Of a stretch of DNA of 64,000 nt, positions 1 through 64,000 are shown piece by piece. This DNA is from Lophium mytilinum (taxonomy: Eukaryota): the NCBI GenBank assembly GCA_010093605.1, contig MU004183.1, forward strand, positions 1,116,001 to 1,180,000, read 5' to 3'. Numbering within the stretch: the stretch's first letter is position 1; each line of letters starts with the position of its first letter. The notes beneath the pieces were generated by a model, which was given only the letters and a program-made list of their open reading frames with translations, had not been told where the DNA came from and searched no databases. Position numbers and translations under genes: made by a program.

Positions 1-153
1 GCACTGGAATCTGAAACCCTACAAGGTCAAACAGCCACCCGCATCGTTGGCGCCGCCAAACAACTCGTCACAACCGCCGGCTTAGACGCAAACCAGCTAC
101 TCGCAAATCTATCACCGGAAACACAGCAGACAGTGCGAGCTTTCTTTGGCTAG
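1..153 (+). CDS. 3' end of importin beta-3 / karyopherin Kap121(Pse1)-like gene (partial)
   Basis: Frame 1 reads ALESETLQGQTATRIVGAAKQLVTTAGLDANQLLANLSPETQQTVRAFFG*, which resembles the C-terminus of filamentous-fungal importin beta-3 as I recall it; TAG at 151-153. Confidence 0.65.
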   Translation, partial: ALESETLQGQTATRIVGAAKQLVTTAGLDANQLLANLSPETQQTVRAFFG

Positions 154-1258
154 ACGGCATCTTTTAGCTCTTATACCCATCTGAAGCAGCGGCCAAATGT
201 CGAGACGAGTTGGAAACGAATCATGGACGGATTGACGAGTGATGTCGGCTGGGTCGGGTAGATGGATGGGTCGGGTCGGAGCATCTTTGGGATCGGGGCG
301 GGCATTCTGGAATGTTTACTGTACTTTCCTTCTTTCCTGCACTAAACTGAGCTTAGACAACCTATTCGATATCTTGGACAAAATCTTCTCATGTGTGGGT
401 TTTAGCTAGTAAAACTAATTCTACCTTTAGCGCTTCGGCCGGTTAACGATCGATCGTCTTTACCTTGACAAACCTTGCCTTTCCTATTGGATCTTGGAGG
501 ATATGTCTGAGGTCGCCTATACAATAGCGTTTCAACTTTTATTGCATCTATCACTGACTTCATCTACGATGTGCAACAGTTGACATGTTATCTAGATGAT
601 GGGAATACTACTGGCGCCCTCCCAGACCCAATGTACCCAAATTCCTCAGCCTGATTCAAGGGTTTACATGTTGTCCAGATTTTTGAGGGTCCATTGAAGC
701 AACTCCAGGCTGTACAGATCAATCGAAACGTAAGGTCGTCGCCAGCAACCTATTCAAGACGTGAGAAGCATTCCCAGTCGTCGAGCTCCGAAGTGCCTTA
801 CTAGGGGCACCTCCGGACGTTGCAATTAGGTGCTGAAATCAACTTAAACCACTGATTCTTGTTCCATCATACATCTTGATCGGCTAATGCTCATTCATTT
901 ACGGCTTGATCGTTTCTATAGCTGTCGAATAATGGCACCCAATATATTTCGTGTCCGACTACATAGATCAACTTCTAGCATTTGACCCAACCAGGTTTTT
1001 GTCAAGACTTTTGTCTCCTAGCTTTCAAAGTCAGAGATTCATCCATACGATCCGCGGATAACAAAATACCATTTTCCAGCCAACTCCACGGTCTATGCAA
1101 AAGACATCCTCCCACGTCACATGAAGACGACTTGAATCCAGTCAGCCGATCTAAGGTATCCCTCCAAAGTCAAAATAACTCCAGAACTCCAACCATGAGC
1201 CAGATGGTAGGTAGCATGCCAAAACTGTAATCTCCAAACCAAAAAAATGCTTTTGAAC

Positions 1259-2839
1259 TCATCTGATATCGAGTTGAAACGGTTTAAACTTCCCGCCGAT
1301 GGCACCACATTGTGGACATCGTGAGATGCGTCCTCGGCTCTGTGCGCTTACTAATACGTCGACGCAGTCTTGACACAGCCCACATATGCATTCTGTGCAA
1401 GCATAGCTTTCCTTGAGAATGGACAGTCGGCGGCAAGCTGCACAGTATATCTGTACAGGTTGCAGGAACATGGGGGAAGAATCCGAGAGACCCTGGGCGG
1501 TCATGTGGAAATTCTGACCAGACTGAATTGACTCAATCGACGATTCGACGGAAGGGAATGGCTGAAGGTCGTTGTGTTCCGGCAGCGGCGGCGGCGTCAG
1601 CGTGTTCTGCAATGGAGATGCAGTGTAGGATTGGAACTGAGACGCAATGTATGGGGGCAGGGACGCTCGGTTAAGCAAGTGTGGGGAGTGGTGGGGCGAG
1701 CCAGGTATCTGGGAATTATGGTCAGATATAAGCTTTCAACGGGGGAATAAATATGTAGGACTTACAGGCGTAAGGTCTCGGCTGTCCTCTTCGGTTGCTG
1801 AAGCTGCTGCGTCAATCAGATCCTCCCACCTCTTGCCGTATATAGCTGCAGCCGTCTGTGGCTCGGCCGAGAATGCCTTCCTGTCATGGCTCATTCTGCG
1901 AGCGTGCTCTTTGGATTTTGTTCGTTCATGCTTTGGCTTGCGAGCATTCTGTCCTACAGAGTTTTTGCGGGGTCGGTTAGGTTTTATAGAGCGAGGAATA
2001 GGAGGGAGCGTCGATGAGCGGCCGGGAGGAGACCGCGCTAACGACGAAGGCAGTAGCTCTCGCTGTAGTGCAGCTGAAGTATAGTATGGTTCGTCAGCAT
2101 TGAAGTGTTGTTCCTGGGTGGTGGGTGCAAATCGCGCTCGAGGCTTATAGACCTTCGACTCGGGCTCGGAGTAGGCATCCTATAGCAGCAAACGAGTTAG
2201 CTGTGTATAGTCAGTGCTTTGGGAGATTTCATACTGGTTCGGAGTCCCAATCGAAGTCTGGACGATGCGTGTGCAGTGCTGCTAGTGCTGCTGCTGCGCT
2301 TGCGGCGGGTAGTAACGAACCTCGACGCATCTCGTCCGAGGTCCGCGGCGTGGTGGAGCTGTAGCCATCGTTGTAGAAGGCATTGATGTCATTGGCATAA
2401 CCTTGCTTGCTTGTCAACCGTCTGGCAGTGTTGAGAGGAGGCCATATACGGACCTAACGGGCCTCCGGACGACGCATTTGGCGGTGGTGGGGGAGGTCGC
2501 TCCGAAGGTGGAGTGTTGACCATCAATGTAAAGCTCTCCTCGGTCGCTGGCAGCTTTGAGATGTAGTGCTCAGGATGCGCACGGCGGATGTGCTCCTGCA
2601 TGGAGCGATATCGTTTCTCCTGCGCGGCACAAATTGGTTACTCCAAATGCTTGAGGGTCATGCTTGAATGCCAATGACGTGCGAAACAGCAGAAAGCAGT
2701 GAGAGAGCTTTAAGGGAGCACTCACGCCGGTGCAGCGCTTCCTACAACCCGACCCATCGTGGTTCTTCAGCGGACACACGACGACGTTGTTCTCATCCGA
2801 CACGGAGAAGGAGGAGGTCAGGGAGGCGCGAGGCGGCAT
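1259..2839 (-). CDS. Conserved fungal zinc-finger protein (N-terminal C2H2-like finger, C-terminal RING-like Cys cluster), multi-exon
   Basis: Spliced MPPRASLTSSFS...CPLKNHDGSGCRKRCTG|EKRYRSMQEHIRRAHPEH; C-terminal CAACRR...CTECICGLCQDC...CPQC; GT-AG intron 2620-2725 and further introns. Confidence 0.8.
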
Positions 2840-4513
2840 AGCAAAGCTTGCTGCCGCACGGACGGGCCCTGTGGCGGGGCGATGCAGTGCAAAGGTGGAG
2901 GGTGGTTGCAGGACAGCAGATTGAACAGCACAGCTCGCAGGAGCGGACTCCGGGAGCTCAAGGGAAGGTGGATGGTGCAGCACAAGCTTCAAGCTTCAAG
3001 CTTCAAAAGGAGCCGGGAATGTGGGCAGATGGTGAGGGGAGAGGCGGAGGGCTTGGTGGGGTAGGTTGCTACCGGGGGCTCACAGCTGAAGCTCCAGCGC
3101 GCCCAATTGCCGTCGACAATTAGCATATTCAGGCTGCTCGTTACCACCAACTCTGCGTGCGAGCTGTGCCTGACAGCTGTTTCAGCGCACGCTGCCCTTC
3201 TTCCTTAAAACAGTGTCCGCGCCGCCGTTGGGCAACATCGCAGGTCGAGGGCGAGCTGCGTCTGGCAAGCAGCTTGAAAGAACAAACAAAGGCTCGAGGA
3301 CTCCGGGCTTCGCCGAGGCCGCGTCCAAAGTCGGAGCTACCATGCGCCTGGTATACAGCTCGTTGGTCGCCTTGTTATTTTACGCTCGCAGTCGTCGTGG
3401 GACAACTCAGAAATGGACCGTGCACAACACTTCAACACCATTACCCCTCAAGGTTAACTTTCTACGACCAAACCTTGCAGATGGTTAGATCGGCTGCTTG
3501 GGTATATTCGTGTGAAATTTCAACCTGGTGCGGTGTTTGACCGTGTAGATAAATGTCAGTGACCACAATTCAGCGAAAGGGCCGACTTAGTCAGCACATG
3601 TCCCGCCAACTGGAATTCTGTCTGACCTGAAGTAGATGCAACGTTAGCTTGAGCCAGGGCGCGGAGTTAGAGGGGTTCCGCAAGGGGCTTGCATTAGCAG
3701 GTTTGTGGTCGACTCTCTTGTGCTTCCATGGGTCGCTCCAGAGCTGACGAAGAGCACACGTTAGCTGAGCTTGAGTCGTGCGTCGCCGCGTAGGGTTCAG
3801 CTGAGTTGAACCTCGGGAGGCAAATCTTGGAACGCTGGACTGTTCTCCAAGGACCTTGGAGTAACTCGGCTTGGCGCTTGGAATGTAGTCCAATCCGTGC
3901 TCCTCTGGCTGCCGCATGCAGGCGGCCATGATGAAAGCACGGCAGATGGGGCCAATAGTGGTGGAATCCGTTGCCGGGATGAGGCGTTTCGTTGTTTCGG
4001 CCCGCCAATTCACGACTTCGACAGAAGGGGCAGCCATTATTGGGTCCGTGAGCCGCTTGGTGATGCTTGAGGAGGGTGCCGCCAGAGCCAAAGCTGGATA
4101 CGACATCGAGGAGGTCGAGATAGACTCAAACAGCGCGGAGACGCGGCAAGGCGTCCCCAAGACTCTGCAGCGGCGTCTTTAAGGCGGGAGGCGTCTGCTC
4201 GTCAGCATGCTGAACGCTGCATATTTTTAACTTTCTTCCCACGGATCTCGCGCCGCCCTGCTGCTCGTTTCCACTCCCCTCTTCCGGGCGTTTCACATCG
4301 CCTCCAGCTGCCGTCCCGCCGGTGTGGCGCCCAAAGCCTTCATCCCCGGGGCCTCAGATGGCAAGTCGACGCTGCATCTCCAGCCCTGTGCAGGCTCGAG
4401 TGTCCCTTTCTGTTGCCCCCGGCCAGTCTCCGACTTCACTTATCCCCTCTCTCGCTCCCGCTTATCTGCATGGCCTGTTTCCACCTTTCAAGTCTCCCTC
4501 TGCGTGAGAAGAC

Positions 4514-5596
4514 ATGTCGTTGACTGTGAAAGCCTTAAACGGTGATACAAGCTTCCTCCTCACATTCTCGCCTCCTGTTGCACCGCTCTCGTCCCCAGGT
4601 CTCTTCCCTGGATCTTTCACTCTGCTCATAGACCCGTTCCTGTGCGGCTCAGCCAAGATCCTCAGCTCCAAGTTCTCCATATCAAAGCATATAACCAAGC
4701 CATGTATAGACTCATTGACGGAGCTAGACCAAGAGCCCGATATCATCTTGATATCTCAAGATAAGCCCGACCATTGCCACGAGGAAACGCTCCGCCAGCT
4801 TCCGCCAGATTGCCAGTCTACTATACTTGCGAGTCCTGCTGCCGCGAGGAAGATTCGAGGATGGCAGCACTTCGCACCAAGTCAGGTGCTCTCCATGGAC
4901 AGATTCTCGGAATCAGACCAGTCTTCGATCTTTCGTATGACACTACCAGCCTTTTCTCCAAGAGGCTCCCCAGGTGAAGTGACCGTAGCGTTCATGCCCG
5001 CTAGAAGGGACATATCCGGTTTGCATAACGCTGTGGGCGTGACGTATCGGCCGCCATGTAGTGTTCTGTCTGCCTCTCTAGGATCTTATATGGACCTACC
5101 TCCGACTCCGCCAGCATCACCTCGCTCGCCGAGAACCATCTCAGCTGGCCCTCGTACCATCGTGCCGTCCCCATACAATGACAGAGAGAAGACGGTGTCG
5201 GTGTTATACTCTCCACACGGCGTATCCTACGAGATCATCCGGCCATACGCATCATCCCATCTCGTCTCCGAGTCCGCCCTCCCCCTGGATCTCCTCATGC
5301 ACTCCTTCGACCGTGTCACCAACCCAATCTACCTTGGGGGCAACATCGCAGCCGGCTCGCCTGGCGGTGTGGAAATTGCCCGTAATCTCCTCGCCAAGGC
5401 ATGGATCAGCGCTCACGATGCCGACAAGATCAACAAGGGGGTATCTGTGAAGCAAATCCGGATGCGGAAGTTTGGCCTGGATGAAATCAAGAGGATGCTT
5501 GTTGGCGGAGATAAATTGCCGGGGCCTAGCGTGTCCATCCAGACGAACGTCGTTAGCCTTCCTGCAGGCGAGGAGTTCCGCATCGAGAGGGGATGA
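4514..5596 (+). CDS. Metallo-beta-lactamase-fold (beta-lactamase B-like) protein, intronless, 360 aa
   Basis: LNGDTSFLL, LLIDPFL, PDIILISQDKPDHCHEETL and WISAHD motifs. Confidence 0.75.
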   Translation: MSLTVKALNGDTSFLLTFSPPVAPLSSPGLFPGSFTLLIDPFLCGSAKILSSKFSISKHITKPCIDSLTELDQEPDIILISQDKPDHCHEETLRQLPPDCQSTILASPAAARKIRGWQHFAPSQVLSMDRFSESDQSSIFRMTLPAFSPRGSPGEVTVAFMPARRDISGLHNAVGVTYRPPCSVLSASLGSYMDLPPTPPASPRSPRTISAGPRTIVPSPYNDREKTVSVLYSPHGVSYEIIRPYASSHLVSESALPLDLLMHSFDRVTNPIYLGGNIAAGSPGGVEIARNLLAKAWISAHDADKINKGVSVKQIRMRKFGLDEIKRMLVGGDKLPGPSVSIQTNVVSLPAGEEFRIERG

Positions 5597-6402
5597 AGCA
5601 ATATGTCAACGCGACACATGTTCTCGAGCCTACCATACGTGGAAGATACACGAGGCCACGTAAGGATTCATTTTTGACCACTATATCATAATCTCGACCG
5701 ATCCGACCCGTCCAACCCATTCTTTTCATCCATCACAACCGCCACCACTCCAACCAGTTTTGCCAGCACAAAGTGCGGAATTCTTCTTCATACCCCCGGA
5801 CAAGCCGAGGCATACAATGAAAAATGGGTGGTTGCTTTATGCCGAAGCAAACGCGCAACCAAGCGCCAGACCACGCAATAAACCATTGCACATGCGGCAC
5901 CAGAGGGCGAGTCTGGTGTGCATGGTCTGAGTAAGGAATCGAACCTTGAATGTCGCAGTCCCAGATGCCAGAAGGCAGAGAGAGGCGGTTGTCACGCTAT
6001 TTCCCAGGGGAGACGCGGAACGTGCCACCGGCACGACCGATCGGCATCCTTTGACCAGACGTGAGGGAGCGCTGGGCAGGTTAGCAGTGGTGATGAGGAT
6101 GGTGATGCGGATGACTTACGACGCCCATGAAGGAGAAAGGAAGAGGACAGCAGGCGGACGGGAAGATATAGGGAGTGTGCGTTGCTGAGTAAGGGGTTCC
6201 GTAGGACTGTGAGACCTATCAGGCGTCTGGACAGGTTCAACCATGGATCACTTGATGGAATAGGAACAGGCACATACTCGGGAACATCTAGATATCCAAT
6301 TAAAACAGGATCGATGCGAATTCATTCACAAGCATCAATGCATGACAAGTCTCTTTGAAAGCTTCATACTCTATGCCGAATATATACATGACCTCACTGC
6401 CT

Positions 6403-7367
6403 CTAATGCCCCTTGAACACCGGCTTCCGCTTCTCCCGAAACGCAACCAGCGCCTCGTCCCTATCTTTCGTCTTCACAACAACCTCATACATCGCATTCT
6501 CCGCCGTCTCGCCTCCAGCACACCCCTCCACTGCCTTCAGCGCCGCGTTTATAGCAATTGGCCCACCCTCACAAATCTCCCTCGCCAACTTGACCGCCTC
6601 CTCCAGCACCCGCTTCCGCGCCACCCCCGCCTCGCCCGCCTCTTCCGCTCGCACCTCTACCAGCCGGTCGCACAGTCCAAGGAAGTACGCCTCGCTCGCG
6701 GCAACCCGCCGGCCCGTGAGGATCATGTCGCGGGCGCGGGAGAGTCCAATAACGCCGGGCAGGCGGTAGGTCCCGCCGGCGCCGGGGATGATGCCGAGGC
6801 GGGTTTCGGGGAGGGCTACGATGGTGTTGGAGGCGAAAATGCGGAGGTGGGTAGTTAGGGCGAGCTCGAGGCCACCTCCAAACGCGGGTGCAGCGAGGGC
6901 GGAGATGGTGGGAATGGGGAGGGCGGCGATGGAGGCGAAGGTGCCGCGGAGGGATGTGAGGAAGTTCTTAGTGCTAGAGGAAGGGTGAGTGGAAGTTCGG
7001 AGGCTGGAGAGAGAAGACGGGCGTACTCTTCTGCGGTGAAGCCTGCCCGCTCTTTTAGATCAGCACCGGCGCAGAAGCTCGAGTCGACTTCACTAGCGAG
7101 GATCAGGGCTCTCGTTGAGCCCGATCCTCCTTCATCGTGAATGCTCGTGATGTGGTGGTTCAATTCAGCGAGCAATTGCTTCGAGATGGCATTGCGGGCT
7201 GCTGGGCGGTTTAGAGAGAGGATACGGATGCTCCCGCAGTGGGGGGCGGGGACACTGGTGACGTTGATCACCGGTGAGGCGGCTGGCGTGGAGTAGGCAT
7301 GTCGCTGTAGCTGCCTGAGCAGTATGTGGGCGCGAAAAGCAGGTCTGGGGGTGAGAGACGGAGACAT
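6403..7367 (-). CDS. Mitochondrial enoyl-CoA hydratase / methylglutaconyl-CoA hydratase-like (crotonase family)
   Basis: LNRPAARNAIS, FCAGADLKER, GGGLELAL, LPETRLGIIPGAGGT, FREKRKPVFKG; one intron ~6974-7026; Arg-rich presequence. Confidence 0.92.
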
Positions 7368-7705
7368 GGTGGTGAGGTGCAGCTCGAAATCCAGGGCCGC
7401 TTTCTCCACGACTCGGCAATTCGCGGCGAGCATCTTCACATCTTCACCGAGGGCGCAACCACCGTGCCACCCCTCTCCACCCTTGCTCCCTTAACCTGCA
7501 CAGGGTCTGCGGCCTGATCTAGAACGATATTGACCTGGCTGAGGGTCATTAACCGTATTCAACGCGTCGCCGAAGTCTCCCTCACGCGTCCTCCAACGTG
7601 TTTTCTTGATCTACTGCTTCAGATTGAAAACCATCAGATAATACGACGCTCCGACTGCTATTCAATTCCAGCTTCGACCGAGAGCTACTAATCTCGCTAC
7701 TGATA

Positions 7706-9242
7706 ATGGACCTACACGTGAGAGCTTGCAAGCCACTGGCTTCGGACAGAGGGTCAATCACCACCCTTCCTGTGGAGCTTTTGAGACTTATTGTTGGCCA
7801 TCTGGTGCCTGCGTGGAACATTTACCGGGTTGAAGAGAGAGCTAATCGTCAATTCGCACGGCTTGGCTCTAAGGAAAACCTCAAGAATGCAAACCTATCC
7901 CATTCCTGCTTTCGCCAATGGGTCCCAGAGTTCTTATTCCAGGACATGATCTTGAACATCCTATTACCTGGAATGTCTTCTCAACTCGAACGCCTATTGA
8001 TTGACCCTCTGGGTGCAAAGGTATCCAAGTATATCAGAAGCGTACAAGTGCAGGCACGTTAGATTACTCTGGCCACCACACTCGCCTAAACAAGCATTAA
8101 TCGTGAGGCTGCAGGTACCGCCCGCTATGCAAGCCGACTTCCGTTACGAAAGAGGGGTTTTTACCTTAGAAGACAACACGAAGATCAAGCTCTGCAATCA
8201 GCTTGGAGTCAAGAAAGTGGAAGACTTGACAGTCGAGCAGAAGGACTTCTGCGAGCAGTATCACGCCTACATGGTACAGCCTTTTCCCGACGACCCGCGC
8301 TGGTCCAGCCTGGCCTCTTTCGCCTACTCTTCTTGCAAGACGGTCTTACCTGTCCTTCCAAAGCTGGAGCACGTAGGGTGTGGCATCTGTCTTCCCGAGG
8401 ACTTTCCTACTCCAACATCAACCAATAGCTTTGTCAAGCGCTGGAGGAACAGTGTTGCCGCCGTCAACCCTGTCTATATCTATGACTTCGACGTCAACCT
8501 TGCTTGGATCAGCGGCATAGCACTACACTCTGTGCCCTTGCACGTCAAATCACTTGGTATGTCAGCGGCGAATCTCGCCACTCTCTCAAGTATGGTGACC
8601 GTAAATCGCATTCTTTCTACCATATGCAACATCCATAAGTTATCGCAGAACCCAGTTCATCGCGTAGGAACTATGGCCGTCACAGAACTCTCGCTCACTA
8701 TTGGTGGAATTCGAGGCACTCATGGTATCGATACGTGGGCCGGGAATACTGGCAGCATTGGAATGGTGAAATACTGGGCAGATGCGATCAATTTGCTCCC
8801 AAATCTCACATATCTTGCACTTGTTGGAGACAGAATGGAACTTCCCGGTGCCGAACAGATGAGCAACGACTTGGATCACGGCTGGATGACTTGGCTGTTC
8901 CGTTCCCTAGTGTCGTTGCGCCACCTCGAGAGCTTCAGCCTATATTATTTCACTATTACTCCTGAGACAATACCGCAGGTCTTCCAATCGATGTCAGAAT
9001 CTCTTCGCCATGTTTCGTTCCGTGATGTCTCCATTGATCTAGAGGATTCCAAGCACAACCACGCAAAACTCGGAAGCTGGAGTGAGCAGGTCGCCTGGCT
9101 GACGAAGCGCTTCCAATCTGCCAGGGTGATCATGAAGGGGTACCATATAGGAGAATTTTACACGAACGATAAAACCGACTCCAAAGATTACCCCGAGAGC
9201 CGTGCAGCTTTGGCGAAGCTTGGTGTGGAGTTTGAGGAGTGA
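7706..9242 (+). CDS. Hypothetical protein with F-box-like N-terminus (LPVELLRLIVGHL) and LRR-like C-terminus, 2 exons
   Basis: ORFs 7706-8062 and 8001-9242 are joined in frame by an intron ending at CAG 8114 (donor 8054 or 8021). Confidence 0.7.
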
Positions 9243-9499
9243 CTGGTGGGAACTGGTCATGATGGTGGAACATCTGGCTGCTACGCACACGAATAGCGTA
9301 CATATCCTACCCTTCGTGTTTCTTTCTTCTTTTCGTTCTGTATCTGCTCATACGTCCCTAGAGAGCCCCCGGCTAGTCGTGTTTAAGCACTTGAGAAAGA
9401 CTAATCCAGGCAATATAAGCGCATCACAATATAAATATCAATCCGTCATGAGTCTATGCTCATGCTCTAGTACTGCACGTAACTTCTAATTGTTTTTCA

Positions 9500-10130
9500 C
9501 ACATCATCGCATTTCAGTAACAGCCGGCTGAATCTGAGCTGTCACCCCATATCAACTAGATACCGCGCCGTTTTGAAATGCCCCTGATGAGTTTCCTGCT
9601 TCTCCAAAGCGTGAACATCTCATCTCGTCCAGCCTCCCAAATTAGGTTTTCAAACATCGTGAAGCTAGTCGTTGAAACTACTGTGCTGTCTCTGCTGTCT
9701 CATTCGTTGCTCGACGTCGTAGACTTGGCCTCGCTTTTGACGTTTGTGATTCAACTTTGTTGTGACTTTAGGATTTGCTTCAACGGAGTGTTGAGTTTGA
9801 TCGACAAGCAATTTTTTGTGATACGAGGAATCCGATCTATAATTATTCTATTGCGTATCGCAGCAACACGGTTTAGGGATGCTCTTGTAAGTTCTGGCAA
9901 AATGGTCAATATGCATTCTCTACGCATTATCAACCTGGTCGTTGGATGAGAATTGAATGTGATATTATATTTCTGCCACTAGGTTCCTGGAGAAGAAGTC
10001 GACGTCGCACTTGGATCTCTATGTAGTGCCTATGTGGTTTTTGATCATTTTCGGCGCCTCAAAGCTGAGTTTTGGGAGCGCCGCTGATGCACTTGCGCTT
10101 GACGAGGTCGAGTTGTGCTGGTGGGTGATA
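9500..10130 (-). pseudogene. Possible decayed coding sequence
   Basis: One minus-strand frame reads protein-like (KCDVDFFSRNLVAEI*YHIQF...HFKTARYLVDMG*) with several in-frame stops; no recognisable family. Confidence 0.3.
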
Positions 10131-11298
10131 ATGCTGTATTGGTAGGTTGAGCCGCACTTTTGGACAAAGCTTTTCAGTTTATGATATACCGGGGGATGTA
10201 ACTTATTGTGCTAGTAGCATGTGTTGCTTCATAGGTTAAGAAAGTATATTTGTCTCTTTTTGTAGATATATGGTGCTAGCCTCCCTGTTCTCTCATATTC
10301 GCTTTTCTGACAATTCGTCCTTCTTTCTAACTCGTTCGCCACTTTGAATTTGTGATATTATGATGTGAAGTTGAGGATTGACATCGGTAAGAGCTTGACT
10401 TAGAAATCGCTCTAAGGTGTTCCTCAAGGGAGCAAAGACATCGTAGAGCTAACCTGCCCGCTCAGTCTTATTCCGAGTTATATGGAATCAATAAACTGGA
10501 CGACCTGTGCACTGAAGACTGTTCCATGAAAGCAGGAGACCTTACATTGACCTGTCCGAGATCAATCACTGCGCTTTCCGACAAGCGTGGAACCGACAAG
10601 CTCCGAAGGCAGTCGCGAGCTGAGCGCAGAAGTAAAATAATCCGACTCGTAGGGATGAACTCACCTGCAGTCGAACCAGCAGATATACTCACGCTTGTTG
10701 ATATATTACCGCATTCCTCTACGCATGCATAATTGACGACTACTTCCTACCAGATATACGATTGCTACGAAGGCATATAGGAACCTTTGCGCATCATCTC
10801 ACTCTTCGGACTATGTGCTGGCCTTTCTCAAGACTCCGACACAGCGAGAAGGCGCAACAGATTGCTTGTGTCACGGAAGAACCAGCACCAAGACTGGAGC
10901 TGCTGTGGAAGGCTAAGGGCGAGGGCTCTACGCATCTGAGAATCGACGAATTGTTCGACAACGGTATCACGTTTCCGGCGAAAGCAAGGCTCTCGAAAGG
11001 TGTGTCGTTATATCTATAGAGATCTTGGTGATCGGTTCTGACCACGGCCACAACTGCTAGAATCGAGCTCAGAGACAGCTGATCGACGGCGAAGCAAGTT
11101 CAAAGAGAATCTCACGGATCATGGCATCGCGGAAAAGACAGTCAGTCTACGCTTCTGTGTATTTCAAAGGAAGTGACACGCTGATCGAACTTAGACATCA
11201 TGAATCTCACGAAGCTTGCGCGCAACGACAAACCTCGAAATTCTCTTTGGCCCCCACATCCGCCTACTTTACAAGCACCAGCGTTACGACCCCGCTGC

Positions 11299-12617
11299 TT
11301 ACTCCACTCCAGCTTCGTCTTCTCTCTGTACGGGCGTTGCTGCCTTCGGCGGACCTCCAGCCCTTGGTGGCCCACCGATCTTTGGAGGTGGAGGCACAGA
11401 TCCAGCTCTCGCTGATGGCGCATAATCTTGCTCCTTGCTTTTCTCCTCCCCTTCTTTGAAATAGTCGTCCAAACCTGCGCTCGGCGACGCAAACGCATGG
11501 TGCGCTCGACCTTTCTTTGGCTTTCCGGTAGGGGACGGCGCGGGAGGAGGGGATTTGGATTGGAACTGCATATTAGCTGGAACAAGGAAGTCTGATATTG
11601 GTGGCTGGAGAGGAGCAGAATTAGGAGCTGCGTGTGATGCTGAAGATGTAGGCCGTTGCTCATCGAAAGCAGAGTCGGTGGAGAAGAGGGTTTCGCCAGG
11701 CCCATGTGGAGGCTCTTCCAGGGGTGCGGGGATACGATGGAGAGCGCCAAAGCCTAGGACACAACCAAGGGCTCCCTCACCACCCCAGGTGCGTGTGGGA
11801 GTGATGGTGACTGGCCTCGTGACATTGTATTCGTGGTTGTAAACGAACAGGCGGAGCGGGCGATTCATGTACTGTTTTGGGTCAGCAAATTCTATTGAAT
11901 TTGTCTGAAAATCAGAGTGAATAAGAAGCCCGTATGCCCACATTCCTCCTGCGCTATGACAGTTGTGGAGACGTGGTGAAGAACCGAGTATATAGCACTA
12001 GCGAACGGAGAGTAGAAACACAGATAAAACCTACATCTTCAACTAACTCACCTAGTCCGGATTCACCACGGACTAAGCCTTCAGGACTACCGATGACATA
12101 GTCACCATACGGAAGTAGGCCAGCAGTATCTGCGGGAGAATTGGGAATGACATCAAGTATGTGCCAGACATCTTCGGTTGCTGACAGAGGGGTCCATTGC
12201 AGTGATAATCCCAGCTTCTCTGCTGGCACCGGGAAGAACACCTCCCGTATTTTCTGGCCCTACAACCCGTACATTAGGGTATAGTATTTTTAGGCGACCC
12301 TCCATGCTTACCTTGGCGCTGAACAGTCCTAAACTGATAGTTGAGCCAGCGCAGTTGTGGACTTCTGCGGCAAAGAGATTGGGATCGGGATTGTCCTAAT
12401 AATGGGAGTTAAATACATGGTAACATCTACTTGAAATTACAATTCTTACAATAGTCCTCCCATTGATGCCGATAATGAAGTCAAACCAAGGCTCCAGGGG
12501 TATCTCAGTGTTGGTGTTGCGCAAGACCTGGAACCCGAATGCGCCCTGTATGCTTGAGCCTTGCTCGCGCGGACCGTCGTCGAGGCGGGCGATGAATCTA
12601 TTGAGCGCTCCAAACAT
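11299..12617 (-). CDS. GRH1: Golgi reassembly stacking protein (GRASP55/65, Grh1)
   Basis: MFGALNRFIARLD, GFQVLRN, EPWFDFIIGING, WHILDVIPNSPADTAGLLPYGDYVIG, WGGEGALGCVLGFGALHRIP; introns including 11872-12034. Confidence 0.93.
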
Positions 12618-13083
12618 GGTTCCAAAGATTGATGGAGGTGCAAGCAATGAAGCTTCGGTGCCAGGTGTTGGAATCTCGTCTGTTGTTGTGGCCATAGCTT
12701 CTGTGGCTGATGCCGCTACTTTGTCCCTCGAGATTCCGCTTTGCAAAATATACGAGAGACGACTCAAAGTGTGCAAGAAGTATGGTTGTCTTTGTTCAAG
12801 TCTGAGAATCCCTAGGTAAAGACACAGATTTACACACTTGTCAATATTGCTCTCGTGCAAACGATTCACATACACAGCTCAGGCGCGGTTCCGAACGAAG
12901 TTAGACCACCCGCATTTTAACGGCCCCAACTCGAACTGAAACCTCATGCGCCCATCCCTGCCGACCCGTAGGCAAAGACAAAGACAATTATATAAAGAGA
13001 GGAGACGCAGGGAACAAACGATACTATCTATCGATGAGGGTGGGATAGCAACGATCTTCGAGGGTGCTCACCAGCAGCTTTAC

Positions 13084-14060
13084 ATGGCGCCCATTCCTGA
13101 TCCTCCGGCGGAGGAGGGCATTTTTCATTACCAGCACGGCGACGATGTCCCAGCAGAAGTTCAAAAGTTCGTTATCCATCTCTACAAACGAGGAACTACT
13201 AACACGGGCTTAGATACTGGGCGCAGAGAGATACCATCTTCTCGGAGTACTCTAGGGGTATTTGGATGACCAACGATGCTTGGTTTGGTATCACGCCCGA
13301 ACCAGTGGCTAAGTATGGCCTTCGTACTCCTTGCTCTATCTCAAGCTCATTTTGTTAGCGCCATAGCAGAACATGTGTCAGATGGAGCGCCAAAGGAGAA
13401 GAAAGTAATCATTGACGCTTTCGCTGGCGCTGGTGGCAATGCCATTGCCTTTGCGTTGTCTGGCAGATGGGAGCAGGTGTTTGCCATCGAGAAAGACCCA
13501 GCTGTCCTCAAATGCGCAAAGCACAACGCAGAGATCTACGGGGTCGCAAAGAAGATCTGGTGGTATGAAGGAGACTGCTTTGAAATCCTCAAGACACGTC
13601 TTGCTCGTACCAAAGACGCCGTCGTCTATGCGAGTCCGCCCTGGGGAGGTGAGCTACGCTCCTTTCTCTAGATGGTGGATGATGTGCTAAGTATTTACAG
13701 GCCCTGGATACCGAGATGATAACGTCTTCAATCTCAAGACTATGGAGCCGTACAACCTCGACACTATTTACAGTGCATTCGCAAAGGTCACGCAAGATAT
13801 TGTGCTGTACCTACCCCGAACTTCGAATCTGAACCAGCTCGTCAGATATACCACGGAAGGCAGGAAGCTCGAAGTGGCGCATTACTGTCTCAAAGGAGCT
13901 AGCAAAGTATGTGGACTTGCCCAAGGGGTTTGATTCGGATTGCTAACTCTGAATGAAGGCTATATGCGTGTATTTCGGCGACTTCACGTTTGGATCGAAG
14001 GACGACGATGGGACTGCCGGTGAGACTACCGAAGGATCCGGGCTCCTCCAGTCGGAATGA
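13084..14060 (+). CDS. TGS1: Trimethylguanosine synthase (RNA cap methyltransferase)
   Basis: Spliced YWAQR...WFGITPEPVA, IIDAFAGAGGNAIAFA, YASPPWGGP, YLPRTSN; 4 introns; TGA 14058-14060. Confidence 0.93.
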
Positions 14061-14762
14061 ATGCTGTCCAGAGTAGGAAAACCTTCCTCGAGCTAGCACA
14101 CACCGATGGTGCCATACTCCGTCGCCGAAGCGTCAGGTCAGTCTGCAGTTGACAGCCTGCGTCAACCGAGGACCCGAGAGCACCAAAGTAGACGCAAACG
14201 GAATCTCGCTGGAAGTCGTACGGTAGTCCACCACTTGTAGGGACTAACTAGGATGTTGGTAAGAAGGGATACCTCAAAAGGTACGAGGAATGTAATGTTG
14301 TAGGCTTTGAAACGAGGGTCACAAAGGGATGCACGACTTCTAGGCTCCAACCAGATACCCAAGAATAAATGTGCCTACCTGCCAGCAAGCTTCTTGCCGC
14401 TCCGCAAAAATAGTGAATGATATAGAGCTTATGATCACGTGCTGATTGGATCGCCGCTAACCCCGGTCTTGGCCGTTTGCCATCTTCAATACATCAAACC
14501 CACGACATCACCTCCTCGCACCGCGGTCTGTTCGACGACCGCACCCAGAACACTACTCGAACCACACATTCCAAATCCTCCTGCCAACACGTTCCCCTAG
14601 CCTTTCCACTCTCGCTAGCCCACCTCACTTGCGCTGGCGACAGCTTCACCCCGTATTCTGCGCCGTCCTCCGTCGGGCCTGCGCTGCGCTGCCTGAACAC
14701 GCGCCCACTCCCACCCCAGTGGCGGGGTTCAACCTCCAGAACATACCACAACCACAGCAAGC

Positions 14763-17700
14763 ATGCCACACGCCGTCGGTGAAGAGGATCTCCAAGCGGA
14801 GCAGGATGATGAAGCTATCCGGAAGCTCCTCGCAGACGAGCACCAAGAAGATGCACTTGGCTTCCTGGCGCGGGACCTAGAAACAGGCGAGAAGGCAGAC
14901 GATGCTGTTGACTACGAAGATATCGCGGACGACGATCTTGCCGAGGACGAAGACGAGACCAACGGCAATCGCGTTAACGGCGATAATGAGGACGGCCTCG
15001 CCGGCCTGTTCTCAGACCCGATAGAGGACAATTTTGGTGACCTGTTTGGCGACGATGAACCCTCCACACTCCTCGATGACATCCCGCAAGATACCGCCCT
15101 CTTCAAGTCTAACATCTCGCTTGATACACAATCTGCCGCAAACGCAGGTACTGGCGCAACTGCGAGTGCGGGAAACGCTGACCAGCCGACTTTCCGGGAT
15201 GTTGATTACGGTATAGCGGATGATGACGAGGAGGAGGAGGAGGAAGAAGAGGAAGAAGAGGATGAGCAAACGCGGGAACAGCGTCGCTTGTTCGATATGT
15301 CTCGGCGAGACCACTCGGGCGTAGCAGACGTGCCGCCTACCGATGCTACAGATCCAGACTTTTTCGAACAGATGTGGCCTGACTTCGAGGAGGGGACTCC
15401 CTTGCGGTTTGCCAAAATTATACCACACAAGCGCGCCTTCTTCCTAGCCAAGACACCTCTGAAGCCGCCGAGGCCTATACAGCCAACCAAGGTGAATCTC
15501 GAGATTCAGCAGGATCAGGAGCGTAGTTTCAGGCTTCCGGAAAACCTCACAACGCGGAAGGCCGTTCCAAATGGCGATGCAGATGAGCGAGGCATAATTG
15601 TCATTACTGACGGGAAGCACGTGGTGGCCGATAATGATGGTGAAATAGATCTCGACAATTCCGATGATATAGACGAAGACGAGATGGTCGCAGGCGTTAA
15701 GTGGAAAGATTTGAGGGCCATTTGTCAGGATTGGGAAATTCCAAGCCCAGACACTTTGTCGAGCAATGGAGAGGAAGAAGCCTTTCCAGTTGATGAATTT
15801 TCGCCTGATAACGAATGGATCAAAGGCATGATCGCACCGCCAGAAAAGGTAAGACAAGTCGAAGACCTGGCAGATTCAATGCTAACCCTACATAGAAACG
15901 ACGGACTGGTGATCATGGAGGACTACCGCAACATGTTCCTATCTACGATAGGAGCCTTCCTTCGTTCGATGACTTTGCGGCGGCGACTGCTAAGATTGCG
16001 AGGAAGATTGTTCTAGACATGAACGATCATAGACTCCTCCTAGAAGAGCAACAGCCAGCTGTAGAGGCAAAGAAGCTCCGGGCGCTGGCCCCTACATCTA
16101 GGCGCGATGTCAGAGGGAAGCATGCCAACCCGATGAAACAGCGCTTCAACATCTCCAACGACGATGCCTATGATGCATTGAAAGAAAACCATCAACACAA
16201 AGTGCGAAGCACAATAGGGACTCTGGCTGTAGAGCACGGAATGCCTGCTTTGAGGCTGCAATATCCCTTCTACCAGATCACCCTGTCTGACAGAGAACTG
16301 CGCGCCTTCCATCGGCCAGCATTCCATTGCAAGCCGGGTGAACGAGCCAATTTCACCCCAAACAAAACCTTGAAGCGAAAGCGCTTCAAGAACTTAAAGC
16401 CACAGGCTATCTACGAGCGGGCAGAAGACTTGACGCTAGGTGACAACTCGACCATGCTCCTTTGCGAGTATTCTGAAGAGTATCCCATGATGTTATCCAA
16501 TCTCGGAATGGGCAACAAGTATGTCCATTACTATCGACGAAAGGACGAAGAGGACAACGCCCGCCCGAAGCATGACATAGGCGAGACTGCGGTGCTCCTC
16601 CCCCAAGATCAGAGTCCCTTTTCAGTCTTTGGCTATGTCGACCCCGGCCAGGAAGTGCCTGCTCTTCATAACTCGTTGTATCGTGCACCTATATTCCGAC
16701 ACGACCCTAGGTCTACCGACTTCTTGGTCTGCAGAAGCCAAACCGGCATAGAAGGTTCGAGGTGGTATCTCAGAAACATGGAGAATCTGCATGTTGTTGG
16801 TCAGCAACTGCCTTCGGTCGAGATTCCGGGAACTCATGCTCGAAAGGTTACTGAGATAAACAAGAAGCGACTGAAGGCGCTTGGGCTTCGGATGTACACG
16901 AAGAACAAGAACCGGAACGTCCGAGGCCCTTTCGCGAGTAACGAAATGATTAGAGATCATCTCCCCGGCACAGATATCGCCTCAAATCGGTCCAGGTTGA
17001 GGGATATTATGCAATACAACACGAATACAAAGTCATGGGAGCCGAAGGTCAATGAGTCCATCACGACAGAAGAGCAATTCCGGTCAATGATCAAGCCGGA
17101 AGAAATTTGTCTGATGGACGCTATGCAAGTCGGCGCTAGATACCTTGCCGACGCGGGTGAAAACACAGCCGAGTTGATGGACGTGAAGGAGGGGGATAAC
17201 ACAAACGATAGTATCGTGGCGAAACTGGTTCCATGGCAGATCACGAAGAACTTCCTGAGCGCGTGCCAGGGCAAGTCTATGGTGGAACTTCACGGCGAAG
17301 GTGATCCAACCGGTCGGGGTGAAGCATTCAGCTTCATCAGAACCTCGATGAAAGGTGGCTTCAAGGATGTGGGAGAGAGTCTTGAAGACAAATTGGATGC
17401 GAAGAAGATCAAAGAACTTGGAGGGCACAGCTACAATGTTGCCAGACAGCAGAATTCGTACGACAACGCCATCAAGCGTATATGGACCAAGCAACAAGAG
17501 AGCCTGTCGTCTACTTTGGAGCATTCCGATACCGAGATGGACGTTGATCATGTTGAGACGCAGCAAGCTCTTGGTCGCGGGATGACCCCTAGATCTGAGT
17601 ATGGGACGCCTGCGGCGTTCCTTCGGGATGATGAGAGTCACATCAGCAGAATGAGCAACAACAGCCAGTCGATCAAAAACAAGGTTCTAAAGATCACTCG

Positions 17701-18385
17701 CAGGATTAGGAACGAAGATGGCGAGAGTGATGAGGAGGAAGTCATCGTTCGGGATCCCAAGGTCATTTCACTGTACCGCAATCGGAGACATCAACAACAG
17801 TTGGATGACACACTGAAGTACGTTTTCGATGTTTACTGTTGATTGACCTTCACTAACAGACTCTAGGAACATCGAACAGCTGAGGCCGTCGGGTAATCCC
17901 GAGGAGGATAATATCAAGAAGATGACGTATGTTTCCTACTACAATGCTTTATATCATTACTGACGTCTATCTAGGCTCCTCTCAGAACTCGCTAGACTGG
18001 AGCGCAATGTCGAGCGACGACAAGGCCGAGAGAAGGCTAAGAATATGAGCGCGGTGGCAGTGTCCAATGCTGCTACACCGGGATCTCCATCAGCGGGTGC
18101 CCCGAAGACGACTCAACGTAAATGTGCGAATTGCGGAATGGTCGGTCATATCAAGACGAACAAAAAGTATGTCCCCTTTTCTTCTCTTGTCGGACTCCTT
18201 GTCCGACACTTGATAGTGGGGAGTGTGATTACTAACGCGGCATTCCTAGACTTTGTCCTCAGCTCAACGGCACAGCAACCAGACAGAGTGATGCATTTGA
18301 CAGTACGACAGCATTCGCATCTCCAATTGCCGCGACGCCTTCCTCATCACTGGCGCTGGCTCCGGCTGCAGGCTCACCGTTCTGA
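14763..18385 (+). CDS. TAF1: TFIID subunit 1 (TAF1), multi-exon
   Basis: GEKADDAVDYEDI TAND motif, RFNISNDDAYD, EYSEEYP, GEGDPTGRGEAFSF, zinc knuckle RKCANCGMVGHIKTNKKLCP; TGA 18383-18385. Confidence 0.95.
15228..15260 (+). repeat. (GAG/GAA)n trinucleotide run encoding poly-Glu in TAF1
   Basis: gaggaggaggaggaggaagaagaggaagaagag. Confidence 0.8.
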
Positions 18386-19544
18386 GTGATCTCGATGCGC
18401 TTAGGTGGATTTCAGGACTATGGAGGGCTGCTAAGAAATTTTGCTTGCATCGGGTAGGCGTTATGGAAACTCTACGGAGATGTCTCCTTCTTTCAGCATG
18501 CATAGCGATCCCGGGAAAATGGGAGGGAGTAAAGGTTTGGGGCTTGGCGTGCAAGCTATGGAGACGGGCTCGAGCGTTTGCCGGGCACCACATTGATATG
18601 CGCAAGCGCTAGGTTAGGCCAGCTACAGCGACTGTCAGAGTATTCGCTCTACATGTAGGTTGCGCCGTTGGCGTGATGGTCTTCGCCGCTAGGGGCTTAG
18701 CTAGTGAAGAGAAATAATTAGGTATAGGATGAATATCATTGTACCGACCCTTCGATGCGACAAACGTGAGTCAACGAGACGAAAGCCACAGCGCTACGTT
18801 AACTCAAAACTCTACTATGGTGTAATGCAAGAAGTATTTCGCCGATGGAGGCACGAGATGGAAGGAGGTCAAGGGAACAACTATATGACCAAGAAAATTC
18901 ACGAAGCATGCGTAGTTTAAGGCTAGGTACATACATACATGCCTCTACCTAGACATGTGTAATAGAAGAATCGAAGACGAAATCATCAGGCACGGAAAAA
19001 GGCCAGCGCACACGTCTAAGAAGGGTGTTGGCTGAGGCTGTAAAGAGACGTGACGAAGATCAAAACAACACGCACCCATAACATGGGAGATCGCAAAACG
19101 GCACAGCACCAAGGCAGACACGCGGGGCATCAAAGCAATGAGTCACGCGTTCTAGAGGCGCAGGTGGTTCAGCGTTCCCGGGTGCCCTACCGAAGTACAC
19201 GTAGGCAACAGGACTCGAGAGGTGAGGAAATGGGCGAAGCTACGAGAAAGAAGAGCGTCAGCTGGCAGGTGTTGAGGTTTTAAGGTGTGCACGGCCTCTT
19301 AGCTGGTGTTGGCCCTCGCGTATCGAGAATTGCATGCGAGACGGGACCCCCTGGTAGCGTGGTGATCCGGTGCTGGCCCAAGTCATGTGCCGACTATTTA
19401 AACTGAGAAGCCCCCGCGCGCCGCGCCCTCCCCAAGAGCTCCTCTGAACCTTCGTCGTCTCCACCACCATAATTCTGCCTATCCGTCTCGACCGTCTTAC
19501 ACATCGCCTTCCCAGCAATAATCAGTATCCAATCACTATTCACA

Positions 19545-20771
19545 ATGCCTCCCAAGAAGTCTACCGCCGCCGCTCCCAAGAAGGCCGCCGCCGCCGCTCC
19601 CGCCCATGGCAGCTACCAAGGTATGTCGCTCATTATCGCACCACGCAACGCTCGCGCAAGCTGCGTGGCTGTTCCATCGTGATCGCCGCTCAATACTGAC
19701 TATGCCCTATAGATATGGTTAAGGAAGCTATCCTCAACGTAAGTCTACGATTTCCGGCGCATCACGACCACCCCGCTCGAGATTGCGACCGAACACATGT
19801 CGCGTCACTTCCTCCTCCACCACGCCACCCTACCAAACTCTCTAAGCTATTGAATTGAGTACTGACTTGTTCTTCTCCTCTTTCAGCTTAAGGAACGCAA
19901 TGGAAGCAGGTTAGTTCCCATAGTTTATCATTCTGTTGTTGTTCGCGGCGCCACGTCACTTGCCGTCACTGAGAAACATCTGCTGACCCGATTCCTCTGC
20001 AGCCGCCAGGCCATCAAGAAGTACATCCAGGCCAACAACAACCTCGGCGGCACCACTGAAGCCATGTTCACAAGCCACTTGAACCGCGCTATCTTGTCTG
20101 GCGAGAAGAGCAATGATTTCGCTCGCCCGAAGGGTCAGTCATTCCACACCTTCCCGCCCATCTCTTTTGTTTACTACCTTTTCTACGCGTTCATTCTCTC
20201 AACTCTTCATCCTTGCTATTGATCTGCTGTCGGGCTGAATCATTTCCTCGGGACTGTGTTCTGTTGATCGCTGCAAACATGTAACTAACATACCTCTCAG
20301 GTCCTTCCGGTCCCGTGAAGCTTGCGAAAAAGGAGGCTAAGCCCGCTGCTGCCAAACCTGCCGCCAAACCTGCTGCGGCAAAGAAGGTGGCTGCTAAGCC
20401 AGCGGCGAAGGTATGTTCGCATTGCTGATGTCATTGTCGTGACTGGGGTCTGACATGGATAACAGAAGGCATCCGCCACCAAGGCTCCAGCCAAGAAGCC
20501 CGCCGCAAAGAAGGTTGCTGCGAAGAAGGCTCCCGCAGCGAAAAAGGTCGCAGCTAAGCCCAAGGCCAACGCTGGCCGTCCACGAAAGACCGCCCAGCCT
20601 GCACCCGCCGTCGTTGAACCCAAGACCATTCTAAGCAAGACCAAGTCCGGTCGAGTAACCAAGACCAAGGCTCCTGCTGTCACGAAGCCCGCAAAGAAGG
20701 CCGCCACCAAGAAGGCGCCGGCGAAGAAGGCAACTCCCAAGAAGGCCACCCCTAAGAAGGCTGCAGCATGA
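19545..20771 (+). CDS. hhoA: Histone H1 (linker histone), 6 exons
   Basis: MPPKKSTAAAPKK...SYQ|DMVKEAILN|LKERNGSS|RQAIKKYIQANN...|GPSGPVKLAKK and a K/A/P-rich tail; introns 19621-19712, 19739-19886, 19910-20002, 20134-20300, 20411-20465. Confidence 0.96.
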
Positions 20772-21660
20772 GCGGGGGACAATGCTGTCCTTCTTCATTT
20801 CTCAGGTCTCGAACCATCCTTCATAGGCGACGGTCGGTAGGCGTCCGGCGGATACTTCGGACGGGCGGGGCTTCTTGTGTGATATCCATTTCTTTTGGTT
20901 TAACGGTCGAAATTCGGGGAACTATCTACCTTCTAGCCTCGAAAGTGTAGCGCGTAATGGTGGCGATTCTTCCTTGCCATTTACTACCTCAATCATCACT
21001 GCGAGGCGGGGGCTCTGGTACTAAGGTGTGGGCGGCGTTCACGGGGAGTTGGTTGCATGTTCATGTCACGATTGATTTACTGGGTGGGAAACGGGAACTT
21101 TATGAGGGCGGGCTCGGCGAGTGTGTCTGGCGAGCTGGGGTAGAGAACATAAATAGCATCGCTTCGTTGAAAATTCGAAACCGGTTGCTTCGTTAATATT
21201 CAGTCTCGTTTGTTGTGATTTTCGTTTGCGTCGCGTCGTAGTTCTGAGGTCAAAACAACGCGCTCTCTTGGCGAAGTTGGGATCCACAGTTTGTATGGCT
21301 CGTGCTGAGATCGATTACTATTGGACAGTGGCCTTATCTGTGGCTGTTATTTCCACTTCGTTAGAGCTCGCAGCTCCGCCATTTTCCCTTGCTTCTTACC
21401 CTCACGTTCTTCTAATCCGTGATCACGACGACTTGGATCTAAATAACGAAAACATGAATGATGGTGAAAAATGAACAGAGTTCAGTTCGTAACTTCTTAA
21501 GTGATTGATTTGTGTTCAATCTGTATCTCTTCAAAGCTTTTGGGAACTTGGTCGATTGATCACGGTATCGTTTGCCTCACCGCTTATATCCTTCTCTCGC
21601 TCATACCTTTATATCGTGTAATTCCTCGCCGCTATCTCCCTTCGGGGCGCTGCGCAATTG

Positions 21661-21671
21661 TGGCGTAGTGA
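21661..21671 (+). promoter_or_regulatory. Pol III A-box-like element
   Basis: TGGCGTAGTGA against consensus TRGCNNAGYGG. Confidence 0.6.
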
Positions 21672-21763
21672 CCGCTGACCTTACAGCGGAGGCTGGTACA
21701 TACGCCAGCTTGAAAAAACCCCTTGCGCGCAATATGGGGTTTTTAGTAGGGCTTCGGCCCGAC

Positions 21764-21771
21764 TTTTTTTT
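21764..21771 (+). terminator. Pol III oligo-dT terminator
   Basis: T8 directly after the terminal GGGC-UUCG-GCCC hairpin. Confidence 0.65.
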
Positions 21772-21788
21772 GTCTCTCACTCACTATG

Positions 21789-21798
21789 GGTTCGATAC
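21789..21798 (+). promoter_or_regulatory. Pol III B-box-like element downstream of the terminator
   Basis: GGTTCGATAC matches GTTCRANNC. Confidence 0.6.
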
Positions 21799-22422
21799 GT
21801 ACTGTGTCTATTCTCCAAAAATATTTTTATCTTTTTGATGGTGATTCGTTTGGTCAAGATTAGACCTTGCTCGCTCTCTTGGCCACCGCTTACACTATCT
21901 CGTAGACTGGACTACTTCCCCTTCTAAAGCGCCCCTTGTACCGATGTCTCAGAATATTCGCCATCATGAATAATGTACGTAGGTATATTTGTTCTCTGCA
22001 TAGATAACGGGTTGCCAAGCACCCATAACCATTGTACATTTATAGTGCATTTTGACGCCATCCACTATATGTTTCCCAGGACCAGCATCTCAGAAGACAC
22101 CTTATCTAACCCCAATGCTTGGTACATTTCATCCAGGCAGGTGTACGACGACGACTTAACGGAGGTAGAACCAAAGAAGAAGGCGATAAGGTTAGCGAGG
22201 TTCTCGAGGCGGACTAATCATAAATAGGAAACACAGTGAACTACCGTGCTTGGCACATAATGCAAACAAGCATTGGGGGATCACCTGTCAATTATGGGGG
22301 AAGAATAAGCTTGGTACGATGAGAAGTGAAACGTGTGTATATAGATCTTTCACCCGCTGTTGTTCCTGGAAACGGCGTGCTTTACCCTCTTGCTCTCTCA
22401 CACCCGTTACCTTCTAGCCAAT

Positions 22423-23859
22423 ATGAGGTATTTCCTCGTCGCGTATATGATCCTTCCGATCACTGTTGTGCTTGCTGATCTCTTGCCTGTCCAATTCAAG
22501 GCACCAACCGCTGCACATTTTCGAGACATCGTTCGCAACGACACTTTCGATTTTGGCTGTAGACCGATTGCTCATCCTACCGATGACGGACAGTTCACGC
22601 TGCATGCTCTGCTTACCGAGGAGCAGATTGCTCATGTCACCAAAGAGTATGCGTCCATGCCGGAGCTCTCCGTCCACAGGCAGCTGGTCAAGAGAGCGGC
22701 CACCGCACCTATCGGAACTGGAGATCGATTCAAGTCTGGCACTGTGGCCCCTATTGGCCTTGGAACAAAGGCTTCAGGGACGACAATCAGCAGTATCATG
22801 AATGTTGCAGAGATCAGCTCGGCAGTCCTAGGCCTTGTCAATACCTACAGCGTCACCTCTATTACTCTACCCTACAAGACTTTTAACGGCGCGACCCAAT
22901 CCGCCGCTTATGTTGGCGCCGGCTCGGACAAGTCAAAGTACCACCTCTATCTGAGCGCTGGTGTGCACGCCCGCGAACGAGGTGGTCCCGATCAACTCAT
23001 CTACTGGATCTCCGATCTGCTAGCTGCGAATAGCAGTGGGAGCGGTCTTTCCTACGGCAAGAAGACCTATACCAACGCACAAGTAAAGAGCGTTCTCAGC
23101 GCTGGCATCGTCTTCTTCCCTCTCGTGAACCCGGATGGCGTCACCTACGACCAATCATCCGGGTCCTTGTGGCGCAAGAACAGGAATACCAAGTCCGGCT
23201 CCAGTGGCTCTTCAGTCGGCGTCGACATCAACCGCAACTTCGACTTCCTCTGGAACTTCCGCAAATACTTCGACTCGTCCGAATCTCCGGCTTCGACCTC
23301 GCCAAGCTCAGAGACATTCTACGGGACGGCAGCCGCATCGGAGTCGGAAACTAAGAACATGGTGTCTGTTTACGATTCGTTTCCTAAGATCCGCTGGTTC
23401 ATGGACATCCACTCTGCGGCTGGCGATCTCCTCTACAGCTGGGGCGACGACGACGACCAGAGCACTACCACGACGATGAACTTCCTCAACGCCGCCTACG
23501 ACGGCAAGCGCGGGGTTGTCGATGACTCGGTTTACAAGGAGTACATCCCATCGACCGACGCAACGAATGTCAAGAATGTTGCTGCCAAGACTATCGCCGC
23601 GATGAAGGCCGTGGGCGGCCGTTCTTACACGACCATGCAAGCGGTGGGCCTGTATCCTACTTCTGGGGCGAGTGACGACTACGCATTCAGCAGATATTGG
23701 GCGAAGAGTGGGGTTAACAAGGTCTATGGCTACACGATGGAGTTTGGGTACTCGACAAACTTTTACCCCACCCTCACGGAGTTTAATGAGAATATCCTCG
23801 ACACGAATGCTGGGTTCATGGACTGGGCGTTGGCTGCTATTAGCGTTGGCCTCGAGTGA
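22423..23859 (+). CDS. Secreted zinc carboxypeptidase, family M14 (prepro-enzyme), intronless
   Basis: Signal peptide MRYFLVAYMILPITVVLA, KR site, HARE, NPDG, WRKNR, VDINRNF, DIHS, SGASDDY, MEFG. Confidence 0.92.
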   Translation: MRYFLVAYMILPITVVLADLLPVQFKAPTAAHFRDIVRNDTFDFGCRPIAHPTDDGQFTLHALLTEEQIAHVTKEYASMPELSVHRQLVKRAATAPIGTGDRFKSGTVAPIGLGTKASGTTISSIMNVAEISSAVLGLVNTYSVTSITLPYKTFNGATQSAAYVGAGSDKSKYHLYLSAGVHARERGGPDQLIYWISDLLAANSSGSGLSYGKKTYTNAQVKSVLSAGIVFFPLVNPDGVTYDQSSGSLWRKNRNTKSGSSGSSVGVDINRNFDFLWNFRKYFDSSESPASTSPSSETFYGTAAASESETKNMVSVYDSFPKIRWFMDIHSAAGDLLYSWGDDDDQSTTTTMNFLNAAYDGKRGVVDDSVYKEYIPSTDATNVKNVAAKTIAAMKAVGGRSYTTMQAVGLYPTSGASDDYAFSRYWAKSGVNKVYGYTMEFGYSTNFYPTLTEFNENILDTNAGFMDWALAAISVGLE

Positions 23860-24942
23860 AACCGGGGGCTTGATAGTATGGGGTAGTGCGCCAGATCGGT
23901 GGTCATTATTGCAGTGGATCGTCAGTGCAATAGGCTTGATTGAAAGTAATGACAAAGGACAGAGTAACGTATTCCCACAATACTCATGAGGCCAAAGTAG
24001 GAATTCGAGTATGTTTGAAAATGAGAGCTGAATCGAGAAGGGAACGGACAGATGGAGCTGAATGTGCAATTTATGGTGGTGCTGACAACGCCGTAAAGAC
24101 GTGGCTCCAGGACGTGGTAATTTCGGACTAGGATGATTTCGACTCAGATGTGCCTTTGCCTCTGTAGCGTCAGATTGAAAAGCAGGCGTGAAGTGCCCGA
24201 AGTGCTTGATAGGATCAAGACACTGAATGCTTCGTTGAGTCCCGATATCAGAAGTAGGCATGGTGTCCTTCCTCACGACGCAGCAGGGGAGGCTATTTTT
24301 GCTCTGGACCCAGCAATCGGATTCTCTGGCAGGGCTGCACACCCGCCGCCACCGTGCTGGCAGGGCGGTACTACCGGCCGCCAAAGTCTCTGTGGCATGG
24401 TTTGGCCCCTGAGGCGCGCGCTGGAAGACGGCTTTAGTGGACGAACTGTCAGCGCCCTCGCGACTCACGGGAGCCGGATCGGGCGGGGAGTAGCCGCGTT
24501 GACTCAGCTGTGTGTGCCAGTGTGCCGTGGATGCGAGAAGGAAATGAGAAATTCGCACTCAGCCACGGCCAGGACAGCCCCCTATGGTGCGGAGGCCTCC
24601 CAAGCTTCCAGGTTGTCGTGGTCTTGGCATCTAGGCGCGGCATCTCGGACGCCGCTTTGTTTCTGCCAGTCTGCCCAGCAACGCTCGCTGTGAAGGGCAT
24701 CCCGTCTCTCACACGCCCTCGAAACTGTCCTCGCCATTCTTGCCTGAGCACCTATTCCCCGCCGTCTAATCCCAAATCTTCCCCTCCGCCCTCGAACTTG
24801 TGCGCCCCGACCAGCTCGCCCAGTGCGCTGCCAATTGCCCGAGAGCCTGCAAGCCGTTTGACGACACCCCATCGACGAGCCCGCCCCGGGCAGCGTCTAC
24901 CGCCCAAAGCCACCCCATGAGCCGATGCTGCATTCCCTCGAC

Positions 24943-27859
24943 ATGCCATCCTTCATGGCAGACGGCCGCGACCACTCGCCCTTCGACGCCCCCGCAGCCC
25001 ACGGCCTGAGCTCGCGGACCTCCCAAGAGAAGCAGCCCTCTCCTGTGCGAGACGACGCTGCGAGGCTCTCCAACGGCAACTCCGGCATTGCCAACGGGAA
25101 GCTGTCCAACGGCCTCGCCGCGATGCATTTAGTGGCCAATGGCCATCCGGTGCCGCCGACGTCGCCGTGGGACAAGCCATCGCCCCGTAAAGAGGACTCT
25201 GGCACCTCTAGCGGGGGCCGCATGTCTGATACCGAAAACGAGAGAGCTCCTCTGGGCCGTGGTCCCAGCAACGGCGAACCTACCCGAGATGACGGACAAT
25301 TCGCTGCCATTCACAATGGAGAAACTGAAGATAGCTGGGGGACGACCTACGTCAAGCTGGCAGCTCCCAGTAGCCAAGATGGCGCCTCCGAGTCGAGGCA
25401 TGACATATCTCGAGCTTCGACGAAGCCGGACCCAGAGGCAATGGAAACGCCAGGCAATGGGCCGGCGACAAGTCACCCCTCTCAGCTCCCTCACGACTCG
25501 ACTCTACGTGTTCCCGGATCCGTCCACCGGCTCTCATCTCCGCCTGCGTTCCCTCTTCCTCCCACCGGCCTTCCCGGAGCCCCCACTTCCAACCCGTCAC
25601 CCCAACACCCGCATCGTCTAGTGCATCGCCATACTCTTGAAGTCCCCAAAGTGTCTTCGACTCGCCAATCCCGGGAGTTCCCAACGACCAGCACGACGGA
25701 AGATGTCGTCTCAGCTACCGGACGCTTCTCACCCAATACACCGACTCGACGGAGAAACTCGCTGGGCCTCGCTCGTCGACACACCCGATCTGTGCATTCC
25801 GACATGCATCTCGAAGAACCACCACAGGACGAAGACGCAGCCCGCTGGGCAGACGCCATCCGGCAAAAGCGGGCAAGCAAGAGGAAAAGGAAAGAGGATG
25901 AGGACGACGATCGAGTGGTTGTAGGGACGAAAGTCGATCAGAACCACGTCAACTGGGTGACGGCTTACAATATGTTGACGGGAATAAGATTCACAGTCTC
26001 CAGGACAAATGCCAAGATGGACCGAGATCTGACTGATGCCGACTTCACAGCAAAGCACAAGTTCTCGTTTGATATGTAAGTTGAAATGTGATGCTTCTGG
26101 GTGTTATCTCTGACAATATGAAGCACTGGTAACGAACTGACCCCTTCCGCCAAATACGACTTCAAGTTCAAAGACTACGCGCCCTGGGTCTTCCGACATC
26201 TCCGGTCCACCTTCCAGCTGGACCCCGCGGACTATCTCATGTCATTAACAAGCAAGTACATACTATCCGAGCTCGGGTCTCCAGGCAAGAGCGGAAGCTT
26301 TTTCTATTTCTCTCGCGACTATAAATACATTATCAAAACCATCCACCACGCAGAACACAAGTTCTTGCGCAAGATATTGCGCGATTACTACAACCACATA
26401 CAGGAGAATCCAAACACCCTTTTATCACAGTTTTACGGCCTTCATCGGGTGAAGATCCCATACGGCAGGAAGATCCATTTCGTAGTCATGAACAACCTAT
26501 TTCCGCCCCACAGGGACATTCACAGAACATTCGATCTGAAAGGATCCACCATCGGGAGGGACTTCAAGGAGGAAGAGCTGGAGCACAATCCGCGAGCAAC
26601 TCTGAAAGATCTGAACTGGCTGCGGAGGAACCTGCATTTGGAATTCGGGCCGACGAAGAAGAAGGCATTCATCGAACAGATGGAAAAAGACGTGAAGCTT
26701 CTCCAGAAGTTGAAGATCATGGACTACTCGCTGCTGGTGGGGATCCATGATTTAGAACGTGGGAATGAGGAGAACCTCCGTGATAAGACACTGCAAGTGT
26801 TTCAGCCCGGAGGCGAATCGGCTGATGATCCTGTTCATGCCAATATGCTGATGCGGACTCCTTCCAAATTAGAAACCGCGCGAAAGGCGAAAGAACTACG
26901 ACAGATGATCAAGAACCAGAAGCCAATTCCCATGGATCAAACGACGAGTAAGATGCCGGATGAGATGCAGGAAGGCAGGAAAAATTTCTACTTTTATAAT
27001 GACGATGGAGGTTTTAGGGCCACGCACGAGGATGACGGCGTTGGAGAGGAGATCTACTATCTGGGTATCATCGATTGCCTAACCCATGTAAGTGCCCTCA
27101 CGAGTTGAGTAGTAGTCCAACATGCTGACGATCATTTTCAAGTACTCGTTCATCAAACGTGCGGAGCACTTCTTCAAAGGCCTCGCAAGCCAGGAATCAC
27201 AGATATCAGCTATTCCCCCGGAGCGATACGGAGATCGATTTGTCCGGTTCATCAGCGGCGTCACGAAAACGCGCGAGGCGGCTGAGAGAGAGAAGATTGA
27301 GGCTGAAAACATGGTCGATGATCCTCGTCTATCCGGTGTAAACATGCATCAACGAGATGCTACTGATGTGGTCATGGAGAAGGCTGAGCGGCAAGCGGAG
27401 CGCTCCCGACAAAGAGGTGCTTCAGAAGATAACGTTCCAAACAGAGAAATTCGCACGGTGCGAAGTCCATCTGCGGAACGTGGAGAGCTGGGCAGTACTC
27501 TACCAGTTGTCGAAGAAGCAGCAGAATCATCTAGCACAGGGGGGCGGAGTGGTCGAAGTGGCGAGAACAGCCCGCTACCACATGCGCCAATGGACGAAAG
27601 AGATATCCAAGAACTACAACCGCTCCCTCGAGACCAGGCGCGAGAAAACTCAGCACACCAGAGACCACCGCCAACGCCGCCCAAAGACCCCAACCACGGG
27701 CGCATAGAAGAACGGCCGCCTACGCCACCGAAAGACGGATTCGAGGCTCGTCAGCGTGGCCCCCCTACTCCACCAAAGGACGAGCGAGAAAGGGGTCGAC
27801 GTAGCGAGAAGGAGCTACCCATCCCACCACCCATGGAGTCAGTCGTGAGGGTGAACTAA
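24943..27859 (+). CDS. MSS4: Phosphatidylinositol-4-phosphate 5-kinase
   Basis: NWVTAYNMLTGIR, FKFKDYAPWVF, SPGKSGSFFYFS, FDLKGS, MDYSLL, YLGIIDCLT; 2 introns; alternative in-frame start at 24925. Confidence 0.96.
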
Positions 27860-28858
27860 ATACAAAAAGGCGGACCGATGCCACCATTTCTTTTCAACAC
27901 ACGCACACACACAAAGACAGCACAAAATACTCATGCCTGCATAAGACCATCTTCCTTTTTTTCCTCTCCCCTTTTCGCATCCATCGTTTGTCCAGCGCGT
28001 CTGCATTATACCAACGGCGCCCGGGGTTTTGCTCCTGGCCTGAACCTGAACCGACTTGAAGTTCTCCTCATGCCCTTGTTTCGCACGGTTTTCTTTCTTC
28101 TTCTCATCTAATTCAACTCTCCTCGCAAGAAGCGTCTCTTATAGACTTAGCCCGCTGTTGCTTTTTGTGTGCCCTGGTCTTTTTGTACTCCATTTCTCCG
28201 GAATCGGATGAGCTGGATACGGTACGGCCGCCGGCCCTGTAATCACTCTCGGGTCACATTTTTGAGGGGGGGCCTCCTCTTCTTCTTTTTCTTGTGTAAG
28301 ATATTGTTACAATGTTTCTGCTTTGGCCCCGCGGAAAAGCAAGCCATTTTTTGGAGAGTTGGGGTGCTGCTTGGTTGGCTGCGTTTTGGTTGATGGGAGA
28401 CGGGAGAGTTGCGGGGATATGAAGGACTTGAACAAGGGAAGCGGATGTAGATGTATTGAATACAGTTTGTGGCTGTTGTAATTGATGTGGATACACGTGA
28501 TGAGATTAGGCGCTTAGGGGTTCGTGTGAAGAGGGAGTTGGGGGGTGTTCAAGTGAGAAGAATGGAGTTGTTGTGATACTTGATTATGTTTCATTGCACG
28601 TGAGACGGGTCTAGAGTGCTTGTACACACTTACAATGTCACTGCTAGGTCTCCCTTCGTGAACTCGAATTAGGCAGAGGCTATCACTGCAATCACATAAA
28701 CTGCAAGTCTCATAACAATTCCGCTCATTAATTCCGTCTGGTAACGATCCAAACGAAACGATGCATTCACAGCTCTTGTAGTTATACACAGCAGCATCAT
28801 TAGCCGCCAGCAACTCTATACCAATATCTCGCTCACCCACACACTGCATTTCTCCTAT

Positions 28859-30279
28859 CTACTTATAGAAGTCGAACTTGTCCGCCTCCTGGGCACCCTT
28901 GACTTGCGAAGCATACGCGTCCTCCAGATCGCTCTGGATGATGTTGTACCTATTCTTCCTGACGGCCCGTAGCCCAGCTTCCTGCATAATAGCCGCGATG
29001 ATGGCTCCAGAGAGCGGGTCGTTCCGCACGATCAAGCTATCCAGGTCGACTTCTGGGCTCAGGCTCATCTTGCTGGCGATGGTGGAGAAGATGAGGCGGC
29101 GCTCGCGGCGATCGCGGAGGTTGGGGAACTCGATCTTACGGTCCAATCGCCCTGGACGGAGGAGCGCGGGGTCGAGGGTATCGGCGCGGTTGGTCGCCAT
29201 AATGACCTTGACGTTGGACGTTTGGTCGAAGCCGTCCATTTGGTTGAGCAGCTCGAGCAGGATACGCTGGACCTCTCTGTCCGCCCCGGTCTGGGCATCG
29301 AACCGCTTCGTGGCGATGGCGTCGATCTCGTCGATGAAGATGATGGATGGGGAGTTCTCGCGCGCCATCCGGAACACGTCGCGCACCATGCGGGGACCCT
29401 CGCCGAGATACTTTTGCACGAATTCCGAGCCGACGACGCGGATGAAGGAGGCGGTGGTACTGTTGGCGACGGCTTTGACGAGCATGGTTTTTCCAGTCCC
29501 TGGGGGCCCGTACAGGAGGACACCGCGCGGCGGGTCGATACCGATTTGGCGGTAGAGATCGAAGTGCGTCAGTGGAAGCTCCACGGCTTCGCGGATCTCC
29601 TGCTTCTGCATGTCTAGGCCACCCACGTCGGCGTATGTCACGTCGGGCTTCTCGTCCTGCCCGAGCATTGCTATTGACGAGTCGGCTTCTGGGGGCAGGA
29701 TGTCGACGAGGGCGTTGGAGTGGCGGTGGAGGGCGACGGAGGAGGAGGGCTTGAGGAGCTCGCGGTCGAGCGTGGAGAGGATTCGGACCACATAGTTCGA
29801 GCCTGTCGATGACTGTACGATGCCGGTGCTGGGCCTTGTTAGATGATGCCGGGCTGGTATCTGGGGGAGAAGCTTACTTCTGGTCAATCGCCTCCATAAA
29901 CTGCCCGATCACCAGTGGCACGCTCTGGATGCGCTTGATCTCTTCTTGCGCTCGTACCAGCTCCCGCTTGAGACTCCTGTCCCCATATTAGCTCTGATGG
30001 GTCTTGCGTAGCAGATCTCAGCCAGACACGTACCTCTGTTCATCCTTGATGTACTCCTCTTGGAGGTGGATGTATCTAGACAACGGTCAGCCCTGTCTGG
30101 CGCAGCGTGGCAAAGGCAACATACTCTAGCTGCCGTTGGAGCTTCTTAAATGTGGAGTAGTCATCGGCGCCCTCAGTTGCAAAACCCTCTAGGGTATCGA
30201 AGTTCGGTATCGACGACGGGAGCTGCTTCTTGTGCGGCGGCACCTGGTTCGCCGGGTTCTCGACGGCGACGTCGGCCAT
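28859..30279 (-). CDS. RPT3: 26S proteasome regulatory AAA-ATPase subunit 6B
   Basis: [50 protein letters not shown]-terminal FDFYK; 3 introns. Confidence 0.97.
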
Positions 30280-30440
30280 GCTGGGCGAGGAGGCTGTTGT
30301 TTGGGAGGAGTAGCGGACGGCGTGGTGAGCGAGGGTCACAGGTAGTGGTAGTGAGGGCTAGGTGCGGATACAGGCGTGCGGTTGATGGCTGTGATAGCAG
30401 GCAGGACGTCCGCAGTTCACTTGAGGTCGACACTAATCAA

Positions 30441-30475
30441 TCACGTGTAGTGAGTCACGTGTAAAAGGTCACGTG
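30441..30475. promoter_or_regulatory. Three TCACGTG E-boxes (Cbf1-type) at 14-bp spacing with an overlapping TGAGTCA site, in the RPT3/SWI1 divergent intergenic region
   Basis: TCACGTG starts at 30441, 30455 and 30469; TGAGTCA at 30451-30457. Confidence 0.6.
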
Positions 30476-32050
30476 CTTCACCCACGACCACACACCTCGA
30501 AGCCGGATGCAATGCATGAATGTGAGGGCGTAAAGGTAGGTTTATAATATTCAAATAATCTAGAATATATCTCGACGACCCGCCCGTCCATTCTCCTGGC
30601 TCTTAGCTGGCTGTCAGAAGTTCCTGAATCTGAGCGTGCCCACCCTGGCACCATCTATCTCGAGGCAGATGGTCGGAGCGTGCTCCCTGGAGATTGTCGA
30701 GCGTCATATTTCACTCCAAGACCATTCGATCGACAGAACCATGTGGAAGTGTCTCCAAACCCAGCCGGAGCTGCCACACGCGGTTCTCCCTCCCCGCTCG
30801 CTGAGGTGTGGCTAACGCGGTGTGTGGTGGAGCGATCATTGGATGCCGTTGCTTTTGCCATGCTGCGATTCGGCTCCGCTGGCCACGGTACCTGCAGTGG
30901 GCGTCCTGGAGAGCGTCCAGTGTGTGCGGCCTATCCAGGTAGCGGATTTCCAGCAGGGCTCCAGGCTCGCTCACCTTCCTCATCCTGCGGGGTCCTGGGG
31001 TGTGCGGTGACGAGGGCGTGAAGGCAGTAGCGGTAGCGTGCTCTCAGGAATCTCGTGCCCCCATGCCGGTCCATTATCGGCGCATCGAAGCCTTCACAAT
31101 CCCCTTCCGTCGCTGCCGACCACGTCCCCACACGCCATCTGACAGCCTGGGGCGCGGTTATTGGCAGCAATCGGCGCAAGGAACACGGTGGTGGCGCACA
31201 CGATGAGCCGTGGTAGGAATCCTGGGGTGCGAGTGTGGGAGCTTCGAGAAGGCCACGGCGTGCTGCGGTGGGAGGGCACGCAGACAGCCACGGGCGGAAT
31301 CGACAAAGCAGGCACGCACGCAGCGCAGAGGGCTATCTATAGGCGTGTCTGAGTGGAGGCGGGCCGGTCTGAGGGGTGCTACTCGTGTCACTCCGGGCAA
31401 ATGATGGCGAAGGTGAAGCATGATTCGGCATCCAAACGCGGTCTGGGTTCGATATCCCGGCCGCCTGGCAACCCAAAATACTGCTCGACGGCACGGGCCG
31501 GGCGTGAGGCTTGCCTGCCTGCTGGCTGGCGATGCTACGCTCGTCCCCACGCTGCTTCTTTCGTTGTTGCAGCTCGTCGTTGCGGACTACTTCTATCTGC
31601 CTCCCGATGGCGGTAGCGGATTCGAGGTTGTCAAGGAAGGCCGGGCGGGCCCTGTGCTCCGCTTTCTGCCTGGGCGGGCTCGCTTGGCAACTCTCCTTTC
31701 ACCAGACTTGCCGCTGCCGTGACTTCCATCTCGGCCTCCAAGCACCCCCGCCCTGAAAAGTGATATCGCGTGTGAGTTTGTTCCATCTCTCCTGCTCACA
31801 CTTCTCTCCCCGCTGGCCCCGCTGGCCACGTTGCCGCCCCGCTGCACGCGTCGCTGCCAACCACACGCCGGCCGCGCTGTGATCAGCAGCCTCACCTCCA
31901 CCAAGCGCGCCCTCGCCCGCTGCGCGCCTCGCAGTGCGCCGGAGTCTGGGAGTCTGTCGCGCGGCTGCTGGCGGGCCCGAATGAGATGGAACGAGTGCTG
32001 ACTGCTGCTGCGTAGATGGAGAGTGCTGACCCGCCCGTCCACCGCGAACC

Positions 32051-35000
32051 ATGACGACTTGGCCAGACAACCTCAGCAATGGCACCCTCTACAACAACCT
32101 GCCCGACCAGACCCAGGACCCCGGCCTCCTCAACCCGTCCATGTTTGCAGGCGCGAACCTCGACCTGAGCCAGTTGCAGCACAACCCACAATTCCAGACG
32201 CGGATGCAGAATGGCGCGTTCCAAACATCCTCCATGGCCGGCCAGAAACGGCCGCGTGAGGACAGCACCGGCGCGCCCCTCTCGCGCTCGCAGACCCCCG
32301 GCCAGCAGGGCCAGTACGGCTTCCAGGGCAGCCAGCACGGCGGCGTCCAGCCGATGCAGGTCCCTTCACCCTTCCAGCACCTTCACCAGGGCGGCTCCGC
32401 CAACGCGACGCCTTCACCCACCCTCCAGAATCAACAATTCCGTCCCGGCATGCCCCCTCAGCGCGTGCAGACCGTCTCACCTGCACAAAATGCGAACGGT
32501 CCTCAGATGTCGCCGATGAACTACATGCAAGGCTCGCCGATGCCGCAGGGGTACAACCAGAACTTTAGCGCAGGCTCATTTCCAGTCCAGCCTGTTGCCC
32601 TCTCCCAGAACCTGCAGAGCCGGCAGCAGGAAGCCCAGCGCCAGTACCAGATGCGACTACAGTCACAACAACAGCAACTGGCCGCAAGCAATATGGCGGC
32701 GCAACAGAGACACCAGGCCGGGCCGATGCTCGGCTCCTCGGGGCAACAGCCAGGCATGCCAATGAACAGGAATCCGGCGCAAATGCAGAAGCCACAGGCG
32801 CCGCGCGTCCAGCCCGATGCCTTCATCAAGAACGTGTCCGCGCTGATGCAGCAGAGCGGCCATTCGTTCAACGCCCAGCCAATGATCGCAATGCGTCCCG
32901 TGAATTACGTGAAGCTGTACAGCATGGTCATGCAGCAGAAGGGCTCCAACCGAGTGACAGCCATAGGAGCGTGGCCTATGGTTGCCCAGGCCTTGGGCTT
33001 CCCCCAGCAACAGTTTCCCAACGCCGGTGAAGAGGTGAAACACATCTTCGAGCAAAATCTGGGCCTCTACGAGAACGCCTATTGGAACAAGGTGGCACAG
33101 CAATCGAAGGCTTTGGGCAACACCCAGCAGGCGCAGATGGCGGCCGCCATGAGCTCTGCACAGCAAATGTCACCCACCAAGTCGATGCCTCAAATGGGCC
33201 CCAACAACGTCCAAGCGCAACAGCAACAGTACCTCCAACAACTGCAAAGGGCCCAGGCAATGCAAATGGACCAATCTACACCAATGAAGAACAACGTACC
33301 AATGGCGACAGCGAATGGATGGAGTACGCCTCAGATGGACTCGAAGATGACGCCCACTGCCTTGAATCAGCACCGGAAAAGTATGAGTCGTCAACTTGAA
33401 GCCACGCCTCCCCATTCGCAGCCCCTCGGTTTCCCCTCGCCTTCCCCAGGGCCAGACGTAAAGCCCAGAGAAAGCGCTCCTCCACTTGGTCCCCCAACAT
33501 CGAACGGTGTCGCGCAGCCAGCATCTGTTAAAGTGGAACATGGGACTGAATACCAGCCCAAAGTCAGAAACTTAGCTCTTAGTCATGGGGGAATCGACGT
33601 CCAAGGGATCTCTGATTTAGGAAAGAATATTGCCGCCCTGAAGCCAAACATACCAAACCTCGAGGAAATGGGTGTAATCGATGTCCGAGCCCTCAGCATG
33701 AGCCTTCAGTCCGGTATCCATGGGGAGGTGAGATTGGCGCTGGACTTCCTCGTGCGACTTTCGCATGAGCAAAGAGTCCAGCTCGAGCTGGAAAAGTGTG
33801 AAGATCTCATCGACGCAATCATAGATTGCGCCGAAGAACAGCTGGACGCTCTCGCAGAAGATTCTCCGGAGGTCTCTGACATCCTGGACTTGACGCCGTA
33901 TGAAGACGTAATTCGCAACTGCCGCACAGAAGTTGAGTCGATCCAAGAGATCCCCGAGTTTGGGACCCCAGCGTACGAGCTCGATCGAACCGCGGAGCGG
34001 CTTATAGCCGTGACAACAATCTTGAGGAATCTCTCCTTCTTCGAGTCCAATCACTCCTTAATGTCCAGTCCAATCGTTTTGAAATTTGTGTCGAATGCGA
34101 TTCGGCTCGTCGGCACCAGAATTCTGCTATTGCGCTCCCATGTCAATACCGCGGATTTTATGAAAGATCTGATCATCCTACTATCAAACATCTCGGACAA
34201 AATCGAGTTGCCTTCTCGCGAGGAAGCACACAATGTTCTCCACTTCCTCATATCATTTGCCCCTTGCCCAAGGCCCGGCTCTCCGGTCCGATTCACACCA
34301 TATAATCCAGCAATTCACCGATACCTCCCTCCCGCAGTCGACACTCTCGCCAAGCTACTTGCTCGAGACGATCCAAATCGAACGTACTATAAGCAGCTTT
34401 TCCACGCCGACGCGACCTCCACGCCTCCCTACGACCTCCTTACACGAGCTTTCGCCCTCGCGGTTGCTGTTGTACCAGATCGCTCCAAGCGCGGAGGGCG
34501 CACCAACGAAGAAATGAGAATTGCCGAAGCTCGAAAGCCGTACCTCATGCAAGGCATGCTCGCCGCGGACATACTTGCGAGTCTGGCCCCTGGTCCGGAT
34601 TCCGGGATTGCACGGTCTTGGCTCGAAGCTGAGGACGGTTGGGCCCAGAGCCTTCTCCGACTGTCTGTGTTTTTGTTCTCTACGGATGCAAATCCTCGAG
34701 CCCCTCCTCAGCCAGGCTCACGGCAAGTGCCAAGAATGGACCATGATCTACAAGGGTTTCAGCTAATAACTCATCGAGCCCTTGCCATGCTGAAGAAACT
34801 CGGAGAAAAATGCAAAGGGGGAGATCTGGTGATCGCAAATGCCAACGCAAATGCCATCAAGATCGAGAACGGCGCTGCATCCGATGACGAAGAAGAGGAA
34901 TTTGATGGAGGTTCCGTGAAGGAGGTCGGAGCCGGTAATAGATGGACCGTTAAAGCAGATGTGTTGCCTAAGAAGGAGATGCTTCTCGGCGCACTTTTGA

Positions 35001-35062
35001 CACCAAACGTGGACTCCGTGGCGTTGAGGCAACTTTGCAGCTTCGCTCGATTGGATGACTGA
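32051..35062 (+). CDS. SWI1: SWI/SNF complex ARID subunit Swi1/Sol1, 1003 aa, intronless CDS
   Basis: Q-rich N-terminus, ARID (KLYSMVMQQKGSNRVTAIGAWPMVAQALG), GVIDVRALSMSLQSGIHGEVRLALD, TILRNLSF. Confidence 0.9.
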   Translation: MTTWPDNLSNGTLYNNLPDQTQDPGLLNPSMFAGANLDLSQLQHNPQFQTRMQNGAFQTSSMAGQKRPREDSTGAPLSRSQTPGQQGQYGFQGSQHGGVQPMQVPSPFQHLHQGGSANATPSPTLQNQQFRPGMPPQRVQTVSPAQNANGPQMSPMNYMQGSPMPQGYNQNFSAGSFPVQPVALSQNLQSRQQEAQRQYQMRLQSQQQQLAASNMAAQQRHQAGPMLGSSGQQPGMPMNRNPAQMQKPQAPRVQPDAFIKNVSALMQQSGHSFNAQPMIAMRPVNYVKLYSMVMQQKGSNRVTAIGAWPMVAQALGFPQQQFPNAGEEVKHIFEQNLGLYENAYWNKVAQQSKALGNTQQAQMAAAMSSAQQMSPTKSMPQMGPNNVQAQQQQYLQQLQRAQAMQMDQSTPMKNNVPMATANGWSTPQMDSKMTPTALNQHRKSMSRQLEATPPHSQPLGFPSPSPGPDVKPRESAPPLGPPTSNGVAQPASVKVEHGTEYQPKVRNLALSHGGIDVQGISDLGKNIAALKPNIPNLEEMGVIDVRALSMSLQSGIHGEVRLALDFLVRLSHEQRVQLELEKCEDLIDAIIDCAEEQLDALAEDSPEVSDILDLTPYEDVIRNCRTEVESIQEIPEFGTPAYELDRTAERLIAVTTILRNLSFFESNHSLMSSPIVLKFVSNAIRLVGTRILLLRSHVNTADFMKDLIILLSNISDKIELPSREEAHNVLHFLISFAPCPRPGSPVRFTPYNPAIHRYLPPAVDTLAKLLARDDPNRTYYKQLFHADATSTPPYDLLTRAFALAVAVVPDRSKRGGRTNEEMRIAEARKPYLMQGMLAADILASLAPGPDSGIARSWLEAEDGWAQSLLRLSVFLFSTDANPRAPPQPGSRQVPRMDHDLQGFQLITHRALAMLKKLGEKCKGGDLVIANANANAIKIENGAASDDEEEEFDGGSVKEVGAGNRWTVKADVLPKKEMLLGALLTPNVDSVALRQLCSFARLDD

Positions 35063-35942
35063 AAACCGGATGGATAAGGGGAACATGATACTCCTTCAGT
35101 CGTGGATGGTTTGGATTTGATTCTGAGGAGCATCGAGTGCGAATAAATTCATGGCCCCGCGTGGAGCTTTCATTCTTAGGGGAATAGCCAGGTATCAAGA
35201 TAAGCGTCTAAGCTTCTTCGCAGCTGCTTTGTACCGTGAAGGCGTTGATTCATCTTGCATCTCAACGTCTCGGCTTAGCTCCTCAAATTCGTCGGCCTGT
35301 CTATATTTTCATATTATTCGTTCTAGATTATTCTTGGTGGGCGTTTGTGGTGTTTTGGATGGCAGGCTGCGCATTTGGAACGGATTGAGGCATGCGCTTG
35401 TCGACATTGGCGCCGCCTATTGCGATTCCCGAGCATAAACTGGCGAAGCGAAACTTGTAGAAAAATGGGACTTGTCTATTTTATGGCTCTTGCCAATGCA
35501 TGCATTGATGGTCATGAACGTCTGTCTGCTTGCAAAACTAAATCTCCTGAGGCGAGATCTGAAGCTCAAGTCCATGAGAACGAGGATAGCACCATACCTA
35601 CAAACCCGAGCAAGCACCTGTGCTACCCCTATAGTTACAGCAACAGTGGTCTTGGTTGTAGTGTTGCATCCCGGGGTCTTGTGACTCGAGTAGATTACTC
35701 TCTGACTAGATGCCGTGTCTTCAGTAGCAGAGGAGCTAAACATGCATGTGCAAGGGAAAGTGGCGTCTCGTATTCATATCTCCCCGCATTAGTCTTCCTA
35801 TAATAGTACCATCACCGCATTTTCTTCGTGCTCAGCCTCATCACGTCTTCCACTTATCCATCATAGCTATCCCACCACATGTCTAGAGCCGTCGATCCTT
35901 CTATTCTCTCAAAATGCTACGGCAATCACACGTACATCCAGT

Positions 35943-36455
35943 ATGAACAACACTGCAGCTGAGCCCCCTCGGCGTAAAGGTATACGGAAGCTACTGCATC
36001 GATGGAAAGAAAAGATCCAAGCAGAGAAGAAGCCCAAGTCCCAACGTGCCGTGGAACCTACCAAGAAACCCACGATCCAGAAAAGGTCGCAGCCAGCAAA
36101 GACGCCAAACCCTCGACGCAACACCGCCCCCGCCGATCTACTATCATCCCACCCTCATCCCAGCACGGTGCCTTCTAAGCCGGGTATTGCATCTCCTACA
36201 CCAAGCGCGCCAGCGCCAAAACGTCACCAGAACCGCCGCGCTACTACTGGCTATTTCACGGCATCAGACGTTCGAGCTCAGATTGCGGCAGACGAGGCGT
36301 TGCTGAGAAGACGGGCGGCGGAGTTTGAGTATCACCACCAGAGAGAGCCGATAGGCTTCGTCCGGTTCGATCATGCGGCAGACCGCGCAATAGGTGGTGC
36401 GGATATCAGTCCGAGTGGGACGGGGCCGGTGAAGCAGTGGCCGTGGGGGAAATGA
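35943..36455 (+). CDS. Hypothetical basic, Pro-rich protein (170 aa)
   Basis: ATG-initiated ORF with coding-like composition; no recognised motif. Confidence 0.55.
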   Translation: MNNTAAEPPRRKGIRKLLHRWKEKIQAEKKPKSQRAVEPTKKPTIQKRSQPAKTPNPRRNTAPADLLSSHPHPSTVPSKPGIASPTPSAPAPKRHQNRRATTGYFTASDVRAQIAADEALLRRRAAEFEYHHQREPIGFVRFDHAADRAIGGADISPSGTGPVKQWPWGK

Positions 36456-37693
36456 GATGCGAGGCTTGCCTTGACCTTGGTCTACGACACGTAGTTAGTT
36501 GAGATCTGTGCTGCCTGCAGGCCGGGGAACTTCTTATCGTCCCTTATTGTCGGATCATAGCCGATGCTTTTCGGAGACATGATCTCCTCGTCTTGCTATA
36601 TATTTCTACTTGTGCAGACGAGTCAGCTATATGATGTTGAGGTAGTCTCATAAGCTGCTATGCATTACAAAAGGAGGATGGTGTCAAGCCTGGTGAGATG
36701 TGTCAGGCAACTAGGTTGGTTTAGTAGCTAGAGTACACTGCGGTGATTTGAATTTGGGTGTCGGATTGGCCCCGGTATACTCTTCAAGGCGGCTAATTCT
36801 TCAAAGAACGCGAAACCTAGCGGAACGGCTCCATTTGTATCTGTCAAAGTACATACACTGTTAGGCTGATGATTGGGTCTAATTTAAAGTGTGATAAACT
36901 TCATATTCGGAATACAAAGGCAATATGCGGACTAGCTCCCGCTCTTACTCTTCAACTTAAAATAAGTCTCCCTTCTTACTAACTGGATCCATGCTGTATG
37001 ACGAATTACATAATGTTATCCAGTCGGCAATTTGTTTAGGCATTAGAGTATATTGACTCTAGTACCCCTTGCATTTGACTTTGTTGCATATTACGAACCA
37101 GATGATCTCAACATTTGCATCTCAAAATAGTTCAAGCTTAAGCTCTAAAAACAGTTCAACTAACTCACCTCCAAATATCGGGCTGATTCCCGTCTCAGAG
37201 ATAAAATAAGGCAGATGTCTAAATAGGTTTGCAGTTCAAGTGCGGCTCTCCACCGCCCCGGGTCTCGGATCGTACCTCGAAAATAACCTCAAAAGGGCAT
37301 GCTAGCCAATCTTGATTCGGGGACGATCACCGAGACGTCTACATGATTGCGATTTTTCAAAGGTAACAGAAGTTCTCCAGCGGTCGCCTGAGAAAGAACC
37401 CGCTTCCTTCACGTTTCCATGGTTCAATCCTCGGACCGGCCCGAGCGACACATTTGGCTGGCGAATCAGAGTCGCCGAAAGTCAATAACTAACCTATGAG
37501 TTAGCCGGCTGCAATACTCAGCATCGCCAAGGTGAAACTCCGCAGTATACGCTTGGCAAATTGGCAATAGAGTGGTTGTCAACGTCATAGGCTTTCTTTG
37601 ACGATCTATAAGACATCCCTTGCGCGAAAGGTAATGTAGCTCTCCTTGCACCATCCAAGCTCCAATTGACTACACAAACCACATAGCACCGCT

Positions 37694-38518
37694 ATGTTTC
37701 ATTCATGTGTTTTTCTGAGTCTGCTGCTCTCCACAGTCGTCCCGACTCTTGCGCAAACTCCGCCGGGCTTCGTTCCTTCGGTAAAGCAATCGCTGAACAT
37801 TACCTATGACACGAACAACGTTTCCCCGCCCGGCGAGTTGATTCCACGGGGTGGTAAGAACCACTGTTCGACATAGATTGCGCAGAGTGCTAATACTGCT
37901 TTCCCAGATACCGCAAACCCCCCCAGCATCTCGACTCCTGTTTACCAGAATGCCAGCAGTGGTGGTCGTTCTATAATCTTCCTAATCGACCGCGATGTTC
38001 CTCGAAATGGCAGCCGGGTCACCCTACTACACTGGCTAGTTCCCAACGTCACCGTATCCTCTGGCGGAGGCCTCACTCTAGACATTCCTGTCCCTCAAGA
38101 AGGCGAGACTGGCGGTGCGCCATACCTACAACCTTCGCCGCCGGTTGGCGACAGTCCACACACCTACACATTCCTCCTCTTCCCACAGCCGGACAACTTT
38201 ACAATTCCCAGCGAGTTCGCAAGCATCAATCCGCCCGCAGACTCGAGTGCGAGGATCGGCTTCAATATCTCATCTTTCGCCAAGGCGGCAGGTTTGATGG
38301 CGCCTCTTGCAGCAAATTACATGCAGGTTCAGAATCTTACGGGCGTCACTGGAGTCGCGACTACTTTTCCTCCAGTGGCGGCGACGAGCACGCCGACTTC
38401 GAGCGAATCGACAGCTACAGCACCTGCGACGTACACAGGCGCTGCTGCTGTTGTAGGGGATAATCTGGGCGTGGGTGTTCTAGGAGCGGCGGTTGCGGCC
38501 CTAGCGGCTCTCTTATAG
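37694..38518 (+). CDS. Secreted, likely GPI-anchored PEBP-family protein
   Basis: Signal peptide; intron 37854-37907; IDRDVP...LHWL, YLQPSPPVGDSPHTYTFLLFPQP; S/T linker and hydrophobic C-terminus. Confidence 0.88.
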
Positions 38519-39066
38519 TAACAGAGAGGGTAGTTTTGCTATGTTATCAGCGCTGAAATAGTATCTACAACTGATATAACACTCTGTCCACGTTGGAACA
38601 TATGCCCCGGCAAGGTGCTGTACTCGAAGCACTAATAGCCCTTTGGTGTCAAGTCTCGACACTTAACGCGGATGGAAACTTCAATTGAAAACGGCGGACT
38701 CTGGTTGGTGGAGGTAATCAAAAGGAAATGATGCATTGAAGACGCAATTAAAGAGTTTTGCGGCGCAACGGGAGTCAACCGGCGATATCGGAATGCGGGG
38801 CATCGTTCCAAGGTTCAATCGGGCACCTCCGGAGGGGCATTTCTGCATAAAATCTTCGCCCACACGTTTGCGCCAGTCTTTGCGCTTCGTACCAATTGCA
38901 GCTGTGACTGTTGCTTCATTCTCCATACTTTCGCCTTGGCCCTCTGCGATTACCTTCGTAGCAGCTTAATTGTACAACGTACAAGGCAAGGCTGCATCAT
39001 TCACCAACGCTAGGATCCCGTGCGACCCTCTAATATCTACCGTTACTACGCCAAAGTGCCCACAGC

Positions 39067-39101
39067 TGAGTCAGGGCTCTTTATTGCGGCGAACGTGACT
39101 C
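39067..39101. promoter_or_regulatory. TGAGTCA (Gcn4/CpcA-type) and TGACTC (Bas1-type) sites upstream of ADE12
   Basis: TGAGTCA 39067-39073 and TGACTC 39096-39101, 90-125 bp upstream of the ATG. Confidence 0.5.
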
Positions 39102-39192
39102 TGAATTGACGCACCATTAGTAGAACACTCCTTCTCCAACCTCGGACCCCATCTACGAACCCTCACCCGACTTTTCACATTGATACGCGGCC

Positions 39193-40787
39193 ATGTCCGT
39201 CACTGTCTGTCTTGGTAGCCAATTCGGCGACGAGGGCAAGGGCAAGCTGGTTGATATCCTAGCAAACAACGTAAGCCTCTGCTGTAGAGCCCAGGGAGGA
39301 AACAACGCCGGCCATACAATTGTCGCGAATGGCATTACCTACGACTTCCACATTCTGCCCAGTGGCCTCGTCAATCCAAAGTGCATCAATCTTGTGGGAA
39401 GCGGCTGTGTCGTTCACGTACCGTCTTTCTTCAAGGAGCTGGAGGCATTGGAGGTGCACGGATTGAAGACGGACAACCGCATCTTCATTAGCGACCGCGC
39501 CCACGTCGTCTTTGATCTACATCAGCTGGTGGACGGATTGGAGGAGGTTGAGTTGGCCAACTCATTCATAGGTTGGATGCCAGTTTGAGTCCTAAGACTG
39601 CCGTGATTGCGAGCACTGACGTGTGTGGGAACAGGCACAACGCGGAAAGGCATAGGTAAGCCTAGAGGTCAGGAGCGCTGGTGTACACCACGATCTGACT
39701 TTAATAGGTCCAACATACAGCACCAAGATGACGAGGAGCGGCATTCGTATTGCGGATCTTTTCGACGAAGAAGTCTTCGAGGCGAAGCTCCGACGACTAG
39801 CCTATGGCTTTCAGAAGCGCTTCGGTGATCTCTTGAAGTACAACGTAGAGGATGAGCTCTCGAAATACAAGGTAACTTTGAAGCTCCATGCACGTGCTGG
39901 AATCTAGGAAGCTTATGAAGATGACAGGAACTTCGAGAAAAGCTTGCGCCTTATGTCATCGATCAGATCCCATTGCTGAACGATGCGAAGGCAAAGAAGA
40001 GTCAGATTCTAGTCGAAGGTGCAAATGCGATCATGCTCGACATCGATTATGGGTATGCAATCTACTTCAACAATGGACGAACAGGAGACTCACATCAGTA
40101 GCACCTACCCCTTCGTCACGTCTTCTAACACTGGCCTCGGCGGTGTCCTGACGGGATTGAGCTTGGGCTGGAGGTCTATCAAAGAAGTAGTTGGGGTCAC
40201 CAAGGCAGTAAGGTCCATCCCAATAGTTATAAAAGGAACTTATGCACTGATTCACGTTTAGTATACCACTAGAGTTGGATCGTAAGTTTCGATATGTAGT
40301 AATCCCCTCGAAGCTGGACCTGATCAATTGACACAGAGGTCCGTTCCCAACCGAACAGCTGAACGAAGTTGGCGAGAAACTCCAGGGAGTTGGCAGAGAA
40401 GTCGGCGTCACCACTGGACGCAAGCGACGATGTGGCTGGCTTGACCTCGTCATCATCAAATATTCTCACGACGTGAACGACTACACGTCCCTCAATCTGA
40501 CCAAGCTCGATGTTCTGGATGATTTCGAGGAGCTCAAGGTCGCCACTGGGTATTCATATCAAGGGCAGAAGCTTGAGTCCTTCCCAGCCAACCCGGAATT
40601 GTTGGCCAAAGTCGACGTCACCTACGAGACTCTTCCGGGCTGGAAGAAGCCAACGACCGGCGCGAAGACCTTCTACGATCTTCCTCTCAATGCTAGGAAA
40701 TACGTTGAGTTCATTGAGAAGACTGTTGGAGTTCACATCAAGTGGATTGGTGTCGGGCCGAACCGCGAGCATATGATCGTCAGGTGA
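39193..40787 (+). CDS. ADE12: Adenylosuccinate synthetase, 7 exons
   Basis: [66 protein letters not shown]. Confidence 0.97.
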
Positions 40788-41080
40788 GAACGGGGCTTGG
40801 ACAGAGAAGTACGAGGTAAGTCGTTTCATGCTCTCTACTGATTTTGGGGTTTGCTTTCCATCTGACCGTTAAGCTTGAGGGGCAATAAAACTGTTTGCAT
40901 ATTTTAGGAGTGCAAATAGATAGATCGTAATTCTCTAAATAGATAGTCTATGTCTATAAATGGGATATCTAAGTATGCCAACGTGATGGACTCAAAGCTT
41001 GATGTATTTTGATTCAGCCGATATGGTGGACCGAAAATCTAAGTCCCTAAGAAACTGAGGCCACACATGCTTCTCTGCAC

Positions 41081-41692
41081 TCATGAGGAACCAAAAGTCT
41101 TCACTCTCTCCGCATCCGGTAGGAACGGCTTCTCGTTGGCAGATCCCTCTGGGTGGCCGAAGACCAATTCGGCCTTCAGGGCGTAGGTCTCGGGCAGTTC
41201 GTACTTCTTGGCGACGACAGGTCCAGTGAGGTTTCCGTAATGCTGCAGATTGGCGCCATAGCCCTCGAGCTCGAGCGCAGTCCACGCGTAAATCTGCGCC
41301 ATGCCGCTTCCATGCTCTGACCACTGAGGGAAGCGGTCCGCATATAGGGCGACATTCTCCTGCATGCCCTTGATGACCTTCTCGTCCTCAAAGAACAAGA
41401 CGGTTCCGGCACCGGCGCCGAACATCTTGGTGCGCTCGACGCCCTTGGCGAGTGTCTCCTCGTCCGGAACGACCTTCTTGAGCTCGGCCGGGACGATGTC
41501 GTTCCAGTAGGCGTCGTGCTCGGCGCCGAAGAGGATGACGACGCGCGAGCTCATCATGTTGAAGGAGCTGGGCGCGTGCTTGACGGCTTCTTGGATGACG
41601 GTGGCCAATTTGGCGTCTGGGAGGATCGCCTTCTTGGAGAGAGGGTAGATGGACCGTCTGGCCGCGATGGCGGAAATGAAGGCGGAAGACAT
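41081..41692 (-). CDS. Nitroreductase, Frm2/Hbn1-like, intronless
   Basis: RRSIYPL, HAPSSFN, GAGTVLFFED, WTALELEGYGANLQHY, ELVFG. Confidence 0.92.
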   Translation of the reverse strand: MSSAFISAIAARRSIYPLSKKAILPDAKLATVIQEAVKHAPSSFNMMSSRVVILFGAEHDAYWNDIVPAELKKVVPDEETLAKGVERTKMFGAGAGTVLFFEDEKVIKGMQENVALYADRFPQWSEHGSGMAQIYAWTALELEGYGANLQHYGNLTGPVVAKKYELPETYALKAELVFGHPEGSANEKPFLPDAERVKTFGSS

Positions 41693-42862
41693 GACTGTAA
41701 GATATTGGAAACAAAGACTTTTTGACTGTGTGTAAATGTGAAGTGGGGAGATTTAGGTATATATTAGGTTCCTTTTAGAGCATTTGTGGGAAGCCGGAAC
41801 TGAACCGCCTTTCTTACAAAGATATTTATAAGATAAGAGCAATCGAATCTCAAACGGGACGGGCCGACTGACTCGGGGTGGGTCTGAGCTAGCCAACAGC
41901 TAGAGGGTTAGACACAGAGCGGGTCTTCTGTGCAGGAGAAGGATTGTCCGTCGATACGTGTGAAGAGTGCGGCAAGTCGGATCGGAAGACGCGGGATACC
42001 ACTTCATGCTCCCGAGACGTTGACTAGCTAGTTTAAGTCCGCAGCAAGCTTAGATTAATTTGTCCATAAAGGCTTGCCTCCTTGGAGTAAGTGAGTTTCG
42101 TCGAAAAGGGCATCGGAACGCATTATGCACTGCTTAGGCCAAGCAACCTATACAAAATTGCACCATTTGTTCTCTTGAACGGCCGTAGTGTTGAGGTGGT
42201 CTGAGCATTGAGGCGGGTGTGGGGTAAAGTAGCATGAGGTAATCATGGTTGTTAGACAAGTTAGCCTGAAAATAGTGCACAGCCACATACTAACTACTTC
42301 TACTTTCTCCTTCCGACGAGTTCTGGAGGTGCTATCATGAACATGGTCACCAGGTTGTGTCTCTAAAAGCTTTCAGTAGGTCCAATAGCTAGTTTGCCCT
42401 CTTCAGAATCGCCCTCAAGAATTAGACAGTGAAAGATTTGCCAAATATATAGACCTTTGGAATAGCTCTCTCGCCATGCATCTTGGTACAGATAGAAAAT
42501 GAAGATATCGTGAAGAGGGACTGCAACCTTCTAAGTCTGCACCCTGCAATGCTCACTTCAGACACAATGCAATCGCTAATGTATATGCACTAAACCAGCA
42601 CTGCTTGGGTCGCTTCAATGCGCGCCCCTTAGGGTTACTGAACACTACTTGGTTGAGTAGCGTGTTCAAAAAGAAGGGCGATGACTAGAAGTCTCGGCAC
42701 TGCCTACATTTGGCAGTGAGGTGATAGATCCTGACAACTCCATTGGAAATCCCGAGAACTCGTAAATGAGAGCAAATGAACATAAGGCGAGGCGCTGGAA
42801 GCATTCAAACGTGATACTAAGAGTGGCACCGATTTGAAGAGAGAATTCAAGAGACACATCGG

Positions 42863-43491
42863 TTACAGGAACACCCAAGGGTCCGCTCGTAATGTTATCA
42901 AGCCCGGTAAGAAGTCATGTATCACTGTACAGAAGACATCATGATTCGCTGGCTGTTGTCCTTGCCGGTCCGCAAGCATGGTCAGTCGGACTTGACGGAC
43001 TAAGCTCTTGGCATTCGGACTCAACCGACGGATGAAGTCCAATACAGGAAGGTAATTGAAGCCGATGAAATGGAATTGGTGCTCGGAATACAACACGGAC
43101 AAGGCCTCATGGTAGATCATTCGATTAGTTCGGAGAATTGCTAATGCCATCTTATCTGGGTGGGGACTCGGCCTACGATTCCATTTCGCGCTCGCGGCGG
43201 TAGAATCGCAGTCTGCGTAAAGGCGAAAACTCTGGGGAGAACTTGGGACGATATACCGGAAAATCTCATGGCGAATCTCCACTGGAAGTCGCAAGAAAGG
43301 TGGGCATTTGTCCAAGGTCGTGGCCGGCACCGAGCCTGGATTTGTTGGCCCTGGCTGCTTCTTCACAGGGTCTGAAACACCTGTGACTTCTTCCTCATGG
43401 TTTGATAGATGCTACAGTTGCACTGGTTAGTCCTGTGATCTTTTGAAGCTGACCAACTATGTAGGGAACCCACTTTTCTTGAAAACCCCAT
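42863..43491 (-). CDS. Hypothetical protein with F-box-like 'FLRLPVEIRHEIF' motif, 2 exons
   Basis: MGFSRK|HLSNHEE... (intron 43412-43473), then FLRLPVEIR and LRTNRMIYHEALSVLYS motifs. Confidence 0.75.
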
Positions 43492-43966
43492 GATGATAGC
43501 TGAAATGAGAAAGAATCTGGTAAAGAAACGCTATGCCGTTTGCTGGACTTCTACTCTGAGGCTGCCAGCGAAAGGAACCTTGATGCTGCAGTCATGTGCA
43601 CCAAGAGACGAGAATAGAGTGCAGGGAAATTTTGACGTTTATCATTAGAAGCGCACGTGCAAGATGAAAGTAGCGAAACGATAGCACAATACTGCCATGT
43701 AGATAGATGTTGCAGCGACGTTGCCTGACAGGAAGATGCTGCAAGGAGACTCACCTGCGGCCTTGGAGGAGAGGAAGTTAGCGGCTTGGCATCGGGCCGG
43801 TGAAACCTGCTCCGACGTGAAGGAAAACGCGTCGGATATTTTTGGTGGTGACATAGCTTGCTCATTTCCCCCACTTCGCCCTCACTGAATCCAGATCCTG
43901 CCTAGGAGACACAGAGTCGTACCAGAAGACCAGGTTTCAAGCTCTTCCACTGCAGGCGTCTTCAGA

Positions 43967-45869
43967 ATGTCGTTCGGAGGCCAAACACCCACAATCATAG
44001 TGTTGAAGGAGGGTTAGTTTTCGCTCTGCGCTGCCTAGTTACTAAACATCACCCGATGCTAACAGCTTTACAGGGACCGATCAGACTCAAGGGAGGGGAC
44101 AAATAATTTCAAATATTAACGCTTGCCTTGCCGTGCAGTCAACAATCAAAAGCACGCTGGGACCATATGGCGGGGATCTGCTTCTAGTCGATGAGAATGG
44201 CAAGCAAACTATTACGAATGATGGCGCCACTGTAATGAAGGCAAGCATTATGATTATCTTTGTGTTTTTAGCTTGACTTCTAACATAGTCCACAGCTTCT
44301 TGACATCGTCCACCCCGCTGCTCGAATCCTCACAGACATCGCCCGTTCCCAAGATGCAGAAGTCGGAGACGGCACAACATCGGTCGTGGTATTAGCCGGA
44401 GAGATCTTGAAAGAGATAAAAGAGTTCGTCGAGCAGGGTGTCAGCAGCCAGACAATCATCAAGGGCTTAAGACGAGCTTCGCACATGGCTGTCAACAAAA
44501 TCAAGGAAATTGCTGTGGACACAGCGGAGTCCAACCAGAGAGAGACCCTTCAGAAGCTCGCTGCGACGGCTATGAGCAGCAAGCTGATCAACAGGAACTC
44601 CGGCTTTTTTACGAAAAGTAAGTGAATCTACTGATCCCCATAAACCGATCAGATTGCTAATGTGTGTGCGCCTAAAACAGTGGTGGTAGACGCTGTACTA
44701 TCTCTTGACCAAGACGACCTGAACGAAAAACTCATCGGCATCAAGAAGATCACTGGCGGTGCGCTACAGGACTCGCTGTTCGTGAATGGTGTGGCTTTCA
44801 AGAAGACCTTCTCCTATGCCGGATTCGAGCAGCAACCGAAGTCGTTCAAGGACCCGAAGATCGTATGTCTCAACGTGGAGCTAGAGCTCAAGAGTGAGAA
44901 GGACAACGCGGAAGTCCGGGTGGAACAAGTTTCAGAATACCAGGCTATCGTGGATGCAGAGTGGCAGATCATCTTCAACAAGATGGAGGCTCTTTACAAG
45001 ACTGGTGCAAAGGTCGTTCTCAGCAAGCTACCAATCGGCGATCTCGCGACGCAATACTTCGCCGATCGGGATGTGTTCTGCGCTGGACGTGTCGCTTCCG
45101 ACGATCTTGAGCGGGTTTGTCAAGCAACAGGAGCCAGCATTCAATCAACTTGCTCAGATATCCAGGCCAAACACCTCGGTACCTGTGAGCGTTTCGAGGA
45201 ACGCCAGATTGGTGGTGAGCGCTTCAACTTCTTCGAAGGATGCCCTGCCGCAAAGACCTGTACACTAGTACTGCGTGGCGGCGCAGAGCAGTTCATTGCA
45301 GAGGTTGAACGTAGTCTGCACGATGCTATCATGATAGTCAAGCGTGCGATCAAGAATAAGAACATTGTCGCCGGCGGTGGCGCCTGTGAGATGGAGATCT
45401 CGTTCTACCTACATCAATTTGCGAACGTCAACATTCCACACAAGCAGCAGGCTATCATCAAAGCATTTGCGAAGGCGCTCGAGGTGATCCCGCGACAGCT
45501 ATGCGACAACGCAGGATTTGATGCTACGGATATCCTCAACAAGCTCCGTTTCGCACACAAGCAACATAACACGTGGGCCGGTGTCGACTTCGTCCACGAG
45601 GGCGTGGCCAACAACATGGAGCAGTTCGTCTGGGAACCTAGTCTGGTAAAGGTCAATGCCATCCAGGCTGCGACTGAAGCGGCTTGCCTGATCTTGAGCG
45701 TTGATGAGACGATAAGTTCGTATAGCCCACTCGAGTCTATATTCTTCGTGCTAACACAGTTTTAGAAAACCAAGAGTCACAACAACCGCAAGCGCCACAG
45801 AGAGGTCTTCCACCAGGGGCGGCCCAGCGGGCTATAAGAGGTCGTGGTCGTGGCATGCCTCGGAGGTAA
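43967..45869 (+). CDS. CCT7: Chaperonin TRiC/CCT subunit eta
   Basis: [63 protein letters not shown] tail; 4 introns, one GC-AG. Confidence 0.97.
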
Positions 45870-46205
45870 AATGCGCATCTACGACGACGGATCGGCTGGG
45901 ATGGAGAAAGCATGCTGTATAGCACGTTGTAGATATACCAGGTACACATCTGCTCTGGTCGTATACTCTGCATTGGTCTGGGTAACCTAGAACTCATCCG
46001 GGCGGGCGACCATCGCACACCGCCCGTATGTAATAGCCTTTGCGCCGCCCATCAGTGGTTATAGTCGAGATAACCCATAGATCCGCGACTAGCAAGTCCT
46101 GAATTAAAAAAAATGTGAACGACTTCAGATTTCTCGCAGTGGAGCACTTTCAGTTGTCTATCATGGAGGCTGCCCGTGTCTACCTGGAGTGAATACTTAT
46201 CCTAT

Positions 46206-47832
46206 TTACATGCCCATCCCGTAGCTCTTGACTCGACTGAAATGATAGGGCCGGTAATGCTTCAGTCCAAACTCCGCCCAATCGTCCGTCAATCTATTGT
46301 AACTCCAGTATCCTTTCCATGCTAGTTTGTTATTCCGCGCCGCCCGCCCAGCACTCCCAAGCAAGAGCGCCATCTTGTAAATGTACTTTGGAGTCACGCC
46401 AGCCGTCTCTATGTGCAGAGTACCCTCGGCCTCGGAGTTGACTTGCTCTTCGACAACCTCCACTCCACTGGTACCAGAGCTTGGCTTTGATGGCACCGCT
46501 GGACCTGAAAGCCGCCAACGACCCGCAAGAGCATCCTTCATGACGGTACTGGGGAGGTTTCCAGAGTGGTGAGTGTGCATATGCTCTTGCAGCAGGTACG
46601 GTATGACATCGGCTGGCTCGGCGACTGTGAGAAGCGACACACAAGTGCCGTCGCGGAAGAATCGGAGATAACGGTAGTAAGTCACGATGTGGATTGGCGA
46701 GTGCCATGATATGCTGCTCGGCGAAGAGGCACCAGGTCTCTGGTAGTTTACCGTGGAGATATAGCAGCCGTTGAATCGTATGCGAGGGCGCGACCGGAAA
46801 AGGGCGCGGTAGCTGGGGTAGACGTGGGGGACGAGGAGAGTGGTGATGAGAGATGGTACCGGTTCATGGGTATCGATCTCAGGGGGGTCCAGGGTCTGCC
46901 CACCTTCGTCGTCGTCACCAAGTGGCTTGCCGTTCACCTTGCAGTTCCAGTCGTAGTGCATTGCTCCGAAGCCGACTTCGGAACCTATGGACACACGTCT
47001 CCAGACACGCTCTTCAGTGAGGACGAGGTACGCTAGCCGCTTGCAAGTCTGAGCTAGACGGACAAAGGAGGCGATGTCCTGGATTGCGAGCTCGAGAAGA
47101 ATCTCCACGAGAATTTCCTCGGGTAGGGTGGAAATAGGGCAGGGTGGCGCGGGGGATAGATCAGTAGGAGGTTCTTCGCCTGGAACAGAGAGGGAAGAGA
47201 AGTCCTGGATGAGGCTGGACAGAGAAGCGGAGAGGCCATCTAATGAGTGATGGGCGGTGTTCGGCATAGTCACCGGAGCATTTGAAGGATTGGGGTCCTG
47301 CGGCTTGGTCTTGGGGGGCTGGAAGGAGGAGGGTGGGAAGTGCTTGTTCTTGTATGCCTCATGGACGCGAGAGTCAAGCTGCATATGTCTCTCAGCATGG
47401 GTCACACTCTCAAAGAGGGCCAGTAGTTACCCTGAAGGCTTTGCGGTACAAGTCCACACTATCTCCCAAACTGCCCTGGCTCTCCTTCTCGACAGCTTGC
47501 TCGTAATGCTCCAGTGCCGACCGCGGTGCACTGTGGGCCGTACTTGCAGTGGATGACGAAGGGGAGTCTGCCAGTCGGCTTCCTGGCTCCCTATCTCCAA
47601 GGCCATGGTACGTCCGGGGCTCCCACTCGTCGTCCACTTCCCCTGATACATCTTGGGATTTGGCCGTGTGAGGTTCCGTCACAGGGCCTTTCCGTGCTGC
47701 TGAACGGCTACTAGATAGTTGCGTGGAGCCAAGAGCGGGCCTTGAGGTTGTCTTTGACGCTTGAGCTCGCGCTGAGACTTCTTCGCGCCATTGCCGGCGG
47801 AAGCTCTCGAGCTCGGCTTCGGTTTGGCTCAT
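46206..47832 (-). CDS. HRT3: F-box protein Hrt3/Pof7-like
   Basis: ELESFRRQWREEV, ALEHYEQAVEKESQGSLGDS, F-box LPEEILVEIL, RPRIRFNGCYIS, VTYYRYLRFFRDG; intron 47379-47430. Confidence 0.9.
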
Positions 47833-48335
47833 GGGGAGCGATATACGTTAAAGAGGTACTACTAGGAGCGGACGAGGGACTAGAGAGAGGAGAGCAAACA
47901 CTGAAAGACTCGTAGAAAAGGGTGAAGCTATTTACAAAGCGTCTCAGGACGGAGACTGCCGGGGTAGAGTATTACTCACGCAAACGCTTCCTGTATGCAG
48001 GCGGATGTGCAGGAGGGATACATCATGTAGGTTGGAGTCAGCGCCGCCACCAGCCGTACAGCCGTATGCATGAGAGCTCCCAGGTCGTTGGAATGGGGGG
48101 CTGCGATTCGCTCGGCTTTTGTTGCTTTGTCTCCGAGACTAAAAAAATGAGCGACCTCGGGAGCTAGTTCTGCCCGTCATAGAGATCAAACCGCACACCG
48201 CACACCGCAACAGTCACACATCGCGACCACCACCACCAAGTATGCCACCAGCGCCCTCAAATTCTCCCAGTGACTCCGCCGGCCTGAAGATCTACACGAG
48301 GTAGCCCTCTGCGCGCAATCGACGCGCTGCACGCC

Positions 48336-49781
48336 ATGTCCACCGCCGCCGCCGACGATGCCGGCGATCTGGGCATCTCGCTGGCCCAGAAGATGCTGTC
48401 CGCCGTTACAGGCAGCGTCTTGACCTCGCTTCTAGGTGCGTTGCTTCTCTTCCTTTTCCTTCTTCTCCTGCCTTTGTCCGTGATCCCCCAACTTGGCTTC
48501 TTCCCGTCCGCCTCACCTCGAACGCTATTTCACGGGACCTCTTCTCCGCGGAGGCAAAAGAGCTTCGCGGCTCAACCTATACCAAAATATGCAGGCTCTC
48601 TACTGACTGAACTTTAAGTGACGCCTCTCGATGTCGTCCGCGTCCGCCTGCAGTCCCAACCCCACACACCGTCGACTCAATTGCGCCCTTTGAACTCGGC
48701 ACTTCCCTTGACCCAGTTTCGCGATCTGCCACCCAGCCTCGGAATATCACAATGCTGTCGGGAGGTTTTCTGGATCAACAATAACGCCCAATACTGTGTG
48801 GCTGGACCTACCGTCGCGCCGATAAATCCAGCGAGTCTCTCTTGTGCCGTCGAAGAGACGGAGCGCACTACCATCAACAGCACATTAGATGGCCTCCGTA
48901 AAATTGCGCGGAATGAGGGGGCTAGGACTCTATGGCGAGGCCTTTCACCTACTCTAGCCATGGCAGTGCCCGCAAATGTCATCTACTTCGCTGGGTACGA
49001 CTGGCTGCGCACAGCACCCAAATCGCCTTTCAAGAATATAGTGCCGGATGCATATGTACCTCTTGCTGCTGGGGGGACTGCTCGTATAATGGCAGCAGTA
49101 GTTGTTGGTCCAATTGAAATCTTCAAGACGAGAATGCAGGCAGCCCACCATACCACCACCCCTGCTGGCCACTTCCGGGAGACACTGGACGGACTACGGG
49201 AAATGGTTGCGGCCCAGGGGGTTCGTAGCCTGTGGCGAGGATTGACCCTGACGCTGTGGAGAGACGTTCCATTCTCAGCAATCTACTGGTGGGGTTATGA
49301 GACCGGGCGAAACACGTTGACGGATGCTCGCGGGAGGGCAGAGGCAAGGAAGGACGGTGTCGAGTTCGCGAGAGGAGCCGGCGTAGAAAAGGTCAGGCGG
49401 AGGAGCCGTTCGAGGAGCCACGAGAACCACACCGCGACCCTAGTGGATAGTTTTGTCGCTGGAGCCACTTCAGGTGCCGTAGCTGCATTTGTTACTACGC
49501 CTTTCGACGTGGGAAAGACTAGGCAGCAGGTCATGCGGCATGCAGGAGACACATCAGGCCAGGTCATCGATGGCATTGTCCGTCCTGAAGATAGATCGAT
49601 GCCACGCTTCTTACTACACATATTCAAAGAGCAAGGAATGTCTGGCCTGTTTAGAGGATGGGCGGCTCGGTGCTTGAAAGTTGCACCGGCATGTGCGATT
49701 ATGATCAGCAGCTACGAGATCGGAAAGAAGATGGCCAACGACATAAACGATCGTAGAAGCCAGAAACGATTGGGAGGCTAG
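48336..49781 (+). CDS. MTM1: Mitochondrial carrier, Mtm1/SLC25A39-40 family
   Basis: KMLSAVTGSVLTSLL|VTPLDVVRVRLQ, LWRGLSPTL, RDVPFSAIYW, TTPFDVGKT, KVAPACAIMISSYE; intron 48436-48618. Confidence 0.9.
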
Positions 49782-50114
49782 CTAACGCGCATCTCTACGG
49801 TTCGGTTTATTTGGCGATGCTGATCATGATACTTCAAGGTCATGATCTGGCACTGCGCTCTGCCCGTTGCTTGGGTGTATATATGTTTTAGGACGCTCTT
49901 CACGCTAAGAATGCCCTGTCTGTGTAAGATATTGTGTTTTTCGGGTTCTGGAGTTTGGATGCACTCGTACTCTTTTAGCATTGGCATGGCGTTATGGACG
50001 TAAAAGAGTGCGTTGATACCAGCGCGTTCACTTTTAAGACCGCACATGTAATGTATTTGTACGATCAAATCACAAAAAGAAACTTGAATTCATCCACGTT
50101 TCGCCGTGAACATA

Positions 50115-50955
50115 TTACAAAACTCCCGTTTGCTCTCCCCCGCCAGGAAAATGGAGAGTCACTTGTCCATATCTATCCTTGTTCATCCTGGTCCCTGGGC
50201 CAGTAAAGAGGCGTTTTTGGTTACTCGCCTTGGAGATGTCGAAGCCACCCTCCTCACTCCAAAGTTCCTCCATTTTCAGTCGATCCTTGCTCTTCGGCTT
50301 GCCCTCCTTGATCCTCAATTTTTCGAAATAACAATAAGCGGCATAGAACGCCGACGACGTGTTGCCTTTGTCGTAACCCTTCTGGCTACGAAAGTTGGAA
50401 AGACTTTTACCGGAAACAGACGTAGAAGAGGCGTGATACTGCGCTGACAGTTCGCGGCAGAAGGACGCGTGCGTAGCACCAGGCTTCTTCAAAAGATAGG
50501 CTTCGATCTTCCGTCGAACCATGTCGCAGGTCTCGTAAACCGGGACAGAATCATCTTCTTCGCCCTCTAGGTGGATAGAGGAGAGGTCGACATCAGGCGA
50601 GTGCGATTTGTCCTTGGCAGTGGCAGCATCGCTGGATTTGCTGGAGGGACTCGATGTCTTTCGTTTTTTGGCAGTGTTGCTCTCCGTTTGGGACTTCTTT
50701 GGGCCGGCCTTCGAGTTGGCATTGGTCTGCTCGGATGTGCTCGTCTGTTTCTCGCCATCCGAAATTGCATCACTCTTCCTCTTGCTCTTTTTCTATAGCA
50801 ATGTAAGTAACTACTTGATAGCCTGTAGTAATGTTCAATACCTCAGAACTAGGCGCTTTCTTCTTGTTTTGATGTGATTTGTCCGGGCTAGCTGAGTTCT
50901 GAGCACTTGCAGGCTTGTCAGCGAGAGCCTCGCGATTGCGCAATGTGGGCGCCAT
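50115..50955 (-). CDS. Conserved hypothetical fungal protein (Lys-rich N-terminus; C-terminal domain possibly DUF7726-like)
   Basis: Intron 50793-50841 joins the frames; VYETCDMVRRKI...FYAAYCYFEKLRIKEGKPKS. Confidence 0.8.
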
Positions 50956-51349
50956 GTTTGCTGTATTTCAGTAGTTCTGCGGAAAGTCGGGAAGTAATGG
51001 AAGTATTTAGAGTATGAATGTTTAGAGAGTGTTGCAAGAATACCCTACCCGCGCTAGGTATAGGATACACGAATTTATATTCCTCCGGTCCTTATTAGTG
51101 ACGTATGCTCAAATACACAAACAACGCGTGCCTTGACGCGTGAGGTCAGAGGCATTCATCCATGTCGATCGATCAGCTTCAGGGATACACATGACATCAG
51201 AGCACTACCAATGAACGTTATGCAAGGTCTGTGCTTCGATCACAACGACGGAAGGTCGAGACACAAAAGTATTGGAGGCACTGAATGTAGGCTTTTGCAG
51301 GCAGAGTGGGGTATCTTCGTTTCTATCTATCTTTCAGTCTTTCAACGCT

Positions 51350-52862
51350 TTATTGCGTCTCCTTTTTCTTCAAAAAGTCTCGCAACAAGGTTTCCGTACT
51401 TTCAGGATCATCTCTCTCGTGCCCGTCCTTCCAGTGACGGTAGAACTCCAGAACTACTTCGACAGCGATAAGGGCTATAATGGCCCACTCTAAACGGAGC
51501 CCGTGTTTCTCGCTGAGCGACTCCCTCAACACGCTTGCGATCTCTTGAGCAAATCCAATTTTCTCATTCAGAACCTTGATACGAACTCCGACATCTAAAG
51601 CACGCCCAACCTGGTCGTAGTACTCTCCAAGCCCGAGCTCATGTCGGCTATCCCAGAATATATCGGGGAGGGAGTCAGTGAGCTCCGAATAGAGGTTCAA
51701 TTGGGCTCTTATGCTCAACAATTCACCCGTTTTGCGGAGGATAAATGATCGTGTGAAGGGCAGTTTCGATCTTCGCAAGAGGGTCTGTGAATCCCCCGAT
51801 AGCATTGCTGGTATAGAGCGCGTTGATTGTTGGTAGGTACTGAGGAGGCTCTCTAACACAGCGAGCTTCGTTGATCGGGCCAAGCCAGAAGAAAAAGCTA
51901 TCTTGGCTAGGATAGTATCGACTTCATGCCGTTGGTCTGTGCCGTTATCACCTAGAGAAAATGTCTCGTTTGTTGCAGTCAAAGTGCGGTTGTGTTGGCG
52001 GACAGTCAATTCCTCACGAGCCTCGGAATCCTGAGTCTCTGCCTTAGTGCCCAAGATGATGGTATCACCGACGATATCACTGGTCTCTTTGGAGGGGTCC
52101 TCGAGATATTCCAGATCTTCAGTCTCTATTAAATTCAGGTGTGAACCCTCCGCTGCCGCAGGCAAAATGTTACGCACAAACCCAACAGCTTCGGCTTCGG
52201 GGACGTTCCAACTGACAACGGTGCCAGAGGGAAATATGAAGATGTCTCCCGGTCCCGGAAAGTCTACGTTATACGCTATTTCCGCAGTCTGCACGTGAAT
52301 GACTTGGGGGAACAAGCCGGTCTGGTATGGGTCAAGCTGGTAGCCTTGGTCTTGGACGAGCTTGGCAGCAGAAGTAATGTCGTACTGCTCCGCTGCGCAG
52401 TATGCCGTGACTGTCTACTCAATTGCATGTATTAGCTATTTCTTCACAGCTAGCCTAGATGCGTACCTTGGTCGCAACATCGGGGTCAACGAAGCGCTTG
52501 TTTCCCCTGCCTTTCACAAGTCCGCCCCTCGATCTTTGGGCCTCCACGGCTACTCGACGGAGGGATGAGGTTTTGGCCACACTATTCCTCGGCTTCCGCT
52601 GGTCCTGCTTCCCAGCCGAGTCGTGAGCATCTGCGTCGGAGGAAGGAGAGGGCAGTGGCGTCTCCTGCTTCTGCGACTGCTCCTGTTTCTTGTACACACA
52701 GCCTGCGTGTGAGAAGGCCCTTCGAGTAGGTGTGCCTGGAATGCTCGGCTCGCGACGTTGGCGGAGTGGATAGGCTGGCGGAAGGCTGGGGGAGCTGTGA
52801 GGGATGGTGGAGACATAGCTCCGGGTCAAGCAGTTCACGGCATTTCTGCGAAGGAAGAGCAT
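51350..52862 (-). CDS. DUF155 (RMD1/RMND1/Mrx10-like) mitochondrial protein
   Basis: Presequence; TAYCAAEQYD, FIFPSGTVVSWN, FSSGLARSTKL, LTDSLPDIFWD, LEWAIIALIAVE; intron ~52415-52466. Confidence 0.88.
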
Positions 52863-53143
52863 TGCCGGACAGAGGTGGTGCGGTATCGAGTGCGCATCTG
52901 GCTCCGGGAGACGCTGGAATGGCTTTGAACGTGATGGATTTGGAAGAAGCTTCTGGCGGTGCGTGGGTGCTGCAGAATAAATAAATTAATGGATCATCCC
53001 CCATCCCCGGCCGAGGCGTGCAAGGGTCTCGTATAGCGCCGACATCACCGCCCAACATGACCTCCGCATCAATCACCGCTCTCGCGCACGCCTTGGCCTG
53101 AGCTGCTGAGCTCCTCCCCATCGCCGCGGCCCATGCATCCAGC

Positions 53144-56100
53144 ATGCCAGCCGATCCGCAAGAGACTGAGGCCGCCAGCGCGCCCCCCGACGACATGCAT
53201 CGCCCCCGCGCTTCCAGCCACGGTCGGGACTCCACTGCCAGCACCGCGCAGGCCACCGACGATGACGACGAGGACGACGAGGAAGAGGACGCAGACGAGG
53301 AGCCTAAGCTGAAGTACTCTCGGCTGACGTCGAATCTGGGCTCTGTCTACCGAAACGGCGATGCGACGAGCTCCTTCATGGTTGCGGGGGACAAAATGGT
53401 ATGGCGCTCTGCTTGGATGGAGCTTTATCGATATACTGCGAATACTAAGTGCTAAATAGATCATGGGAACACACAATGGCAACATCGTGAGTGATGTGTC
53501 CAGCTTCCTACACCCTGTAACCAGAGTCTCTGATTGAATGCAGCATGTCCTCACTATCCCGTCCTTCCAACCCTTGCGCCTATACAGTGCCCACACGGCG
53601 TCTGTCACTGCCGTCTCTGTGTCTCCGTTCCCGCCGCCTCTTCCCTCTGCAAGGCCCGATGCCCTCCCCAGCCGGCCAATCGAAGCAGCGGCCACTCCCC
53701 AGAAGGCACCCTCAGTATCGGGCGGCCAGACAGCGTCGCCACGAACCCCACGCCAACCACCTGTTCCCGCTACACCGTCAAACTCAATATTCATTGCTAC
53801 CTCTTCCATAGATGGCCATGTTTGCGTATCGTCACTCGTGGATCCAAAGGACGTCACGTTGAGGAATTTCGCGCGCCCCGTGCAAGCGGTTGCGCTATCA
53901 CCGGAGTACAAATCCGATCGAACGTATCTATCAGGTGGCTTGGCTGGCAACTTGATCCTTACTTCTGGTGGTCAGCCTGGCGTGAAGGCGAACGCGAACA
54001 CGAACAACGCTGCGGCTGCAGCTCAGGGGTGGTTAGGCGCGATCGGACTCGGCGGCAATTCTGGACGAGACACGATATTGCATTCCGGAGAGGGCGGCAT
54101 CAGCACGATCAAATGGTCGCTCTCTGGAAAGTATGTGGTCTGGGTTAACGAGCAAGGTATTCGAATCATGCGGACCAATCTACAGCTGGAGAGTGCCGAT
54201 TCGGATTTTGCGTGGAAGCGGATAGGCTTCGTTGACAAACCAAACCGCCGAGCCTGGGAAGAGATGGCTGGTGTCTGGAAAGCTCGAGCCGAATGGGTAG
54301 ACGGCCAAGCGCTTGAAGTTGATGATGACTTGAATGGGCCCAGTGGAATCGGCAGCGCGACTAAGGCTGAATCTTCGCTACCTCACAGGCGCCCTAACAA
54401 GCAGCAAAACGGCACCAAGAAACTGCGTGTTGAAAAACTAGTGGTTGGATGGGGAGATGCCGCTTGGGTGATCCACGTGAACCCTGGAGGCGCCGGCGTG
54501 GGTAAGGACATTGGAGAAAGATCTGTTGGTAGTGCCGACATAGTACACTTGTAAGGATCCTTCAACTTTTATGCGGGTCATACTGATTTCGTGGCCAGCT
54601 TGCGATTTGAGGACTGTATTGTTTCTGGGATTTCGCTTTATACCCCTTCCTTACTTCTTGTACTTGCTTACCGGACCCGCGACGATGACGACAATCCTAT
54701 CACGCCAAATGCTGAAACAACCCCACGCAGGGGACTGCACCGCCGCCAGAATGGACTGTCTCCTGAGCTAAAACTAATTGATGCGGCCACTTCTGATGAA
54801 GTCGAGGTGGATACGCTCAACGTGAGCCGATTCGAAACTCTTTCCTCGGCCGATTACCATTTGAGCACACTTTATGTTCCACATCCGAAGGCTATGACGC
54901 CTGCTCAACGAGGCGCGTTGGAAGCTCTTGGTGGAGGCTTGTGGGATGCTGGCGTTAGTGCTGCCCGCATATTCAGTTCGGGCGCCAGCGTCATCAGCTT
55001 GCCTAGCAGTGGCGACAACGGCAAGGCGGCACAGTCCTTGGAGTCTAGCAGCGGTGTGAATTCGTCTACTCCTTTCAAGGGGAAGCGGCTACAGGACGCG
55101 AATCCGGCTGCAGCCTCCGCTGGATTGAAGATCTTCATCCAAAGTCCTTTCGACTGTGTCCTTGCTGTCAAACGTGATCTCGCGGATCATTACAATTGGG
55201 AGCTGGAGCATGAGAGATACCAGGAGGCATGGGAGCTTGTGGACGATCATCCCGAAATAATAACGGCGTCGTTCGAGAGACCAACAGATTTGTCTCCTAG
55301 CGGCACCCCGATAAAAACCCAAGGAAGTCTTGTGGATTTCTTCGCCGACGACACAGCGTCCCAAACGACCGTGTCAGCAGTTCGAAATCATAACTCGGCG
55401 ATCGAAAAGGAAAAGCGCCGGATCGGTGACCTTTGGGTCAAGCAGCTTGTGTCTGCTAAAGACTGGAAGACAGCAGGAAAAGTTGCCGGCCGTGTGCTTG
55501 GAACTTCTGAAAGATGGGACCATTGGTTCTGGAAGTTTGCGCAGGCAAATCGGATCGACGAGATTGCACTATACTTGCCCACGAAACAGATGCATCCACC
55601 AATCCCGTCATTAGTGTATGAGGTCGTGCTAGGCCATTACGTGAACCGCGATAGGCTAAAGCTTAAAGATTTTGCCGATACCTGGGACTCGTCTCTGTTC
55701 GACATCAACAGCGTAGCTGAGGCGATCAAAAAGAAGCTGTCTGAAGGGGAGATTACAGAAGATTCTGTAGAAGGCGGCGAAACAGCGAGAGACTGGCGCA
55801 TCCTACAGGATGTGCTCGCCAAAATGTATCTGTCTGGTGGCCGCCCAAGAGAAGCATTAAAATGCTACTTCCGCCTTCAAGATGCCGATGCTGCTATGAG
55901 TCTCATTCGAGACCATCATCTTTTGGAGGCAATCAGAGATGACATACCTGGATTCATTCTGCTTCGAGTGTCTAGGGAACAGATGGAATCGGCTCCAATG
56001 CACGAGTTACAAGAAGCGTCGATAGAGGCAATTCACCTCTTAGTAACGGAGGCCAATCGTGGAGTTGTGCCAGCCCATGAGGTTGTTTCTCAGCTAGAGA

Positions 56101-57324
56101 GCAAGGGTCTGTCATTTCAGCCGTTCCTCTTCCTCTATCTCAAGTCGCTTTGGAAGGGCGAAGGCAGCGAAACCAAAGGCAGCACTACCGCCGATCGTGT
56201 TGCTGCCGATGGGCTCAAGATGATGGCTGAAGACTTCGGCGATCTAATTGTTGGACTATTTGCGGAATATGACCGACCGAACCTCATGGAGTTCCTCCGT
56301 TCATCCCAAAGTTACAACCTCGACAAAGCCTCCGCCGTTTGTGAGAGGCGTGATTATATACCCGAGCTGGTGTAAGTATATCTTAATAGCACACACTCGA
56401 GTCAAACAAACCACTGACATTGACAGGTACATCCTCTCTAAAACGGGCCAAACAAAACGTGCACTTTTCCTCATCATCAACACCCTTGCAGACGTGTCTC
56501 GTGCGATTGCCTTTGCTAAGGAGCAGAACGACCCTGACCTCTGGGACGACCTACTGGACTATAGTATGGACAAACCACGATTCATACGGGGTTTGCTAGA
56601 AGAAGTTGGTACGTCAATCAACCCTATTACTCTCGTGCGCCGCATTCCAGAAGGCCTCGAGATTGAGGGCTTGCGGGAGGGCATCGGAAGGATGGTCAGG
56701 GAATACGAAATCCAATTCAGCATATCAGAAGGAGTAGCGCGAGTACTCAGGGGGGAAGTGGCACAAGGTATGGACATTTTGCGGGCTGGGCAGAAGAGAG
56801 CGGTAAAATTCGACGTCATTCCTGCAGCCGGGGAACCTGAAAAGACGACACCCGACGTCGAGCAACTACATCTGGTCAAATCAGACACAAGCGCTAAGGA
56901 CGATGCTTCGAAGTCCTTCAATCCGTCGGCGCCCTCTGAGCCAGCGCAACCTCAGCTAGACGGGCAGGCTGGACCTGGTCACTGCACGGCTTGCCACCGC
57001 CCCTTTTCGCTTCCCGGGAGCCTTCCATCAGCGATTGATGCCGACGATGATCTGGAGCCGAGCCCTATCCCACCCTCGCGGGATACTCTCGTCGGCTTTG
57101 CTTGTGGCCATGTCTACCATCTGTCATGTCTCCTGCCCAAGACCTCTGCGTCAGCTTCAGTAGCTGCCACGCTACAGGCGCGCTTAGCGAGAGATGCCGA
57201 CGAGGACGGTGGGTGGGGGCGGAGTGTAGGAGCAAAAGTTTCCCATGCGCATGTCATCAAAGGGGCGATTGGGAGGGGGTGCGTGGTGTGCTTTGCAACG
57301 GAGGACGAAGAGAGTGGTACCTGA
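53144..57324 (+). CDS. VPS41: HOPS subunit Vps41, multi-exon
   Basis: EEPKLKYSRL, GTHNGNI, NFARPVQAVALSP, DLWDDLLDYSMDKP, RIPEGLEIEGLR, C-terminal RING-like C..C..GHVYHLSC. Confidence 0.95.
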
Positions 57325-58092
57325 GGTCGAGGACACTGAGTGCTGGCTTATTATCTAAGTAGGGAAGGACAGCTGTATATACGATGTATGTCCGTGGCAC
57401 TTTCTTATGCTCTCGTTGGGTGTGTATCCGATCAACATTCCAGATATCATCGAGAGACACCGATGGTTGTATACATACTATTACATGGGAGGAATGGGGT
57501 CAAACTTAGAGCATGGAAAAGCGAATGCATGTCAGAGGTTGGAGATTCATATAGAGAGGAGACCCTTATCCTCAAGTCAATACAGGCATCACTTACTCGG
57601 TTCCGAATGACTGCTTTTATTCGCCAGTGTAGCGTTTGCAGGTCTCTGAAAATCAGCCAATACTATCTTGTTCAGATTTCCAGAAAAGTATCGGAGGCCT
57701 TCAAATGTGATGCCTGGGTGTACGTAGACTCATGAACTAGTACTGTACGCGTAAATGGGTCTGTTCACCTTGCTTGACGAGATTTGTGGTGCTCTGGCGG
57801 GGTTGACATGGGAGCACGTAAGGAGAGACTAAGAACTTGGCACTGCACCACCATGCATCACAGGATTGAGTTAAGGAGCTCAATTGACTTAGCTATTTAG
57901 CAAGGCAATGTAATGTGACCTCCAATGACGTCCAACCCAAACACATGAAGCCAGAAAATCTCAAAAGTAAGAGCCGATAGTGCAAAACCATCAATCATGA
58001 GACACCTAAGAGTCGTATCGCAAACCTCCTCCAATTATGACCCTTGAATGATGCTCTGATGTCCTCAACCTATCGTCCTACTGTTCGCCAGC

Positions 58093-58831
58093 TCAAGCCA
58101 GGGCAGCGAAAGCACCGTTGATAACGGCGCCGGCGAGGAGAAGCCGGGCCATGAGATAGTCGGACGCCATTGTCGGGACGGCAGCGCCATTTGACGACAC
58201 GGTCGGAACGTCAGGCTGAGTCGAAGTGCCAGGCACATGGGCGCTCCCCGTCGAGGACGTGCTGTGGTTGGCAGTGGTGTGCGCTGGGGTAGTGACCGAT
58301 GGAGCAGAGGCGGAAGGAACCGAGGTCGACATAGCCGGAGCTGAAGGAGTGGGAGCTGGTTCAGTGACCGTGACCGAGGATTGCGGAGTCTCGCCAGCAG
58401 GGATGCTGGCAGAGCCTGGGACGGTGATCGGAACGAGGGGTGGAACGACAATTGAGGCCGATGAAGGAGAGCCGCTTGAAGGAACTCCGGCCGGTGGAGT
58501 GGTGGGGAGAATTGGGTTCGAATGGATGGCGGCAGAGCACCAGGTCGGGACGACCGTGACCGTGACCGTGGAAGTGGATTCGACGCACTCTGTGAGCTTA
58601 TTAGCAGTGTGGAATTGTCGAAAGCGTGGATGGCAACGGACCAGAAGCCCAGCGGGGTTCGTTCTCAACAGCTATGAGAAACAAGTTAGACCCAAATCCA
58701 CTAGGTGCTTCAAAGAGCCTCGGGTATTGGTGTCCAGTGCTCCGGGAGGATAGTAGGAAGTTCGACATACCTGCAGCGACGAGGCTAGCTAGGCCAACAG
58801 CCAGGATGGCGGCGATCTTGAAAGCGTGCAT
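58093..58831 (-). CDS. Secreted Ser/Thr/Pro-rich, likely GPI-anchored cell-wall protein, 3 exons
   Basis: Signal MHAFKIAAILAVGLASLVAA; introns ~58672-58770 and 58590-58641; SNGA omega-like site and hydrophobic tail. Confidence 0.8.
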
Positions 58832-59705
58832 GTTTGCAGTGATGTTCGGTGATGTTGGCAGTGAAGTAGTATGTACTTGCTGTGAATGTATGAGAAACTG
58901 TTGCAGGCAAGAAGATGTTAGCTGACGCTGCTGAAGGTATGCCGTAGACGATGCACGAGATAAGGCGGGTGTGGCGGACGGTGAGAGGAAGAAGATTGAG
59001 GCAGCGGAGGAAGATTATATCATATAGGCGCGACGCGGCCGCCAAGCCAAAGTGCAAACGCAGCAGGCTAGCCCGGCAACCCGTGACGAAGGCAACAGCA
59101 ACGGGCTCCTCACTCGCGCCCAGTTGCTCGAGCTTCCAGCAAGTACAGCAGGAGAGCCGGCATCACTGCTGCTTCTGCCGCTGTGAGGGGATCGGAGGGC
59201 TCTTCCCCTGGACAGGGGATGTTGCCGGCCTCCTAGAGGCAAATATTGGCCAGTTCTTTGATATCTCGACATTTAGATACGCATCGGAGTGTGAGAAGCA
59301 GAGCAGACACAAGTGAGATAGCCAGACCTAATAGCACACTGGTGTCGTCCTGAGCAGTGCACCCTCCCTAAGCCTGGAGCAAACCTTTTCGAAGTACTAT
59401 GCCATGCTCTGATCCCCGTGAAAGTTACTTCTGTGCTGCGCAGATACTCGCCTGCCGCCGGACAAGCTGGGTGCGAGGCGGCTGCTGTTCGTGGACTCGT
59501 CGACCGAATCGGGTTAGCGCCAAATGGCGTGTGTTTATCATGACCTCTTCCTCGCCCGCCGCCTCTTCCTCTTCCTCTTCCTCACCCAACTTTATACACT
59601 CGCTTCAGCTGCTTCAATTCTCTTTCGGTGCTGTCTTTGGTTGCCTCTGCTCTGCTTTCAAGCTGCTCTTACCAGCTACATCCAACCACCCCACCAATCA
59701 GCAAG

Positions 59706-61352
59706 ATGCAGCTGTCCAAGTTCCTTGCCGTCGTCGGCAGCGTCGCTGCTACGGCCGTGGCTCTTGCAGGCCCCGAAGGTAAGGCTCGGTCCATTCCTGC
59801 TCTGTCGTCTGAGCAGACACCTCCACAGCCTCTCGGGACGCTGCTGCGTGCTCAGCTCGCGCTCGAATTGCTTGGACCGTGTTGACGGCATGAGAGCCCT
59901 GCCAGCGCGAGAACAACTCGACCCACGCTGGAGACCAGCCGTCTTGCTCTCGAAGGGCCCTCAGCTAATTCGTTTTGTGATCCAGATGTATCCGCCCGTG
60001 GCAGCGATGTCGACGTCCTTGTCCAGGTCTTCGAGGTCATGTCGACCAGCACCGTCTATACAACCCAGATCTTCACCGTCACGAACTGCGCTTCCCAAGT
60101 CCCCGAGTGCCCCGCTCACTCGACTGCCGTCGTGACCTCCACGATCGCGGTCACCACGACCGTGTGCCCGGTCAAAGTCACGTCGTCAATCACCATCACT
60201 CGGTCGCCGAGCCCCAGCCCTTCAAGTTCTCTGGTCGTTTCCAGCACCTCCGTCAACACACCTTCTTCCAGCAGCGTCTTGATTTCGACTCCTTCGAGCA
60301 GTGTTGTGGCCTCGACTCCATCCAGCGTCGTGGTTTCCACCTTGTCGTCCACTCGCGAGGTCGTCTCGTCTTCGTCCAGCAGCGTCGTCATCCCGACTCC
60401 ATCGTCCACCAGCAAGGTCGTCTTGTCTTCGTCTAGCAGCGTGGTCATTCCAACTCCGTCGTCCACTAGCACGAGCGTCTTGTCGTCATCAAGCAGTCTG
60501 GTGGTCCCGACTCCATCATCCACCAGCAAAGCAGTTTCGACCTCTTCCTCGAGCAGTCTTTCAACGCCGTCCACGCCAGCTTCCACGTCCAGCTCCTCCA
60601 TCACGAGCAACACGTTCCCTATCAACACGCCGCATGTCTCGTCTTCCTCTAGCAGCGTGGCTTCTTCAAGCAGCGTGGCTTCTTCAAGCAGCGTGGCTTC
60701 TTCAAGCAGCGTGGCTTCTTCAAGCAGCGTGGTGACCCACACCCCGTCGGCGTCCTCTTCTGGCTCTTCCGTCGCCAGCACGACTTATCCGATCAACTCG
60801 GGGCATATTCCAAGCTCTTTCAGTGTCGTTGCTCCGACCCAGACAATCAGCTACAGCACAACGAGAATTACCTCCACTCTCACCCATGCAGTTACGCAGA
60901 CACAGACCTTCGTCCCTTATTCCAGCACCAGCACTAGCTCTGGCATAGCTACCGGACCAGTCCAATCTTCCAAGCCGGTGGCATCCTCGTCGCCATTCTG
61001 GCCGAACACAAGCATTGTTACGAGCTCTGGCACGACCTTTTACCCGATTCAGACGATCCCGAGTTCGATTCCGGGGACCAATATCGTCACCGCGCCTTCA
61101 GGGTAAGTTCTCCCCTCCCCTCATCACATCCTCTTCTTCTGCGTTCGTCTTAATGGACTCTCAATTCCACTGCGTACTAACAGCTTGTGTTCTAGGCTCC
61201 CCAATGCTTCCGCCTCCAATGGAACCACCCTCCTCAATCCTACCCATGCTCCTAGTCAAACTCCATACTATCAAAACAGTGGCATGGCGATCAGTGCGAT
61301 CAACGGGATGGTGCTAGCTGTTCTCTGCGCAGTGGCCATCGTCCTGTACTAG
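59706..61352 (+). CDS. Secreted Ser/Thr-rich mucin-like, likely GPI-anchored cell-wall protein, 3 exons
   Basis: Signal MQLSKFLAVVGSVAATAVALA; introns 59779-59985 and 61103-61195; TNCASQVPECP...TTVCP motif; ends NSGMAISAINGMVLAVLCAVAIVLY*. Confidence 0.85.
60651..60732 (+). repeat. Perfect 18-bp coding minisatellite (AGCAGCGTGGCTTCTTCA) x4.5
   Basis: Identical units start at 60651, 60669, 60687 and 60705, with a partial unit at 60723. Confidence 0.95.
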
Positions 61353-62229
61353 GATGCAACGTCTTGTCGCCTGGGATGGAGACACTGCCTGAGGCTTGTA
61401 TGCCGGGTGTGTGAAGGGTTTTCAAGAAGGAGGTTACTGTTTACTCTTCCAGATTACATGTCCTGCCGGCATGGCTGCATCATGAAGCTTACGGCCATCA
61501 CATACTTACATCATCGATGTATGATCTTGTGGTGGAGGGTCTCATCATGTAACTGGACTTCTTTCCCAGCACATGAATCAGATAGAGGGGCCGAAATAGC
61601 ATAATCTCAAAAAAAGATTCGATCGGCCAAAACAGAAGCTTGCAATGCAGTCCCATTAGCCGTCCTACTCCACATATGAGAAGCCCTTTGGTGATGTTCA
61701 AAAGGTATTGTGGAGGTGTTGTGGGAACAAGCTTTTTGTTTCAGCCCGCGCTGGCTAACCGTGTTTGCCTGGACCAACGCCCAAGCTTCGGTACGTACCA
61801 CGGGAGAATCCTCCATGGCACCGCTCACCACGCTTCCGGTCGACACAGCTTGACGTCCACCCAAAGGGCACCGCACTTGAATCACACTGCTGACGAGCCT
61901 TACGCATGAACTCCTGTGGCTCGGTTGCAGGGCTATGTTAACTAAGTTATCTCAGGCATTGATTACGAGTCGGCATTTCGGGAATCTTCTGCTTCTGATA
62001 TCTCTAGCTCCCTGACCTATCAACGGCGTAGCAGACATCTAGCCTTTGTCTAAGTTTCATTCCAAACCACAACCCATTGCGGGTTTGAGCCGAGATCACA
62101 CATCGCGCTCAAGCAATGGCCTTTTGCTTTAAACGCCTTCAAACGCCAAAACGCCGACACTCCACCTCGCTCCTGTACTAAGGAAATCCGTCACGTTTCA
62201 AGTCCATGATCGTCCGCTCGGCAATGCAA

Positions 62230-62703
62230 TTAAAGATGTGAAGTTGCACCCCTTCCGCAGGTGGGGCATGGTGAAGTAGTCCGAGAGCTCCATAACGACG
62301 AAGATGGAGATACTGAGCCAGCTACACTCGCAGGCCTCGTTGGTCTTAGGGAATCGGTATGAGTTTGTGGTTGATGTGCATTCGCAAGCGCTACTGGCAG
62401 CTCAGTTTTTGTACCAGGCTAGGTTACTGGGTTAGACTTACTTGTATCGATGGTGTGTTGCTCTGGTGTGCTGCAGCATCCCTGGTACTCATTTTCCAGC
62501 TTCTGCTGTGCTTCCGGATTGTTTGTCTCCCGCCATGGCCAGATTGGGCCGTCCCATTCGTCCCAGCCATCCTCGTAAGCCTTGATGGAAGCCTTCTCCT
62601 TCTCAAAGGCAACGGCGCAGTGAGAGTCCATGGCAAAGCGCTGGGCGCGACAGTGGCCCATGCAGCAGCCGGCGTGGCTGCGAACATTTGATTCGGTGGT
62701 CAT
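62230..62703 (-). CDS. Hypothetical small Cys/Trp-containing protein, probably 2 exons
   Basis: ATG after a CA-rich leader; strong GTAAGT donor at 62441; second exon and stop are inferred. Confidence 0.4.
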
Positions 62704-63782
62704 TTCTTGTGTTGGTGTTGAGGTGTTTTCTGATTGATTGATGCGACTAATTGATATTGTCGATGATAGTAGGTCGTACTGATCGATCTCGTCTGAGGTC
62801 TGGATGCTTTACAATTCGATTTTGTACTGAATGGTTGTGGACTCCTACAAGACGACTGCGAGACAGCCTTTATAGCACCGCGAGGTCATGGTGTACACCC
62901 AGCCGCGATCTGTCCACTGTAGAAAGCGCTCGTCACATTACTCGAATTTGATTATCATACGTCCTTTCATTCTTGCGATCACGCAACAAAATGGCCGGCA
63001 AGGAGTCCCATTCGACGCTGTGTCAGGGGCGCAGCCAGTGGCGCGGTGTGTCGATTACTGTCACGCCACATTATCAGCCCTACTTCGTACCTCGATAGCA
63101 CCCCATGGCGAACATTCTCAACCAGCAATACCATGAACGTAACAGCAGCTCCCATGATTCGTGACTGCCGTATCTCTCCTAAATACCAGGCGGCGAGTTC
63201 TAAAGTCAGAGTCTCCCAAGCTTGGGTCTAGCAGTCGAGCTGGCAACGCTCGGCCGGGTGACAATCTGATGATTTCGCACGTCTGTCAAGAGGGATGCCT
63301 ATCATTCGAACGAGCGGTAAGATGCTGTTCTGCAGATCAGATAGAATAATGCTTGGACACATCATAAGATTGTTCGAGATCGTTCCTTTCAGTCCCTTTT
63401 CGGCTTCCATCTGGATGCGCGGAAGCCGCCGAAAGTGGCGTGTTCCTGCAAGCCCACGCCGGCACATTATCTACCCCCACACAAGCGTGGGAATACGAAT
63501 TGTCGCTTTCCGTTCTCTGTATACGCCAACATCAGTGTAAAGGCAACCCGCTAATTGGGGCAGAGTTCAATCCCTGGGTGGAAGTACCTCATATCAGAAT
63601 ACAGAAGGCCCATTCTTAAGCCAAATTTTACTTACGCTGAGTGGGTTGGCTAAACCTTCGGTAACACAAAGTGTTACTTTCCATGTATCCCTCTTTTGCG
63701 GCTAACTTCCTCCCTCCTTTGCAGCTAACTTCATGGCTTAACATCTGCGCTAGACCGGCGGACATGTATTGATGCTCTTTAG

Positions 63783-64000
63783 TGTAAATAGGCAAAATAG
63801 CACAAAGACATTAGCTTAGGAAGCGCACCTTTAGTATCTATCCGGCTTTTACAGGTAAAGCTTAATCTAAATAGCTTACCTACTAATATATATACTAGGG
63901 GGACTAATATCTATACCCCTTTTTTTCTCTATATATACTCTATCTATTTCCGTTATCTATATATACATCTTATACCTAATCTTCTAATTACCTAGAATAG
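63783..64000. mobile_element. RIP-mutated repeat (possible LTR start), continues beyond the window
   Basis: Abrupt AT-rich shift starting TGTAAAT; no TpG on the + strand over 63785-64000 and a strong TpA excess. Confidence 0.6.

What the first reader, a model, noticed from the sequence alone, without database searches (positions are those of the whole stretch)
21634..21771. Unrecognised ~135-nt multi-hairpin RNA gene downstream of histone H1
Seen in sequence, almost every base is in consecutive hairpins. H1: CCC-UUCG-GGG (21638-47). H2: CGCUGCGC/GCGUAGUG, 8 bp with two G-U pairs (21648-70). H3: CCGCUG/CAGCGG (21672-89). H4: AGGCUGG/CCAGCUU (21690-711). H5: AAAAACCCC/GGGGUUUUU (21714-44). H6: AGU-a-GGGC-UUCG-GCCC-g-ACU (21745-64), followed by T8. 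Two cUUCGg tetraloops and the G-U pairs point to + strand RNA structure rather than DNA palindromes. It lacks the U6 ACAGAGA box, U1 AUACUUACCU, U2 GUAGUA, a tRNA cloverleaf, 5S sequence and snoRNA C/D boxes. The 5' CCCUUCGGGGC hairpin resembles the 5' end of fungal U6 as I recall it. Inference: a possibly undescribed fungal small RNA; a MePCE/Bin3-LARP7-bound, 7SK-like RNA is one speculative possibility.
Basis: partly seen in the sequence, partly recalled or inferred. Interest (0 to 1): 0.88.

Follow-up and report, generated by a model that had tools for sequence, protein, structure and literature searches.

The report
Candidate new fungal Pol III small RNA
A tightly folded stretch of about 135 bases downstream of a fungal histone H1 gene carries the signals of a small RNA gene read by RNA polymerase III and matches no catalogued RNA family, but no separate transcript or relative in another species has been shown.

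Summary
Window 21634-21771 (+) folds into six back-to-back hairpins (MFE -58.1 kcal/mol, z -3.96, 0 of 200 shuffles as stable). The minus strand does not (z -1.03). The fold is among the three most stable of 5554 windows scanned.

The element also has a complete RNA polymerase III gene layout like yeast SNR6. There is a TATA-like box about 25 nt upstream, an A box inside at 21661-21671, a T8 terminator at 21764-21771, and a B box just downstream at 21789-21798. This layout occurred in 0 of 400 (strict) and 2 of 400 (relaxed) simulated 64-kb sequences.

Rfam 15 gives no hit; U6, 7SK, Y, vault, SRP, 5S and tRNA were not found. The host is a Pleosporales-like fungus.

One RNA run covers the locus, but only as part of a 3.1-kb contig. 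The same run holds a second, diverged copy from elsewhere in the genome with an almost identical 3' hairpin module.

No orthologue could be fetched, so there is no covariation test and no proof of a discrete about 135-nt RNA.

Best reading (0.55): a new Pol III small RNA gene family of unknown function. The 7SK-like idea is not supported.

The parts
21608..21615 (+). TATA-like box (TTTATATC), 24-30 nt upstream of hairpin 1
   Evidence: Read. The position fits the -30 TATA of SNR6-type Pol III genes (PMC9136082 passages). Included in the layout count (strict+TATA: 1 in the real window).
21634..21771 (+). Predicted small RNA, about 130-138 nt; the 5' end is inferred and not mapped
   Evidence: Fold statistics. 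No Rfam family.
21638..21647 (+). Hairpin 1, CCC-UUCG-GGG (weak, probability 0.46)
21648..21670 (+). Hairpin 2, 8 bp with two G-U pairs
   Evidence: probability 0.99
21661..21671 (+). A-box-like motif TGGCGTAGTGA (one departure from the recalled consensus TRGCNNAGTGG), about +20 to +28 from the likely start
   Evidence: 2 matches to TRGCNNAGTGR in 64 kb on both strands; this is one of them.
21672..21689 (+). Hairpin 3, 6 bp
   Evidence: probability 1.00
21690..21711 (+). Hairpin 4, 8 bp with two G-U pairs
   Evidence: probability 0.97
21714..21744 (+). Hairpin 5, A5C4/G4U5 stem with a 13-nt loop. Both arms are kept in the second copy, with one C-to-U change that turns a G-C pair into G-U.
   Evidence: Loose-end letters, compared by eye.
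21745..21764 (+). Hairpin 6, the terminal UUCG hairpin. It is part of the 34-nt module 21736-21769 shared with the second copy.
21764..21771 (+). T8 run, a Pol III terminator signal
   Evidence: 2 T8 runs in 64 kb on both strands.
21789..21798 (+). B-box match GGTTCGATAC, 18 nt after the T run. The flanks do not form a tRNA T arm (by eye).
   Evidence: 4 matches to GGTTCGANNC in 64 kb on both strands. Joint layout tested.
19700..21196 (+). Context: linker histone H1 gene. Introns 20134-20300 and 20411-20465, stop 20769-20771, mRNA contig end 21196. The upstream exons were read by eye only.
22423..23859 (+). Context: intronless M14 zinc carboxypeptidase gene, about 650 nt downstream of the element

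Best explanation
The element is a small non-coding RNA gene transcribed by RNA polymerase III. Its promoter is laid out like that of the yeast U6 gene SNR6. TFIIIB would bind the upstream TATA-like box. TFIIIC would bind an A box inside the gene and a B box just beyond the terminator. Transcription would start near 21634-21644 and stop in the T8 run. The product would be an RNA of about 130 nt ending in oligo(U) that folds into six stacked hairpins. At least one diverged second copy exists elsewhere in the genome. That copy keeps hairpin 5, the terminal UUCG hairpin and the U run almost unchanged, while the upstream part differs. From this I infer a conserved 3' 'handle': a terminal hairpin plus U tail, the kind of end bound by La, LARP7 or Lsm proteins. 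The more variable 5' hairpin body would give each copy its specificity. Shown here: the fold, its strand bias, the motif layout, the second copy, and that the locus lies inside transcribed sequence. Inferred: Pol III transcription, the RNA ends, protein binding, and any function.
For: The fold is strong and strand-specific: z -3.96 with 0 of 200 shuffles on the + strand, against z -1.03 with 30 of 200 on the - strand. Only 3 of 5554 scanned windows fold better after GC adjustment. Four of the 41 pairs are G-U, which would be A-C mismatches on the other strand. Each promoter or terminator motif is rare in the window: B box 4 hits, A box 2 hits, T8 2 hits in 64 kb on both strands. One of each sits here on the + strand in the order TATA, A box, T8, B box. 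That layout occurs once in the real window, in 0 of 400 simulated 64-kb sequences (strict) and in 2 of 400 (relaxed). The SNR6 layout is a TATA box at -30, an intragenic box A, and an extragenic box B downstream of the terminator (passages read in PMC9136082). Run X3 behaves as RNA: its contigs skip both H1 introns at GT..AG, and nothing covers the introns or 21197-21394. X3 covers the element within a 3134-nt contig of depth 18. X3 also holds another contig that matches only 21736-21769. All 12 X3 pieces are at least 95% alike, so that match has at most 1 mismatch in 34. By eye, the 30 letters before the match agree with the window at 17 of 30 positions in the same register, and at 15 of 19 over the hairpin-5 arm and loop start. 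These include a C-to-U change that keeps pairing as G-U. From the bin depths I estimate that contig's depth at about 55 (my arithmetic).
Against: No discrete transcript of about 135 nt is shown. The only RNA evidence is assembled contigs, which cannot give ends, strand or local level. The contig that covers the element starts 240 nt upstream of it and runs on through the M14 gene, as a Pol II transcript would. The second copy's contig runs on at least 255 letters past its T run. No orthologue was found: 0 hits for exact 25-mer and 20-mer searches. The one plausible fungal orthologous locus of the M14 neighbour (L001, 72% identity) has no copy upstream. Translated-ORF searches gave 0 hits. None of the collections searched is known to hold close relatives, so these blanks are weak evidence. 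There is therefore no covariation test. The motif patterns were chosen after I had seen the sequence, so the 0 of 400 overstates the significance. The A box departs from the recalled consensus at its last base. There is no purine at the ideal start distance. The second copy's downstream B-box-like motif has 2 mismatches (by eye).
Confidence: 0.55

Rival explanations
1. The hairpin array is a structured segment of a longer Pol II transcript, either a long 5' leader of the M14 carboxypeptidase mRNA or an upstream non-coding transcript. The Pol III-like motifs are then coincidental.
For: In RNA run X3 a single 3134-nt contig (depth 18) runs from 21395 through the element and the M14 gene to beyond 24000. 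No contig ends at the element. H1 introns and 21197-21394 are uncovered, so the cover is not DNA carry-over.
Against: A contig across two features does not show one transcript, as the caveat says. A leader of about 1 kb would be unusually long for a fungal mRNA (my general knowledge). This reading does not explain the TATA/A box/T8/B box layout (0 of 400 and 2 of 400 simulations). Nor does it explain a second locus that shares the 3' module.
Confidence: 0.2
2. The element is a copy or relic of a dispersed repeat, a SINE- or MITE-like element with Pol III promoter boxes, and not a functional single-purpose RNA gene.
For: At least two loci share a nearly identical 34-nt module with diverged flanks. 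A and B boxes are typical of tRNA-derived SINEs, and such SINEs are reported in Aspergillus (PMC5063351; search listing and abstract only). Hairpin 6 itself resembles a weak B box (by eye).
Against: There is only one copy in 64 kb. The best B box lies after the T8 terminator, so it would not be carried by a retrotransposed RNA. A CGATACG core of that region reappears after the T run of the second copy (by eye), which fits DNA-level gene duplication. I saw no A-rich tail, no terminal inverted repeats and no target-site duplication around 21600-21800 (by eye; no repeat family includes the site). The genome copy number could not be counted, because no genome is held.
Confidence: 0.15
3. The element is a chance or non-functional palindromic intergenic sequence with no RNA role.
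For: No orthologue, covariation or discrete transcript was obtained. One other place in the window folds even better without any known role (31074-31211 minus strand).
Against: The fold is strand-specific and uses G-U pairs. The motif layout is rare. A second transcribed copy has a conserved 3' module.
Confidence: 0.1

Closest known systems
Yeast SNR6 (U6 snRNA gene), promoter architecture
   Same: Upstream TATA box, A box about 20 nt inside the gene, T-run terminator, and B box outside the gene downstream of the terminator (PMC9136082 passages; motifs here).
   Different: The RNA is not U6. It has no ACAGAGA, and the Rfam U6 model does not match at E up to 10. The B box here is 18 nt after the terminator, giving an A-B distance of about 128 bp, against 202 bp in SNR6.
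7SK snRNA (MePCE/LARP7-bound Pol III RNA of animals)
   Same: A Pol III-type gene. It has a hairpin at the very 5' end and a terminal 3' hairpin followed by a U tail.
   Different: It is about 135 nt, not about 300 nt or more (recalled). It has no GATC motif and no match to any Rfam 7SK model. In fission yeast, the fungal MePCE and LARP7 homologues (Bmc1, Pof8) are reported on telomerase RNA and U6 (PMC8917221 abstract and passages; PMC10484740 abstract in listing).
Small paralogous Pol III RNA families with a conserved 'handle' and a variable body (Y RNAs, vault RNAs); comparison from recalled knowledge
   Same: A length of about 100-140 nt, Pol III signals, more than one diverged copy per genome, and one part far better conserved than the rest.
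   Different: The 5' and 3' ends do not pair with each other here. The conserved part is the 3' hairpin module. There is no Rfam Y_RNA or Vault match. Whether this fungus has the partner proteins was not tested.
Bacterial sRNAs with Rho-independent terminators (SorY, SorX, TarB)
   Same: A GC hairpin with a UUCG loop followed by a U run. This is the only part that aligns.
   Different: Scores are 15-18 bits against gathering scores of 46-111. The host is a fungus with spliceosomal introns.

Membership tests
SNR6-type (TATA + A box + downstream B box) Pol III gene | TATA box about 30 bp upstream of the start | tested here: met
   TTTATATC at 21608-21615, 24-30 nt before hairpin 1. The start site itself is not mapped.
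SNR6-type (TATA + A box + downstream B box) Pol III gene | Intragenic A box about +20 | tested here: met
   TGGCGTAGTGA at 21661-21671, one of 2 matches in 64 kb. Its last base departs from the recalled consensus.
SNR6-type (TATA + A box + downstream B box) Pol III gene | T-run terminator, with a B box downstream of it | tested here: met
   T8 at 21764-21771. GGTTCGATAC at 21789-21798. Joint layout found in 0 of 400 and 2 of 400 simulations.
SNR6-type (TATA + A box + downstream B box) Pol III gene | Occupancy by Pol III, TFIIIC and TFIIIB, and a discrete transcript | not testable with these tools
   Only assembled contigs of one RNA run were available.
U6 snRNA | ACAGAGA box, AGC triad context, match to the U6 model | tested here: not met
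   No ACAGAGA or GATTAGC. No RF00026 match at E up to 10 on 151 nt.
7SK snRNA | 5' hairpin with GAUC repeats; match to 7SK models; length about 300 nt | tested here: not met
   No GATC. No Rfam 7SK match. Length 138 nt.
7SK snRNA | Binding by MePCE/LARP7 and a HEXIM partner | not testable with these tools
   No genome of this fungus is held, and no binding data are available.
tRNA / tRNA-derived SINE | Cloverleaf; A and B boxes 30-60 bp apart inside the transcribed unit; many copies with target-site duplications | tested here: not met
   ARAGORN finds 0 tRNAs. The A-B distance is 128 bp with T8 between them. One copy in 64 kb. The genome-wide copy number was not testable.
Box C/D or H/ACA snoRNA, 5S rRNA, SRP, RNase P/MRP, Y, vault RNA | Match to the Rfam model or the defining boxes | tested here: not met
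   0 matches at gathering score in 64 kb. None of these families appear among matches at E up to 10. No C box.

The most novel reading that the evidence does not exclude
This is the founding member of an undescribed family of Pol III-transcribed small nuclear or cytoplasmic RNAs of Pleosporales, and perhaps of Pezizomycotina more widely. The family would use a U6-gene-type promoter and be present in a few diverged copies per genome. Its members would share a conserved 3' hairpin plus U-tail handle for a La/LARP7/Lsm-type protein and carry a variable multi-hairpin body. That would make it a fungal counterpart of regulatory Pol III RNPs such as 7SK, Y or vault RNAs.
Probability: 0.3. Interest if true: 0.75.

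Novelty: new variant of a known kind. Interest (0 to 1): 0.55.

Why it matters
As I recall, the known Pol III products of filamentous fungi are essentially tRNAs, 5S rRNA, U6, SRP RNA and RNase P RNA. Regulatory Pol III RNAs like 7SK, Y or vault RNA are known mainly from animals. A new, structured, multi-copy Pol III RNA with a U6-type promoter in a large fungal order would add a new RNP to fungal biology. It would also offer a new partner to look for among fungal La, LARP7 and Bin3 proteins. In practice it would give a second compact Pol III promoter and terminator unit for guide-RNA expression in Dothideomycetes. If it turns out to be a leader structure or a repeat relic, it is of minor interest.

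Tried and rejected
1. Known families. Rfam at gathering score on the whole window gave 0 matches. Rfam in E-value mode on 601 nt and 151 nt gave only weak bacterial sRNA and terminator look-alikes of 10-18 bits. I rejected these as terminator-hairpin resemblance.

2. Own genome. None is held, so genomic copy number and the presence of La, LARP7 or Bin3 genes could not be checked.

3. Sequencing runs. X4 and X7 (other organisms) and X6 (soil metatranscriptome) cover only H1 exons up to about 21010-21176 and nothing at the element. This says nothing either way. I did not lay the DNA runs X1 and X2, so I lost the chance to count genomic copies.

4. Exact-word scans with the 3' module. A 25-mer in metagenome contigs gave 0 hits. 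A 20-mer gave 0 hits in prokaryote genome contigs and 0 in viral contigs.

5. Synteny through the M14 neighbour. An alignment of 24 of the 120 listed homologues was scanned against metagenome contigs. Most were 25-50% identical, bacteria-like loci. Only L001 (72%) looks like a fungal orthologue, and its 1528-nt upstream region holds no copy. Both metagenome scans are now used.

6. Covariance model. A model built from the single sequence was run over the window and 4 of the 80 fetched loci (L001, L002, L003, L019). It found only the element itself, plus a 4-bit chance match.

7. Overlapping ORF. I searched the 88-aa ORF that overlaps the element, hoping that gene callers had translated orthologous loci. 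There was no candidate in the word-indexed search and 0 hits at E up to 0.001 in the 1.84-billion-protein HMMER search.

8. Earlier findings of this scan gave nothing for this genome or sequence, and only unrelated bacterial, phage and archaeal UUCG-hairpin notes.

9. Literature. Searches for a described Pol III small RNA of filamentous fungi listed nothing that fits. I judged this from titles and abstracts only, so it is weak evidence that the RNA is not in print.

10. Ideas dropped on reading the sequence. A tRNA with a long intron is excluded because the T arm does not pair and T8 lies in between. A mini-intron inside hairpins 2-3 is too short. U4-like pairing is excluded because no U4 model matches. 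A U6-derived origin rests only on a recalled resemblance of the 5' hairpin and the hairpin-5 loop to U6. It was not tested against a fungal U6 sequence, because none was available from a tool.

Full report
**1. The observation**

- The + strand of 21634-21771 folds at -58.1 kcal/mol, z -3.96, and 0 of 200 dinucleotide shuffles reach this.
- The reverse complement folds at -43.2 kcal/mol, z -1.03, and 30 of 200 shuffles fold as well.
- Hairpins 2-6 have mean pair probabilities of 0.89-1.00. The 3-bp hairpin 1 has only 0.46.
- Four of the 41 pairs are G-U, which explains the strand bias.
- I scanned 5554 138-nt windows on both strands and regressed MFE on GC content. Only 3 windows had a lower residual than the element.

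So the structure is real and exceptional for this DNA.

There is no tRNA in the window.

The upstream gene is a linker histone (Pfam Linker_histone, 37.9 bits). RNA contigs define two of its introns and a 3' end near 21196. The element therefore lies about 440 nt beyond the H1 mRNA, and about 650 nt before an intronless M14 carboxypeptidase gene.

The best named relatives of the M14 protein are Pleosporales: Clohesyomyces at 88% identity, then Delitschia, Corynespora and Lentithecium.

**2. What else is there**

The element carries a full set of RNA polymerase III signals on the + strand:
- a TATA-like TTTATATC at 21608-21615;
- an A-box match TGGCGTAGTGA at 21661-21671, one of 2 matches in 64 kb on both strands;
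- a T8 run at 21764-21771, one of 2;
- a B-box match GGTTCGATAC at 21789-21798, one of 4. It lies 18 nt after the T run, and its flanks cannot form a tRNA T arm (by eye).

I counted the layout 'A box 40-250 nt before a T run of 6 or more, with a B box between the A box and 150 nt past the T run'. It occurs once in the real window. It occurs in 0 of 400 first-order Markov simulations of 64 kb with the strict patterns, and in 2 of 400 with relaxed ones. I defined these patterns after seeing the sequence, so the figures are generous, but the coincidence is still unlikely.

This is the unusual layout of the yeast U6 gene SNR6: a TATA box at -30, box A in the gene, and box B outside the gene downstream of the terminator (passages of PMC9136082). 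The consensus forms of the boxes are recalled knowledge.

**3. Known families**

Rfam 15 gives nothing at gathering score in the whole window. In E-value mode there are only 10-18-bit matches to bacterial sRNAs. These align with the terminal hairpin and U run alone. U6, 7SK, Y, vault, SRP, RNase P/MRP, 5S and snoRNA models do not appear even at E 10 on 151 nt.

**4. Expression and a second copy**

Of the runs found, I laid X3, X4, X6 and X7.

X3 is listed as RNA only by guess, but it behaves as RNA. Its contigs skip both H1 introns at GT..AG. H1 exons have depths of about 4000-6000 against 18 for the neighbours. Nothing covers the introns or 21197-21394.

In X3 the element lies inside one 3134-nt contig (depth 18). 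The contig runs from 21395 through the M14 gene and past 24000. The locus is therefore in transcribed sequence, but this is not a discrete small RNA, and contigs cannot show ends or strand.

X3 also holds a contig that fits only 21736-21769, that is the 3' arm of hairpin 5, hairpin 6 and six Ts. All 12 X3 pieces are at least 95% alike, so this match has at most one mismatch.
- The 30 letters printed before the match agree with the window, in the same register, at 17 of 30 positions. Over the 5' arm of hairpin 5 and the start of its loop they agree at 15 of 19.
- One C-to-U change in that arm turns a G-C pair into G-U.
- The 30 letters printed after the match differ from the window, except for a CGATACG core of the B-box region, shifted by 6 nt.
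- All these comparisons are by eye.
- From the two affected bins I estimate a depth of about 55 for this contig.

The element therefore has at least one diverged, transcribed paralogue. Its 3' module is far better kept than the rest.

X4, X6 and X7 cover only H1 exons and are uninformative for the element.

**5. Relatives in other species**

I found none, and the tools gave little chance of finding any.
- Exact words of the 3' module are absent from metagenome, prokaryote-genome and viral contigs.
It yielded one plausible fungal orthologue (L001, 72% identity) whose upstream region has no copy.
- A single-sequence covariance model finds only the element itself in the window and in 4 of the 80 loci.
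- Searches with the overlapping 88-aa ORF found nothing.

There is therefore no covariation evidence.

**6. Explanation**

The best-supported reading (0.55) is an independent Pol III small RNA gene with an SNR6-type promoter, belonging to a small paralogous family.
- Transcription would start near 21634-21644 and end in T8.
- The near-identical 3' module in the two copies suggests a constrained handle: a terminal hairpin plus oligo(U), the kind of end recognised by La, LARP7 or Lsm proteins. It could also reflect an internal promoter-like role, since hairpin 6 is weakly B-box-like.
- The hairpins upstream would be the variable body.

These last steps are inference.

The rivals are:
- a structured part of a long Pol II transcript, such as an M14 leader or upstream lncRNA (0.2). 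The 3.1-kb contig favours it, but it does not explain the motif layout or the paralogue;
- a dispersed repeat or SINE-like relic (0.15). The second copy and the A and B boxes favour it. The B box lying behind the terminator, the single copy in 64 kb and the absence of a tail or target-site duplication disfavour it;
- chance (0.1).

**7. Comparison with known systems**

The promoter works like SNR6, but the RNA is not U6.

It is not 7SK by any testable criterion: no GATC motif, no model match, and less than half the length. In fission yeast the MePCE and LARP7 homologues are reported on telomerase RNA and U6 (PMC8917221, abstract and passages; PMC10484740, abstract in the listing).

The nearest analogy is to small multi-copy Pol III RNAs with a conserved handle, such as Y and vault RNAs. 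That is an analogy only, drawn from recalled knowledge.

**8. Verdict**

This is a real, unusual and uncatalogued element with good in-sequence evidence for a Pol III gene. It lacks proof of a discrete transcript, of conservation and of function.

Two literature searches, judged from titles and abstracts only, listed no description of such an RNA.

Interest is moderate to high (0.55). It would rise sharply with a northern band and covarying homologues in other Pleosporales.

Noticed in passing
window 31074-31211, minus strand: One long imperfect hairpin of about 50 bp. MFE -70.8 kcal/mol, z -4.0, 0 of 200 shuffles. The + strand gives z -2.85. It is the most stable 138-nt window in my scan. GC is 0.63, it lies between short ORFs, and it has no Rfam match.
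   Followed up: partly
coded run X3, a contig matching window 21736-21769 only: A second, diverged copy of the element from elsewhere in the genome, present in an RNA run at an estimated depth of about 55. Only 30 letters on each side were visible.
   Followed up: partly
window 21395-24000 and beyond: One RNA contig of 3134 nt spans the intergenic region, the whole M14 gene and about 530 nt past 24000. This implies either very long M14 untranslated regions or overlapping transcripts.
   Followed up: no
window 22423-23859: The M14 carboxypeptidase gene has no intron and is 77-90% identical across the 23 aligned homologues, many of them named as Pleosporales. A prokaryote-style pipeline labels its metagenome relatives 'murein tripeptide amidase MpaA'. 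Bacteria-like loci at 25-46% identity were numerous. An old bacterial origin is conceivable but untested.
   Followed up: no
window 60262-60750: Nested tandem repeats of 18, 27 and 57 nt (families D2-D4), probably a repetitive coding region.
   Followed up: no
window 52759-52769 (+): The only other A-box match in the window (TGGCGGAGTGG). ARAGORN calls no tRNA there.
   Followed up: no
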